A stretch of 63,160 bases of DNA, the filler included, from Lenisia limosa (Eukaryota; Protista; Breviatea), in the NCBI GenBank assembly GCA_001655205.1. It is 5 parts of 5 records of this genome, joined end to end, with 100 filler letters (N's around TTAATTAATTAA, not from the genome) between each part and the next. Parts side by side here need not be neighbours in the genome. Positions count along the whole stretch, not along the records: positions 21,217 to 39,782 come from LPNZ01010742.1; 4 more parts are not named here. One strand, given 5' to 3'. A program made the translations under genes and the position numbers. This document shows, one piece after another, positions 1 to 63,160 of this stretch. Under the pieces are notes generated by a model that did not search any database, had not been told where the DNA came from, and was given only the letters and a program-made list of their open reading frames with translations. Every line of letters begins with the position of its first letter. Within the stretch, counting starts at the first letter, position 1.

Positions 1-3000
1 GCCGTAAGGGTCAGGTCAAAGCAATGTTCACTGCTGCTCAGTGGGGGTCTATAGAGCTCGTTATATCTTCCTGGTGGTCCTGAAAAGACCGATATGCATC
101 ATCATGATTGAGTTTGGTTGTAGCTTCTCTAATTTGTTACAAGGCCATTCGAATTATTTACAACACAGCCACACTGAGTCGATCTTCATTGCTCGGTCCT
201 TAGGTGGCAGTCTTCGTATCGGCCTTGTTGGGGGGGGGGGGGTCGAGTAAAAANNNNNNNNNNNNNNNNNNNNNNNNNNNNNNNNNNNNNNNNNNNNNNN
301 NNNNNNNNNNNNNNNNNNNNNNNNNNNNNNNNNNNNNNNNNNNNNNNNNNNNNNNNNNNNNNNNNNNNNNNNNNNNNNNNNNNNTCCGATACCCTTGAGA
401 CTTCTTCGATAGAACTTATGAATAACTTTCCGTGTCCATCTGACCCCGAAGGCCCAATCCACGGTCATATCCTCTCTTGCACAAGCAGTCGTCCTGACCC
501 CGCCAACTAATAAGGAGAAACATGGTGGGCGGTCCGTCACCAAAAGCAATTGAAGCATTGGAGACACCTGTTCTGTTCTGACTTCCAAGGCCCCTTCCAG
601 TCAGCCACACAAGTTGAGGCTCTGAAACCGAATATCGAAAGTGCAGTGGAAGACGTCAAAATGGTGCGGCTTAACTTTCGGGAATATGGATATTTTATCA
701 ATCATATGCTCAGATATAATGTAAAGCGAGAAACTTGAAATCAAAGACAGTGAATCCTGAGGTCGTGGCTTGATGCAAGCATTGATAATCCAGGCCTTTT
801 CTGAGCATCCGAACCTCAATGATGTGGCTGCGGCCCTCTTGGAAGCCCCCCACTCCGAACTCAGCAAAAAGTGTTCTCTTATCCCTGGTTCGCTCTTACT
901 TCTGGTTTCTTTGGTTTGTCTGTGTTTGTTTATGTACTCAGGTGTTCCCGTTCAGCCCATGCTTGCACATCCCACTAAGGTTTGGAGAGCGTCCTTTTTA
1001 CTGGGACTGTTGAGTGGACTATTGATTCCTACGGATTTGAAAGCAATATTCATTATCCCAGGGCTACGGGGAAGTAATGAAGAGGCTGAAGGGCGACACT
1101 ATTACTTGCGAATACAAATACGATGGAGAAAGAGCACAGGTATGGAGTTAAATATTGGGTTCTATTCTTGTTGGTATAATTTCCATTACCCCCCCCCCCC
1201 CAGGTTCATCTTCTTCCAGACGGTCGTCTGCAGGTCTACTCCCGAAGCCTTGAAACAAACACTCAGAAGTACCCCGATATCATNNNNNNNNNNNNNNNNN
1301 NNNNNNNNNNNNNNNNNNNNNNNNNNNNNNNNNNNNNNNNNNNNNNNNNNNNNNNNNNNNNNNNNNNNNNNNNNNNNNNNNNNNNNNNNNNNNNNNNNNN
1401 NNNNNNNNGTGGCGTATGACCAAGAGAAGGACAAGATCCTACCTTTCCAAGGTTGATGGACGGCACGGTTTTTTTGAAACCCTTCTGATGGTACCATTAT
1501 AGTTCCAATTAACCATTCAATGACAGTGCTGATTAACCGTTACAGTGCTGATTAACCCATTACAGTTCTGATTAACCGCGGTCGTAAGGACGTTGATGTC
1601 AACTCAATCACGCATAAGATTTGCCTGTTCCCTTTCGATCTCATTTATTACAACGGAGAGGTCTGTCTTACCGCCTACCTATCCGTCCTCACCCCTCAGA
1701 GCTTGCTTCGCGCCGACTTCTGTGACCGTCGAGAGTACCTTCGCAAGGCTGTCAAGGAGATTAAGGGACAGGTTCAGTTCGCGACGTTCATGAACTTCCC
1801 GTGGGTTGGGTGGGACTGTACATGGTTTGCAATAAGGTATCCTTTGAATTGTATTCAAAAATCATCAGCCAATGTTTCATTTAAAACACAAATAACTATT
1901 GGATTCTGACCTGCAGCCCTTCACCAGGCATCAATCCATTGCATGTTACCTTGACTCTTTAGGGAGTTTGAGGAGGGAGACCTGGTCAAAATGGAGTCCT
2001 TCATGGACGAGGCGTTGAAGGCTGGTACCGAGGGCCTGATGGTGGGGGGCATGTTGAAGGCTGGTACTGAAAAGTTTTATCGAGGATTTGTGGGTTGAAT
2101 CAGCCCTTTTGGTGAGCCATCTACCAATATATTGGTATATGATATGATCATGATTTCATATACAACATGTGTTTTTGATATCATAATCTTTAACCACTGC
2201 GTTGTTGAAAGTTTATCTTTTCAGTGTAAGACGTTGAAGAATGGAAACGCCACATACGAACCCTCCAAGAGGTCTTACAAATGGCTCAAGGTTGGCCGTC
2301 TATTCTCTATTGGTAGATGAAGCGGAATTTGTTTTTGGAAATCAATATTACTTGAATCCATGAAAATGAAAATGGCTGTTTCGTCTAACACTCCAGGTTA
2401 AAAAGGACTATTTGGACAGCGGAGGAGACACCTTGGACCTAGTGCCAATCGGGGCGGAAATGGGCAATGGAGACAGAGCGGTATGCTGAGCAAAATAAGA
2501 ATTTGTCGATTCTTTACATACTATCGTAAGGGAGGTTGGATTGAGGGTGACGCCATCTCAACCATAGTGCTAGAGGGATAATACTGCTCATCGGGGAGTC
2601 CGAATAAGGTATTTTTTTTCATGGTGATTGTTCTGTCAGATATAATATGCTGCTTCCTTACAAATAACAGGGCCGCTACGGGACATTCCTTATGGCGTGT
2701 TACGACGAAGAGAGCGGTAACTACCAGGCGGTGGCAAAGGTACGATTTCATTAAAATGTGTTTAAAATATTAGAACTTGCTTGCACATATCATAGTTATC
2801 TTAGCTCACTCGGTGCCAACATGTCTAACGGTGTAGACTGGTGGCGGATTCAAGGACGATGAACTAAAAAAGTACTATGACCTAATGAAGCCCTACGAGG
2901 TTAAGAAGGTGCCTGCAGAGTACGAGGTATCCGCCGACAACAAGAAGGACATTTCGATGTGGGTTTGACTGTGTTTTCTTCTTCCTTGGGTTTGTCGTCG

Positions 3001-3429
3001 TTCTCTCCTCACAACATTGGTCCTGTATTCATCTTCGTTTACCCCACCCCAGCTGGTTCAACATTGACCACAACCTTGTCTTCGAGATTCAATGTGCGGA
3101 CTTGACCCTCTCTGAGAAGTACCGTGCGGCTGTTGGACTTGTGGGAAGGCTATCTCAAATTTCGTTGAAAATACTCCAGTTTTATTAGACGGTTTTGTTG
3201 TTTCCCCTATTTCTCTAAGTTAATATTTCCTATAATATACTTGTTTCAAATTTCATAGGTTGCATAATAATGAAGCGGTTCTATGATAACATTATGTCGC
3301 TGACCTCGCAGGCTTCTGAGACTAAGGGAATCTCCCTTCGGTTTCCCCGCTTCCTGCGGCACCGTGACGACAAAAAGCCGACAGGGGCCACCAACTCCGA
3401 CCAGATCCTCGAAATGTACAACGGACAGG
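1..3429 (+). CDS. LIG1: DNA ligase I (multi-exon, 5' partial; last exon probably in the gap after 3449)
   Basis: GT-AG exons translate to [17 protein letters not shown] (~175-221), [13 protein letters not shown] (~943-980), [12 protein letters not shown] with the KxDG adenylation motif (1061-1139), [15 protein letters not shown]|[16 protein letters not shown]|[40 protein letters not shown] and [16 protein letters not shown] (~3312-3428). Confidence 0.95.
1522..1578 (+). repeat. Three tandem copies of the LIG1 intron/exon acceptor junction (ACAGT[G/T]CTGATTAACC)
   Basis: Units are spaced 19 and 20 nt apart. Only the third opens the exon (V)[11 protein letters not shown]; the first gives an in-frame TAA. 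Confidence 0.8.
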
Positions 3430-3726
3430 TGAGGCCTTCAGACAGTGATNNNNNNNNNNNNNNNNNNNNNNNNNNNNNNNNNNNNNNNNNNNNNNNNNNN
3501 NNNNNNNNNNNNNNNNGTAAAGACTTCTCACGCGTTTTAGGCGCTCATTGATAATTAGAATCGTAAAAATGGTATGGTATATGTACAGTATATTTATGGA
3601 TGTGAAGTATTCTGAAATCAGTTTGGTGGTTTCCAGGTTTTAAGGTTTCCGGGGGGGGTGTAACTGACATCAAAAATTGGTACATTAAATAATAGGGAAA
3701 CATAACTTACCATAAATAAACATAAC

Positions 3727-6700
3727 CTACTGGTCACAAAGTCTCACACTGTGTGTGAGGAAGTTGTATGAGGATCTAGATAAGATCTCGGCTCTGCTCA
3801 CCCCGGCCAATTCTCCTTGACCTATATAGTGAATCCCCAATACTAGCATCGATAATCCCCTCGCAAACTCAAAACCACGTCTTTCCCCACTACCAAATGA
3901 GTAATGGCAGCTCCTTCATACGCTCAATACCCCCCTCACCCTCATCCATCAACATCAGAGTGTCAATACAGTACGATATGACCGCCGTTTTCTCCTTTGT
4001 CAATGGCGCGTCCAACTCCCTCCAAGACCAAAACCCTGTGCATTACAGGTTGAAATGAAATTGAGTTAATAAAAGAAAGATGTGGTTCATCTTTGCACCA
4101 ACCTTCAGCCTCCAGTTTCTCATTTCTCTTCCTGGCTCTGACAAACGCTGACTTTTGCTCCTACCGTGTCACGTTTTGGGATTATTATATCTGCTAGGAA
4201 TAGACGATAGTAGCTTTATGTCCTTTTTGATGGTTACCCCCATTCCAACCTTTCTATTATACTGGCACAATGGCCCTCCAAGACCTGCAGTCACGTAGCT
4301 AAAGGGTAAGAGGAAATCACTGTGTTAGGAGGTATGAGCATTTTTAATGGAAGAAAGACCCACTCCCGGATTTTAGGTTCAGCCTTAATAGGTACTACAA
4401 ATGGTGCATTAATATGGTGCAGGTACTGATGAGTCCAAACCTTTTTAACCTGTCCGGTCCATCACTGTCAATGGAGTGCAAGGAGGGATCGAAGACAACA
4501 TAGCCTACTAGGTTCTCTTCGAGGGTGACCTGAATGGTTGGTGGAGAGTTGGCCCCGCTTTATAAGGCATAATCCCTATCCATACATGTCATATGTACTG
4601 TATGGACTCTTTGCCTCCAACAAAACCATCCCACTTTACAAAGCCATGAATTCTCAGTGGATGCTGTGGAAGGAAGGTGTTCGCGGTTCCAGACAGGGTT
4701 GTAGTGTGCCTAATACTGTTGGAAAAGGACTATCAGTATTAACATTTATAAAATCAATCAAGAAAATCGGTCTTTCGACAGACCACACGTAAAAAATGTG
4801 TCTTAGATACTGGCACATGAAAATCAAGTACACCCTTCCAAATATACCATTGGGCCATAAGACAAACCTGGTAGCCGAAATGTGCTGCAATGTCGGCCAG
4901 CTCGTGGCCTATGTGTGGCATCAGCGGCTCCAGTGCGGCTGCACACACCGCTAAGGTTGCTGACGGCACCTTTTGGGTCAGAAACTCACTGATAAATGAA
5001 CATTTCAAACGGAGTAAGAACTGACAGAATATCCTTTTATCCTTTTAAGAGTTCTTCAATATCTATTAGGGATACAGTAGGTAAGTCGGCGCAAACCGAG
5101 GAGTCGATGAGGGGTGCCTGGGGGGATCTGAGAAGCTCAAGGATCGGGTGGAGGGTTTCAGAGAGTCTTGGGTACCCGGGAGCCTTGAGTGAGAGAAGAC
5201 AGGCAATCTTGGGGGTGAGATATGCCAAAGCCGTACACACTATCAATGTTTAAAGCAAAGGAGCACCCAGTATCGACTGCAACTTATTTGATTACATGCC
5301 CAGCAAACATCATCGGTAACTTGCTTCAACATCAAGGATGACGCAAGACGGGCATTGTCGAGGGCAATGGAAGGGGCTGCGATGCCTGGGGCCTCGTAGT
5401 CCTGGAGCAGTTACTCATGTGCTGATGAGGGGATCACATAATAAAATAGCAATAAAACCAGTGGATATAATACACATTTTCTCAATTTCTGTAGTATTGA
5501 GAGTAATTTGTATCACTCAAAACGAACCGTTCGCTCCTGCGAGTTAAAGACTCGGTACAGGACCTCGATGTTTGAGGAGCGCTGCAATGTCCGTTTGCAG
5601 GGGAAGACGCCCCCAGCTAGCCACAAGGCTACTCGAAAGACCTAGGTAGTGATATGATGCACAGAAGTGGATGCGTGAAGATGCCAACCCCGCAAACATC
5701 TTGAATTATGTCATCCACGGCGGCGGCGGAGGCAGGGTCGACTGTCAGAGTTTTGTTCATCGGCTCGGTTAGGACCAGGGAGGCTCGGGTAACGTCTGTG
5801 CCATACATGTTTATCCACTCCTTGGGGGGAATGCCATTGAGCTTGGGGGTTATACGGGATTGGCATATATCTGTTTGTATGGGTATCACTCCAGAGAGGA
5901 GTGGGAATGTCCTACCAAGGACTTAGACATTTTCTCTATTGAAGGGATGAGACGAGCTCCGGAGACGGAATCGAACAGGTTACCCTCACAGTCTATATGA
6001 TGAACACAAACTCCTTCAATTCGATTTGATCCATGGAAAACGAAACCAGATAATTGTGTTCCAACCATATGTTGCGTTTTTCCTTGGGACCCAGTAGCCG
6101 TTAGTACTCATGTACGCTTCTGCCATGACAAGGCCCTGATGATATCAGCAATTGAAATGATGTGAGCCAAAAAACAGCAAACTATGTCTCCAATGTTATA
6201 ACAGTACATTGACCAATATCAGGGGATGTACCGGAGTGATGAGAGTGTCGAAGGGCTCTTCAACGTCTAAAATGCCGAGGGCCACAAACAAACGGCACAT
6301 TGCGCGGCTGTACAGGAGGTGCGTGGTGGCGTGCTCGGCGCCTCCAACGTATGTCGACATCGGCAGGGCGGGNNNNNNNNNNNNNNNNNNNNNNNNNNNN
6401 NNNNNNNNNNNNNNNNNNNNNNNNNNNNNNNNNNNNNNNNNNNNNNNNNNNNNNNNNNNNNNNNNNNNNNNNNACAAGTAAAACGAAGGAAATTTTGATG
6501 AAGAATATTGGCATGGAAATTAACCGGTTTTGTATTGGCAACTAAAGACAGGATCATACCTGTCGCTATTATTGACGTCCAGGTATCTGAGGTAATACCA
6601 TGATGAGTCGAAGAAGGTGTCCAACGTATCGACCTCCCTTAGCGAATCTCTAACAACATTAGACGTGGTAAGATTGAATTTTTGGAAGCAATTGACACAG

Positions 6701-9700
6701 ACAAAGTGAAGCACACACCAGGCCCCACAAACGCAGAGCATTGTGGGCAGGGAACCTTCCGCCACTCTTTCAGGTCGTCATTGTCAAGTGGCACCCTACA
6801 TTGTCAATGGGCTTTCTTAGCGTTATTGTAAATGTAAAAAGTTGCTATTCTTTAACCTTAATAGTGTGGAAGGCACCAGTCTGAGCCCTTTTCTCATTTA
6901 CACACATAATTAGTATCCCATAGTTATCATACCTGGGGGTTGGCAGTTGATCATGGGAAAGTCCGACCATTCCACAATTTGGGCAGTGTACAGTTGGGAT
7001 TGGTGCACCCCTAGATAATGGTCACACCAGTGTTATTCTGTGAACGAATTGAATTATGTGATTGCTCAATTTTACGATTCTCAGACACATTGGGGACTGC
7101 TGGTGATAAGCACTTACTTGGTTAACCTGTCTCAAGTTTCATCTTTAATGTATAAAAATGAAAAGAAGATGCGAATAACCCATAAGCGATCCTCACCATT
7201 TGCGCTGCCTGTTGACGGTCCAATCCACCAGGCTGGACGTTGGGGTCAGGCTGCCTGTCCCCGAGGCTTCCAACCGCCTTCCAATCTCCGAGATGGCTGC
7301 GTCTGGGGGGGAGGGGGTGAATGGAAAGAGCAAAACTCCCAATATAAGCTACTTGGAGTACACTCTTCAGACACATGCTCGGTGATAAAGTCTCATTAAT
7401 ATTATGAATTTTCACCAATACCACCATCACTGTCCCACCTGACGGGAGACCATTGAGATCGAAGGAATTCACCACTTTCCCTGGGGTATAAATGGATAAA
7501 TGAAATTAAGCCATTTATCAGTCAAGCCAACCCATCATGGGGATAACGCCGCTGAGTTCATGGGCCTCAGGAAGGGGTCCAACTGGTGGTTCCAAACCTA
7601 GCGACACACTGAGATCCTGGGAAGTGAAGATAAGACTGAAGCAGTACGGAACAAGAATAAAGTGACTACTCAACTGAAGCCCCAATCAAGTCCTGGCCAG
7701 ATTCAGCCTACTCTCAACTCGAGTGACTTGTTGAATGTTCCTAGGTCGCGAGCCCTCTTTTGCTTCTTTTTGATTTTTCGATTCTACAAGGTGAGAATTG
7801 GATCCAAACAATGTGAAGTTACTCCCAGGTCATAACCATTTTGGATTGGTTTCCGATGTAAATCCACCTCACCACTTTCTTCTTACACCTCACCACTTTC
7901 TTCTTACACCTCACCACTTTCTTCTTATGAGCACCTCACCACTTTCTTCTTATGAGCACCTCACCACTTTCTTATGAGCCACCTCACCACTTTCTTCTTA
8001 TGAGCCCTGGCCTCAGCCTTTTGAAGCGGAGAGTTGCCAACTGCAACCTAAGAAAATCAGCAATTCTGAGCCCAAGGTAAAGTTGATCCCAAAACGTGGT
8101 ACACAATCAAGCGTTTTGTAACGAAGAGTAAGTTAAAAAAATGATCAATTCATTGACATCGACATTCGTAATCCTAAAATAGAGAACCCTCACCGCTGGT
8201 TTGCCAAAAGGCAGTCCATGAACCGCTGCAAACTTCCAATCGTGCGCACTGTGGTAAGGCGCGGCCTGAGCAATCAGTTCGATATTCTGATGAACCACGT
8301 GTTATTACTTTTTGTCACAAATACAAAGATAAACATTCCTATAAACCATAAATATAAATTGTTAGCCCCCCCCCCCTCCGACCAAAACCNNNNNNNNNNN
8401 NNNNNNNNNNNNNNNNNNNNNNNNNNNNNNNNNNNNNNNNNNNNNNNNNNNNNNNNNNNNNNNNNNNNNNNACTGACGTTGCGACAAAGATCGGGAGGTG
8501 TCTGCCCGTCACGGGGTGGGCAGTCCACTTGCCCGTGAAATGACCTGGTTGTGAGGCGGAGGTATTGTATCATTACAAGGGACAATATAAATAGGAGATC
8601 TAAGGCAATGGTAATTTTGGATCGTGTGAATCCAGGCATGAACGTTGAAGGAAGATGAAGCAGACATCAATTCCGTTAAACCAGCCAACCAAGTGGGGAA
8701 GCAGCAGCAATGAACCTCTCAAGTCCGGCAGAATACTCAGCAAGTCTTCCGGACGCCTTACGAACACTTTCATCACATTCCGCAATGAGGGGGTGTGAAG
8801 AGGCTAGAGGTGTGAGATGCAAAGACACTCTCTTATACATCAACCTTGGTGGTTGACCCTTGAAACCCCACAAATAGCGACATAAGTGGCAGCGGCTGCA
8901 GTTTCGGGTCTTGTCGTCATCACTTCAATGTCCGTAAAGCTGTCCGGCCCGGGAAAGGTGCTGTAACAGGCATGATGCTGCCGACTGGAAGAGGCAACCT
9001 GGGGGGGGGGGGNNNNNNNNNNNNNNNNNNNNNNNNNNNNNNNNNNNNNNNNNNNNNNNNNNNNNNNNNNNNNNNNNNNNNNNNNNNNNNNNNNNNNNNN
9101 NNNNNNNNNNNNNNNAATATGAAAGAGGCGAGTAGAATTAGATAGTAAGCATACATAGTAGTTGAGCTGTTCTTGAAACAATGCGTCATTAAACGGGAAA
9201 AGCTCTTGGTACGCTGCAGCAGACTCCAAGCCGCACTTGATGAGACACTGTGTTCGACTTGCAATGTGGTTCTGCTGCAAAGAGATCACGTGACTTGGCC
9301 AGTTTTCAAGGTTCTTCAGTCCTGATGCTAGGCTCTCTGCCAGCTTATTGATCTGGACCCTGTATTGTGCAACCTCTTTCTCCTCAGCCTGCGACCCCGA
9401 ACGCCACGATAAACCGTCTGGTGACACCTGGGGGGTGATTGACATGTTTTGAACAGTGAAAGCAATTCAACACCTCTGTGTGCAAAATAAACGACAGTTG
9501 ACACATTACTTCGAAGACCCCCCCCCCCCCTTNNNNNNNNNNNNNNNNNNNNNNNNNNNNNNNNNNNNNNNNNNNNNNNNNNNNNNNNNNNNNNNNNNNN
9601 NNNNNNNNNNNNNNNNNNNNNNNNNNNNNNNATACAAGGAGATTTCATGTTAGAGTATAGCCATGCCCTTTTTACCTGTTCTTTTGAAAGAATCGTTTTG

Positions 9701-11114
9701 TCAATAGGGTCAAAAAGAGCCGTGGTCACCTGAATTTATAATGCCAAGAATGAATATCCCCCGTGGTCAAGATGAATGCGAAGGTCAATATTTCGATACC
9801 CCATGCACCAATTTATATTAATACTCATATATATATATAGTATATGTGAAATTGAATGCCATTAAAACAGCAGGCCGATGTTAATTCAATACCTACCGAG
9901 TATTTGACGTGACCCTGCTCCATCAGCGACAGGAATAAGGATTGGGTGTGTTTGTAGTAATCAGAGGAATGCGTTTCCAACTCCTGATGATATGAGAGAA
10001 ATTATCACCAAAAGGCGAAGTTTATTAAGAAATTTAGTCCTTTTTGTTGATCAAAGCGCCACACACAAGTTCCCAATCGAAAGAGAGAGACAAGCTGTCA
10101 AACTGTTTGTGCATGGATTTGATGTTTGCCTCAGTCCAGTCTTTGGCAGCGACGTTGTTCTAATGAGGTCAAGGTTTCTTTTGAATCTCGTTGAGCAAAT
10201 GCCATAATTTGTCCAACTTGATATTTTACTCTGGTGGCCACACTCACCGCTCTTGCAGCATTTTCGGCAGGCAAACCGAATGAGTCCCACCCCATCGGGA
10301 AGATAACCTGCGCATATAATAAGATTGAAAAAATCAATGGTTGTCTCAGTCTAAGCCTTCTAAACCACCAGTTTAAATACCGGCCTGCGTACTGTTTTTC
10401 CTTGCTGTCTAGCAAGCCGAGCAATAGCATCTGCAAATGTGTACACCCTGACATGACCTTGGGGGGGGGGGGGTTANNNNNNNNNNNNNNNNNNNNNNNN
10501 NNNNNNNNNNNNNNNNNNNNNNNNNNNNNNNNNNNNNNNNACACATACAAATACAAGAACGTAACAAAAGTAGCCTTATTGAATATCAATAAACCGGTTG
10601 TTGAATTCTGCAAACCCAAATGAAGATCTCCACTTGGATAGGGGAACATGGCTGTAATGTAGCATGGTTGTTGGTTCTACGGGGTGAACAATGTCATATC
10701 TAACAAAAAAAAAGCTCAACAACACACCACAATGAAACCTTTTATATATCATCTGTAATAAGATCTTCTACCCTTGGAATTAAGTATGAAGGATAGTAAA
10801 TTGTAAAGGTAAAAAAGTCCGCAAAAGTGGACACCAACTTTGTCATTAGTGGACGTAAAAGGAAACAGTTGAGGGTGGGAGTGGGGGCAGTTCATGCGCC
10901 AAATCTCCTGCCATTTGCTCTCAATTGTTTTATAAGGAATATCAAGCTGCCGGGGTCAGACGGGGAGGTAATAGAAGGCGAGTAATCAACGAACCTTCTT
11001 CAACGAGGGCACCACCAGCTGCCTTGCTAGCCTCTGTGGAACATTAGTGTAAATAGAAGGCTAATATCTCACCGTCAGAGGTGTACCATGATTGAAACGA
11101 CAAATTCCCAGCAT
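3727..11114 (-). CDS. LARS2: Leucyl-tRNA synthetase, bacterial/mitochondrial type (multi-exon; 3' end approximate)
   Basis: Exons: [14 protein letters not shown]|[13 protein letters not shown] (presequence-like), [21 protein letters not shown]|HVRVYT (HIGH-type), [76 protein letters not shown] (~5922-5939), [12 protein letters not shown]. Confidence 0.92.
7866..8005 (-). repeat. Six tandem copies (21-25 nt) of a LeuRS exon/intron donor junction (AAGAAAGTG|GTGAGGT)
   Basis: The + strand shows ACCTCACCACTTTCTT(CTT) six times. The outermost copy coincides with the end of the exon ...EARAHKKKV. Confidence 0.8.
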
Positions 11115-11447
11115 GACTAGGGCTATCTTGGAATCATCTGTACAATCAATCCTTCACCTCTCCATTTCCTCTTTATAATGTCTGTCTTTTGTCGATGTTT
11201 ATTTATATACTGTGGGATGTGCGTCAGCGGCGGTTAACTCTTCTTTCTTCAATGATAAAGTGTGATTTGAATTTATTTATATTTTTCTTTTGACTACCGC
11301 CACGGGCTACTCATTGCTCAACCCCTCGACAAGACCAGTAATGTACATTAAAACCGACCTCCCAAAACTAAAGCAAAAAATACTAGTCGGACAATAAATA
11401 GAGAATTAAAACGAAAGGAAGAGCTCCTTGTAAGGGTCCTACAAAGG

Positions 11448-13628
11448 TCAGAACATGAGTTGTCTGGAGATTGGTTGTACACTGTCTATCACAGCAAACG
11501 TGCAGAAAACAAACGTACACACCTTGCCTGGAGGAATCTCCTGACGCCGCTGGAATTCATCTTCCTCGTCCTCCGGGTACACTTCGAAGTTGGAGGTGTC
11601 GCCCTCGCCAGCCACGCGCGGCACAAATGGGGGCTGTGGCGTGAGGTTAACATGTACTCAAAGAGAAGTGTATCAAAAGGGCAAATGAAGAAGCATCGTT
11701 TCATTAATGACAAATAGGAAAAGAGGTTGAAAACCCACTCGATGTCTCTTCCTGTAGATGTTCTTCCAATCCACGGAGGCAAAGAAGGGGTGGTTTTTCA
11801 CATCAGATGCACCATGCTGGACAAGTTATAAAATTACAAAGACGCAAAACAACAACAAAACTCCAAGCTGGCTCACTCTCAAGTTTCCGATTCTCTTTGT
11901 CAGATCAGCAGTCAACAGTTGTCTGACATTGTCAAAAGGAGAGGATAAGAGGTAGGAGGGGTTTTTTCAATAGGGTTGTGCGTGAGGTGAAAATCTAGAG
12001 GACCACCCACTTAATGAGGTCCTTGGCAACGGGGTCGAAGTCTTCAGGGAAGTGCACTGTACCCGCCAGAATCTTCTCGTATATTCCGAACGGATTGTCC
12101 TGCAAACATCAACAGGTTGTTACCAGTGGGCCATAACAAAACCAAATCCACAAATCTCAAGCTATTGAGGGAGGGCCTACATCGTAGTATGGGGGGTAAC
12201 CGGCAAGCATTTCGTAAATGAGAACGCCAAGAGCCCAGTAGTCGGCACCCTTGCCATGGCCGCGGGACGTGATGATCTCGGGGGCCAGGTATTCTGGAGC
12301 ATCAGAGGGGAGAAACAGAGAGTATTAATGAAAGAAAGGAGGAAGGGGGACGGTTCAGGAAAAAATCGGACAGTGAGTGCAAGCAACCTGTCCGGAAGCC
12401 CACCAACCTGGGGTACCGCAGAGTGTCCAGGTTTTGTCGGGGCAGCGCTTGGCAAAGCCGAAGTCCGTAATTTTAACGTGTCCTGAGAGTCAACGGGCAT
12501 TCAATCGACACAAAAAGAGCAACAGTAGCAAACACAGGGAACAATAAAAAAAAAACATACCAAAGCAACATTGCAGCCTCATTTAGAGGCCAATTATGTA
12601 ATAAAAGCACAAAGAGGAACAACGAAAAACAAATAATATTAAAATGAAGCAGAATATATGATAATACGCATCACCTCTGCTGAACTCACCATCTCTTCCA
12701 ATGAGGATATTCTCAGGCTTCAAATCTCTGTAAATGACATCGTGGCCATGCATGTACTCAAGAGCCATAACGATCTCAGCAGCTATACTGGTGAGAAAGT
12801 GCAACAAGAAGCAAGAGTCCCCCAAATCCCTTGGAATCTTACCATAGAAGATAGTAGTTTCCCTGTCGAAGTTTCCAACGCGCCGAAGGTGAGAGAAGAG
12901 CTCCCCTCCAATGACGTACTCCATCAACATATAGAGATTCTCATCATCTTGGAAAGTACGATACCTAGAAACGTCATAACAAGCTCCAGAAGGAGGAATA
13001 CCGGATATGTCTGGAAGAAAACCATAATAACTCCCCGATTTGCAGCATATAACAAAGAAATATGGATCAATATGGACATATTGTGGTTAAAAGTCGCCAA
13101 AAGCAAGCCCCACATACAAGTTAACAACAAAGGGGTTTCGAACGGCCATAAGAATGTTCTTTTCATTCAAAATATGATCAACCTGCTTCAATCGAACAAC
13201 ATCTGTCTTCTTCAGGACCTTGATTGCATAATATTTTCCGGTTTTGCGATGCCTTGCTAGCAAAACCCTTCCAAATGTACCAGTTCCTATAAAATCAGAT
13301 CATAGAGCACAGAATACCCTCAACATTCTACAAAAATAGGAAACGGAAAAAAACGTCAAACCAGCAAACCAAGAACAGAGGTCATCTCAAAATCGCCAAG
13401 AGAGAACTCTAAATCGTCTTCAGGCCAAATTTGGAGCGTGGAAAGCAAGTCCTGCCCAGCACCCATTGTGGGAGTGGTCCCATCTTCTCTTTCATACTTC
13501 TTATTACGAGCAACTTTAAATTCAGCAAGCCTGCGAGAAGCCTCGGTCTGAGGTGCGGCTTCTTTGCGAGATTTGTCTTTGCTCTTTTCTTTGGACAACT
13601 TCTTGTCCTTCTTCGAAGGAGCGCTCAT
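11448..13628 (-). CDS. pkaC: cAMP-dependent protein kinase catalytic subunit (PKA-C/PRKX-like)
   Basis: [10 protein letters not shown]...[13 protein letters not shown]|TGTFGRV; [15 protein letters not shown]; [11 protein letters not shown]; [25 protein letters not shown]; EYLAPEII...[17 protein letters not shown]; [10 protein letters not shown]; HPFFASVDW; PFVP...GDTSNFEVY; ends KLMF-TGA. Confidence 0.92.
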
Positions 13629-14124
13629 TTTTGCACTTCCAGCTCCCGTTGTGAACGTTAGAAGCTAGCCAACAAGCCAGATAACTCTAGCAAGTCAGCC
13701 AGCAGAAACGAACATAACAATAAACCAAATACTCAGTGATTTAAGAAGGGAGTGGGCAACAAACTGTGACTAGGTCTACTTATTGACAACTACTGAAAAG
13801 CAAGGTTTCAACAAATTCAAACCCGGGCCTGAGGAGCTAAAACTTGGAAGTAAGTTCAAATGTTTAAACGTCTATAAATATAACACAACTTTTTAGGCTA
13901 GAGTCGTTTTGGGTGGGAAGGCAAAAAAAAATTCCGATTTATGTGATTAGTTTTGATTGTCACTTAAAAATTACCCGGACAAAAATTTCTACTTTTTTGA
14001 GTCTCCTTTCATTCTATCAATCTCTCTATAGTAATATATATCTGAGAGTTGAAGGATTTCAAACATAAATAGGTACAAGGTCATTTTTGGGAATTTTTTC
14101 TGACCTGGTGGCCTCACCAACACC
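13629..14124. promoter_or_regulatory. Short head-to-head intergenic region (probable bidirectional promoter) between PKA-C and the flippase
   Basis: Divergent ATGs at 13628 (-) and 14125 (+). This is inferred from position only; no motif was validated. Confidence 0.4.
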
Positions 14125-17100
14125 ATGACTGATATTGATGATGATCAAGACTTCAGACAAGTTGAAATCGGGGAAGGCCTGCAGGTATAATGTCTACCAT
14201 GTTGAATTTGGACTAATCTTTTTTTTAGTTTGTCGATAATGGAATCCATACCACGAGATATGGAATTTTGAGCTTTATTCCTAAGAATCTTGGGGAGCAA
14301 TTCCGGTAAGTGATGCAGGAGTACCCCAGAATAACGATCTAACACTTTAGCCGAGTTGCAAATGTGTTCTTTCTCTTCGTTGCTCTCTTGCAGCTCATTC
14401 CAGGGTTGTCTCCAATTGCTGCATGGGTGTGCTGGATATGCTTTTATTTTTTTCATTTTCATTATACATTTCCCCATCGGCACTCGTATTTCCAATATTT
14501 ACATTTAGGTTTCCATTTTCCCTCTGGTCTTTGTGCTGCTCTGCACTGCTGTGAAGGAAGCATATGAAGACATCATGAGGTAGGAAGGGGCCATTACTAT
14601 TCTTTTTATCATTATTCCTTCTTGACCTCCACAGACACTACAGTGACAAGGATATCAACAACCGCCTCACTCGCTCCCTCGTTGTCGATGATGGGTAGGC
14701 TTTCTGAAAAAAAATCATTTGTAACCATGTATTATGGGTTGGGATTATTTGGGATCTCGGAAACGTGCTAATTGTCTTATCAAGTGGTTTTTCTAAGTCT
14801 ATTCAGAGCCCCACGGTTTGACCAGAAGACTTGGTTGAATGTTCGTGTCGGAGATATCATCAAAGTAAGTTAGGTGTTCATGTTGAATAGATTACAACAG
14901 TTTTACCTCTATATACTTCCTTCTTGAAATATGTGATGGCGTCAGTCTTACACTGAAATTTTATCACTGAGAAATGGCACAATCTGTCTTTATTTTGAAG
15001 ATTTAACTCGGAAATTCCAGATTACATTTTTTGAAAATTATCTCATTACCACCCAGGTTGTTTCCAACGAACCCCTGCCAGCTGATATTGTTCTTCTTGC
15101 TTCATCCGAAGCCAAAAATACAGCCTATGTGGAAACGATGCAGCTTGATGGGTAAGAAAATACTGACATAGCCTTATGCACTTCCCCTGGTTATTATGTC
15201 TGGGGTGCCGCGGCAAGTCTCATCGAAATAGAGAGACCAATTTGAAGATCCGTACCGCAATCTTCGACCCGGAGGAGGCCCTGACTGCTGAGAAATGCAG
15301 CAAATTAGACTGTGAGACTTTTTCTTTAGTTACTGCCTTCACCTTTCGCATTATTTCATTCCATGCCCCGCGTGTCCTTCTCACTCCTTCAGTCTCAGTC
15401 CAGTCTGAACATCCCAACAACACGCTGTATCGCTACGAAGGCAACCTTGTCAAGGTAGTCCCTGTCAAAACAACATTGGCTTATTTGGCTGACTGCTTGC
15501 ATTTCACCAGTTCACTTGTGTAGTCCAACGGTGAACAAGTTCCCATCGACAACAACAACATTATTCTCAGAGTAAGTTCACACTTATTAGTACCATTATC
15601 CAAGAGCCTTGCTTTGGTTTAATTGATCAGGGATGTGTGATGAGAAACACTGCCGAAATCACAGGACTGGTTATCTTCTCTGGACACGACACTAAACTAA
15701 TGCAAAACGCATGCGACCCCCCAAGGTGGGGTGGTCTAGGCGATTCCTTTGTTTTTCTTCGGAAACTGTGATCTTATTCTAATTTAATTTCATATGCGTG
15801 ACAGATATAGAACATAGTATCATACGATATGATATGTATTATAAAACTTGATGTTTCCTCTGCTGATCAAGCCTTTATCATCTTCTATATCACTTGAACT
15901 TACTTTCCTAGCAAGCGCTCTCGCCTTGAAATCAAAATGAACCAAACGATCATCCAGATTTTCCTTCTTCTTTTGGTCATCTGCGCCGCCGGAGCTATTG
16001 GTGCTCTGTGGTGGGAGACCCAAACCGGACAAGATGTNNNNNNNNNNNNNNNNNNNNNNNNNNNNNNNNNNNNNNNNNNNNNNNNNNNNNNNNNNNNNNN
16101 NNNNNNNNNNNNNNNNNNNNNNNNNNNNNNNNNNNNNNNNNNNNNNNNNNNNNNNNNNNNNNNNNNNNNNNNNNNNNNNNNNNNNNNATCATCTTTGGCT
16201 ACCGCTACCTGACTTTCTTCATCCTCTTCAACGTTATCATTCCAATTTCGTAAGGGGAAATATTTTCAACTTGGCTTTGGCGTTTTCTGAGTTAATCTAC
16301 TGATAGTGGGGTTTCTAAGTAGTACCCCCACCCCTCACATTTTAGCCTCTACGTTTCATTAGAAATCACGAAGTTGGCCCAATCCATTTTCCTGAATATG
16401 GGTACGCAAGGGCTTCCTATGGTCTGAAAAAAAACGGATATTTTCTGCCTGGTGGTCTTTTGGAACTAGTCTTGAAATGAGACTCTATGGGGAGGGCGCG
16501 CACCAAGTAACCGTAACACCTTTTCATGTCGTCACGGTCTAGATATTGAAATGTACCATGAAGAGACTGACACCCCGGCACGCGCTAGAACCTCCAATCT
16601 TGGTGAAGAGCTGGGCCAAATTGAATACATCTTCTCTGACAAAACTGGTGGGAAAGGCTGTCAGTCTTGTCTCATTTACCACTGAGTGGCCACCCCCCAA
16701 TGTACCTCATAATATGCTTTTCTTCAACCGCTTTTTCCTTTTTGTCCTTAGTTTACGCCAATATTCTTCATCGAAATTTCTTTCGTTTTACTCCCCCCCC
16801 CCCCAGGAACCCTCACAGCCAACCAAATGGACTTTATGAAGTGCTCTATTGCNNNNNNNNNNNNNNNNNNNNNNNNNNNNNNNNNNNNNNNNNNNNNNNN
16901 NNNNNNNNNNNNNNNNNNNNNNNNNNNNNNNNNNNNNNNNNNNNNNNNNNNNNNNNNNNNNNNNNNNNNNNNNNNNNNNNNNNNNNNNNNNNNNNNNNNN
17001 NNNNNNNNNNNNNNNNNTCGATATTTTCCAGGTTCTTCGGGTCATTGCGAAGTTATACTGAGGCTTACCTTACAGGGACAAGAGCTTGGGGAGGTCAAGA

Positions 17101-20100
17101 AGTCGCATCTTTACGAAAAGGGCTTCAACTTCGCAGGTATGAGCGGAGGAAAGCAACTTTTTATTGGCATGTACATACACCCAAACTAACATGTAGATGA
17201 GTCCTTCTTTGAAGATCGTGACTCTGACGAATACGGCCCTGCCATTGCCACATTCCTCGAACTTCTTGCCGTCTGTCACACCGTATGGCGGGTTTCNNNN
17301 NNNNNNNNNNNNNNNNNNNNNNNNNNNNNNNNNNNNNNNNNNNNNNNNNNNNNNNNNNNNNNNNNNNNNNNNNNNNNNNNNNNNNNNNNNNNNNNNNNNN
17401 NNNNNNNNNNNNNNNNNNNNNNNNNNNNNNNNNNNNNNNNNNNNNNNNNNNNNNNNNNNNNNNNNNNNNNNNNNNNNNNNNNNNNNNCCAAGCAGCGTCA
17501 CCGGACGAAGGCGCCCTAGTCACCGGCGCTAAGTGCCTCGGTTACAAGTGCGATGGATCTTTTTTTGTCCAATGCCGGAGCTTAAAGTATCTATTTTCCA
17601 CCTTGTCGAGCTGAACTCCCTGACAGGAGCTCGGGAATACATTAATATGAGTTGTACAGAAGTATCATTTGTAGATAGACACTCATGTATTTAGGTTTAT
17701 TTCTCGTGGAGTTGATACCGTCACTGTGGAGGTAAGCGCGTTTATAATCTATTCTGTTTCGATACGAGTGTGGTGTTTAATGGGTACTCATGCAATCAAC
17801 ACTTTTGGATCTTTGAAGTGCTGTGCTCTTTGTTAGTGCGACTTTTTCCGTATTATATTAAACAGCCACGGATGATTTCGTAAGTTATGTTTGTAATATG
17901 AATTTGGGTTTACTGGCCTAAGCCATTTCGTTTTTCAGCGGAATCACTTGCAGGTTCATGGCAAGGAGCGCGAGTATGATATTCTCAACATCATCGAATT
18001 CAACTCGACCCGAAAGAGAATGTCTGTCATTGTCAGGACTCCTGAGAAAAAGGTGGGCATGGACTGACATGACTATTCCCTTGTGTTTGTACTATTCTAT
18101 TGATATCATAATTTAGATGCCTCTTTTTCATTTCTAATCGTCCCAGATCCGCCTCTTCTGTAAGGGTGCTGATTCCGTCATTTACGACAGGCTCACCAAG
18201 GACTCTCCCTACCAGGTAGGAGGCAAGATTGAGGGACTCTGTTGAAGAAACACACCTTCAATATGTGTTGGTAAATTTCTCTGACCGAATGCCATCTTTA
18301 TGGACAATTAATCACTGAAATGAGTCACGTGACACTGCAGACGCCCACACAGGCCCATCTCGAGACCTTCGCCATTGAGGGACTCCGAACCCTCTGCCTC
18401 GCCTACCGTGACATGACCGATGAACAGTGCGGAGGGTTCTGGTCACAATATACTTCTGTCTGTTTCTCTCATTTTGCCTCATTGACATTGTGATCCAAGT
18501 CAAAGATTCTCAATTCCTTTAGGTATGCAGAGTGGTCTCAACAATACAACGNNNNNNNNNNNNNNNNNNNNNNNNNNNNNNNNNNNNNNNNNNNNNNNNN
18601 NNNNNNNNNNNCCACCTCAATGAACGATCGCGAAGTTAGCCGCGGGGGGGGGGGAGGGGTATTCAAAGGATTCCAATTGAGATGAACGAAGAAAACAGGT
18701 TTTTCTCATATAATTCGGCAGGAAAAGTGCGAAGCCGTTGCGGAACTAATTGAGAAGGAGCTGACCCTTCTTGGTGCCACAGCCATTGAAGGTTGGAGGG
18801 ACATTCAGGATGGACTGCCAAGCACTCTGGTGTTTCCATTTGGAAGATTTGCTTATGATATAAAGAGACCAAGTCACAGTCTGATAATATATGTGTGCTT
18901 TCCCTTTAAAAAGACTCACACTGTTACACTCTGGTTATCCACCGTCCCCTTTACTTTATAGACAAGCTTCAAGACGGTGTACCTGACTCAATTGCCAAGC
19001 TTGCTGATGCCGGTATCAAAATCTGGTGAGCTTCAGCCAAAGACAGACGGTTATACCTAGGGATTCACTTCGGTTCGAAAAAAAGACGCAATTTTTCGAT
19101 CATTCCTCGAAAACTATCTTACGAACCGAAGTGAAGCCTTACTCATTTCCTTAAGGCTAAGGATTCACTTCGGTTCGGGAAAATACTGAATTTATTGAGA
19201 TAATCAATAAATTCAGCCAAGATATCACCCCTCCAGGGTTCTTACTGGTGACAAACAAGAAACAGCAATCAACATTGGATTTGCCTGCCAACTGCTCACC
19301 CTCGACCAGACCCTTGTCGTTGTATGGGGGACTTTCTTTTCACGGTTACTATGTTGAGTTTTGTATTTATGAGATGAGTAATACTCAGAAAAGGACTTGA
19401 AATAAAATAGTGTTTCTTTCTTCCTTTTGTAACCGCTCAGATCAACGCGGACACCCAAAGCCAGTGCCTGCAGCTGATCCAAGACGCGTGGGAGGGGGGT
19501 ACATGCTCAGAACCCAAGACTAACTTATGACTTATGAGTTAATAGTTAATCATTTGTATGTACATTTTTCAATCAATTATTCCTATGATGATTTTGGAAG
19601 CAATACAATGTTAAGTATTTTTATTCGAATGATCTTTTCTGGCACACGAATAACACCACAGTATCGACCAGTACTCAGGGGACAAGATCCAAAAGAAGGA
19701 GCTTTCCCTCATCATCGACGGACGCACGCTTGCCTTTGCTCTGTCCTCCCGTAGGTCCAAGCAATTCCGCTAACTCCGTCGTAGAAGTCAAGCCCTACCT
19801 CCTCCAACTTGGCATTCTGTGCAAGGCTGTTGTGTGTTGCCGTGTGTCACCTCTTCAGAAGGCCGAGGTGGGGATTGTAGTAGCACGAGATGCAATATTT
19901 CAGAGGCCGCCCGTGTGTATCTTAGTTTTTGTTCTCATATACACCAGGTCGTTTTGATGGTGAAAGAAGGCATCAACGCAGTGACCCTTGCCATCGGTGA
20001 CGGAGCCAATGACGTTTCCATGATCCAGGTCTGTCTGGCTTGGAGGGTTTGGATATGATAATAAGACGACAGTTTGGAGTTATCATTGTGTTACATTTTT

Positions 20101-21116
20101 TTAATAAATAATACTGTGATGTATAGATAGAAACCTCATGAGTCAGTGGTTTTTCTTGCAGTCGTTCAATATCAAGTTACAGATTTCCTCACTGTTTAGG
20201 CTGCCCAAATTGGTGTTGGTATCAGCGGTCAAGAAGGAGTCCAGGTAAGTTACCATATTGGACCAGATGATTATACCAATAGACGTACCTTGTCAAACTT
20301 GCTGATGTTCATTTTACCCATAGTTTTGTGTTGGGCTTCCATTCCAACACAGTCCCAACTATTCCCTTGTAACACATTAGGCCGTCCTCGCGTCAGACTA
20401 TGCGATTGCTCAGTTCCGTTTCCTCACTCGACTGCTCTTGGTACACGGAAGATGGAGCTACAAGCGTGTTGCTGTTCTCATGGTTGGTGGGGGGGGGGGG
20501 ACGATCTCATGAACCGCATAATAGTATGCGATTATGCTGTAATACAATATTGCTTTCAGATCCACGATAAGTAAACCCGACATTGTTCATTCTAATACTG
20601 CAACCTCTCACCTATTTAGAATTACTCTTTCTACAAAAACCTCTGTTTTGCTCTTTGTTTGGTAGGCGGAAGTGCATTGTCATTGTTTATTTTGTAATAT
20701 ACTAACTTAGCTATATGTTGCTCGTAGTACCTTTGATGAACACCAAACTCACAATATACTCATCCACCAGCTCTGGTACAACTACTATGCCGGATTCTCA
20801 GGTGAAACCATTGTCAACTCCGGGATCATTGCAACCTTCAATATGCTATTCACTGTAGGGGGCGGGGGTAAAGTACGCCAGGCTACTGTTGCATTTATCT
20901 GATCTCATAATCTGTATCAGGCAGATTTTTATACCTTTGTCTTCAATTATTATCAGTGATACAATCTTCCATGTTTTATGTTTTGAGTTTCCTCTGAAAG
21001 TCATGGTCCAGGGTGCGCCAGTCGTTGTGGCAGCAGTCTTAGACAAGGACGTTGAGGCTTTCCGCGCGTTCGACTTCCCCAAGCTCTACCTTGAGGGCCA
21101 GTTGTCCATGCATTTT
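14125..21116 (+). CDS. P4-type ATPase phospholipid flippase (DRS2/ATP8A-like), 3' truncated at the scaffold linker
   Basis: Exons: [19 protein letters not shown]|[39 protein letters not shown]|[60 protein letters not shown]|[11 protein letters not shown]|[50 protein letters not shown]. Confidence 0.95.
19058..19141. mobile_element. 84-bp MITE (TAGGG family) in a flippase intron, followed by a partial second copy
   Basis: Imperfect TIRs TAGGGATTCACTTCGGTTCG ... CGAACCGAAGTGAAGCCTTA, TA-flanked. Similar sequences at 22068, 22307, 26455, 26680, 38469 and 61805. Confidence 0.75.
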
Positions 21117-21160
21117 NNNNNNNNNNNNNNNNNNNNNNNNNNNNNNNNNNNNNNNNNNNN

Positions 21161-21172
21161 TTAATTAATTAA
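21161..21172. other. Artificial scaffold-joining linker (six-frame stop) inside an N run
   Basis: TTAATTAATTAA flanked by Ns. Genes on both sides are truncated here. Confidence 0.9.
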
Positions 21173-21379
21173 NNNNNNNNNNNNNNNNNNNNNNNNNNNN
21201 NNNNNNNNNNNNNNNNTCGCACAAAGCACTGTTGGTGAGAAACACTCGTGGGTTGAAAACAACATGATAAAAAAAGTCCAGGCCAGTCGCTTCTATTGTA
21301 GTGTTTTTATTGGGATGAGAAGCAGAAAAAGGCATTCTTGCATGCATATGTAGGAGAACAGTAGGAAAAGGTACTCTTG

Positions 21380-24300
21380 CATACATAGTTTGGAGAACAG
21401 TGTCGTCATCGGATATCTGGAGGTCCGCGATGTATCCCACGAAGTTGCCAACCTAAGGTGGTTAATCGGCAAATAAGAGAAGAAGTTGAAGAGATGAACA
21501 CTGACCGCGATAACTCATGCCACGGATAGTGCGCTTTATCCCCCACTATTGTTTTTTGCTTCAAGAANNNNNNNNNNAAAATGGCGTACAAAGCAACTCT
21601 GTTGGTGAGAAACACTCGTGGGTTGAAAACAACATGATAAAAAAAGTACAGGCACGCGCTTCTATTGTAGTGTTTTTATTGTTATGAGAAGTAGAAAAAG
21701 GCATGTAGGAGAACAGTAGAAAAAGGTACTCTTGTATACATAGTTTGGAGAACAGTGTCATCGTTGGATATCTGGAGGTCCGCGATGTATCCCACGAAGT
21801 TGCCAACCTAAGGCGGTAAATCGGCAAAAAAAAGAAGAAGTTGAAGAGATGAACACAGACCACGATAACTCATGCCACGGATAGTGCGCTTTATCCCCCA
21901 CTATTGTTTTTTGCTTCAAGAATTTCTTCCCTCTGCCCACTTGTTTCACAAATCCACCCAACCACCAATTATCTATTTGCTTCATGAAATAATTACCCCC
22001 CTTTAGTCCCTCATTTATGGCATAAAATTAAATCACCCCCCCCACAATTTTTTATCAAGGTCATAAATAGGGTTTCCCTGCGGTCGACAAGTCAAATTAT
22101 CGATATTTATCGAGGATTTATCGGGGAAATTCAGTCTTTTTTGGGAACGTAGGGAAGCCCTAATTATATCCCTCCCCCACAGGCATGCCCGCGCTAATTG
22201 AAGTGCTTGTGGCGTAACCAAAGGAAAGAGCGGTGTTGGCAGCCATTNNNNNNNNNNTTATGGCACAAAATTGAATCCCCCCCCCCCTCAATTTTTTTAT
22301 AAATAGGCCTTCCCTGAGGTAAAAAAAGACCGTCAAATTATCGATATTTATCGAGGATTAATCTCGGAAATTCAGTCTTTTTTGGGAACGTAAGGAATAC
22401 CTAATTATATCCCCCACACCCACAGGCATCCCCGCGCTAATTGAAGTGCTTGTGGCGTAACCAAAGGAAAGAGCGGTGTTGGCAGCCATTGGAGCGGACT
22501 GGCTGTTGACATAGTCCAACTGCTCGTCAGGGTCGAGGAAGCCCCAGGTCTCGCCACTTGCACACTCCACGCTGTCAACCTAAACGGTCAAATGCGGTTA
22601 AAAGCCGGGTGAAATATAAAAATTGGGTACAATTTCGGTACAATGCAATAACTTGAAGAGTACGAATTAAGTCTTTGCTCACAAAAAGACAGCAAAATTC
22701 AGCCCCCCTAACAATCATTCTGACACCCCCCCTCTCTCACCCTCGTGTGTTGTATTTTGGGCTTTTTTTTTATTTCACCTCAATGTGTGCACTCCATGAG
22801 TACCATTCAAAGCTGTTACCACCCGTTTAAATGTACAATGTGATAAGTATAAAATTAATATGCCTTAATATGTTGGGACAATTCGAGTATTGGATATTCG
22901 TTCAACCAGAATTTACAGAGTCAGGAGAACAACTATGTGGGATGACAGTACTTTAGAGTCTTGAAAGGAGTCAAAACACCCAGTAAAATGGTAGTAAGAA
23001 TGCTTCAATCAGTGATCGTATTTACGCATCATTCTAATCGACTTCCAACCACCTCTCTTCATTTTGTCGGACTCAGAGCCAGACATATCAGTCGTGCTTG
23101 TATGGCGGAAGGAATGGATCGTGAAATGGGCTGCTTCATCCTCATTAATACCAGCCTTGCAAAGATTATCCCTGATTATCCCATACACTGCTCTTGTTCT
23201 TACCATTTGGCCTGAAGGGCATATAAACAATGCATTATGAGCATTTCTAGGGTTGTTGACAGATTGAGAGAACAGGTCACTAAATGCCTTAACAGGACAT
23301 AGTTCCTGTTTGACTGTTGTAAACGCTGAAATAAAAGATGCAGTTGAGTCTTCGATAACCACAGTGTCCAGAGGTAGGCTTCTTTCCCTTTCATTTGACT
23401 CACCCATTCTGGCCGTGGCAAAGAAAGCAAAAAGATAAATAGCACGAATCAAAATATTTTCAGGGCATGTGGGAGGTCTTGTTTTATAAATCCATAGGAA
23501 GGTGTTTAGTTTGTCTTGGAACATGAGACTTGAATTCCCGTTGCAGATTCTTAAGCATTGCTGAGGGCCCAAACCGATATTAGCGGCTGTACCATAAGTT
23601 CCTCACACCCATCCGCTTGATCTTCTGACGCTGTTCGTTGAGCTGAGTAATATTGTCTGATGTGTTATTAAAGAGAATAAAAGAAAGTACTTTACTTCAC
23701 ATAGTTCAGTCAAAACAAATACATCAATCAATTAGTAACCATAGGTCTAATAATGCCATACGGTCTCAGGTACATCAACCCTTGTCAGCCCCGACAATGC
23801 AGAAAGGTCGTTGCGGCTAGCAGCATCCGCAAACTTGTTATCCCCGGTTGGAATATAAGTAAGATACATTGCATTTTTATCGTTCATTAGTCTCAGATTT
23901 ATCGATCGACAAATCTTGTTGACGACAACAGTGTTTGCAATGTTTGGTGCACCTCCATTCTCAAACCACGAGATTTCGGAGCGGTTGTCACATCCAGCGA
24001 GTATTGATGCCAGTGTCCCGAATGCGGGCCATCAACGGCAATCCACTCAAGCACGTTACTGTGTAGCTTTGCGAGCCTTGATAGGACGGGAACAGAGAAA
24101 TAGGTGCCGGAGCGTGAACAATAACCTCCAATCATTGTTGAGGAAGAATCGGTACACCAGATAGGTTCAGGTTCATCCTGGTTGGTGACTCTCTTGGGGG
24201 TTTCCAAAGTTATTACTCCTTTCCAATGAGGGTTCCCAAGTAGATCGACCAAGCTGAGAGGAAGACATTCGCCTCACCAGAGATAGAAACGGTCCCTCTG

Positions 24301-27300
24301 CGATTCTTCAATGTACTAATATCGTTGTGAATCGCTTTAGTGAGACGGCGTCCGACAGGTAATACTCTACCTGCCCAGGCTAACTTCCCTGCCAGAGACT
24401 GAAGTGACTTTACCGATTGTGATTGGCTCTTGGCAATTTCAACATCGTGAAGATATGCCGATCCTCTGTAAGAGCCTCCAAGTTGTTTTCTCACAACTTA
24501 TGAGTTTACCAGAGGGCGATGTTCTTTCGGAATAACCCCTTCTTTGATCCATCTGTTGTGAATAGCAAGAGTCGATCTTGCAAATACGTCAAAAATGACA
24601 GGGCAATTTTTGAAACCAAAGGGCATATATTCATAGCGGAAGATTTTCCCGTTAGGGCATTTGCAAAATAACCATTTCTTGCATGATTCACGGATGGGTA
24701 ATTGGTTAAATGCCTTTTCGCACCCCTTCGGGGAATTTGTCATACAAAGAAACCGTACCTGCTAGTTTCAGTTCCTTATGTATCCCGAAATAGTCTTGCA
24801 ATTCTGGTGTGCGTTTGGCCAATTAGATACTTTAGCGACAGGCGTAGCCGAACCTTTGATTCCCAAGTCAGCACCCTTTCGTTATCCATTATTGTTGGAC
24901 TGACTTTGAATTTTATCAACATCGGTGATAAGGCAAGCTCAATTGTTTATTCATTGTTTTTTAGTCCACTTTACAGAACGGATTCTCCAGCAAGCGAGAT
25001 ACGTCTTCTCGTTCAGCCGGAGGGGCAATGGGCTTTCGTTCTGGAGAGATTAATTCTTCCATAAAAGATGATTTATACCAGAAGGTAAGCCACAGGGCAG
25101 AGATAACTCTTTTTTCGCCTTGAGAACAGGAGCTGATTGGTTGGTTTCAAGCTCGGCTCTCTTATGAGAATGAACAGGATCCAAGAGGGAAAAACAACAA
25201 GAAAGGGAACTATACTTCTTCGGGATTCTGTTGTAGTTCATCATGACTTCAGGTTCCTCCTCATCGTCTTCATCGGAATCATCTTCTTCTTCTTCGGTTT
25301 CTTCGTCCTTGCGGGTCTTCTTCTTGGCGGTAGCGGCAAGCTGCTTCTGCTTCTGCTTCTTTGGCTTTAGTGATGGAGGAGGAGCAGGTACTGGGGACGG
25401 AGACCGTCCTCTCTTTGCTCTTGGATCTTGTAGCAACCATTGATTTAAGGTTTAAAGTTTTAAGCTTCATAAAGAGGCTCAGTAATCTAAATTTTCGGCT
25501 TAAATAGTACTCAATATGTGAATTTGTTATTACGATAAAATAAATTCAATATAAGTTTGTTATGGTTTATATTTTTAGTGCAGACCTGTATTGAAATAAA
25601 ACTGTTGTTGAACACACTTCTGCATCTAGAACTATTTTTTTTCCCTAAATTTTACTATTTTACCCCCCCCCCCACATTGACGATCATTCTGCCACCTTTC
25701 CGCCCCGGGTGGGAGATTTGGACAAGGTGCCAATGCAAGGAGTCAAGGAAGTCGCTACAATAGGCCGTGGCTATGACATTCTGGATCTATAGCATGATAA
25801 AAAGCAATTCAATATATAGGCTATGACACCCCAGACCGTGATGAAAAAGAAGCTATTCATTATAATTCACAACAAATTCTTGGTCTCTTTTAAACAAAAG
25901 TGAAGCCTCATCTGGTCTGACTCAGTAATTCTTTCCACCCGGTTCGTGATTAGTACCTTTACGCAAATATTCTTCATCGAATTTCCTTCGTTTCACCCCC
26001 CCCCCTCCCGGGTCCTTAAAGCAGGTTGAGGTTGGAGAATTGTCACGGATATCGGAATATAAACTTTCGGTTACACCACACCCCCACCACTTTTCAGGAG
26101 AACCCCACCAAAACCCCGGTCATCACGAAAATCGCAATTGTTGTTCTATCTCAATAATAATCTTTTAAATACACTCAATCAAAATCACGCAAGTTACGCT
26201 CGTTTACGTCTCTTTTTTCCCTTCAACCGAGCCAGGTTCTCCAACCATANNNNNNNNNNNNNNNNNNNNNNNNNNNNNNNNNNNNNNNNNNNNNNNNNNN
26301 NNNNNNNNNNNNNNNNNNNNNNNNNNNNNNNNNNNNNNNNNNNNNCGTAGTAAGCTCCCAACCCCGCGTCCCTCTATAACGTCAGTGTTAAAGCAGGTCT
26401 CAAAACCAGATTCATAATGTAATCTTAACCCCAAATACATGAATTTGATACCGTTTCGATAGTTTTTAAGAATTTATCGTGAAATTCAGTCATTTTTTTT
26501 TATTTTAAGTAAAACCCTAATGCTCTCCCCAATAACCTTGGGTGGCTGTACGCTGACCCCCCAAATCAGATNNNNNNNNNNAGACCCCGCGTCCCTCTAA
26601 AACGTCAGTGTTAAAGCAGGTCTCGAAACCAGATTCATAACGTAAAACCGAGCCCCAAATACATGAATTTGAACGTTTTTCAGAATTTTCGTGAAATTAT
26701 TTTTTTAAAATGTAAGTGAAACCCTAATGCTCTCCCCAATAACCTTGGGTGGCTGTACGCTGACCCCCCAAATCAGATGGGCGTAAAAGACCGTAAAAGC
26801 CTCGGGAAAGGACGTAGAAATGGTCGACTGTCCGTCCGGAGTGAGAACGTCCTCAATGTACACCCAGAAAGACATCGTTGTTGTGACTGAATGATGTAAG
26901 GGAAGGGTTGGGAAAACAAATTATAGCATAATAGACCCGTTTTAATTATCATACAGTGTATATCATATAGCTACTATAGGTATGCATAGCTATATGATTG
27001 TATATATTATGTGTATGTGGGTGGGATAAACCACGTGGTCCTTTCCCACTGTTTTCAAATGTGGCAACGAAACGCATCATATCTGAAGCAAATACCTGGG
27101 AAAAGGTGAGAGGAACGCAGTTTTTGGGGTGATGGGATGTGCTGATTGAATGTTTGGGAAGTCAACCGAATTCTTCTGAATACCCCCCCCCCCCNNNNNN
27201 NNNNNNNNNNNNNNNNNNNNNNNNNNNNNNNNNNNNNNNNNNNNNNNNNNNNNNNNNNNNNNNATAAAAAAAGATTCTTGTGAACACCACCATCCTAGGC

Positions 27301-30300
27301 AGAGTCACAACCTCAAACCGCTGCTGGTCCACTCGAGTCTTGAGGTATCTACTGAGCTGTTGACTGTACAGCTGTAGAAGGACTGGTTGAACGCAGGCGA
27401 ATAAAATCCTAGTGGAACCGGGAGACACACGCTACTTCATGAGAAACGCAATTCAATGATATGTTGTTTCCAATACACTACGGCGCATCGACTTAGAATT
27501 CTTGTGAAAACGTTGGAATTACCATATTTTACATGGTAATCCCATGGAATTTTATGGTAATTTGAAGAAATTTATGGATTCCCAAATAATACAAGGGAAT
27601 CCCGTGTCCATGCGCAGCGCAGAAGCCATCCACCATCACATTTATTTATTATAAGAGAATTATAGTATTATACTAATTCACTCAGTAATTTACCTTACAA
27701 CTCGGTGCATGCCTGCCTCCCAGATTAATTATCGCCGCCAGCCCTCAATAGATTATTTGTTTCATGCACTGCCGCCAGCCCTCAATAGATTATTTGTTTC
27801 TACTACCGCCAGCCTTCAATGCAATAGCTCCCAAAAAACGCATTGCCAACCTCTGCTTGCTGTCAAAGAAATAATCCTGGAGTCGGCATATAACCGGGCA
27901 GTCTGCATCGTGTNNNNNNNNNNNNNNNNNNNNNNNNNNNNNNNNNNNNNNNNNNNNNNNNNNNNNNNNNNNNNNNNNNNNNNNNNNNNNNNNNNNNNNN
28001 NNNNNNNNNNNNNNNNNNNNNNNNNNNNNNNNNNNNNNNNTAACAAACACGAGCAAAACGCTAAAACAAGACAAAAACCGACTGGGGGGCGGGTAAAATT
28101 GGAAAATATATGAATCAAAAAAAAAAAATATCCCAAATCAACTCTGGTCTGACAACACAGAAGGGTTGATAACAACAAAACAAATAAAGCCCAGACCAGT
28201 CGCTTCTGCAGCACCGCATTCGATTATGCGTAGAAAAAAATTCCCCGTCACGGTTTTTTGATTGAAAAAAATACTGTTTGGAAGAGGGGCAGTCAAATAC
28301 AGTGTTGATCGAAAAATCGGTTGGAGAAATGGGGAGGCTAAAAATTCATCACGAAAAATACGTTCAGAGTGTAAAAGTAGGGCTCCGTGTAATTAATTTT
28401 TTGAGGAAGTTAATTGTCAAAATTGAAAATTTAAAGTATCTGGAATAGGGTCATCATTACAATATGTCCGACTATATTTTGAAATAAAATTTTCAATTAG
28501 TTGCACTGACCCCTAGTAAAAAGCTTACATAAGGGTTTCTTGGTTCGCAGTCTTGAAGAGNNNNNNNNNNNNNNNNNNNNNNNNNNNNNNNNNNNNNNNN
28601 NNNNNNNNNNNNNNNNNNNNNNNNNNNNNNNNNNNNNNNNNNNNNNNNNNNNNNNNNNNNNNNNNNNNNNNNNNNNNNNNNNNNNNNNNNNNNNAAAAAA
28701 AAAAGAAGTTGTATCTGGCCGAAGCCGCCCACACCATCACGCCTTTAAGAGATATTGGATTATGGTAACATGCGTTTTGCCACAGTCTATTAGATCAGTA
28801 CAAATTTAGGGCTTACAGGATAGTCAAGGCCGTATTTCCCTTTTGGAATAGTCTCACAGCTGTCCGTTTCAGTTAAGTACTTGGTGGGATCAATGCACCC
28901 CTAGATAATCAAATGTGATTTGGAGTTCTGAAGATAACATATTTGTTAAAAAATAAGAAGTATAAGAGAGGAAGGAGGCTGGGAGTGAAACAAAAAACAA
29001 ATCAAATATTTAATTGGTTTTGCCAGATAATCCTAATCTTGATAGTTTGATCTTATACTATATTGATATATTGATATGTACATATTATGTATCTCGAATA
29101 TTATATGCTCGCGGCCCTAAATTTGGTCATTAATTGTTTTTTTGAGCTTTAAAGCCGCAGAAACCAATTTTTAGCCCAGTTTTCATACCACATTTAATTT
29201 CTGGGTTGTTTTGAGTTTTTCAAAAAAAAATTTCACGCACAACATTTCAGATGAATTACATGCGTTTTTCCGACTAAAAAAGTTAGTGGCCAGTATAAAC
29301 GACTCGTAAATTTAGCGGAATCCAAGGCTAAACAAGCAAGTTGCAGATAAAAATCATCGCTTGAAAAGCATACCAAAAGATAGCTACGAGTTATAGAAAG
29401 TTGTTTCCGCTATGTAAACTCCCGAATGTCGAGAAAGCTGTCAAAGATGTTAATAAAACACTTATTTTTGGAATTTTCCGTTGTTTTTCCATATAAGGCA
29501 AGTCCTTTCGGTAGTGAGAGAAATTTTTACAGGAAAGTGTTGATTTTTATCTGCAACTTGCTTATTTAGCCTTGGATTCCATAAATTTACTTGAGTCGTT
29601 TATAATGGCCACAAGCTTTTTTAGTCGGAAAAACGCATGTAATTCATCCGAAATGTTGTGCGTGAATTTTTTTTGAAAAACTCAAAACAACCCAGAAATT
29701 AAATGCGGTATAAAAACTGGGCTAAAAATTGGTTTCTGCGGCTTTAAAGCTCAAAAACAAACAATTAATGACCTAATTTAGGACTGCGAGCATATATGTA
29801 CATAGCTGTATCATCGTATATCATATATAATATGTAAAAATGAGAAGTAACTCAAGGTTTTATCTGGCCAAAGTCGTGCTATTTCTTTGACAGCATTCTT
29901 GATCATCCTTCTAATATTATACTTTTTTGCTCATTATGATCCCAAAAGCTTCAGCCTACCCTTGAGCAGAGAGTGTCAGAGATTGTGAACGTCAGCTCAG
30001 GTGTGANNNNNNNNNNATCTGAATGATGTAAGGGAAGGGTTGGGAAAACAAATTAGAGCATAATAGACCCGTTTTAATTATCATATATCATATAGCTAGG
30101 TATGATATAGCTATACGATTGTATAGGTGTGTGTGTGTGGGATAAACCATGTGGTCCTTTCCCACGGTTTTCAGCTGTGGCAATGAGACGCATCATATCT
30201 GAAGCAAATACCTGGGAAAAGGTGAGAGGAACGCAGTTTTGTCATTATCCAAATAACGAAGAATTGGGGATGGGATGGTGTTGATTGAATGTTTGGGAAG

Positions 30301-33300
30301 TCAACCGAATTCTTCTGAATACCAACAAGCTGATAATAGTCCTCCCCCCTCTCACTTCATCATTTGAAATGATACTTCTGGCGGATAGTGAGTATGTGCA
30401 GTTGTCAACTCCTCCTCCTATGCAATAAAAAAGTTTCTTGTGAACACCGCCATCCTAGGCAGAGTCACATAGCCTCAAACCGCTGCTGGACCACTCGAGT
30501 CTTGAGGTATCTACTGCGCTGTTGACTGTACAGCTATAGAAGGACTGGTTGAAAGCAGGCGAATAAAAGCCTAGTGGAACCGGGAGACACAAGCTACTTC
30601 GTGAGAAACGCAATTCAATGATATGTTGTATCCAACACGCTGGAGCGCATCGCCTTGGGATTCTTGTGAAAACGTTGGAATTACCATAATTTACATAGGA
30701 ATCCCATGGAATTTTACTGAAATTTGAAGAAATGTATGGGATTTCCAAATAACATCAGGGAATCCCAAGTCGATGCGCCGCAGTGCAGAAGCCATCCACC
30801 ATCACATTTTTATATTATAGGAGAATTTACTCAGTAATTTACCTTACAACTCGGTGCATGCATGCCTCCCAGATTAATCATCACCGCCAGCCCTCAATAG
30901 ATTATTTGCTTCATGCACTACCGCCAGCCCTCAATAGATTATTTGCTTCCACTACCGCCAGCCTAAAATGCAATAGCTCCCAAAAGATGCATTGCCAACC
31001 TTTGCTTGCTGTCAAAGAAATAATCCTGGAGTCGGCATATAACCGGGCAGTCTGCATCGTGTNNNNNNNNNNNNNNNNNNNNNNNNNNNNNNNNNNNNNN
31101 NNNNNNNNNNNNNNNNNNNNNNNNNNNNNNNNNNNNNNNNNNNNNNNNNNNNNNNNNNNNNNNNNNNNNNNNNNNNNNNNNNNNNNNNNNNNNNNNNNNN
31201 NNNNNNNNNNNNNNNNNNNNNNNNNNNNNNNNNNNNNNNNNNNNNNNNNNNNNNNNNNAATTTATGAAATAAAATAAAGTTTAAAATGCAGAAGTGTGTT
31301 TAACAACGGTTTTATTTCAGAAATAACAAAGGTTGCGTAGAAATAAGAAATAAGGTTTACCCTTATTTCGAAAATCAATTCACGGGCTATCTAAGTCCCC
31401 TAATTAGATTTATACTTCTACATTCACTTTACTTTTAGAGCCTCTATCGTCAAATTTTTGAGCTATTTTGGTATCTACAAAAGCGTGCCCGCTCGCCATT
31501 TTGGCCCCTCAACCGCAGCCTGCTGCCAAGACCAGGAAGACCAAGAAGACCCAGAAGAAGAAGGCTGCTGCATCTGAGGCTGAGGAGAAGGCTTCTACCG
31601 TTGCTTTTGACGATGACGATGACTACTATGATCTCGAGGAGGTCGAAGAAGTTCGTCAATTATTGGATTGATTTAAGCTTACGCAACACAATTCAATATG
31701 GATAGACTACTTAAAAGTGAACTTGAATATTGGATGAAAGGACCTTTAAACTTGCCTTATTAGGAAGTTAGGGAGAAATTAGCCTTGTGCCCGCCAAAAA
31801 TATGGGTATATTGTATATTTATTCATATCACCCCCCCCCCCTTGTAACCATCTGATAATTCAGAGGAATTTCCGACAATGTGCTCCCAAAGATTAAGGAC
31901 GAGGAGGCGCACAATACCCTCGTCCTGGCCCTCCGAGGTATCATTCATCTGGGACAATAACTTCCGAGTATTTGGCTCTTATATTCAGAGCTTGAATCTG
32001 GTATCCGCCAAAGACGCGTTGAACAACAATAATATATCTTAGGTGGTCCCGTGGATGTTGTAAACAGAAGTTCATTCAGTTCTCCTGTTTCGGGAAGGTT
32101 AAAAAAGGCAAAAAGTAACACGGGCCGGACTAACCCAGAGCTAGGGGTTTCAGCCGCCTGCTGGTTTAGCCCAGGGCTCTGCTCCAAAGATATCACCTTG
32201 GTCTTGTTGTTAAGGAGATTAAAGTAGGTAAAATTATGCTCTGTTAACATGGCCGGAGAACGTAAGAAAGGTAAGCCCTTGTCGAAATGATATTTCAACT
32301 CGGACACCGGATGTACAAGGGCAACTTGCAGCCATAAACATGCGTGCTTAAATTGTAAGCGCCAGGGACACCCCGTGAAATCCTGTTTCAAGGTTAAACA
32401 GGGCCCCAATAAGGCTGATCAGTAGTTAGTAAATGCATGTTGTTTCTCAATCTTTCCCGGTGCAAGTCTCATGAAGATGAGGGTGCAATAACAGAACAAC
32501 TTTGACAATACACAGGGCTCCGAAGGACCGAAGACAGGAGTTTATATGTCTCAATGGCCGACTACAATGCTTATTACGGTTCCAGTATGCGAAAGGCGAA
32601 TGACCCATGGGAAGGTGAAGAATTATGAGATCGTCAACTAGCACCCTCCCCTCTACTTCCTTATTACAAAATCAACCCGATGATTATGGACCAAGAAATA
32701 GAAAAATCTCATTTTCAAGAGCGAGATGTTGTTTCCGCAATTCTGTGGAAAGGTACTGATCTGGGTATTAAGGACTCTGCTGTTACACGTAACAAGGTAC
32801 AAAATTGGCCAAATGCCGAAGTCAATACGAAATTAATTTCTGAAGCCTCTAAGATATTGAAAAAGTCCTGTACTGTCGTTGAGGTTGCGTCTCTCCCTGC
32901 GAGGGCAAATATTAACCCTGTCGGTGTGGTGATCAAAGAGATTCCACATCTGAAAAAGACAAAGATTCGTCCAATTTAGACGGCTCCTTTTTGGCTGAAG
33001 AAACATTGAAGCGAACGTTTAACTTGGATCGAACATCTGGTCTTACCCAAATGCTGCAACCTGGATATCGATATGTGCTTTTCTCAGCAGATATGGAAAG
33101 CGCATTCAATCTGCTACCCATTCGTGAGTCAAGCCAAAAATGGATGCACTGCAAGACCCCGGATGGTAAGATCTTCCTTTTTCGCTTTCTACCCGTTGGG
33201 TTCCAAAACTGTCCTATTTTGTTCGACGTAATCTCACGTGATGTCCAATCTGGCCGTTGGGCAAAGGAAGGCGAAATTTTGACTGAGTTTCCCATATGCT

Positions 33301-36300
33301 GAACTCTACCTCTGTATATTTCACTCAGGATGAACTACTTTTTGCTCACCATATGGGATTCCGACAATGGTCCAAAATACCAAGATAGTGGCAAAGATGT
33401 ATCTGCCCAACAATTCATTTTCAGCACCGCCAAAAATGCTGTCAAAATAGATGGAAATAACCCATTTTGTTTCATCGAAAATTTCTTTCGGAAAGGACAT
33501 TAGGTAGTCTAGTTCATCCTGCAACTCGCATGACTGTCTTGGGGGTGGAATTGGATACTCCGTCCATAACTGCCCGTCTCCCCAAAGGCAAGATACAGGC
33601 GTATTTACATCACCTGAACTATGCAATCAACTCACCCCTTGCTGTGAAGTCGCTACAATCTTTAGCTGGAAAGCTAGCCTGGGCCGCCCGTGTTATTCCT
33701 GCAGGCCGGCCCCTCACTAAGTCTATCCATAATGAGATCAGCCGGATCCACTCTTCTTCATCAGCTGTTGAAGCCTCGGAGGATGCCAAGATCGGAATGA
33801 AGTATTGGATTAATCTCTTGAATAATCCCCACTGGTTAGGTATCATAACGTTGGACCCTCCGAAACGCCTCACGGACCAGGACATTCCTCTCTGGTGTAG
33901 TGACGCCAGCATGATCGGTGGCTATTGTGTACAGTCAAAGCGAAAATTCCTGTTGAATGCAAAGACTTGCACATTAATGTACTTGCGTTGATAGCAGTAT
34001 AGGCCGCATTTATGATTTTTGGCAAGAATCTTCCAACAAACTCCAGCATTTTAGCGGGGTGTGACAATATGAGCGCAATCTCTTGGTTTCATAAAGGTGG
34101 TGCCTCACCTTCCCTCCAAAACTCTCGGGTAGCGAATGCTATTTGCTTCTCGCTAAACCCTCTTGTTATGTCATTACAATGCATCATGCACCTGACATAC
34201 ATCCCGACTGCTGATAACAAGCTTGCGGACGCTGCCTCACGCAATGATTTGTTTGCTTTATGCGGAAGTATGGACTCTTGCTTAGTCACGCAATTTATCT
34301 TTCTTCCCACCATCTTGGCTTCAGTAATGTTAGCTTGTTGTTTCTGAATATGTTTCGGTGGTATGTAGATGTATGGAAGATGCTGTTTAAATTTATGTGT
34401 TCAAATTCTGTAGATTCTTTGTTCAATAGAGCTGTAGCTAATATTGCCTCGTGTAAAGTATTTATTGAAATTGGCTCCACTCCAAAAAAAAAGTAGTGCA
34501 TTCATGAGTTATTGGCCCCACTATTGACTGGAGCGGAGTCATTTAGGTGTGTCGTTTATGATACTTATAATGCGCAAATTATTTGTCTTTGAGACTGAAA
34601 TTTATTAATTTGCGTTGTTTTACGAGGTAGACTATGCTGCCAAATTGGAACAGAGACGCCAGCAAATCAAACTCATGGGTGTTAGACAAACCACCAAAAA
34701 GACATATGGAACCGCCGTCAGGATATATAAAGATCTCTGTTCAAACCTGGGATATAATGAGATGCCCATGTCAGAGTACACGGTAAGGACCTTATTAGCA
34801 ACCTAATACTCCCCAGATTGAGCTCTGGATAGCAGAAGTCTCTACATCGACCAAGAGTCCTCAGACTATCGCTGGATATGTTTCATCTTTGGCGAGATAC
34901 GCTCTTGAGAATGGACAAGAGCATCCAACAAAAAACCGTTTCGGTCCAGCTTCAATGGTCAAGAACCTCCAACAAGAGCTAAGGAAAACTCATGAGAACA
35001 AACTGTTGGAGTCTGTTTCGAGAAAGGAGAATGGCATTTCCTTCGTTTCAGCCTTTAAAAAGAACTCCAATAAACCTTTGACTTATCGTTACAGAATGGC
35101 GTTTAAGAGGGACTTGTCCGGTTAGGGCTCTTGGCCAATTATTCGAGCAATCAAAGGCAAACGTCAAGAACACCCACCATGCCCTTTTTGTATGGCCATC
35201 TGGGAGTATACTTCGAACCAGAGCCATGTATGATATCCGTAATGACCTCATGAGAAAGGGATTATCCGAGAATAAAGCCAAACTGTACACCATTCATTCC
35301 TTCCGCTACTGCAGCGTCACTGATATGACTGGCACAGATGAAGAGAAAATTAAGAGGGGCGGCAATTCAACAAAGAATNNNNNNNNNNNNNNNNNNNNNN
35401 NNNNNNNNNNNNNNNNNNNNNNNNNNNNNNNNNNNNNNNNNNNNNNNNTGACAAATTACAAAATCTTTAAATTTGTATATGTGGGATAAAAAGCGCAAAT
35501 CAACTCTGTTGGCTGACAACACACAAGGGTTGATAACAACAAACCAAATAAAGCCCAGACTAGTCACTTCTGCAGCACCACATCCCATCGTAAAATGTAT
35601 CTAAAAGAATTCCCCGTATAATATGGTTTTTTGATTGGAAAAAAAATACTCTTTGTAAGAGGGGCAGTAAAATACAGTGTTTATCGAAAAATAGGTTGGA
35701 GAAATAGGGGAGGCTAAAAATTCATCATGCAAAATACGTTCAGAGGCACCTTGAAATTCATTTTTTGAGGAAATTAATTGTCAAAATTGAAAATTAAAGT
35801 GTCTTGAATAGGGTTCTCGTTAAAACATGTCCGACGATATTTTGAAATAATTTTTTTTCAATTAATTGCACTGACCCCTAGTAAAAAGCTTACATAAGGG
35901 TTTCTTGGTTCGCAGTCTTGAAGAGTCTCATAAGTCTGCAGGTGAGAATTGCAGTAAAGCACGGGCGTGTACGTGGGGGAGGGGGGGGATACAAGTGTGA
36001 AAATAGTTCCAAGGTTTTATCTGGCTGAAGCCATCCACACCATCACGCTATTGGAATTGGCCGAAGCAGTCTATTTGAGTATATCATATATAGTAATGAG
36101 AAATAAAAATAAGTTGTATCTGGCCGAAGCGTCCACACCATCACGCTTTTAAGAGATATTGGATTATGGTATCATATTAATTCACCCAATCATTTGCCTT
36201 ACAACTCTGTGAACACAGCTTTCTGCGCGCCTCCCCACAGTCTATTAGAGTAGTACAAATTTAGGGCTTACAGGATAGTTGAGGCCGTATTTTCCTTTGG

Positions 36301-38642
36301 GAATAGTCTCACAGCTGTCCGTTTCAGTTAAGTACTTGGAGGCGTCAATGCACCCCTAGATAATCAAATGTGATTTGGAGTTCTGAAGATAACATATTTG
36401 TAATAAGAGAGGGAGCAGGCTGGGGGTGAAACAAAAATCAACTCAAATATTTAATTGGGCTTTGCCTTGATAATCCTAATCTTGATAGTTTGATCTTATA
36501 TGTACTAAATTGATATATGGTATCATATCATCGTATATGCTCGCCAAAATTAGGTCACTGATTGTTATTTTGAGCTTCAAAGCCGCAGAAACCCATTTTT
36601 AGCCCAGTTTTCATACCACATTCAATTTCTGGTTATAAACGACTCAAGTAAATTAATAGAATCCAAGGCTAAATAAGCAAGTTGCCGATAAAATTATATG
36701 GAAAAACAACGGAAAATTTCAAAAATCATTATTTTATTACATCTTTGACAGGTTTCAACTTTCGGGAGTTTACATAGCGGAAGCAACTTTCTATAACTCT
36801 TAGCTATCTTTTGGAATACTATTACGNNNNNNNNNNNNNNNNNNNNNNNNNNNNNNNNNNNNNNNNNNNNNNNNNNNNNNNNNNNNNNNNTGGACGGGGA
36901 TATGTAAAAATGAGAAGTAATTCAAGGTTTTATCTGGCCAAAGTCGTGCTATTTCTTTGACAGCATTCTTTGATCATCCTTCTAATAGTATAGCTATTAC
37001 TTCTTTGATCATCATGATCCAACAGCTTCAGCCTACCCTTGAGCAGAGAGTGTCAGAGATTGTGAACGTCAGCTCAGGTGTGAGTGATTGAGGGCAGTTT
37101 TTCAGGAGACAGTACACCGAGTATTTGCCCGCAGGTACTGCCTGATTGGGTTAAATAACTGAGGGGGGGGGGGTAAAATTGGAAAATTTTTTGAAATAAA
37201 ACAGCCCAAANNNNNNNNNNNNNNNNNNNNNNNNNNNNNNNNNNNNNNNNNNNNNNNNNNNNNNNNNNNNNNNNNNNNNNNNNNNNNNNNNNNNNNNNNN
37301 NNNNNNNNNNNNNNNNNNNNNNNNNNNNNNNNNNNNNNNNNNNNNNNNNNNNNNNNNNNNNNNNNNNNNNNNNNNNNNNNNNNNNNNNNNNNNNNNNNNN
37401 NNNNNNGGGAAACAATTCAAGTTGGGAGAGACACAAAACAAATTAAGAGGTTACAATTTGAGCAGCATATTAAGATTGTTTCCCTATATTTTTAATGTTA
37501 TGAAATCTTGGTCAAAAAATTCTCCCTTCAAATCACGCGAGCTAATCAGTATTTTTAGTGCAAACAATAACAACCCCTCCCCCCATTTCTTCATCTCCCA
37601 AGCCATGCTTACGAAAGCAAAGCCACTCTGCGTACAGTACTCATCGGGGGGGCAGTCAAGAACACGGCAATTTTTATCAAATGCTGGGGGGTAAAATTGG
37701 AAAATTTATGACACAAAAAAAGCCCAAATCAGTTTTGTTCGCTGATAAGAAAATTGGACAATTTATAAAAAACAAAACCCAAAGTCCTCTGTTGGAGGGG
37801 GGGGGGGGCTNNNNNNNNNNGGGAAACAATTCAAGTTGGGAGAGACACAAAAAAAATCGTCAGAGGTTACATTTTGAGCAGCATATTAAGATTGTTTCCC
37901 AATATTTTTAATGTTATGAAATCTTGGTCAAAAATTTCTCCCTTCAAATCACGCGAGTTAATCAGTATTTATAGTTTTTTATAGCAAACAATAACCCCCC
38001 ACACCCATTTCTTCATCTCCCAAGCCATGCTTACGAAAGCAAAGCCACTCTGTGTACAGTACATATCGGAGGGGCAATCAAGGCTACGGCAAATCGCATC
38101 ATATGCTGGGGGGGTAAAATTGGAAAATTTATGAAACAAAAAAAGCCCAAATCAGCTCTGTTCGCTAACGAAAACATTCTCAGAACAAAGAACAATTGTG
38201 AAAGACACATTACAGCATTGTAGTTGACAGTTACCCACGATTAGTGATGACAACGTTTCGCGGTTTTTTCTTAACCGCTGGAGTGTTAGTGTAGAAATGG
38301 CCAGAAAATGAACAAGTCTTATTGCTTGTCAAAAATGTTCATGATTTTTAATACAGCTAGCCAGTTAAAAATGCATACAATCCAATCAGAGAAGGTTAAA
38401 AATAAAAAATACTAACGACATTTTCCGATATTTTCAAAAAAATTCACAAGAAATGATCCCATCATAACTAGGGCTTCACTTCGGTTCGAAGAAAGACTAA
38501 ATTTCTCGATGAATCATCTAAAATCATCGATAATTTCCTGGTATTTTTCGTATCGAAGTTAAGCCCTGAGCCAACAAAGACACCCACCATCCCGAGGGAT
38601 CGCACGAGGCTCTCTGTCGGTCCTTCTTCGTGCCTGCGTGTC
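21380..38642 (-). CDS. Large multi-exon putative surface/secreted protein with cadherin-like motifs and Cys-rich segments (incomplete; several exons present twice)
   Basis: Exons: AVKKKPRNVVITN|PYDAICRSLDCPSDMYCTQSGFAF (38272-38035); AVPAGKYSVYCLLKNCPQSLTPELTFTISDTLCSR|GCIDASKYLTETDSCETIPKGKYGLNYP|TYETLQDCEPRNPY; FYSPAFNQSFYSCTV; LIATAENRGKGP|LTTTMSFWVYIEDV; VYIPDIRDNSP; FLDPDEQLDYVNS. The cadherin assignment rests on motif resemblance only. Confidence 0.5.
22068..22162. mobile_element. 95-bp MITE (TAGGG family), duplicated at ~22307-22403
   Basis: TIRs TAGGGTTTCCCTGCG ... CGTAGGGAAGCCCTA. The internal sequence is shared with the 38469 and 61805 copies. Confidence 0.75.
22771..25634 (-). mobile_element. 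DIRS/Ngaro-like tyrosine-recombinase retrotransposon, copy 1 (2.9 kb, heavily internally deleted)
   Basis: Order on the minus strand: basic/acidic gag-like start (25430-25050); RT pieces (KGADLGIKGS; AFNQLPIRES...YMPFGFKNCPVIFD); KSLQSLAGKLAW; RNase H (WCTDSS..IGGY, SNVLEWIAV, YIPTGDNKFADAASR); then YR. Confidence 0.88.
23009..23640 (-). pseudogene. Tyrosine recombinase ORF of YR copy 1
   Basis: RAIYLFAFFATARMGE (box I Arg), LCPVKAF, TIHSFRH (HxxR), RGGWKSIRMMRKYDH (catalytic Tyr). The N-terminus is deleted and frameshifted. Confidence 0.85.
29104..29794. mobile_element. Foldback/MITE element with ~250-bp imperfect inverted arms and ~180-bp spacer
   Basis: 29104-29357 is the reverse complement of 29540-29794 (TGCTCGC...AAAGCCGCAGAAACC...AATCCAAGGCTAA). 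TA-flanked. A deleted, inverted copy lies at 36535-36826. Confidence 0.85.
32680..34347 (+). pseudogene. Reverse transcriptase-RNase H of YR copy 2, frameshifted, with the catalytic core inverted
   Basis: ORFs 32680-32979, 32991-33302, 33467-33991 and 34012-34347. The YFDS (YxDD-equivalent) segment reads on the minus strand at 33338-33509. Confidence 0.85.
34615..35378 (+). pseudogene. Tyrosine recombinase ORF of YR copy 2 with a putative 34-nt intron (34783-34816)
   Basis: KTYGTAVRIY...MSEYT|IELWIAEV...SPQTIAGYVSSLARY joins in frame after removing GTAAGG...CTAATACTCCCCAG. Later CPVRAL and TIHSFRY. Box I (RxGE) is missing. Confidence 0.8.
37684..37790 (-). repeat. Intron-end repeat family (GGGGGTAAAATTGGAAAATTTATGAAAC-A7-GCCCAAATC), copy ending at a 3' splice site
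   Basis: The reverse complement ends TTTTCCAATTTTACCCCCCAG|, followed by the exon AFDKNCRVLDCPPDEYCTQSGFAF. Homologues at 28082, 37165, 38106 and 58059, and degenerate at 1145-1203. Confidence 0.8.
38469..38568. mobile_element. 100-bp MITE (TAGGG family)
   Basis: TIRs TAGGGCTTCACTTCG ... CGAAGTTAAGCCCTG. Confidence 0.75.
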
Positions 38643-38840
38643 TAGAGAGGAGGTTGGGGTTAGAAAGCAAAAATAACCCAAAAGAAACTCTTTAAGGGGT
38701 TTTCAAACAAATTAGTAACACAAAAATAGTAATAAAAAAAGCCTTGAGGAAAAACATCTAAATAACACGAAATAGCAACAATTACTTTCTTAAGAAATCT
38801 AAAGTGCTATATATATTATATATTATACTATATAATATAT

Positions 38841-39782
38841 AGGTCAGTGAATAAAAAGGGGCCCAGGTGAATAAAAAGGGGGCCAGTTTTTGAAAAAATG
38901 TCTTGTTTGTGAGGATAGTCTTCTTTTTGTTCCGTCTTAGTGTACTTTTCTTCTCGGAAACGATGGATAAGAGAGTAAACAATGTACATAAGTCAAAACT
39001 AAAATAAGAGAAACAAGACAACATAAAAACTATTCACGAGAGCTCCAACCTAAAATAGTCAAAAATGACTCGAATACGCCCTTTTAATCAATTAATGGTG
39101 TGAACTACCATCGGGTGTGGTTCGTGTGATATGGACAAACGATACATATAGGTGGGGGGACATGACCGTGTCCACTTTTTTTTTATTTTCTTCAAAAAAA
39201 CACAAAAAATGTTGCGAAGGGGAAAGCAATAACTCTCAGTGTATAAAACATCACAAGCTGTATTTTTCAGAAAGGTTCTAATACAAACATCAAAGCTCAT
39301 AAAAGCAATCGAAAAATGTAGACACTCAGCATAAGATTTTCTTCTAAAAGTAAGACATAAAACTAAATGACAAACTTCTATTTCATTTTTCTTCACAGGG
39401 CGCTTTTTCGTAGTCTTGGCCTTCCCCTTTCTTGAAAAGTCATTCCAATTTTGCACAATATTTAAAAACCTTTTCTTGCTTCTGCATGTTTCTCTTCTTT
39501 TCTTCGACATTAGCTTTCTTGATTCTTGCCATTTCTTTTTTCCGATTTTCCAACAATACTTCAGGTTGAAGTTGAGTCTTCAACAAATTATAGGTCATTC
39601 CATGGTAAAACACCTGGATTTTCTTCAAAGAACTTAATTTCCTTTCGGTAATTTGGTCACGATGTTTAGCAATCACTGCCCAAGCCTCAGCAGTTTTCTC
39701 ACTTGAAATATTCTCCTTGTTAGCTGCTTGAATCATATTAATTAACTCTTGAGTATTCAATTGGCAAGAGTAGAGAGCGGAT
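38841..39782 (-). mobile_element. Truncated transposon-like segment carrying an ORF homologous to the accessory ORF of the pogo-like element
   Basis: ORF LINMIQAANKENISSEKTAEAWAVIAKHRDQITE aligns with the 45493 ORF LIQLIRSAKDKLTTAEEAKKAWESIAHERDALTE. It ends in 2x GTGAATAAAAAGGGGCCCAG next to a TA run. Confidence 0.5.
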
Positions 39783-39826
39783 NNNNNNNNNNNNNNNNNN
39801 NNNNNNNNNNNNNNNNNNNNNNNNNN

Positions 39827-39838
39827 TTAATTAATTAA
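39827..39838. other. Artificial scaffold-joining linker
   Basis: TTAATTAATTAA inside an N run. Confidence 0.9.
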
Positions 39839-41174
39839 NNNNNNNNNNNNNNNNNNNNNNNNNNNNNNNNNNNNNNNNNNNNTTTACGCCTCTTTCACAT
39901 TTTTTGCAAATTATCGCCCGAAACACTCCTTTATACAGGGTTCTGTTCAGAAGAATAGGCAGGGGTATCAACATACATGCAAAAATACCACCTTCATAAT
40001 ACTTCAATTTTTTATGCAAAATACATTGAAAACACTGATTATGGGCCTAGAATTGTCCCTGCGATAAAGTGAAGACGTTCTTGCACCATCAAATTTGATT
40101 TTTTCCACTCATGAGTAACCTAGAGGCATTTCAGTAGAGAATACGAGACAAATTGGGCAAAAAATGAGCGTAAATTTCCCATAAATGGGCGATAATGTGA
40201 TAGAAGATGTTAATAAATCAAGCGAATTTGACTCTTACCTTTTGTGCCGTTCCAGAACGGTAAATGGGTTATTGACGCAGTATATACCTTAATCAGACGT
40301 CTATTTCGTCCATTGGCTCTATTATAGAACAAGGAAAATTCTTGAAAAAACCGTTACAAAAGTTGACTTAAATACCTCAAAACCACTACATTTTCTCCAA
40401 AAATGGACTTCAGATTCGAATTCTCCATAAAAATCTGCGTTTCTATAGTGCGGCACTTTAATAGGCTCAAAATGCTATTATTCTGAAAGAGGGGGGTTTC
40501 AAAAAATATTTTCGCGTAAAGGAAACTGGGTGACCCCGTCCGGGTTCGATTCTGATCAAAAGATCTTTTTTCTCCTCTTTTTTCGATTTTTGCTCATAAT
40601 TTCTTTGTTTTGATGTTATTGATTGTCTAGTACTCAAAACAGCCGAATTTCACACTAAAAAGGGTGTTATTGAAGCGATTTATGNNNNNNNNNNTTTTTA
40701 AACATCAACCTATAACATAATAGCTATAATATATACTATTGTACTGAATATCTAACATCATTACAAAAAATCAAGCACACAGAAGGCTGTGGAGACTTTT
40801 TATTATTTTACATAATCCAACCCCTTAATTAACAATCCTGATGGCCCGACTCTTTTGTCCCTGATTCTGAGAAGGTCGGCTTTGACGCTTCAATTATAAG
40901 AGCTTTGTTTAATTGTCTTTGTTTGTGTTTTTGTATTTTATATGTACTCTTTGTTTTCACATTTCAAGGAAAGAATCATATTCGGATGCCGGAAAAGAAG
41001 ATGATCTGTTTGTCCGACTCATCCCGTATTTGCCTCATGCCTTTTTTTTTTTTTTTTTTTTTTTTNNNNNNNNNNNNNNNNNNNNNNNNNNNNNNNNNNN
41101 NNNNNNNNNNNNNNNNNNNNNNNNTGGACTTGATGGCTCAAAAATGTGTCAAACAGTACTCAATACATTATAAT

Positions 41175-43765
41175 TTAGTGAAAAATATCCTCTTCAGACC
41201 CAGAAGAGCTTGGTGCTTCTGAAAGTTCACTTGCAAATGATAAAAAGTGTGAGGGTCGATGTTGTTCAGCATAAAAAGGTAACGGATTTCCGAGCTCCAT
41301 TTCATACCTACAAGATTTGGTTAATATGTATAATAGATGAGAAATAAAACAAGGTTGTATCTGACCGAAGCCGTCCACACCATCATGCTGAGAAGAGATA
41401 TTATACATAATTACAATAATAAACAAAAAGAGGTTAGTGGGGGAAAAACTAAACAAAATTGCATAGTATGTCACTTCACCAGCACCCTTTGTAAAAAGCG
41501 GTAAAACTTAACAGTTTTTAACAAGATATAATCAAAAACATCATTGTTGTTTTTCTTCATGACTATTACATCAAAGACAACTAGTCGATACACTTGACAA
41601 CAAATCTGAACCATACCTGGTAGTTTTGTTTTTTGGAAATTCGAAAAAAATACATCTTTATTTTATCGTTCTAATTGCGGAGATTGAATGTTACTAATTT
41701 TCAAAAAGCAGTCGCAGTAACGTTACAGGTCGCGGTCATGTGCACTCACCCCAAAATACATCCAGGGATACCCTCTTCAAGAGTGAAGCATTGAAATAAT
41801 ATCGTATATTTTTGAACTGAACTGAACTTGGATTATTTAAGCAGAGTTCCCTTTTAACTGAAATCCTCTTGTATTTTAAGATAGTCGCGGGGTAATACTT
41901 CCGTCTATGACTCGAAGGAGCTTGGATCGAGCCCGGAATATGCTATTTTTTTTTAAAGTGAGTTCACGGCATTTATTTTGGGAATGTGCTCTGTGTTATT
42001 ACCCCATTGATTTGTATTTTTCTTCTTTTTATATACTGTATGTTAATTTGTACTAGACCTCAACCGTATCTTATGGGCACGAAAGCGTTCATAAGCAAAT
42101 TTCAAATTCTGAATATACTATGATTTATAGGAAGCATATATCTAACAAGATTTATTTCAAGTTTTTGAAAGATTTATATCGACTTGGAGATGACGCAACA
42201 GAGTATAAGTTTCCGAGGCACCCTTTGTTGTTGGGTTGTTGTTTTATGCGTTACTTTAAGTATTACCGAGTACAGTATGGTACATTGGTACAGTCTCTAT
42301 TGACCTGTGATGGATTAGAGTTTTTGACTTATACATAATTTCAAAATATGGTTTCAACAAATACTCCTTACAAATCTTCCCATAGATTATTTTCCCATCC
42401 TATATAATTGTCCATAAAGAGAAAAGTCAGATTTCTGAGAGTTTAAAAACTAATTGAACTCNNNNNNNNNNNNNNNNNNNNNNNNNNNNNNNNNNNNNNN
42501 NNNNNNNNNNNNNNNNNNNNNNNNNNNNNNNNNNNNNNNNNNNNNNNNNNNNNNNNNNNNNNNNNNNNNNNNNNNNNNNNNNNNNNNNNNNNNNNNNNNN
42601 NNNNNNNNNNNNNNNNNNNNNNNNNNNNNNNNNNNNNNNNNATTTGGTTTTTTGGAATTTTGAAAATAATTTGTAGTATTTTCGATACAATTGTGCATGT
42701 ACATAACCAATTAGAAATCAATAATATCACGAATTTCTGATAGTTTTAAATAAGTAATCAATGAAAACTCCTTTACAGAGCGCGTCTTTTTACAAGGCCA
42801 TCATCAGATTTAAAATCTTAAATATAATACATAGATAGTCACATGGTCATATTTTGGGCGAAATTTTCTCGTTTCAGAGCCTCTTTGAAACTATTGTTTT
42901 GTTAAAAACAGCATTATGGAGCCGATATACCTCCTTTTCTGATTTTTTTTGTTTTATTTTTAAATTTACCGAAANNNNNNNNNNNNNNNNNNNNNNNNNN
43001 NNNNNNNNNNNNNNNNNNNNNNNNNNNNNNNNNNNNNNNNNNNNNNNNNNNNNNNNNNNNNNNNNNNNNNNNNNNNNNTGTATTACAATTTTAGGTCGCT
43101 GGCGCGACATGGAAATACATACTATATAATACTTGTATAAATATTATTAAAGCAGGAAAAGTGCTTCTTAAATACCGGTCCAGAATGGTCCAGCGATTCA
43201 TAAAAGTATGACAATCTACACTAAAGAGAGACAGCTTGAATATGTAGCAAAATGAGAAAAAGTATTGAGTGTTCCTCTCCGTCCCATATAAGACAGTTTG
43301 AAGAGTCGGAAGGTAAAAAAGCGACCAATTTTAACGACGTGGATTGTTTAAAACGACTATGGTAAACTCACTTCATTGATTCACTGTGTTTAACTCCCAT
43401 AAAATTATAATTCCAAGGTAAACCCTAAAATTATTTATCCGAATTAAAAACTTGAGGTACCAAAAAGAAGCCATGATAGCGGTCAGATAACAACATTTGT
43501 GCTTTTTCATAGTGTGTTGGCAAGTAACCAGCTGGTGAACTTGAGGTATCATGGTTCTATACAATTTAAGCAACAGAGAAAATCAACACACCTTCCGACC
43601 CCATTCAAATCCAGATGGAGTTAATTTATAGGACGTGAGTGACACCGAGCCAGCAGTAAATGAAACTGTCGTTAAAATCGCTTTATCTCCATCCCATGAA
43701 TTTGATGCCATCATTTTGGCATGACAAGTGACATCTTGAGGCATCAACTGAGGAACTTCATTGGG
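41175..43765 (-). CDS. PRP8: Pre-mRNA splicing factor Prp8, last four exons (JAB/PROCT end)
   Basis: [19 protein letters not shown]...[17 protein letters not shown] | [35 protein letters not shown] | [18 protein letters not shown] | [25 protein letters not shown]...DIFH-TAA. Introns are 35 nt, 27 nt and ~2 kb. Confidence 0.93.
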
Positions 43766-44288
43766 CTGGATGAATAAAATAAATGTCAAGTTAGATGAAA
43801 TGATTTTGTACTGAATACTTCAGAAAAAAACCTTGTATAACTATGCAGCAGCACCAAAACTTTAACATTAAGGAGGTTCAGTCCATTTTTTTTTGATTTT
43901 GCAATTTTTTTTAAAAATTGGAAAAGTAATTACAATCTTTGGGATAGTTCCGCAGGGTAGTTTTTCCCATTAAGGGTTATTAGCAAATATTTTTCAGCAC
44001 ACATTTGTGATGTGTTTTAGTTGTCACTGCTGCCAATTGGATGTTCTTCACTCTTTGAAGATGGCATCACCAGGAATGGATCAGCCTACAAGTAACGTTC
44101 TGCAATCTGAACATCCTGAATTTTGCTTTTTTTTTAAAATATAGTATAATGACCCTTCGGGATAATTCCACAGGTAAATTTTCATCAGCCATGAAAATTA
44201 AAAAAATGGGGGAAAATGGCCTGGAATGTGTGACTGAGGCTTTAGGCTAAAATTGAAATACAAATATATATATGTATATATGAATAGT

Positions 44289-44950
44289 CAAAGCTCCGGA
44301 CATTCAAAATTCAACAGACACATCAAAACTCCCACAGCTTGAGTATTCAATAAAAAAATCATCATAAACCCTTTTGTTTTCGAAAGTAATTTCAATCTTG
44401 ATCAAAGGATAAAACGCCTACTTCATATATTGTCAGTTCAAAACCAAATTAAGTCCCTAAGCTCTCTATTTACGGTCCAAATTCTGTCAAAAACACGAAA
44501 AAAAGTTTTTAAAGGCCACATTCAAGGAATAAATGGCAACTACCCGGGAAAGTTCACCCTTGTAGACAGTGCTATTTTGAGCATTTTTCTATCAAAATTC
44601 ACCATTACATAGCCAAAGCAAAGGGGAAGCCGGAACCAACTACTCCGATGGGTGAATTTTTTTTATTCTTAAAGAAAAAAAAAAAGGCAAAAGGGGGACG
44701 GAAGCCGGAANNNNNNNNNNNNNNNNNNNNNNNNNNNNNNNNNNNNNNNNNNNNNNNNNNNNNNNNNNNNNNNNNNNNNNNNNNNNNNNNNNNNNNNNNN
44801 NNNNNNNNNNNNNNATTAGGATCCATTTCTCTCTGTGTCTGTCGAAGCAGTTTTTTTAAAACCACTAACTTGGCCTATACAAGGTGTCAACTTCAAGCTG
44901 TCCGGGAGTTTTGATGTGTTTGGTGAATTTTAATGATGTCCGGAGCTTTG
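44289..44950. mobile_element. ~660-bp MITE with ~55-bp imperfect TIRs between (TA)n tracts
   Basis: CAAAGCTCCGGACATTCAAAATTC...CTCCCACAGCTTGAG (44289-44343) versus its reverse complement at 44892-44950. Confidence 0.75.
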
Positions 44951-44977
44951 AGGATCCATATATATATAGATTACATG

Positions 44978-47824
44978 TGCGATCACCAGTATGAATGCGA
45001 TCAGGAAGTTAGTGTTTTTTCATTATAAAATTCCTAAAATCCCAAAAACACAAGTATTTTTGACATAGGTGAAGGTACATAATTGTGTCCACTTTTAAAA
45101 TGTTAGGTATTTTTGACTGGGCGCAAGTATTTGGTTTCTTTTTGACCAAAATCTACCCCTTAACACNNNNNNNNNNNNNNNNNNNNNNNNNNNNNNNNNN
45201 NNNNNNNNNNNNNNNNNNNNNNNNNNNNNNNNNNNNNNNNNNNNNNNNNNNNNNNNNNNNNNNNNNNNNNNNNNNNNNNNNNNNNNNNNNNNNNNNNNNN
45301 NNNNNNNNNNNNNNNNNNNNNNNNNNNNGAGAGAAGTACCTTCATTGAGAGATATTCAGACAATGTTGAATGTTGGAGGGGCTTATCGTTGACCCTGCCA
45401 AGACTGCTTCGCACTTGCCAAATTCGGAGTGTGCATTTGCTCATGCCCTCCAACCTCCTCCACGAACGGCCCTCTACTGTTGAACACCGGCTTTGATACA
45501 GCTCATCAGGTCTGCTAAAGACAAATTGACGACTGCCGAGGAAGCAAAGAAAGCGTGGGAAAGTATTGCACATGAGAGAGATGCTCTCACTGAAGCTGAG
45601 GTCAAGTTCTACCAGCAAAATTCTGGTCATCTCCCTTGGGAAAGAAATCCTTTAATTGGCCCTGACCCAAACTTCGCTTTTGAGCCATCTCCCAAAGCTC
45701 GCAAATCAATCGCTCTGAAGACCGAAAAACACTGGGCTGACGTCTTGTTGCAAGAGAAAAAGAAGGAAATTGCAGATCGAAAAAGTGGGGAGAACTGTTA
45801 CTTAGAATCACTTTTCTTTCTTCTTCTCTAACAACATTTAAAAGCCCAAAAGCTCACAACGTTAGGAGTCAAGAAAAAGAGTGTACTGAGGCAAGAGTAA
45901 ATAATTACTTTCCTTAAATATCACAATTTAGGAGTCAAAAAATGACATCGTGGAAGCAGGCCTCAGCCCAAAATAATATATTACATCAATATATGAATAT
46001 GAATCTACAATTATCCATACGAAGGGTTTTTAGCAAAAAATTCAAAGAATGAAAAAGTGGACACAATAATGTACCTTCACCTAATATGTAGCGTTTTAAT
46101 CCCGAGAGTATATTAAATCAGATTAGAAATAATATTTAAGAGACTAATTTTGAACCGAACTTTGGTCATCCAATTCCTTTCTCAGCTTTTTTTTTTTTTT
46201 TTTTGGAAAAATANNNNNNNNNNTAATAATTTTTAAGAGACTAATTTTGAACCGAACTTTGGTCATCCAATTCCTTTATCAGCTTTGTTTTTTTGAAAAA
46301 TAGACCTCTCTTTACTTTGATTTTGAACATTTAAAATTTATACTTTTTTTTTTTCAAGAGAACATTAGAACGGACCTTCAAGGAGTGAGCTACAAAGCAG
46401 AAGTAGGGTTATTCCGTAACATATGACCTTATATAACTCCCTTTAGCGTCAATAACAACAGCAACATGGCCAGCAACAGTGTCAAATCTCCCCACAAGGG
46501 TTCAAATCCAAGTATGAGCTATAATCTTTTCTTTTATTGTTCAGAAGTTCTCGCCAAAATGGTTCTCTTCCTGCTGATGCTCCTGCTCTTCTGCTCACCA
46601 ACAGCCACACCTCTCGGCTCACCCCTGCTGCTCTCGATATCTTGGCTGAGGAGAACATAATCCNNNNNNNNNNGAAACTCCCTTTAGCGTCAATAACAAC
46701 AGCAACATGGCCAGCAACAGCGTCAAATCTCCCCACAAGGGTTCGAATCCAAGTATGAGCTATTTTTTTTCTTTTTTCTTTTCTTTTTTTGTTCAGAAGT
46801 TCTCGCCAAAATGGTTCTCTTCCTGCTGATGCTCCTGCTCTTCTGCTCACCAACGGCCACACCTCTCGGCTCACCCCTGCTGCTCTCGATATCTTGGCTG
46901 AGGAGAACATAATCCTCTTCCTTCTCCCTTCCCACACTTCTCACGGCACCCAACCACTCGATCTTGTCACCTTCGGGGCGTTCAAGTCAAAATTGTCTTC
47001 AATTCTTGACCGCATCTCAAAGCCCATTGAAACAAGCAACAAGTCCCTTGGCCTTCGAGTGTTACTTCTTGCTGCCGGACTCTCGGCACTTTCCCAAGCC
47101 CTTGATCCTCTTTCCGTTCAAAGCGCTTTTGAACGTGATGGTATCTTTGGGAATGCACTCACTTCAGACAAACCTAAGATTGAGATCCGTCCTTCTGTCC
47201 TACTCCGTCGCTGTCTTGGTGTCATTGGAGGCATCNNNNNNNNNNNNNNNNNNNNNNNNNNNNNNNNNNNNNNNNNNNNNNNNNNNNNNNNNNNNNNNNN
47301 NNNNNNNNNNNNNNNNNNNNNNNNNNNNNNNNNNNNNNNNNNNNNNNNNNNNNNNNNNNNNNNNNNNNNNNNNNNNNNNNNNNNNNNNNNNNNNNNNNNN
47401 NNNNNNNNNNNNNNNNNNNNNNNNNNNNNNNNNNNNNNNNNNNNNNNNNNNNNNNNNNNNNNNNNNNNNNNNNNNNNNNNNNNNNNNNNNNNNNNNNCAA
47501 TTGTTGAGACCGCTGAAGAGCACGACAAGCGCCGTCTCCAAGTTGCCGCCGAGATAGTAAAGGAGCGCCAACAAGAAAAGGCCCGTAAGGAAAACGAGGT
47601 AGTAGAGAGAGAAGCCAACCATCCTGTTGGAAGAGGACGTGGGCGTGAACGTGGACGCGGACGTGGCCGTCGTGTTACTGCATAACTGTTTCTATTGTAT
47701 TTGGTATTTCTAAGTTTAAAAATAAGTTGTTTTGAAATTTTTGGTGTTTAAAGCGAAGATATAGGAAAAATAATGTAACTTCCTGATCGCATTCATACTG
47801 GTGATCGCATTCAGACCGGGGTAC
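44978..47824 (+). mobile_element. pogo/Fot1-like (Tc1-mariner superfamily, DDE_1) transposon, degenerate, with an upstream accessory ORF
   Basis: Perfect 34-bp inverted repeat at 44978-45011 / 47776-47809. Transposase motifs LLLTNGHTSR (the D of LDGH is replaced by N) and LFLLPSHTSHGTQPLDLVTFGAFKSKL (46790-47000). Accessory ORF at ~45370-45830. Confidence 0.85.
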
Positions 47825-50800
47825 TTATATCATATATATAAAAGAAAAAGAAAGAAAATAGAACGTGATAGGTGTGCGATAGAACGAATGAAAGGTTCCT
47901 ACCATCACAAGGTGGCTTTCCTTATTACTAATTAATCTTAACCCAAAATAGCACAATCTTCGTCTTCAGCAGAGTCGGAGCCAAGCAGAAAAGTCTAAAA
48001 ATCACATCATTAGGTATTGGGATGGTGTACTTTGGACTCGCTGACCTTAGTGTGGTCAACCGCAAGGTTGTGAGATATCACATTGGCCAGCGCCAAAACA
48101 CGTCGGAGACACGCCCAATTATTGATTCCATCGACTGCAGTGCCAAGGCGCTTGACCCTCTCATATGCTTTTAGGCTTTATTTATGGAGGTTTACTCTTA
48201 TGCTGTCTCCATTTAGCTGTATAATAATTATGAACAGGGTTCCGTTCAAATTGTGGAGGACCTCTTCACGGAGCACCGGCATCTATATATCTAATATCTA
48301 TATATGACTGATATGTACTTGATGTCTGGTTTTTATGAGTTTAAGTTTATAAGTAATTCGAAAAGCCTTTGGAGATAGACCGATCCTGAAAAATCTTGGG
48401 TGATCCTGGGTTTTCAGGATTGCCAAAATCCTGGGTCCTGGAGTCCCCTGGATTAAGGTGGTGGCATGGAGTAGTAGAGGAGGTCTGGGGCTGACAACCT
48501 GTCTTTTCAGAGCTAGGTTCGCGATTTGAAGTTAACGTATATAATAAGGTATTCAAAAGCGCAACGAGAGCTGTAAATACGGCAAAGTTAGTGTCGCGGT
48601 GTCACCTAGGAAGTCGACTAGGTGTACTCTGACTCTCTAAGGCTTTAGAACTTTGTCTTAAACTGCTAAAACGCGACCCAAGAAAACCGGCAAAAAGAGG
48701 GCAAAAGTAGCTAAAAGTCTGCCTTTTCCTTTTCTCTATTCACCTACTGTAGGCCACAAATATGCCGGAAACAATTCCAAGGTCTCAGGGACGATATGGT
48801 AATGACTAACCTCCAGCCTTACACATTGTCTCCCATCTCTTGATAGGCACAGAATATTGGTTTAGTGGTCTATCTCACCGCTACTCCCGACCACAAGGAT
48901 GATGTCTCCGACAACCTCTTCCTAATTTCCTTTTTTGATAGTCCCAACATAGATTCAGGTATGCCACTTTTCAGTTTCTCGATTTTTCTTACATTTCCAG
49001 TCTTACCACCAAAATGGGCTGGGGCTCCAATTGCATTCATTCGAAGTGAGGTTTGATTCTTTTGGCACCTGGGAATGTCAGATGGAATTTTCCAGGGTCC
49101 CAGCTGTAAGCCAAACCGTTGGCCCTTAGTAGGTATCCATTTTACCAGAGGTAGTCCAGGACATTCCAACATTACCTTATGGATAATCTAGTTGCTGGCC
49201 GGAGCTTTAGATCTTGCGTTCCACGCCTGGACAATTACTCTAGATTCACAAGCCACTAAAACTGGTTTTTTATTAGTGTTATTGTTAGTGAATTTTCCAC
49301 CCCAAGCATTCACAACAGTTAGTATAGCAAGTCCTTCTTTGACATTGATATGGTTATCATTTTGTTCGGTGTCATTTAGCCTGTAAGCGAACCACGCTGA
49401 GGGGTTTTTATCACTGCCTATGAGTACCCCAGCTTGTCTTTGGAAGATGCGTCGGTGGCTATATCTACCAAGCCCTGCTCAGTGATAGATTCCATCCCTT
49501 TAGTTACGGTGCTGTGGGTGTGGATGTGGACACAATTCCTTTAAATGAATGACTATGGACCCAAGAATCAACATTGAGCTTCTGCGAGCCAGCTGTCCAA
49601 CATAAGTACGACTCTCCATTCGGCCTCAATACAGGTACAATTTTCTTTTATTCTTGTATTTCCGTATCACATTGAAAACACGTATTATTCAGCATGTTGT
49701 GATTGGATGTGTTTTAGCTTGGATATAAAAGAAGAAATGTTGAGCTAAGTCAAAAGAACGCCATTAGGCAGTAAGGTAGCATACCCCGTTCTATCGTGTA
49801 TACACGTCCTCCATTGGACTGCAGCGGTCTTGAACCTAGTAGAAAACGCGTTTTTCAGCATAGTTTTTAGTCACCGTTTTCTTTATTTGATTGAGTCAAA
49901 ATATTGAAGATTACACAACTCATGAATCAAATGGAAAAAAACCTACATTACTTTCAGGCAGCTATTCAACAGTAAAGAAACATAAAAAAAAAAAACCCCA
50001 ACACAGTCACTTAGCAATACGCATGACCATGGTCGCTCTTACAGCTAAGATATTACAGAGGGTAAGCATCGTAGCATGATGGACTTGCAAAATTAACTAA
50101 ATATGGTCTTCAGTGTACGTGATTGAAGCGTTAAACGCAGTTACATGATCTTTGTAATTGAAACTATAAAAAATAACTTCAAGATTTTCCCCGAATATTT
50201 GAAGAAACCGTATGCTTATAGTAGGGAGCATCTGGCACCAAAATCATCGAACAAACTCGCTCCCAAGTAAGTAAAAGTAATTCCAAATGATTCTAAAACT
50301 ACAATAATAGCTTACATGCAGGGACTGATACAAACATGTATAATCTATACATATAATATGAATATTATTTGTATAATAATAAATAAATTTGAAATCATAT
50401 GTGTTTCCGAGGGTATATGGCATTCCAGGGTTTCTGCGGTTGTTTTAAGGAGGTTCGGAGGGACGAACAAGACATAGCCGAGTGAGAACCGAGGAACTTC
50501 CGCAAAACAACCAAGGAAATCTCGAATGCCATATCTCCGAGGGTCTGCGTGGAGGGGATTTGAGCTATCAAGCACTGCAGAGAACAATAAAGAAGAGAAG
50601 AATAAAGGAGGCACCCAGCAACTTTTAGAATACCCTTGAGAAGATCCTTGAAAAGCTCCAGTCGATCATCCTCAAAAGAAACTCTCTAAATGTTAAGGCT
50701 GAGATCAGGGGGTTTTAACCAACCAATCATCTTGAGCTGTCTTCTAAAATGATTTGCACTCAAAAAGAAGGGACGTTGAGAGGAGACACACCTTCGACAG

Positions 50801-51449
50801 ATCAGGAAGAAACTGATCACCCCAAAACTTCTTAAAACTGATATTTCTCTTGATAAGAAAGCTTAATAAGCGTCTAAGAAGCAGTCGTAGACTGCAAGTT
50901 TCCAGCATTCAGCAGTATGAGAGGAAATCCTTCTTTTTGACAAGTAAAGAACCTATTAAAGCCAACATGGTAAATAAGATCTTGCTCCAAAAAATGCCAG
51001 TTCAACTTAAGGCAGTAAGAGGATCCAATGAGGAAAACCATCTCTTAACTTTAGAAACAGAAAAAGGAACAAAAAAAAACAAAAAAACAATAAATACTGC
51101 ATCACTTTACATTAGTTACATTATGTTGAATCCTTTTTAAGTGGCAACAACATTAATTTCTGCCATTTTCTTCTCTCTGTCTGAACAACGCTAAATATGA
51201 CTATTCTTTAAAACAAGTGAGGAACAATGAGTCAAAATATGTCATATATCCTCTTCCCGCGGGTAAATTAATATGATAAATGTCAAATTTTATGTTCCCG
51301 CGGGTAAAAAAGTATGATGAATGTCGTATTTTCTAATCATATTCATCATATAGTCTATGACATTCCGATGACGTGTCACCCCATATCCCCCACCCTTCTT
51401 ACCCAAAACGAAACATATGACTTTCTCATTTTCCCGAGAGAAAATCTTC

Positions 51450-52030
51450 AGCCCACAGGCTACAATAACCTCGATGACTTTCGTCTTCCACACCGACAAG
51501 ATCATCTCATTCAAGAACATGGACCGTCAAGAAGGTGCCAAGGACTCTGCTAACATCGCCAGCTCTCCGCTAAGGGTCTTGACGCTCTCGGAGCAGAACT
51601 GTGCTTCGTTGACCTTGTGGACTACGGCTTTCGTCCATGCGCTTTCGTAAGTTTCGTGAATTATGTGTTCAGATTTTGTATTTGTGGGGTGTTGACCCCT
51701 TGTAGCTTCATGACAATGACTCCAGTTCTTGCGCTGACGGTGAGGCTATTGCCCGTACCGTCTACCAACGAGAAGGGCATCACTAATGTTGCTGACCTCC
51801 AGGAGCTTCTCTGTCTCCAGCATGGTGCTCAACATCAAGAAGGCCGCCGTCATCCTCCTCAAGAATAAAGAAGAAGATACGGCCTTCCAGCCCATTCGGA
51901 ATATTACGCCGAGCTGGCCTCCTTACTTGGTTGGTTGCTTCTGCTTTGTGGTCGTCATCTCACATTCAGGACACAAGAGCCTTCAGACCCATGCGTATTT
52001 CTGTCAGTATGATGTTCCTGAACTTGGTGA
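51450..52030 (+). pseudogene. Unidentified frameshifted two-exon pseudogene
   Basis: Host-like C-ending codons hop between frames: FVFHTDKIISFKNMDRQEGAKDSANIA / QLSAKGLDALGAELCFVDLVDYGFRPCAF|LHDNDSSSCADGEAIARTVY / NEKGITNVADLQE / FSVSSMVLNIKKAAVILLKN. GT-AG intron at ~51648-51706. Confidence 0.45.
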
Positions 52031-53329
52031 GTATTTGTTTGCATTTTTTTTGGAGAAGTGACAGTCACCAGTTATTCACCTTTTAATTGTTTACCTTGTT
52101 AGAGCGTATTGTTGGCACCAAGAACCTTGCTCATCCCTGATCTAATATACCTCCATGCCATGGTCTTCTACCACACTCAACCAACGAGCAACCAACCCAA
52201 AACCAACCAACCAACCTTTTTGGGTTGGACACAATGAAATGATGGACTGCAACAGGATTGAACAATTTGAAAATAAAGGAATGTTGTTTCTCTAAATAGC
52301 ACTTGTTTTTATATTTATCAGCAAACTGCTCCATCTTTTATAAAAAAGAGAATTAACTTGCTGTTTTTGAATTTTCAAATCTAAAACCCTCTGTCGTTCA
52401 GATATTGCAATAATTGAAAGTGCATCTGAGTCAATCAATGTTACAACAAGCGAAAACAGTGTCAATGAGGCTGTTAACCTTTGAAGCAAATTTTCTGGAA
52501 CCAACCATCATAATTACAGTAAAAAAAAAAAAACAAGAACATGCTGCTTTGAAGTCGACCTTTTTGGATTTAACATGATATTTCCTTTTTTGTGCGGCGT
52601 TTTAAGAATTCTTGACTTTCTTTATTAATTTTGGAATCAACTTTGACAGCGCCACATCTTTCACCTCGAAGTAGTTTTGCTGTAGCTGACCTCTTGAGTC
52701 ACAATCAATTGGAGAAGAAAAAGAACAGTCACCAAAACAGAAGACACTGCTGAGTGAAACCCTGTTTTTGAAATTACAAAACATTTCCGTCAAAAGCCAA
52801 GGCCTTGCTTCTTGCTTGCCCAAGCCTTCCCAAACCTCAGGCCAACCTCAAGCAACCTTGCGTCTAATGGACTTATGTATTTTCACTGCAAGAATTTTTC
52901 AGTCGAATTCGGCGATTTTCCAGGACTGACCCCCCCATATAGAGGGCCTTGGACCAGTATAAAAATTGGCTTATTTGGGTGATTGGCCATGTTGCTTCAA
53001 GAAAAAGTTCAGCGGAATTTATTATGATGTATAAACATTACGAGAAATTTGAAAAACGGTGGTAGTAGGAAATTTTGATTTTTTTTGTGGTGCAATCATT
53101 GTTGGAAGGCAATCTGGGAAGTGAAGCAGATGCGTCGAATTACCCATGGTTTGATATAAATATATCATATGATAATAATACTAATTTAGAATGAAGGTAG
53201 ACGAGAGTTCACTGGGCTTCTCATTTTAGCGAACTGGGGTTCATGGCTTGCGTAAAGCCCCGTCTGTATGTTGGTTTTATTTGATTTACATTAATAAATT
53301 TTGTTGATGATGATTTTGATGATAAAAGT

Positions 53330-54420
53330 TGTTGCCTGGCACTACTTCTTGGCTTCGACTCTTGATCATGGTTTCATTCATTTTGAGAGTCCTCAGGTCA
53401 GCGTTCACGTGGGCGTGGTGGTGTTGGTCACCAACCTGGAGTGTAAACAATGATATCGAATAGTGTTACGTATAAAAGATATTGTTTTTATAAATTCCAA
53501 AAAGCAAACCTGGAGGATGTGTGAGGTGAATGCAGGCTCCACAGAATGAAGCCGAAGAGGTAGAATATGAGGCTCATCATCTGGGTATGTCACAGTAAGA
53601 TATCACAATTCATCACCATCAGAGCCCGTGCTGCATCCAAGACATCAATGAGCATTGGCAGCTTATATGCGAACGGCTCTTTCGATCCACGATGTGCCTA
53701 CCGGAAGATTATCAACAAAAGCTCCACTCCATTCATATAAGCACACAAAAAAGAGCTACCCCAAACATCTGAAAACTAACTTTTAGCGACGTTTCAGCGA
53801 GCTTCTTGAGGAGATCANNNNNNNNNNAAGCTAAAAAAAATGAATAAAGAATACTAAATATACAATCCAGATAAGCATATTCTTTTCTCACCCTTCTCGC
53901 CCGAGTGACACAGTCATCGCTTGAAGAAAGAAGGCCTTCTGTCTGGAGGAGTCACGGTGCATCATGCATGCAATTCGGCAACAGGTGCGGAGGTACTTAA
54001 ACCTAACGTATCTGTTTGTATGATAATACAAATATTATAATCACTAAGATATGAATTACTACATGAATATTACGCGCTATATTATTGATTCCGGATATTG
54101 CCTGCACTCAGCTCATAATCCGCTACGACACTCCCCAGCAGCCTCGTGGATGGAACGTCCAGTCGCACAATGGCTTCATCAACTACCTCACGCACTTTGA
54201 GAAGGTGGGCCTATGCTGGGCTGCCCTTACGGCTGAACTGGAGACATGAGGAATCTCACGTCTACTTCTTGCCCTGATAACTCTATTTCTTGCCCTGATA
54301 ACACTATTTCTTACCTTGTGACAGAAGACAGCCGATCAGGTGGGCTATGGCGCCAGGGTATCAGCACATGGTGCGTGGCTGAGTGTGACCTTCACCAGCG
54401 ACATCGTTGAAAAGTTATAT
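53330..54420 (+). other. Exon-like fragments of an unidentified gene or pseudogene
   Basis: GC-richer blocks bounded by AG/GT, e.g. WHYFLASTLDHGFIHFESPQ|, IIRYDTPQQPRGWNVQSHNGFINYLTHFEK|, KTADQVGYGARVSAHGAWLSVTFTSDIVE. No family recognised. Confidence 0.3.
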
Positions 54421-54549
54421 TTTATTGATATTCTGTGCTGGTATCTTTCCCCCTTTCACTCTTCCTTCAAACTGATATAATGATCATTATTCAAGCCATT
54501 TACGTCCCCTTATAAAAACTTATATGCCCAAGGATGGTGAGACGCAGGA

Positions 54550-56084
54550 CTGTACTAATGAGTCAAACACGGAATGACTAGAATGAGTGCTATAACATGA
54601 GCGTCACCGCAAGCTTGTATTGGGAACACTGTTAAGTAAAGATAAACTCAAGAACATATCCAGCCAATTACCACTTTAAGATCAAGCGTTCAATGTTGGC
54701 GATAAGGACAAGGGATGTTCTGATCATTTTGTCCAAAAAATAACACTGAGTTTGGTTTCAAAACCATCTCCCTCGCGGTTGATATTGTTGCTGTTGACGG
54801 ATACATTCTCGCTATAATATTGTAGACGCATTATTTTCTGCGTTCTCAAGCTCGGTTACCCTTGCTGCCTTTATCAAATACAAGCTCAAAATTGATGTCA
54901 AAATTTTGGAAAATGATAAACAAAGAGAAGATGCAAAATTCTTATTTCGACAAAATTCAATAAAAATTGCTAAAAAAAACGACAATTTTCTACTTTATTA
55001 TAATTTCCGAAGAGGCAATGAATGAAATCTTTCAGAGACTAATTTTGAACTGAGCTACGTGGTCACCCAATTTCCTTTTAGTCTTTTTGAAAAAAAACCC
55101 CTTTTAAAGTTAATAAAAAAGTTGTTTTACAGCATTGTTATTGAGGTGTCCTTCATTTGGAATTACAACACAAGAACAAAGCCCATGAACAAATAGTTTA
55201 ATTTCTTTCATTCAATCACTCATTTAACCTCTCTAAAGCTGTCAGCAGGAAACAAAAATGACCCACTGTCCCGGAAATGTGGTTTTAATCCCAGGATGGT
55301 GAGATTTTTTCTTTAATTCCCCTCAGCAAGTCTTTGGGGCTGCGTGTTCTGCTTCTTGCAGCCGGTCTCTCCGCACTTATGCAGGTTTTGGACCCGATTT
55401 CTGTTCAGAGTGCATTTGAGTGATCTTTGCCAAACACTACTTCTGATGACCCACGTGTTGCGATTAGACCTGGTTCCTGGTGTGACCGATTCTGACAAAC
55501 CTCTATCTCCACTGAAGCGGAAGCCTTTNNNNNNNNNNTGATTGTCTGTACATATAAGGAAGGCACTACACAAGGAGACAATAGCAAAACTGCTGTTTTA
55601 CTGAATATTGCGCAATCACTTGTGAGTAAGCCGACTACAAAATGCGGAAGCATTACGGTCTTCTACCTTGGCACAACAGCCCGTTGGATTTTGATCAATT
55701 TTGGCAGACCATTATCCCCTGAACTTGGCCCTGGTCGAACTTCAATTGATGTTGTTGAGACTGCAGAAGACTTTGACAAACGCCGTCTTGAAGTTGCAGC
55801 TGAAATTGCAAAGGCGCGTAGATAAGAGAAAGCTAGGATGGATGGAGAAGGAAAAGAATGATGAAGGAGCACGTGGACGCGGACGTGCCTGCTATGTCTA
55901 ATTTTGTGTTGTTTCTACTCTGAGTATGACTTAATAATAACTGAATATATTTGAAGGACAAAATGGTGGTTTACATTCATGTACTGCTTGCTTTTTTTGC
56001 ATATTCCCTAAAGTCAGCTCTTCTGTGATCGCACTCATACTGGTGATCGCACTCACACTTGAGATCTCACTCAGACTAGGGGAC
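54550..56084 (+). mobile_element. Second, more decayed copy of the pogo-like element
   Basis: 55030-55080 matches 46140-46190. VVETAEDFDKRRLEVAAEIAK matches IVETAEEHDKRRLQVAAEIVK. The right end TGATCGCACTCATACTGGTGATCGCACTCA...CAGACTAGGGGAC matches 47785-47824. The left boundary is approximate. Confidence 0.75.
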
Positions 56085-57781
56085 TTATATTTTTTGATAG
56101 CGAGAAGGTTAAACAACTTATCTGTGATGGTTTGATCTGTTCCATTTACTTTTGATCTACTAAACGTTTCTTGAATTTGATACCCGTTCTTTTCTATGTA
56201 CCAAATAGCTGCCACTATTCTGCAATCTTTGAGATGACATGGATAACTTTAGCTTACTAGAAAGACCTCGACAAGTTAGGAAGCATTAAAGTGTATTCGA
56301 AATAACGTACACTATGAGATTGATGTTTGTGTACATTGTCATATTGTTTTTCAAAAAGAACATATGATATCATTATTCAGAAACATAGAAAACAAGAAAA
56401 CGAATAACATGAAAATGAATAACAGGAACATAGATAATAGAAACATATCATATAGATAACAGAGAAAGGTTGGGAACGGAGAGAGCAGAGTTGACAGCGA
56501 GTTCATGCTGAAGTGGGAAATTGTGGGCGAATGATGTTGGTGGTGGTTGAACTGCAAGNNNNNNNNNNCTTGTTCTTAGCATATTCCTCCTGTATATGTT
56601 CCTCAAGCCTTTCTACAAAAGTGACGTCAATATCAGACTTAAGAGCCATTTCGTGCCGACTCCACATTTCAAATTTCCTATAATCAACAAAGGATGATGG
56701 TGAACATTCGGTTGTGTCAGGTGGTGGTGGCGGTGGTGGTGGAAATGAAGACGGAATCTCATCCTTGAAGAAGGAAAGCTGCGCAGCATTACAATTTTGG
56801 CAATTATACCTTCCGGCTTCCGCAACATTAAGGTATGCTGAAGACCTTGGTGGGGCTTCTCACGTTGGTGGTGTCACACGATGGCCGCCTTTAGTGTGGG
56901 TTGTACATACTTCATCCTTTTGTCATTGAGTCCCAAGCAGGGAGGTAGGAGTTGGTTGGATGTAAGGTGGAAGGCATTTAATCCTAACGATTGAGGTGGG
57001 GTACAAATGTCGGAGTCATATGTGGTAACTATTTACGGAGGTTCTGATTCAAAAACACATGCAAATTTTCCTTAAGGAAGCAGCACAAAGGCTAAAATGT
57101 CAATACCCTTCTAAATATTCTGAGTAGAAAGAAAAGAAAAAGAAAACCGAATAGGATAAATTCAGTTTCCTGCGATTATTATTGCTGACAAGTCAGTAGT
57201 TCTACTAATAAGTAATAGATTCATACCAAAGTGTTCACAGGTCTTTGTAACAGGTGCTTCTTTTGCTGTTCTTGCAATAGTAACATTTGAGCCTCCAAGC
57301 GTCGTCATACTTTGAATCAAATCATTCGAGGCAAAGAGACACACCTTGTTAGAGTTCTGGAGCGAGAGTGTTCTAAATGCCTCTTCCTCTCACGCTTTTT
57401 TCAAGCATGACGTTCTTCTTCTGTTGCTTTCCTTTCTTCTCTATTTCTTCTTCTTTCCTTTCTTTCCTATGAACCCGGCATTCTTTGAACTAAAGTGAAG
57501 ATTAGAGGCATCATCATATCACTTTTGGCCACAGGCTTGAATATTCCTTCTCCTCCACATAGTGATATAATATCTCATTTTTAACTCAATAAACCGACAA
57601 GTCTCAATAGGTCCTCGTACACCTTCCCTCATTCACCATTTCGACTCAAAAGGACAAAAAAAGAAAACAAATGTGCCAATTGTCTAAGCCACAAGAAATA
57701 TGACTGATTTTTGAGAGAGAATGCCATAATTATTACANNNNNNNNNNNNNNNNNNNNNNNNNNNNNNNNNNNNNNNNNNNN

Positions 57782-57793
57782 TTAATTAATTAA
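57782..57793. other. Artificial scaffold-joining linker
   Basis: TTAATTAATTAA inside an N run. Confidence 0.9.
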
Positions 57794-57928
57794 NNNNNNN
57801 NNNNNNNNNNNNNNNNNNNNNNNNNNNNNNNNNNNNNAAACTAAAAAAAAAGAGAACAAAGTAGCCCTTACGGTGCAAGAACAAGGTAGCCCTTACGTCT
57901 CAAGAGTAAAAGAACAGTACCCCCTTAC

Positions 57929-60900
57929 GGTTCGAGAGTAGAAGAACAACCTGCTGTCGAAGTCCACACAGGAGGGGTTTCGAGCGAGGAACTTATCCAA
58001 TACAGCCGTTCGATCCAAACTCCACAGCGGCTTGTAACGCCGCCAGTTCTCAAGGTACCTGGCGGAGTTAATTGCAAAATTTATGAAACAAAAAAAAAAT
58101 CAAATCAACTCTGTTGGCTGACAACACACAAAGGCTGATAACAACAAAACANNNNNNNNNNNNNNNNNNNNNNNNNNNNNNNNNNNNNNNNNNNNNNNNN
58201 NNNNNNNNNNNNNNNNNNNNNNNNNNNNNNNNNNNNNNNNNNNNNNNNNNNNNNNNNNNNNNNNNNNNNNNNNNNNNNNNNNNNTGGTGAATGGGGGGGT
58301 AAAACGAAGAAAATTTTGATAAAGAATATTCGCGTAAAGGTAATCACGAACCGAATAATCTGAAACTCCAAACAGACAAAAGGACCAAAAAGACATCCCA
58401 CCTGGTAACTCCTGAGAAGGTCTTTTGCACATATTGGTTCAGGATCAGCATCATTTCAATGACTGGATGGTGAGTGTGGGTTCAGAGCTCGGAGAAAAAC
58501 TCCGACAAAGTAGGGGAAACAATGACTAAGATAAAGGAGATAACTGATTAACAGGATGAACAGAAGAACAAGAACAAGAACAAGNNNNNNNNNNNNNNNN
58601 NNNNNNNNNNNNNNNNNNNNNNNNNNNNNNNNNNNNNNNNNNNNNNNNNNNNNNNNNNNNNNNNNNNNNNNNNNNNNNAAGAAGAAGAAGCCGCGCCCAC
58701 TCTGGTGGTTGGTGCTGACGTCATCATAGAATGAGAAGATAGCTGGGTCGCCACCATCAGGAGGGTGGATGGCTGCTGTTTCTAGGCACGTGCCACGCAT
58801 CCACCGGGGGAAGTCCCGGGTGCCTTCAACAAGAGCCTTGACAAGTCGTCCAAGAGTCTGCCAAGGTAAAACAGGAAATAACGGGGAAATGCAGACAATA
58901 CACTATATAAATACATGGGTACAGACCTTATGGACATCTGGGAAGTTGGGCCGAATAACAATCTCAGGAACGGACAGCGACGCTGACACCTGGAGGATGA
59001 CACAACCAAAACAGGGTATAATCCCATTCTATCTGAACAGTGGCGCACCTTGAAAAGAGGAGGGAACATTACAGAGCCGTCACTGTTCCTCTTCCCCGAG
59101 GCTGCTAAAAGCTCCTGCGAGGGGGTGAGGGGAATGGAGCCAAGTAAATGTAGTTATATATGAACATGTGCAAGAATGTAAATGCATTATATAAACATGT
59201 CAAAAATGGCGCGTGCCCACCTGGAAGGAACTCATTCCCCTGAGGATGGCCTTGGTGAGAGAGTCGAAGATGCGGCGCTCCCACAGCGAGTAATAGCTCT
59301 GCAGTCTCTGGCTCCTTCCGGTGGTGGTGGACGCTACCAACCCCTCAACCTTGGAGAGAAGCGGTCCCATCGTACGGTACTGCAAAATGTGAGTCAAGTT
59401 GCTCCAGAACAAAACCATCCAAGAAGGCTGTCCCATGAAAGTCCAAGAACCATCCAAGCAGGCTGTCCCATGAAAGCCCACCTTATGCACCATGGAGGCG
59501 TAGACTGTGGTAATTTCCTTCTCAAGCCGGTCCGCAAACTCGTTCAGTTCCGGCACCCCGTCGTTGTCGTCGTCAACCGCGGCGGGCGGCGTGGCCACTC
59601 CTTCAACTGCGGCTCCTGCTGGGTCAAAAAAAGGGGGGATTAAAACACAAAAAAAAACTCTTATCTCGTAATAATAGGGAGGAGCAAATGCGGGTGCAAA
59701 ACAACAAAACAAAAAACAAGACAAATGCGTTGTTTAAAGTATGCATTAAATCCTCCTGGTCAAAAGCCATGAGCTTAACTGAAAAAAAAGGTGTTTAGAA
59801 GACACAAAAAGGTAGGCAAACCAAATGAGGGGGGAGGGGGAGGGGTTGGCCTGCTCAGATTGTGCATTGGCTTGGGGGTCGGTAACGTGATCAGTCGAGA
59901 TGACGCAATGGAGTCGATTGCAGACTAATCGGTCAGATGTGTGGGAGTCCTTAAATTGTTTTTTGAGCAAGATAATATATTACATTAAACACAACATTAC
60001 TCCCCGAGGGCCTTCCTTATGGACCCCTGCCTACTTGGATAATAAGGCCCTGCTTGTGGACCTGGCTTGAGAGGGTGTTGAACTGCGACACCGCCCACGT
60101 GCACTAAACTGTTAGAAGAAATGTGGGGCAATCTGGAAAGTACACAGATCCCCCACTCTGGCAAGGAAGTCGGGAATAGCAAGGGACGTCCAGTTCAAGG
60201 AAGTCAAGCCTGGGGATTAGAGGTGGATATGGTGTCAAATTAAGAGACAGAAATCAAGCCCAACGCATACCAGGCTTAAGAACCTTCCTCAGATCAGAAA
60301 TCTGTGTTGAGAGCACAGTCGCTTCGTCAGGCGTGAGAGATGCCTGGAATCGTCAGAGGAGTGGGGGGGGGGGGGCNNNNNNNNNNNNNNNNNNNNNNNN
60401 NNNNNNNNNNNNNNNNNNNNNNNNNNNNNNNNNNNNNNNNNNNNNNNAACGGAGTCGTAGCTCTGCAGCATAACGGTCAGCTGACGGACATAACCGCGGA
60501 ACTTGTCGTCTTGGAGCGTCACGTTGAGCGCCACTTCGGGTAGAACAACGCCAAGTCTGGAGTGTGATTGAGATGTACTGTAAAAAAGGAAGAGGGCGAT
60601 ATTCACCGAGGGCAGCTCACCTGTCAAGATGTCTAGTCTCATGCACGAGGGCCTTGAGCTCGGGGCTGAAGTTGACACAAAGCGCACCGTCTTTCTCAAC
60701 AAGGATCGGAGTCTTCAGATGCGGCAGCGCGGAGGCGTCAACTGACTGATGCCACTGGGCCAAGGCATGCGTCTCAAAATCCTGGGGGGTCAAGCGATTC
60801 AATTGGGACTGAAAACAAGAGAGATAGTTCATAATAATGACTCATGGAGGGACAAACCTTCAGAGCACGGGCGACAGTGATGTACTTCCTCTTGACGGCT

Positions 60901-61690
60901 TCAGCTTCTTCGGACTGGGACAAGTCACTGCCCTTGACAAGAAGTACCATTGTGCGCTGTTTTGTCAAATGGTGGCAAAGTGATGGATAATGAGGATTAA
61001 TCACAAAAAAAGATGAAGCCCACTTTGATTCGATAGAAGAGACCACGTGACCAATAAACCGCTCCAGCAACGGGCGGGAGGTTGCGATATACTTTGGCCT
61101 GGGGGTCCGCCTGAGGGGGTAATGATCGCATATTCAAGGAATGTCGAAGGCGTTGCCAATAACAAAGGGGCAAACCTTGTTTTGCATAAAGATGTCGGCA
61201 ACAATGTCAATTTCCTTGCTGTATTGACGAAGGATGTCCTGGGGTGAGTAAACTCAACCAGAAGGTATCATTCAATTCGAAAAAAACAACAAAAACCACT
61301 CAACATACAGTGAATTTTCCTCTCATTTGCTGGTCAATTGACTCACGAGACTCAACATTCTAAAGAGTGAGAATGTGAGAGAATGGTGCTTATACGGACT
61401 AATCCAGAGATAAGTACGTAAATCACACCCCCCACTCTGAACTTCTGGAGCAGCAAGAAGGCGCCTTCAGCAGACCGAAGCTTCTTGAAAGACCCGTCAA
61501 TGAAGGACTGAGCCAGTTGGTCCACCTCAGCCACGGCGGCGTTGAAGGATGAGATCGCGGCCCCCCAGCTGGTCTGGTAGCGCTTGTCGAACAAGTCGAA
61601 AGGGATTGATTCGATGGGTGGTACGAGGCCCTCGGCCCGGGCTATGACCTCGTCAATGCGCTGACTGTCGCCGGTGATGGCCTTCAGCTC
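57929..61690 (-). CDS. DNAH10: Axonemal dynein heavy chain, DNAH10 / I1-alpha-like N-terminal tail (internal fragment)
   Basis: ELKAITGDSQRIDEVI...FIDGSFKKLRSAEGAFLLLQKF; DILRQYSKEIDIVADIF; PPVAGAVYWSRGLFYRIK; VNFSPELKALVHETRHLDR|LGVVLPEVALNV; GLTSLNWTSLAIPDF; MGPLLSKVEGLVASTTTGRSQRLQSYYSLWERRIF; YLENWRRYKPLWSLDR. Confidence 0.88.
58059..58401 (-). repeat. Dynein intron composed almost entirely of the two-part intron-end repeat family
   Basis: Exons join as GVT-R|YLENW. The intron reads GTGGGA..TGTTTGGAGTTTCAGATTATTCGGTTCGTGATTACCTTTACGCG...TTTTACCCCCCC..gap..CAACAGAGTTGATTTG..GTTTCATAAATTTTGCAATTAACTCCGCCAG. Confidence 0.75.
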
Positions 61691-61748
61691 CTGGGGGGGG
61701 GGGGNNNNNNNNNNNNNNNNNNNNNNNNNNNNNNNNNNNNNNNNNNNN

Positions 61749-61760
61749 TTAATTAATTAA
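61749..61760. other. Artificial scaffold-joining linker
   Basis: TTAATTAATTAA inside an N run. Confidence 0.9.
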
Positions 61761-61923
61761 NNNNNNNNNNNNNNNNNNNNNNNNNNNNNNNNNNNNNNNN
61801 NNNNCTTCGGTTCGAAAAAAGACTGAATTTCTCGATAAATCCTCGAAAACTATCGATATTTTACTGGTCAAATGAAGCCCACACCTCCCCTAGATTATAT
61901 TATTAAAACGATAATCCCCCAGA

Positions 61924-62943
61924 TTATTATCATGCCACGCCAATATTGCGGCGACGCCAATCGGCCATGGAGGGGTGCTGCCGTAACCACTCACGGCTTC
62001 CTCATGCGGGTGACAGAAAACGGAAATAGACTGGCTTTTGACACTGTGTTGATGTTAAATCGCTCGGAGTTGGGGGGTGGAGTATCAGATGGAGTTTTAC
62101 TCCAACAGTGTTGAGCTTTTTCGTTTCAAAGAATTGTCAAGTTTACCCTCAACCCCATTTTGTTTGGAGCTTTAGATTTTTTATTTCGTGATTAGTACCT
62201 TTACGACAATAATGCCTCCCTCTTCCTTCAATTTTCTTCGTGTAATTTTCTTCGTTTTACCGTACGCCGAAGTGATGGGATGCGGTGCTGCAGAAGAAAA
62301 AGATTTATAATGGATTGATAATGGATTGATAATGGATAACTATACATGTATAAGGGATTTATAATGGAGCTTTAATGGAGTTATAATTATAACTCCATTA
62401 TAAATTTATTATAAATTAATTATAACTCCAGCCTGGGCTTTGTTTGTTTNNNNNNNNNNNNNNNNNNNNNNNNNNNNNNNNNNNNNNNNNNNNNNNNNNN
62501 NNNNNNNNNNNNNNNATCCCGCCCCGTCTCACCCCATCAGTCCCATTCTTGACTTGTCTGTTTCTCCCTTCAACACGCATGTTGCTGTTACAACTGAGGC
62601 AGGTGTCCGAACTATCGACCTTTTCACGTAGGGCTTCAAGGGGGCTTTTATGAGCCTCAAGCATATTCAATACCTGTGGTTTAACTTTCCTTTCATAATA
62701 TCCAAACATCTCTTAACATCTCTAACATCTCTAACATCAAACACATCAATAACATCAATAACAACACCCGTAATAACATCTCTAATATAAACAGCAATAG
62801 CACCTTCAATAATAAGTATACAAACAATAACATCAGCAGCGCTGAGACGGCTTTCATCCCCGCCGCCGCCAAATCAGCCACTTTGTTTAGCTTCAAGCAC
62901 CTCTACGCTGCCCTTGAGATGAATGGCAAATGGCAACTTCACA
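61924..62943 (+). CDS. Exons of an unidentified gene, possibly beta-propeller/WD40-like
   Basis: Exon-like IIIMPRQYCGDANRPWRGAAVTTHGFLMR|, PILDLSVSPFNTHVAVTTEAGVRTIDLF| (62541-62627) and SAETAFIPAAAKSATLFSFKHLYAALEMNGKWQLH|, each with AG/GT ends. Confidence 0.4.
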
Positions 62944-63160
62944 GGTTGATGAGTTTTGAAAACGTTATTTTTGGAAAAGGAATCCAAATCCACCTTAAAA
63001 TTTATGATAATTGTATTTCCAGAAATGGGAGGTAGGTTGTATGAGAGAAGGTTGCAAGTTGGGGGAGGGGGAGGGTGAGGGTGTTGGATTGAGATGAATT
63101 ACAAATGGAAACTCCACAGGTAGAAACAGAGATGTGTAATGAGTGATGGATGCGGTGCTG

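Follow-up and report, generated by a model that had tools for sequence, protein, structure and literature searches.

DIRS-1 of Dictyostelium, a tyrosine recombinase (YR) retroelement, inserts into other DIRS-1 copies, in centromeric clusters. In Cafeteria burkhardae, Ngaro retrotransposons are nested in endogenous virophages, with 91% of type 1 elements lying inside them (Hackl et al. 2021, PMC8547959). Elements of the DIRS1-like group insert where the target carries the same 3-bp sequence as their circle junction, without target-site duplication; this sequence is often A/T-rich, examples at the two element ends being ATT, GTT, and TTT/AAA (Piednoel et al. 2011, PMC3266345). Ngaro elements are defined by ORF1, RT/RNase H, and YR without a methyltransferase (PMC3266345 and PMC8547959), and introners are transposons that create introns (PMC12130899); general context for DIRS-1 of Dictyostelium is given in PMC7192593.

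The window analysed here is a stretch of 63,160 nucleotides from Lenisia limosa (GCA_001655205.1), one part of which (LPNZ01010742.1) was initially annotated as carrying two diverged YR retroelements. Both are indeed there, with reverse transcriptase (RT) and YR domains in place, and are called c1 (lineage I) and c2 (lineage II; Table 1). In tblastn the two align in the same order through RT, RNase H, and YR, with amino-acid identities of 51-64%, and RVT_1 fragments were found in each with Pfam. The order of parts in c1 is the 5' motif, a K/E-rich ORF1, an RT fragment, an RNase H region, and YR; the A-runs that flank it (25635-25642 and 22763-22771) can be assigned neither to the element nor to the target. 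The reading frames of c2 contain many stops and frameshifts, and its start is ambiguous across positions 31267-31275. The 5' terminal motif claimed to be common to both is identical at 31 of 34 positions and is present again in two more copies; contig depth gives an estimate of ~25-30 copies in the genome. Elements start with AA(T/A)AAAATA and end with G(T/A)GAAAT followed by A's, with GGTGAAAT at the 3' end. Over 408 codons, c1 and c2 differ with pS of 0.83 (synonymous sites saturated) and pN of 0.30, a pattern that we take to be that of functional lineages.

Table 1. Coordinates of the two retroelements, the R1 repeat, and neighbouring features in the window.
Feature	Position	Strand	Remark
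c1, lineage I, degraded and internally deleted YR retroelement	22772..25634	-	boundaries from comparison with c5 and R1
c1 recombinase ORF, 187 aa, HxxR motif and C-terminal Tyr	23009..23572	-	Pfam PF00589 Phage_integrase, E 4.4e-8
c1 conserved 5' terminal motif, ATGCAGAAGTGTG...TTTTATTTCA	25596..25629	-	
R1 left half (G-run and TAAAAT...) upstream of c1	25643..25673	-	
Shortened R1 right half on the downstream side of c1	22738..22762	-	
Host-gene intron with R1 and c1, 3096 nt, GT..AG	22580..25675	-	RNA contig
c2, lineage II, degraded YR retroelement, ~4.2 kb	31268..35487	+	
c2 conserved 5' terminal motif	31286..31319	+	
R1 left half, visible end before c2	31259..31267	+	remainder in gap, read in L006 6636-6597
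A5 run and R1 right half after c2, to the CTTCTGCAG end of R1	35488..35575	+	
Uninterrupted R1 in unit A, empty-site homologue for c2	28084..28211	+	A12 run 28117-28128
Three more R1 copies, intact or gap-cut	37164-37210, 37678-37755, 38100-38179	+	
Unit A, without c2	26887..30006	+	78-92% identity to unit B (30019-31062 and 35488-37083)

Both elements lie in copies of an abundant repeat of ~130 nt, R1, which starts with a G-run and GTAAAAT and finishes with CTTCTGCAG. Its left edge is a variable G-run adjoining unique sequence, and, with up to three mismatches allowed, the piece contains four further left halves, where none was expected (100 shuffles). Joining the flanks rebuilds R1, as scored against an R1 HMM (E 1.3e-7 for c1 and 1.7e-16 for c2), and unit A holds the corresponding empty site; the proposal that both elements interrupt the same dispersed repeat at the same A-tract is thus borne out. 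The breakpoint in each is the central A-run of R1, the exact base being ambiguous inside the run, and the two insertions have the same orientation. The joints 22771>25648 and 22777>25656 also show uninterrupted R1, which is found on at least 67 DNA contigs, as against 1-4 copies of the element interior. We considered a single ancestral insertion duplicated together with its flanks and rejected it: the interiors are 58% identical with synonymous sites saturated, yet the flanks still match R1, and the copies most closely related to c1 and c2 carry other flanks. We read c1 and c2 as independent insertions by diverged lineages.

L006 represents the same genome, assembled independently, and is 99.95-100% identical to the window across c1 and c2. 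The gap at 26250-26345 corresponds to 84 nt in L006; that at 31063-31258 to 199 nt, including the whole of the R1 left half before c2; and that at 35379-35448 to 77 AT-rich nt, through which the c2 recombinase loses its catalytic end. Each of the five 10-N gaps of the piece separates diverged duplicates (those at 26572-26581 and 30007-30016 each lie between two diverged copies of one sequence), and L006 has none of these duplicates. Unit A may be a paralogue, or it may be a second haplotype that was stacked in tandem. The sizes of its gaps at 27195-27263, 27914-28040, and 28561-28694 fit collinearity with unit B, without independent cover, and the empty site sits on one unbroken stretch (28041-28560).

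R1 looks like an intron: its consensus spans GTAAAA to the pyrimidine-rich CAG end given above. At c1, an RNA contig (record 10) connects 25674 to 22577, thereby splicing out R1 and c1 together between exons at 25781-25676 and 22579-22424; the reading frame is open over three exons of the host gene, and the GT of the intron (25675-25674) adjoins the G-run of R1. This is the one R1 copy at which an RNA-supported intron starts. Among the remaining copies, those in units A and B have no obvious exons beside them, and some are in a non-coding context.

RT, RNase H, and YR lie in a single element on a single strand, with no rve integrase, which is the gene set of the order DIRS. A methyltransferase would not fit into c2, where only ~270 nt separate the end of RNase H (34347) from the start of YR (34615), and the domain is absent from the relatives P0066 and L008. 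In the relatives, RT/RNase H is followed directly by YR; P0066 is an RT-RNase H-YR fusion of 1066 aa, and L008 is too short to reach the element ends. In c1, c2, and c4, inverted repeats linking the first 200 nt to the last 300 nt (p 0.61-0.88) and direct repeats shared by the two ends (p 0.50-0.70) did not exceed chance, and a run of find_repeats likewise turned up none that did, these searches having been made on old copies with deletions. The sole recurring end match is 8-9 nt long, AACAGTTT in c1 and GATAGTTT in c4. Neither the inverted terminal repeats and internal complementary regions of DIRS1-like elements nor the A1-[ORFs]-B1A2B2 split repeats of Ngaro were found, and the family would be called Ngaro-like by gene content and order alone (ORF1, RT, RNase H, YR; no methyltransferase).

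Relatives outside this genome are distant: in a set of 1.8 billion representative proteins, the best reach no more than 38% identity. A word-based protein search with the recombinase ORF returned only the window's own protein and c5, and one with the junction-spanning ORF gave no match; with the RT/RNase H piece, a single distant protein came up in the word-based search and only generic eukaryotic retroelement clusters in the Protein Atlas, where the host exon gave no usable hit. A metagenome scan with the 5' motif gave three chance matches, none with the context of the motif, which places the organism outside that collection. Scanning the piece for Rfam families and tRNAs brought up nothing relevant, the sole hit being a MIR319 match below threshold in a different repeat. 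One distant relative, L005, carries an RT-thumb segment arrayed in tandem and does not bear on target choice. Public gene calls on L007 have in-frame stops when read with table 11 and were left out.

Three further copies were taken from the independent assembly, bringing the total examined to five, all of which are degraded; no intact copy was found among them. The first, c3, is ~80% identical to c2, is 3'-truncated, and has a Tc1-like insertion; it shares the 5' end of c2 but not the left half of R1, the likeness breaking off no more than a few bases from the 5' junction. The 5'-truncated c5 is ~77% identical to c1 and has the same 3' end without the right half of R1, the likeness ending at the 3' A-run. 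No likeness to R1 was detected in the flanks of c3 (p=0.79) or c5 (p=0.996). The RT, RNase H, and YR of c4 are collinear with those of c1 and c2, its 3' end has three A's only, and its flanks show a weak likeness to R1 (p=0.011) with a breakpoint ~4 nt to the right. Two of the five copies are thus clearly in R1, one is weakly so, and two are not. The junctions are A-rich in four of four cases at each side. Because c3, c4, and c5 sit elsewhere, a preference for A-rich sites is indicated rather than true homing.

We consider it somewhat probable that c1 and c2 are old insertions, now dead, from two lineages of one family that integrated through a short A-rich core, R1 being struck repeatedly but not exclusively. 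Integration would take place as in known YR retroelements, through recombination that pairs a short stretch of the joined element ends with its exact match in the genome, and in this family that stretch would be A-rich. The centre of R1 (TGAAAC, then A7) closely matches the element-end junction and, because it is present in many copies, would be hit often; insertions in intronic R1 would then be spliced out, as shown for c1. Since every junction seen is A-rich, this reading fits the known rule for YR retroelements, and the short-core rule of DIRS1-like elements explains such junctions without homing. Neither the junctions of c1, c2, and c4 nor the comparison with the empty site revealed a target-site duplication with non-A bases, although a duplication of the A-run would go unseen. 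We infer the attachment core from A-rich, low-information junctions in five dead copies, among which neither a circle junction nor an intact element was seen. The terminal repeats that YR retroelements presumably need were likewise not found, which speaks against this reading. A weaker preference for R1 is possible. That there is no preference at all, with insertion at any AAA or A-run and the two R1 hits owed to local density and the choice of finding, is rather unlikely. R1 is unusually dense in the two contigs studied (12 copies in 44 kb) and holds 6.3% of A/T runs of at least six, under which null two of five copies in R1 has a P of only 0.035; among the three unselected copies, moreover, there are 0 to 1 R1 hits, none of them clear. 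However, R1 A-runs hold 1.4% of AAA/TTT sites, and P falls to 0.002 under this 3-bp null, both values being post hoc because c1 and c2 were the chosen finding. Furthermore, the two R1 insertions share one run and one orientation, the flanks of c4 may be a third, diverged R1, and the match of the R1 centre to the element 3' end extends beyond the A's (TGAAAC vs TGAAAT).

A more elaborate scheme, in which a separate YR lineage without long terminal repeats uses a ~10-nt core (TGAAAY and A's, also found inverted 45 nt inside the conserved 5' end) that the R1 centre mimics, with preferential nesting in introns hidden by splicing as the consequence, strikes us as unlikely. Specific homing into R1, which the initial annotation had offered as the rule of the family, is decidedly unlikely. 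It would require that the flanks of c3, c4, and c5 were altered later by rearrangement, truncation, or decay, for which the truncations of c3 and c5 and the Tc1-like insertion give some room; the joined flanks of c4 align weakly along all of R1, and short contigs with the 5' motif may extend into the R1 left half. However, the c3 5' and c5 3' junctions are intact, with likeness ending at the same points. Unrelated flanks in other copies, named at the outset as grounds for rejecting homing, are found at c3 and c5 and at best half so at c4, and at 90% specificity the chance of finding no more than one in three unselected copies in R1 is P=0.028. It is very improbable that the copies are YR-element transcripts reinserted by LINE-type machinery (a T-run nick with poly(A) priming), even though every 3' end has an A-run after it, c5 is 5'-truncated, searches of c1, c2, and c4 found no terminal repeats, and full-length copies share one start base, as from a single transcription start; the lack of a non-A duplication, the three A's of c4, and the absence of any LINE from the 44 kb examined argue against it. 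The other alternative raised at the outset, that the R1 halves are the element's own ends and that R1 is a solo or non-autonomous derivative moving with it, is contradicted by the evidence and extremely improbable. Ngaro elements do leave solo AB repeats (PMC8547959), and the last 20 nt of c2 show a faint likeness to the closing bases of the R1 left half. However, c3 lacks the left half and c5 the right half despite shared element ends, so R1 is not a terminus of the element, and neither the excess of R1 over element interiors nor its G-run edge beside unique sequence fits a derivative.

The five dead copies support only the ordinary reading, A-rich short-core integration with an often-hit repeat. 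Were a preference for R1 true, this would be the second case, after the virophage Ngaro of Cafeteria, of a YR retrotransposon favouring another mobile element, and the first such case with an intron-like target, a simple way to harmless insertions. The family is also isolated. None of the terminal repeats by which DIRS, PAT, and Ngaro elements are defined was seen in it, a point that bears on how such elements replicate.

Compared with introners, R1 is likewise short and multi-copy, with a GTAAAA start and a CAG end, and an intron with RNA support begins precisely at one copy; it differs in that RNA support is confined to that copy, those in units A and B being without obvious flanking exons. 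DIRS1-like elements resemble this family in the short, often A/T-rich sequence at both ends; they make no clear target-site duplication, and none with non-A bases was seen here. They differ in carrying a methyltransferase domain as well as inverted terminal repeats and internal complementary regions, none of which is present here. The Cafeteria Ngaro elements also consist of a Gag-like ORF, RT/RNase H, and YR without a methyltransferase, and some of their lineages lie mostly inside another mobile element, the preference varying by lineage. However, they are ~6 kb long, many are intact, and their A1-[ORFs]-B1A2B2 split repeats are clear, whereas no such repeats were found in the present family, of which every copy is dead; its host element is a ~130-nt repeat, entered at one A-run, with two (perhaps three) of five copies nested. 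As in DIRS-1 of Dictyostelium, a YR retroelement gathers inside repeats, but DIRS-1 is self-nesting, whereas c1 and c2 are insertions into a short, unrelated repeat.

The piece at 21217-39782 (LPNZ01010742.1) is 40.5% G+C, eukaryotic and rich in short repeats. Within it, two degraded tyrosine recombinase (YR) retroelements, c1 and c2, each split one copy of R1, a short dispersed intron-like repeat, in its central A-run. This part of the initial annotation is confirmed: the rebuilt sites match an R1 HMM built from three intact copies (c1, E 1.3e-7; c2, E 1.7e-16), and a c2-free site exists in unit A, the homologue of unit B, which holds c2. Both elements carry RT fragments (Pfam RVT_1), and in c1 a 187 aa Phage_integrase ORF shows both HxxR and a C-terminal Tyr. 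By tblastn, the two are collinear across RT, RNase H and YR, where they share 51-64% identity, and stops and frameshifts are numerous in both. Their nucleotide identity across 408 aligned codons is 58%, with pS 0.83 (saturated) and pN 0.30, indicating that c1 and c2 diverged as working coding sequences, in two lineages, before each copy died.

The c1 protein led to ENA assembly ERZ3820729, in which contig L006 is the same locus, 99.95-100% identical to the window across c1, c2 and most flanks. L006 fills gap 26250-26345 with 84 nt, gap 31063-31258 with 199 nt, including the full R1 left half ahead of c2, and gap 35379-35448 with 77 AT-rich nt at the place expected for the C-terminal catalytic part of the c2 recombinase; gap 36827-36890 is likewise bridged. 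All five 10-N gaps (21568-21577, 22248-22257, 26572-26581, 30007-30016 and 37811-37820) part diverged copies of the same sequence, 78-92% identical. These duplicates are missing from L006, so they, units A and B among them, are likely either divergent haplotypes that scaffolding placed one behind the other or paralogues merged by the other assembler. Under either reading, the c2-free homologous site lies on a single unbroken stretch of unit A, 28041-28560. Unit A also contains a 260-nt inverted repeat of 92% identity (29102-29362 and 29535-29796; part recurs in unit B, 36534-36823), possibly a foldback or MITE-like element.

The full form of R1 is ~130 nt and reads, in order, a variable G-run, GTAAAATTGGAAAATTTATGAAAC, A7, GCCCAAATCA...CTGAC... 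and a terminal CTTCTGCAG; its start is 5' splice-site-like, CTGAC branch-like and its end 3' splice-site-like. The HMM found 12 copies at E<=0.01 in 44 kb of genome (the window piece and contigs L001 and L007 of L006's assembly). Among contigs from a DNA sequencing run on this organism, at least 67 have the left half passing directly into the right, and two joints (22771>25648 and 22777>25656) likewise skip c1. Our own estimates from contig depth are 1-4 genome copies of the element interior, ~25-30 of its 5' motif and >100 of the R1 left half.

A poly(A) RNA contig on the minus strand joins 25674 to 22577, then 22422 to 21805. The first joint matches a canonical GT..AG intron of 3096 nt (25675-22580), whose GT adjoins the R1 G-run and which encloses R1 and the whole of c1; the three exons form a single open reading frame throughout. 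Within c1, RNA-contig depth was nil except for a trace close to the 3' end. The shortened R1 of this intron is flanked by a direct repeat of 14-17 nt (CAGAATGATYGTYA; minus strand, 25677-25693 and 22711-22727), one copy being the exon end and the other intronic; R1 may have duplicated its target here, or the duplication may be local. Two short repeats of very high copy number lie nearby (rough contig depth): 22258-22391 (~500 copies), at the 5' end of the second intron of the host gene (GTGGGTGTGGGGGATATAAT...), and 25940-25981 (~1000 copies), also led by a G-run when read on the host gene's strand. Several G-run-led short repeat families seem to occupy intron starts.

Three further copies, c3 to c5, were found on L007 and L001.

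Coordinates of element copies, units and short repeats
Feature	Sequence	Position	Strand	Remarks
c1	window	22772-25634	minus	2.9 kb; several internal deletions (tblastn vs c2)
c2	window	~31268-35487	plus	4.2 kb
c3	L007	3700-1083	minus	78-87% to c2; 3'-truncated; Tc1-like transposon inserted
c4	L007	8957-11046	plus	of a third lineage, with both ends
c5	L001	4179-4871		76-78% to c1; 5'-truncated
Unit A	window	26887-30006		
Unit B	window	30019-37083		
8-9 nt match, c1	window	25603-25610 and ~22822-22830		
8-9 nt match, c4	L007	8990-8998 and 11024-11032		
c2-junction inverted repeat	L006	6545-6636		window 31260-31324

The transposon in c3, of Tc1/mariner type (L007 1870-3240, minus strand), stands in place of the RT/RNase H part; its ends are inverted, and what is left of its transposase matches Pfam HTH_Tnp_Tc3_2 (E 2e-7). 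Many public gene calls on L007 and L001 have in-frame stops under table 11 and look spurious. The pairs c1/c2 and c3/c4 each consist of different lineages 2-6 kb apart with 5' ends face to face; the intervening sequence of one locus is not homologous to that of the other.

Similarity of c2 and c3 starts at AAATAAAATAAAG going inward, with none outward, and that of c1 and c5 extends to GGTGAAA plus the A-run. The flanks of c3 (p=0.79) and c5 (p=0.996) show no likeness to R1, and the HMM matched no flank of c3, c4 or c5; the joined c4 flanks align weakly to whole R1 (score 35 vs 22.4 +/- 4.2 for shuffles, p=0.011), with the breakpoint ~4 nt rightward. These comparisons show that the R1 halves are target sequence and that R1 is not an obligatory target. 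The alternative first proposed, that R1 derives from the element's own ends, is contradicted by the shared ends and R1-free flanks, and we give it almost no credence.

All four 5' ends start with AA(T/A)AAAATA, followed after ~20 nt by a conserved motif, ATGCAG(A/C)AGTGTGTT...TTTTATTTCA; the 3' ends of the four copies that have one finish in G(T/A)GAAAT (GGGAT in c2) before 3 to 11 A's. The R1 centre, TGAAAC plus A7, is near-identical to the element 3' end plus A's, and in all four copies the same string occurs inverted (TTTTATTTCA) within the 5' motif. DIRS1-like elements are described as recombining a 3-bp junction sequence with an identical genomic sequence, creating no duplication; ATT, GTT and TTT/AAA are frequent among the junctions listed for them (PMC3266345). 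An A-rich core of this 3-bp kind would account for every junction at the copies examined, and the integration rule is likely the ordinary short-core, A-rich one; R1 may, we infer, be favoured through mimicry of a longer core. The c2 5' junction also holds a 15-nt inverted repeat (93% complementary, 35-nt loop) between the left arm of R1 and TTTTATTTCAGAAAT of the element.

That the two R1 insertions are pure coincidence under an A-run rule appears rather unlikely. If any AAA/TTT is a site, R1 supplies 1.4% of sites and P(>=2/5 copies in R1) is 0.002; for A/T runs >=6 the values are 6.3% and 0.035, both P values being post hoc, as c1 and c2 had prompted the finding. Among the unselected copies c3 to c5, 0 to 1 lie in R1, and at 90% R1 specificity, <=1/3 has P=0.028. 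Homing into R1, as initially claimed, is therefore not supported as a rule and is reduced to a possible preference; we consider it quite improbable that homing is strict and that the other copies were damaged later. Slightly less probable still is that the copies are LINE-mediated retrocopies of element transcripts, which would also account for the A-runs, the c5 truncation and the missing terminal repeats, but no duplication of non-A bases was seen.

Gene content is Ngaro-like: RNase H lies only ~270 nt from YR, leaving no room for a methyltransferase, and in relatives YR directly follows RT/RNase H. A profile search gave 7549 relatives, with <=38% identity for all those outside this genome. 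Searches of c1, c2 and c4 for inverted and for split direct repeats came up empty, so membership in Ngaro or DIRS1-like elements is not established, and because the copies are old and deleted this absence is no proof. The 5' motif shares with a site 20-60 nt ahead of the 3' end a direct match of 8-9 nt that changes in step between lineages (AACAGTTT in c1/c5, GATAGTTT in c4); it may be a split repeat of very small size and is not significant alone. On another organism's long contig (L005 9995-10837), a 73-aa RT-thumb segment forms four to five tandem repeats of 222-nt period, all within one called gene. In Cafeteria burkhardae, Ngaro elements lie inside endogenous virophages, with a share of 91% in one type (PMC8547959); nesting of YR retroelements in another mobile element is thus already known.
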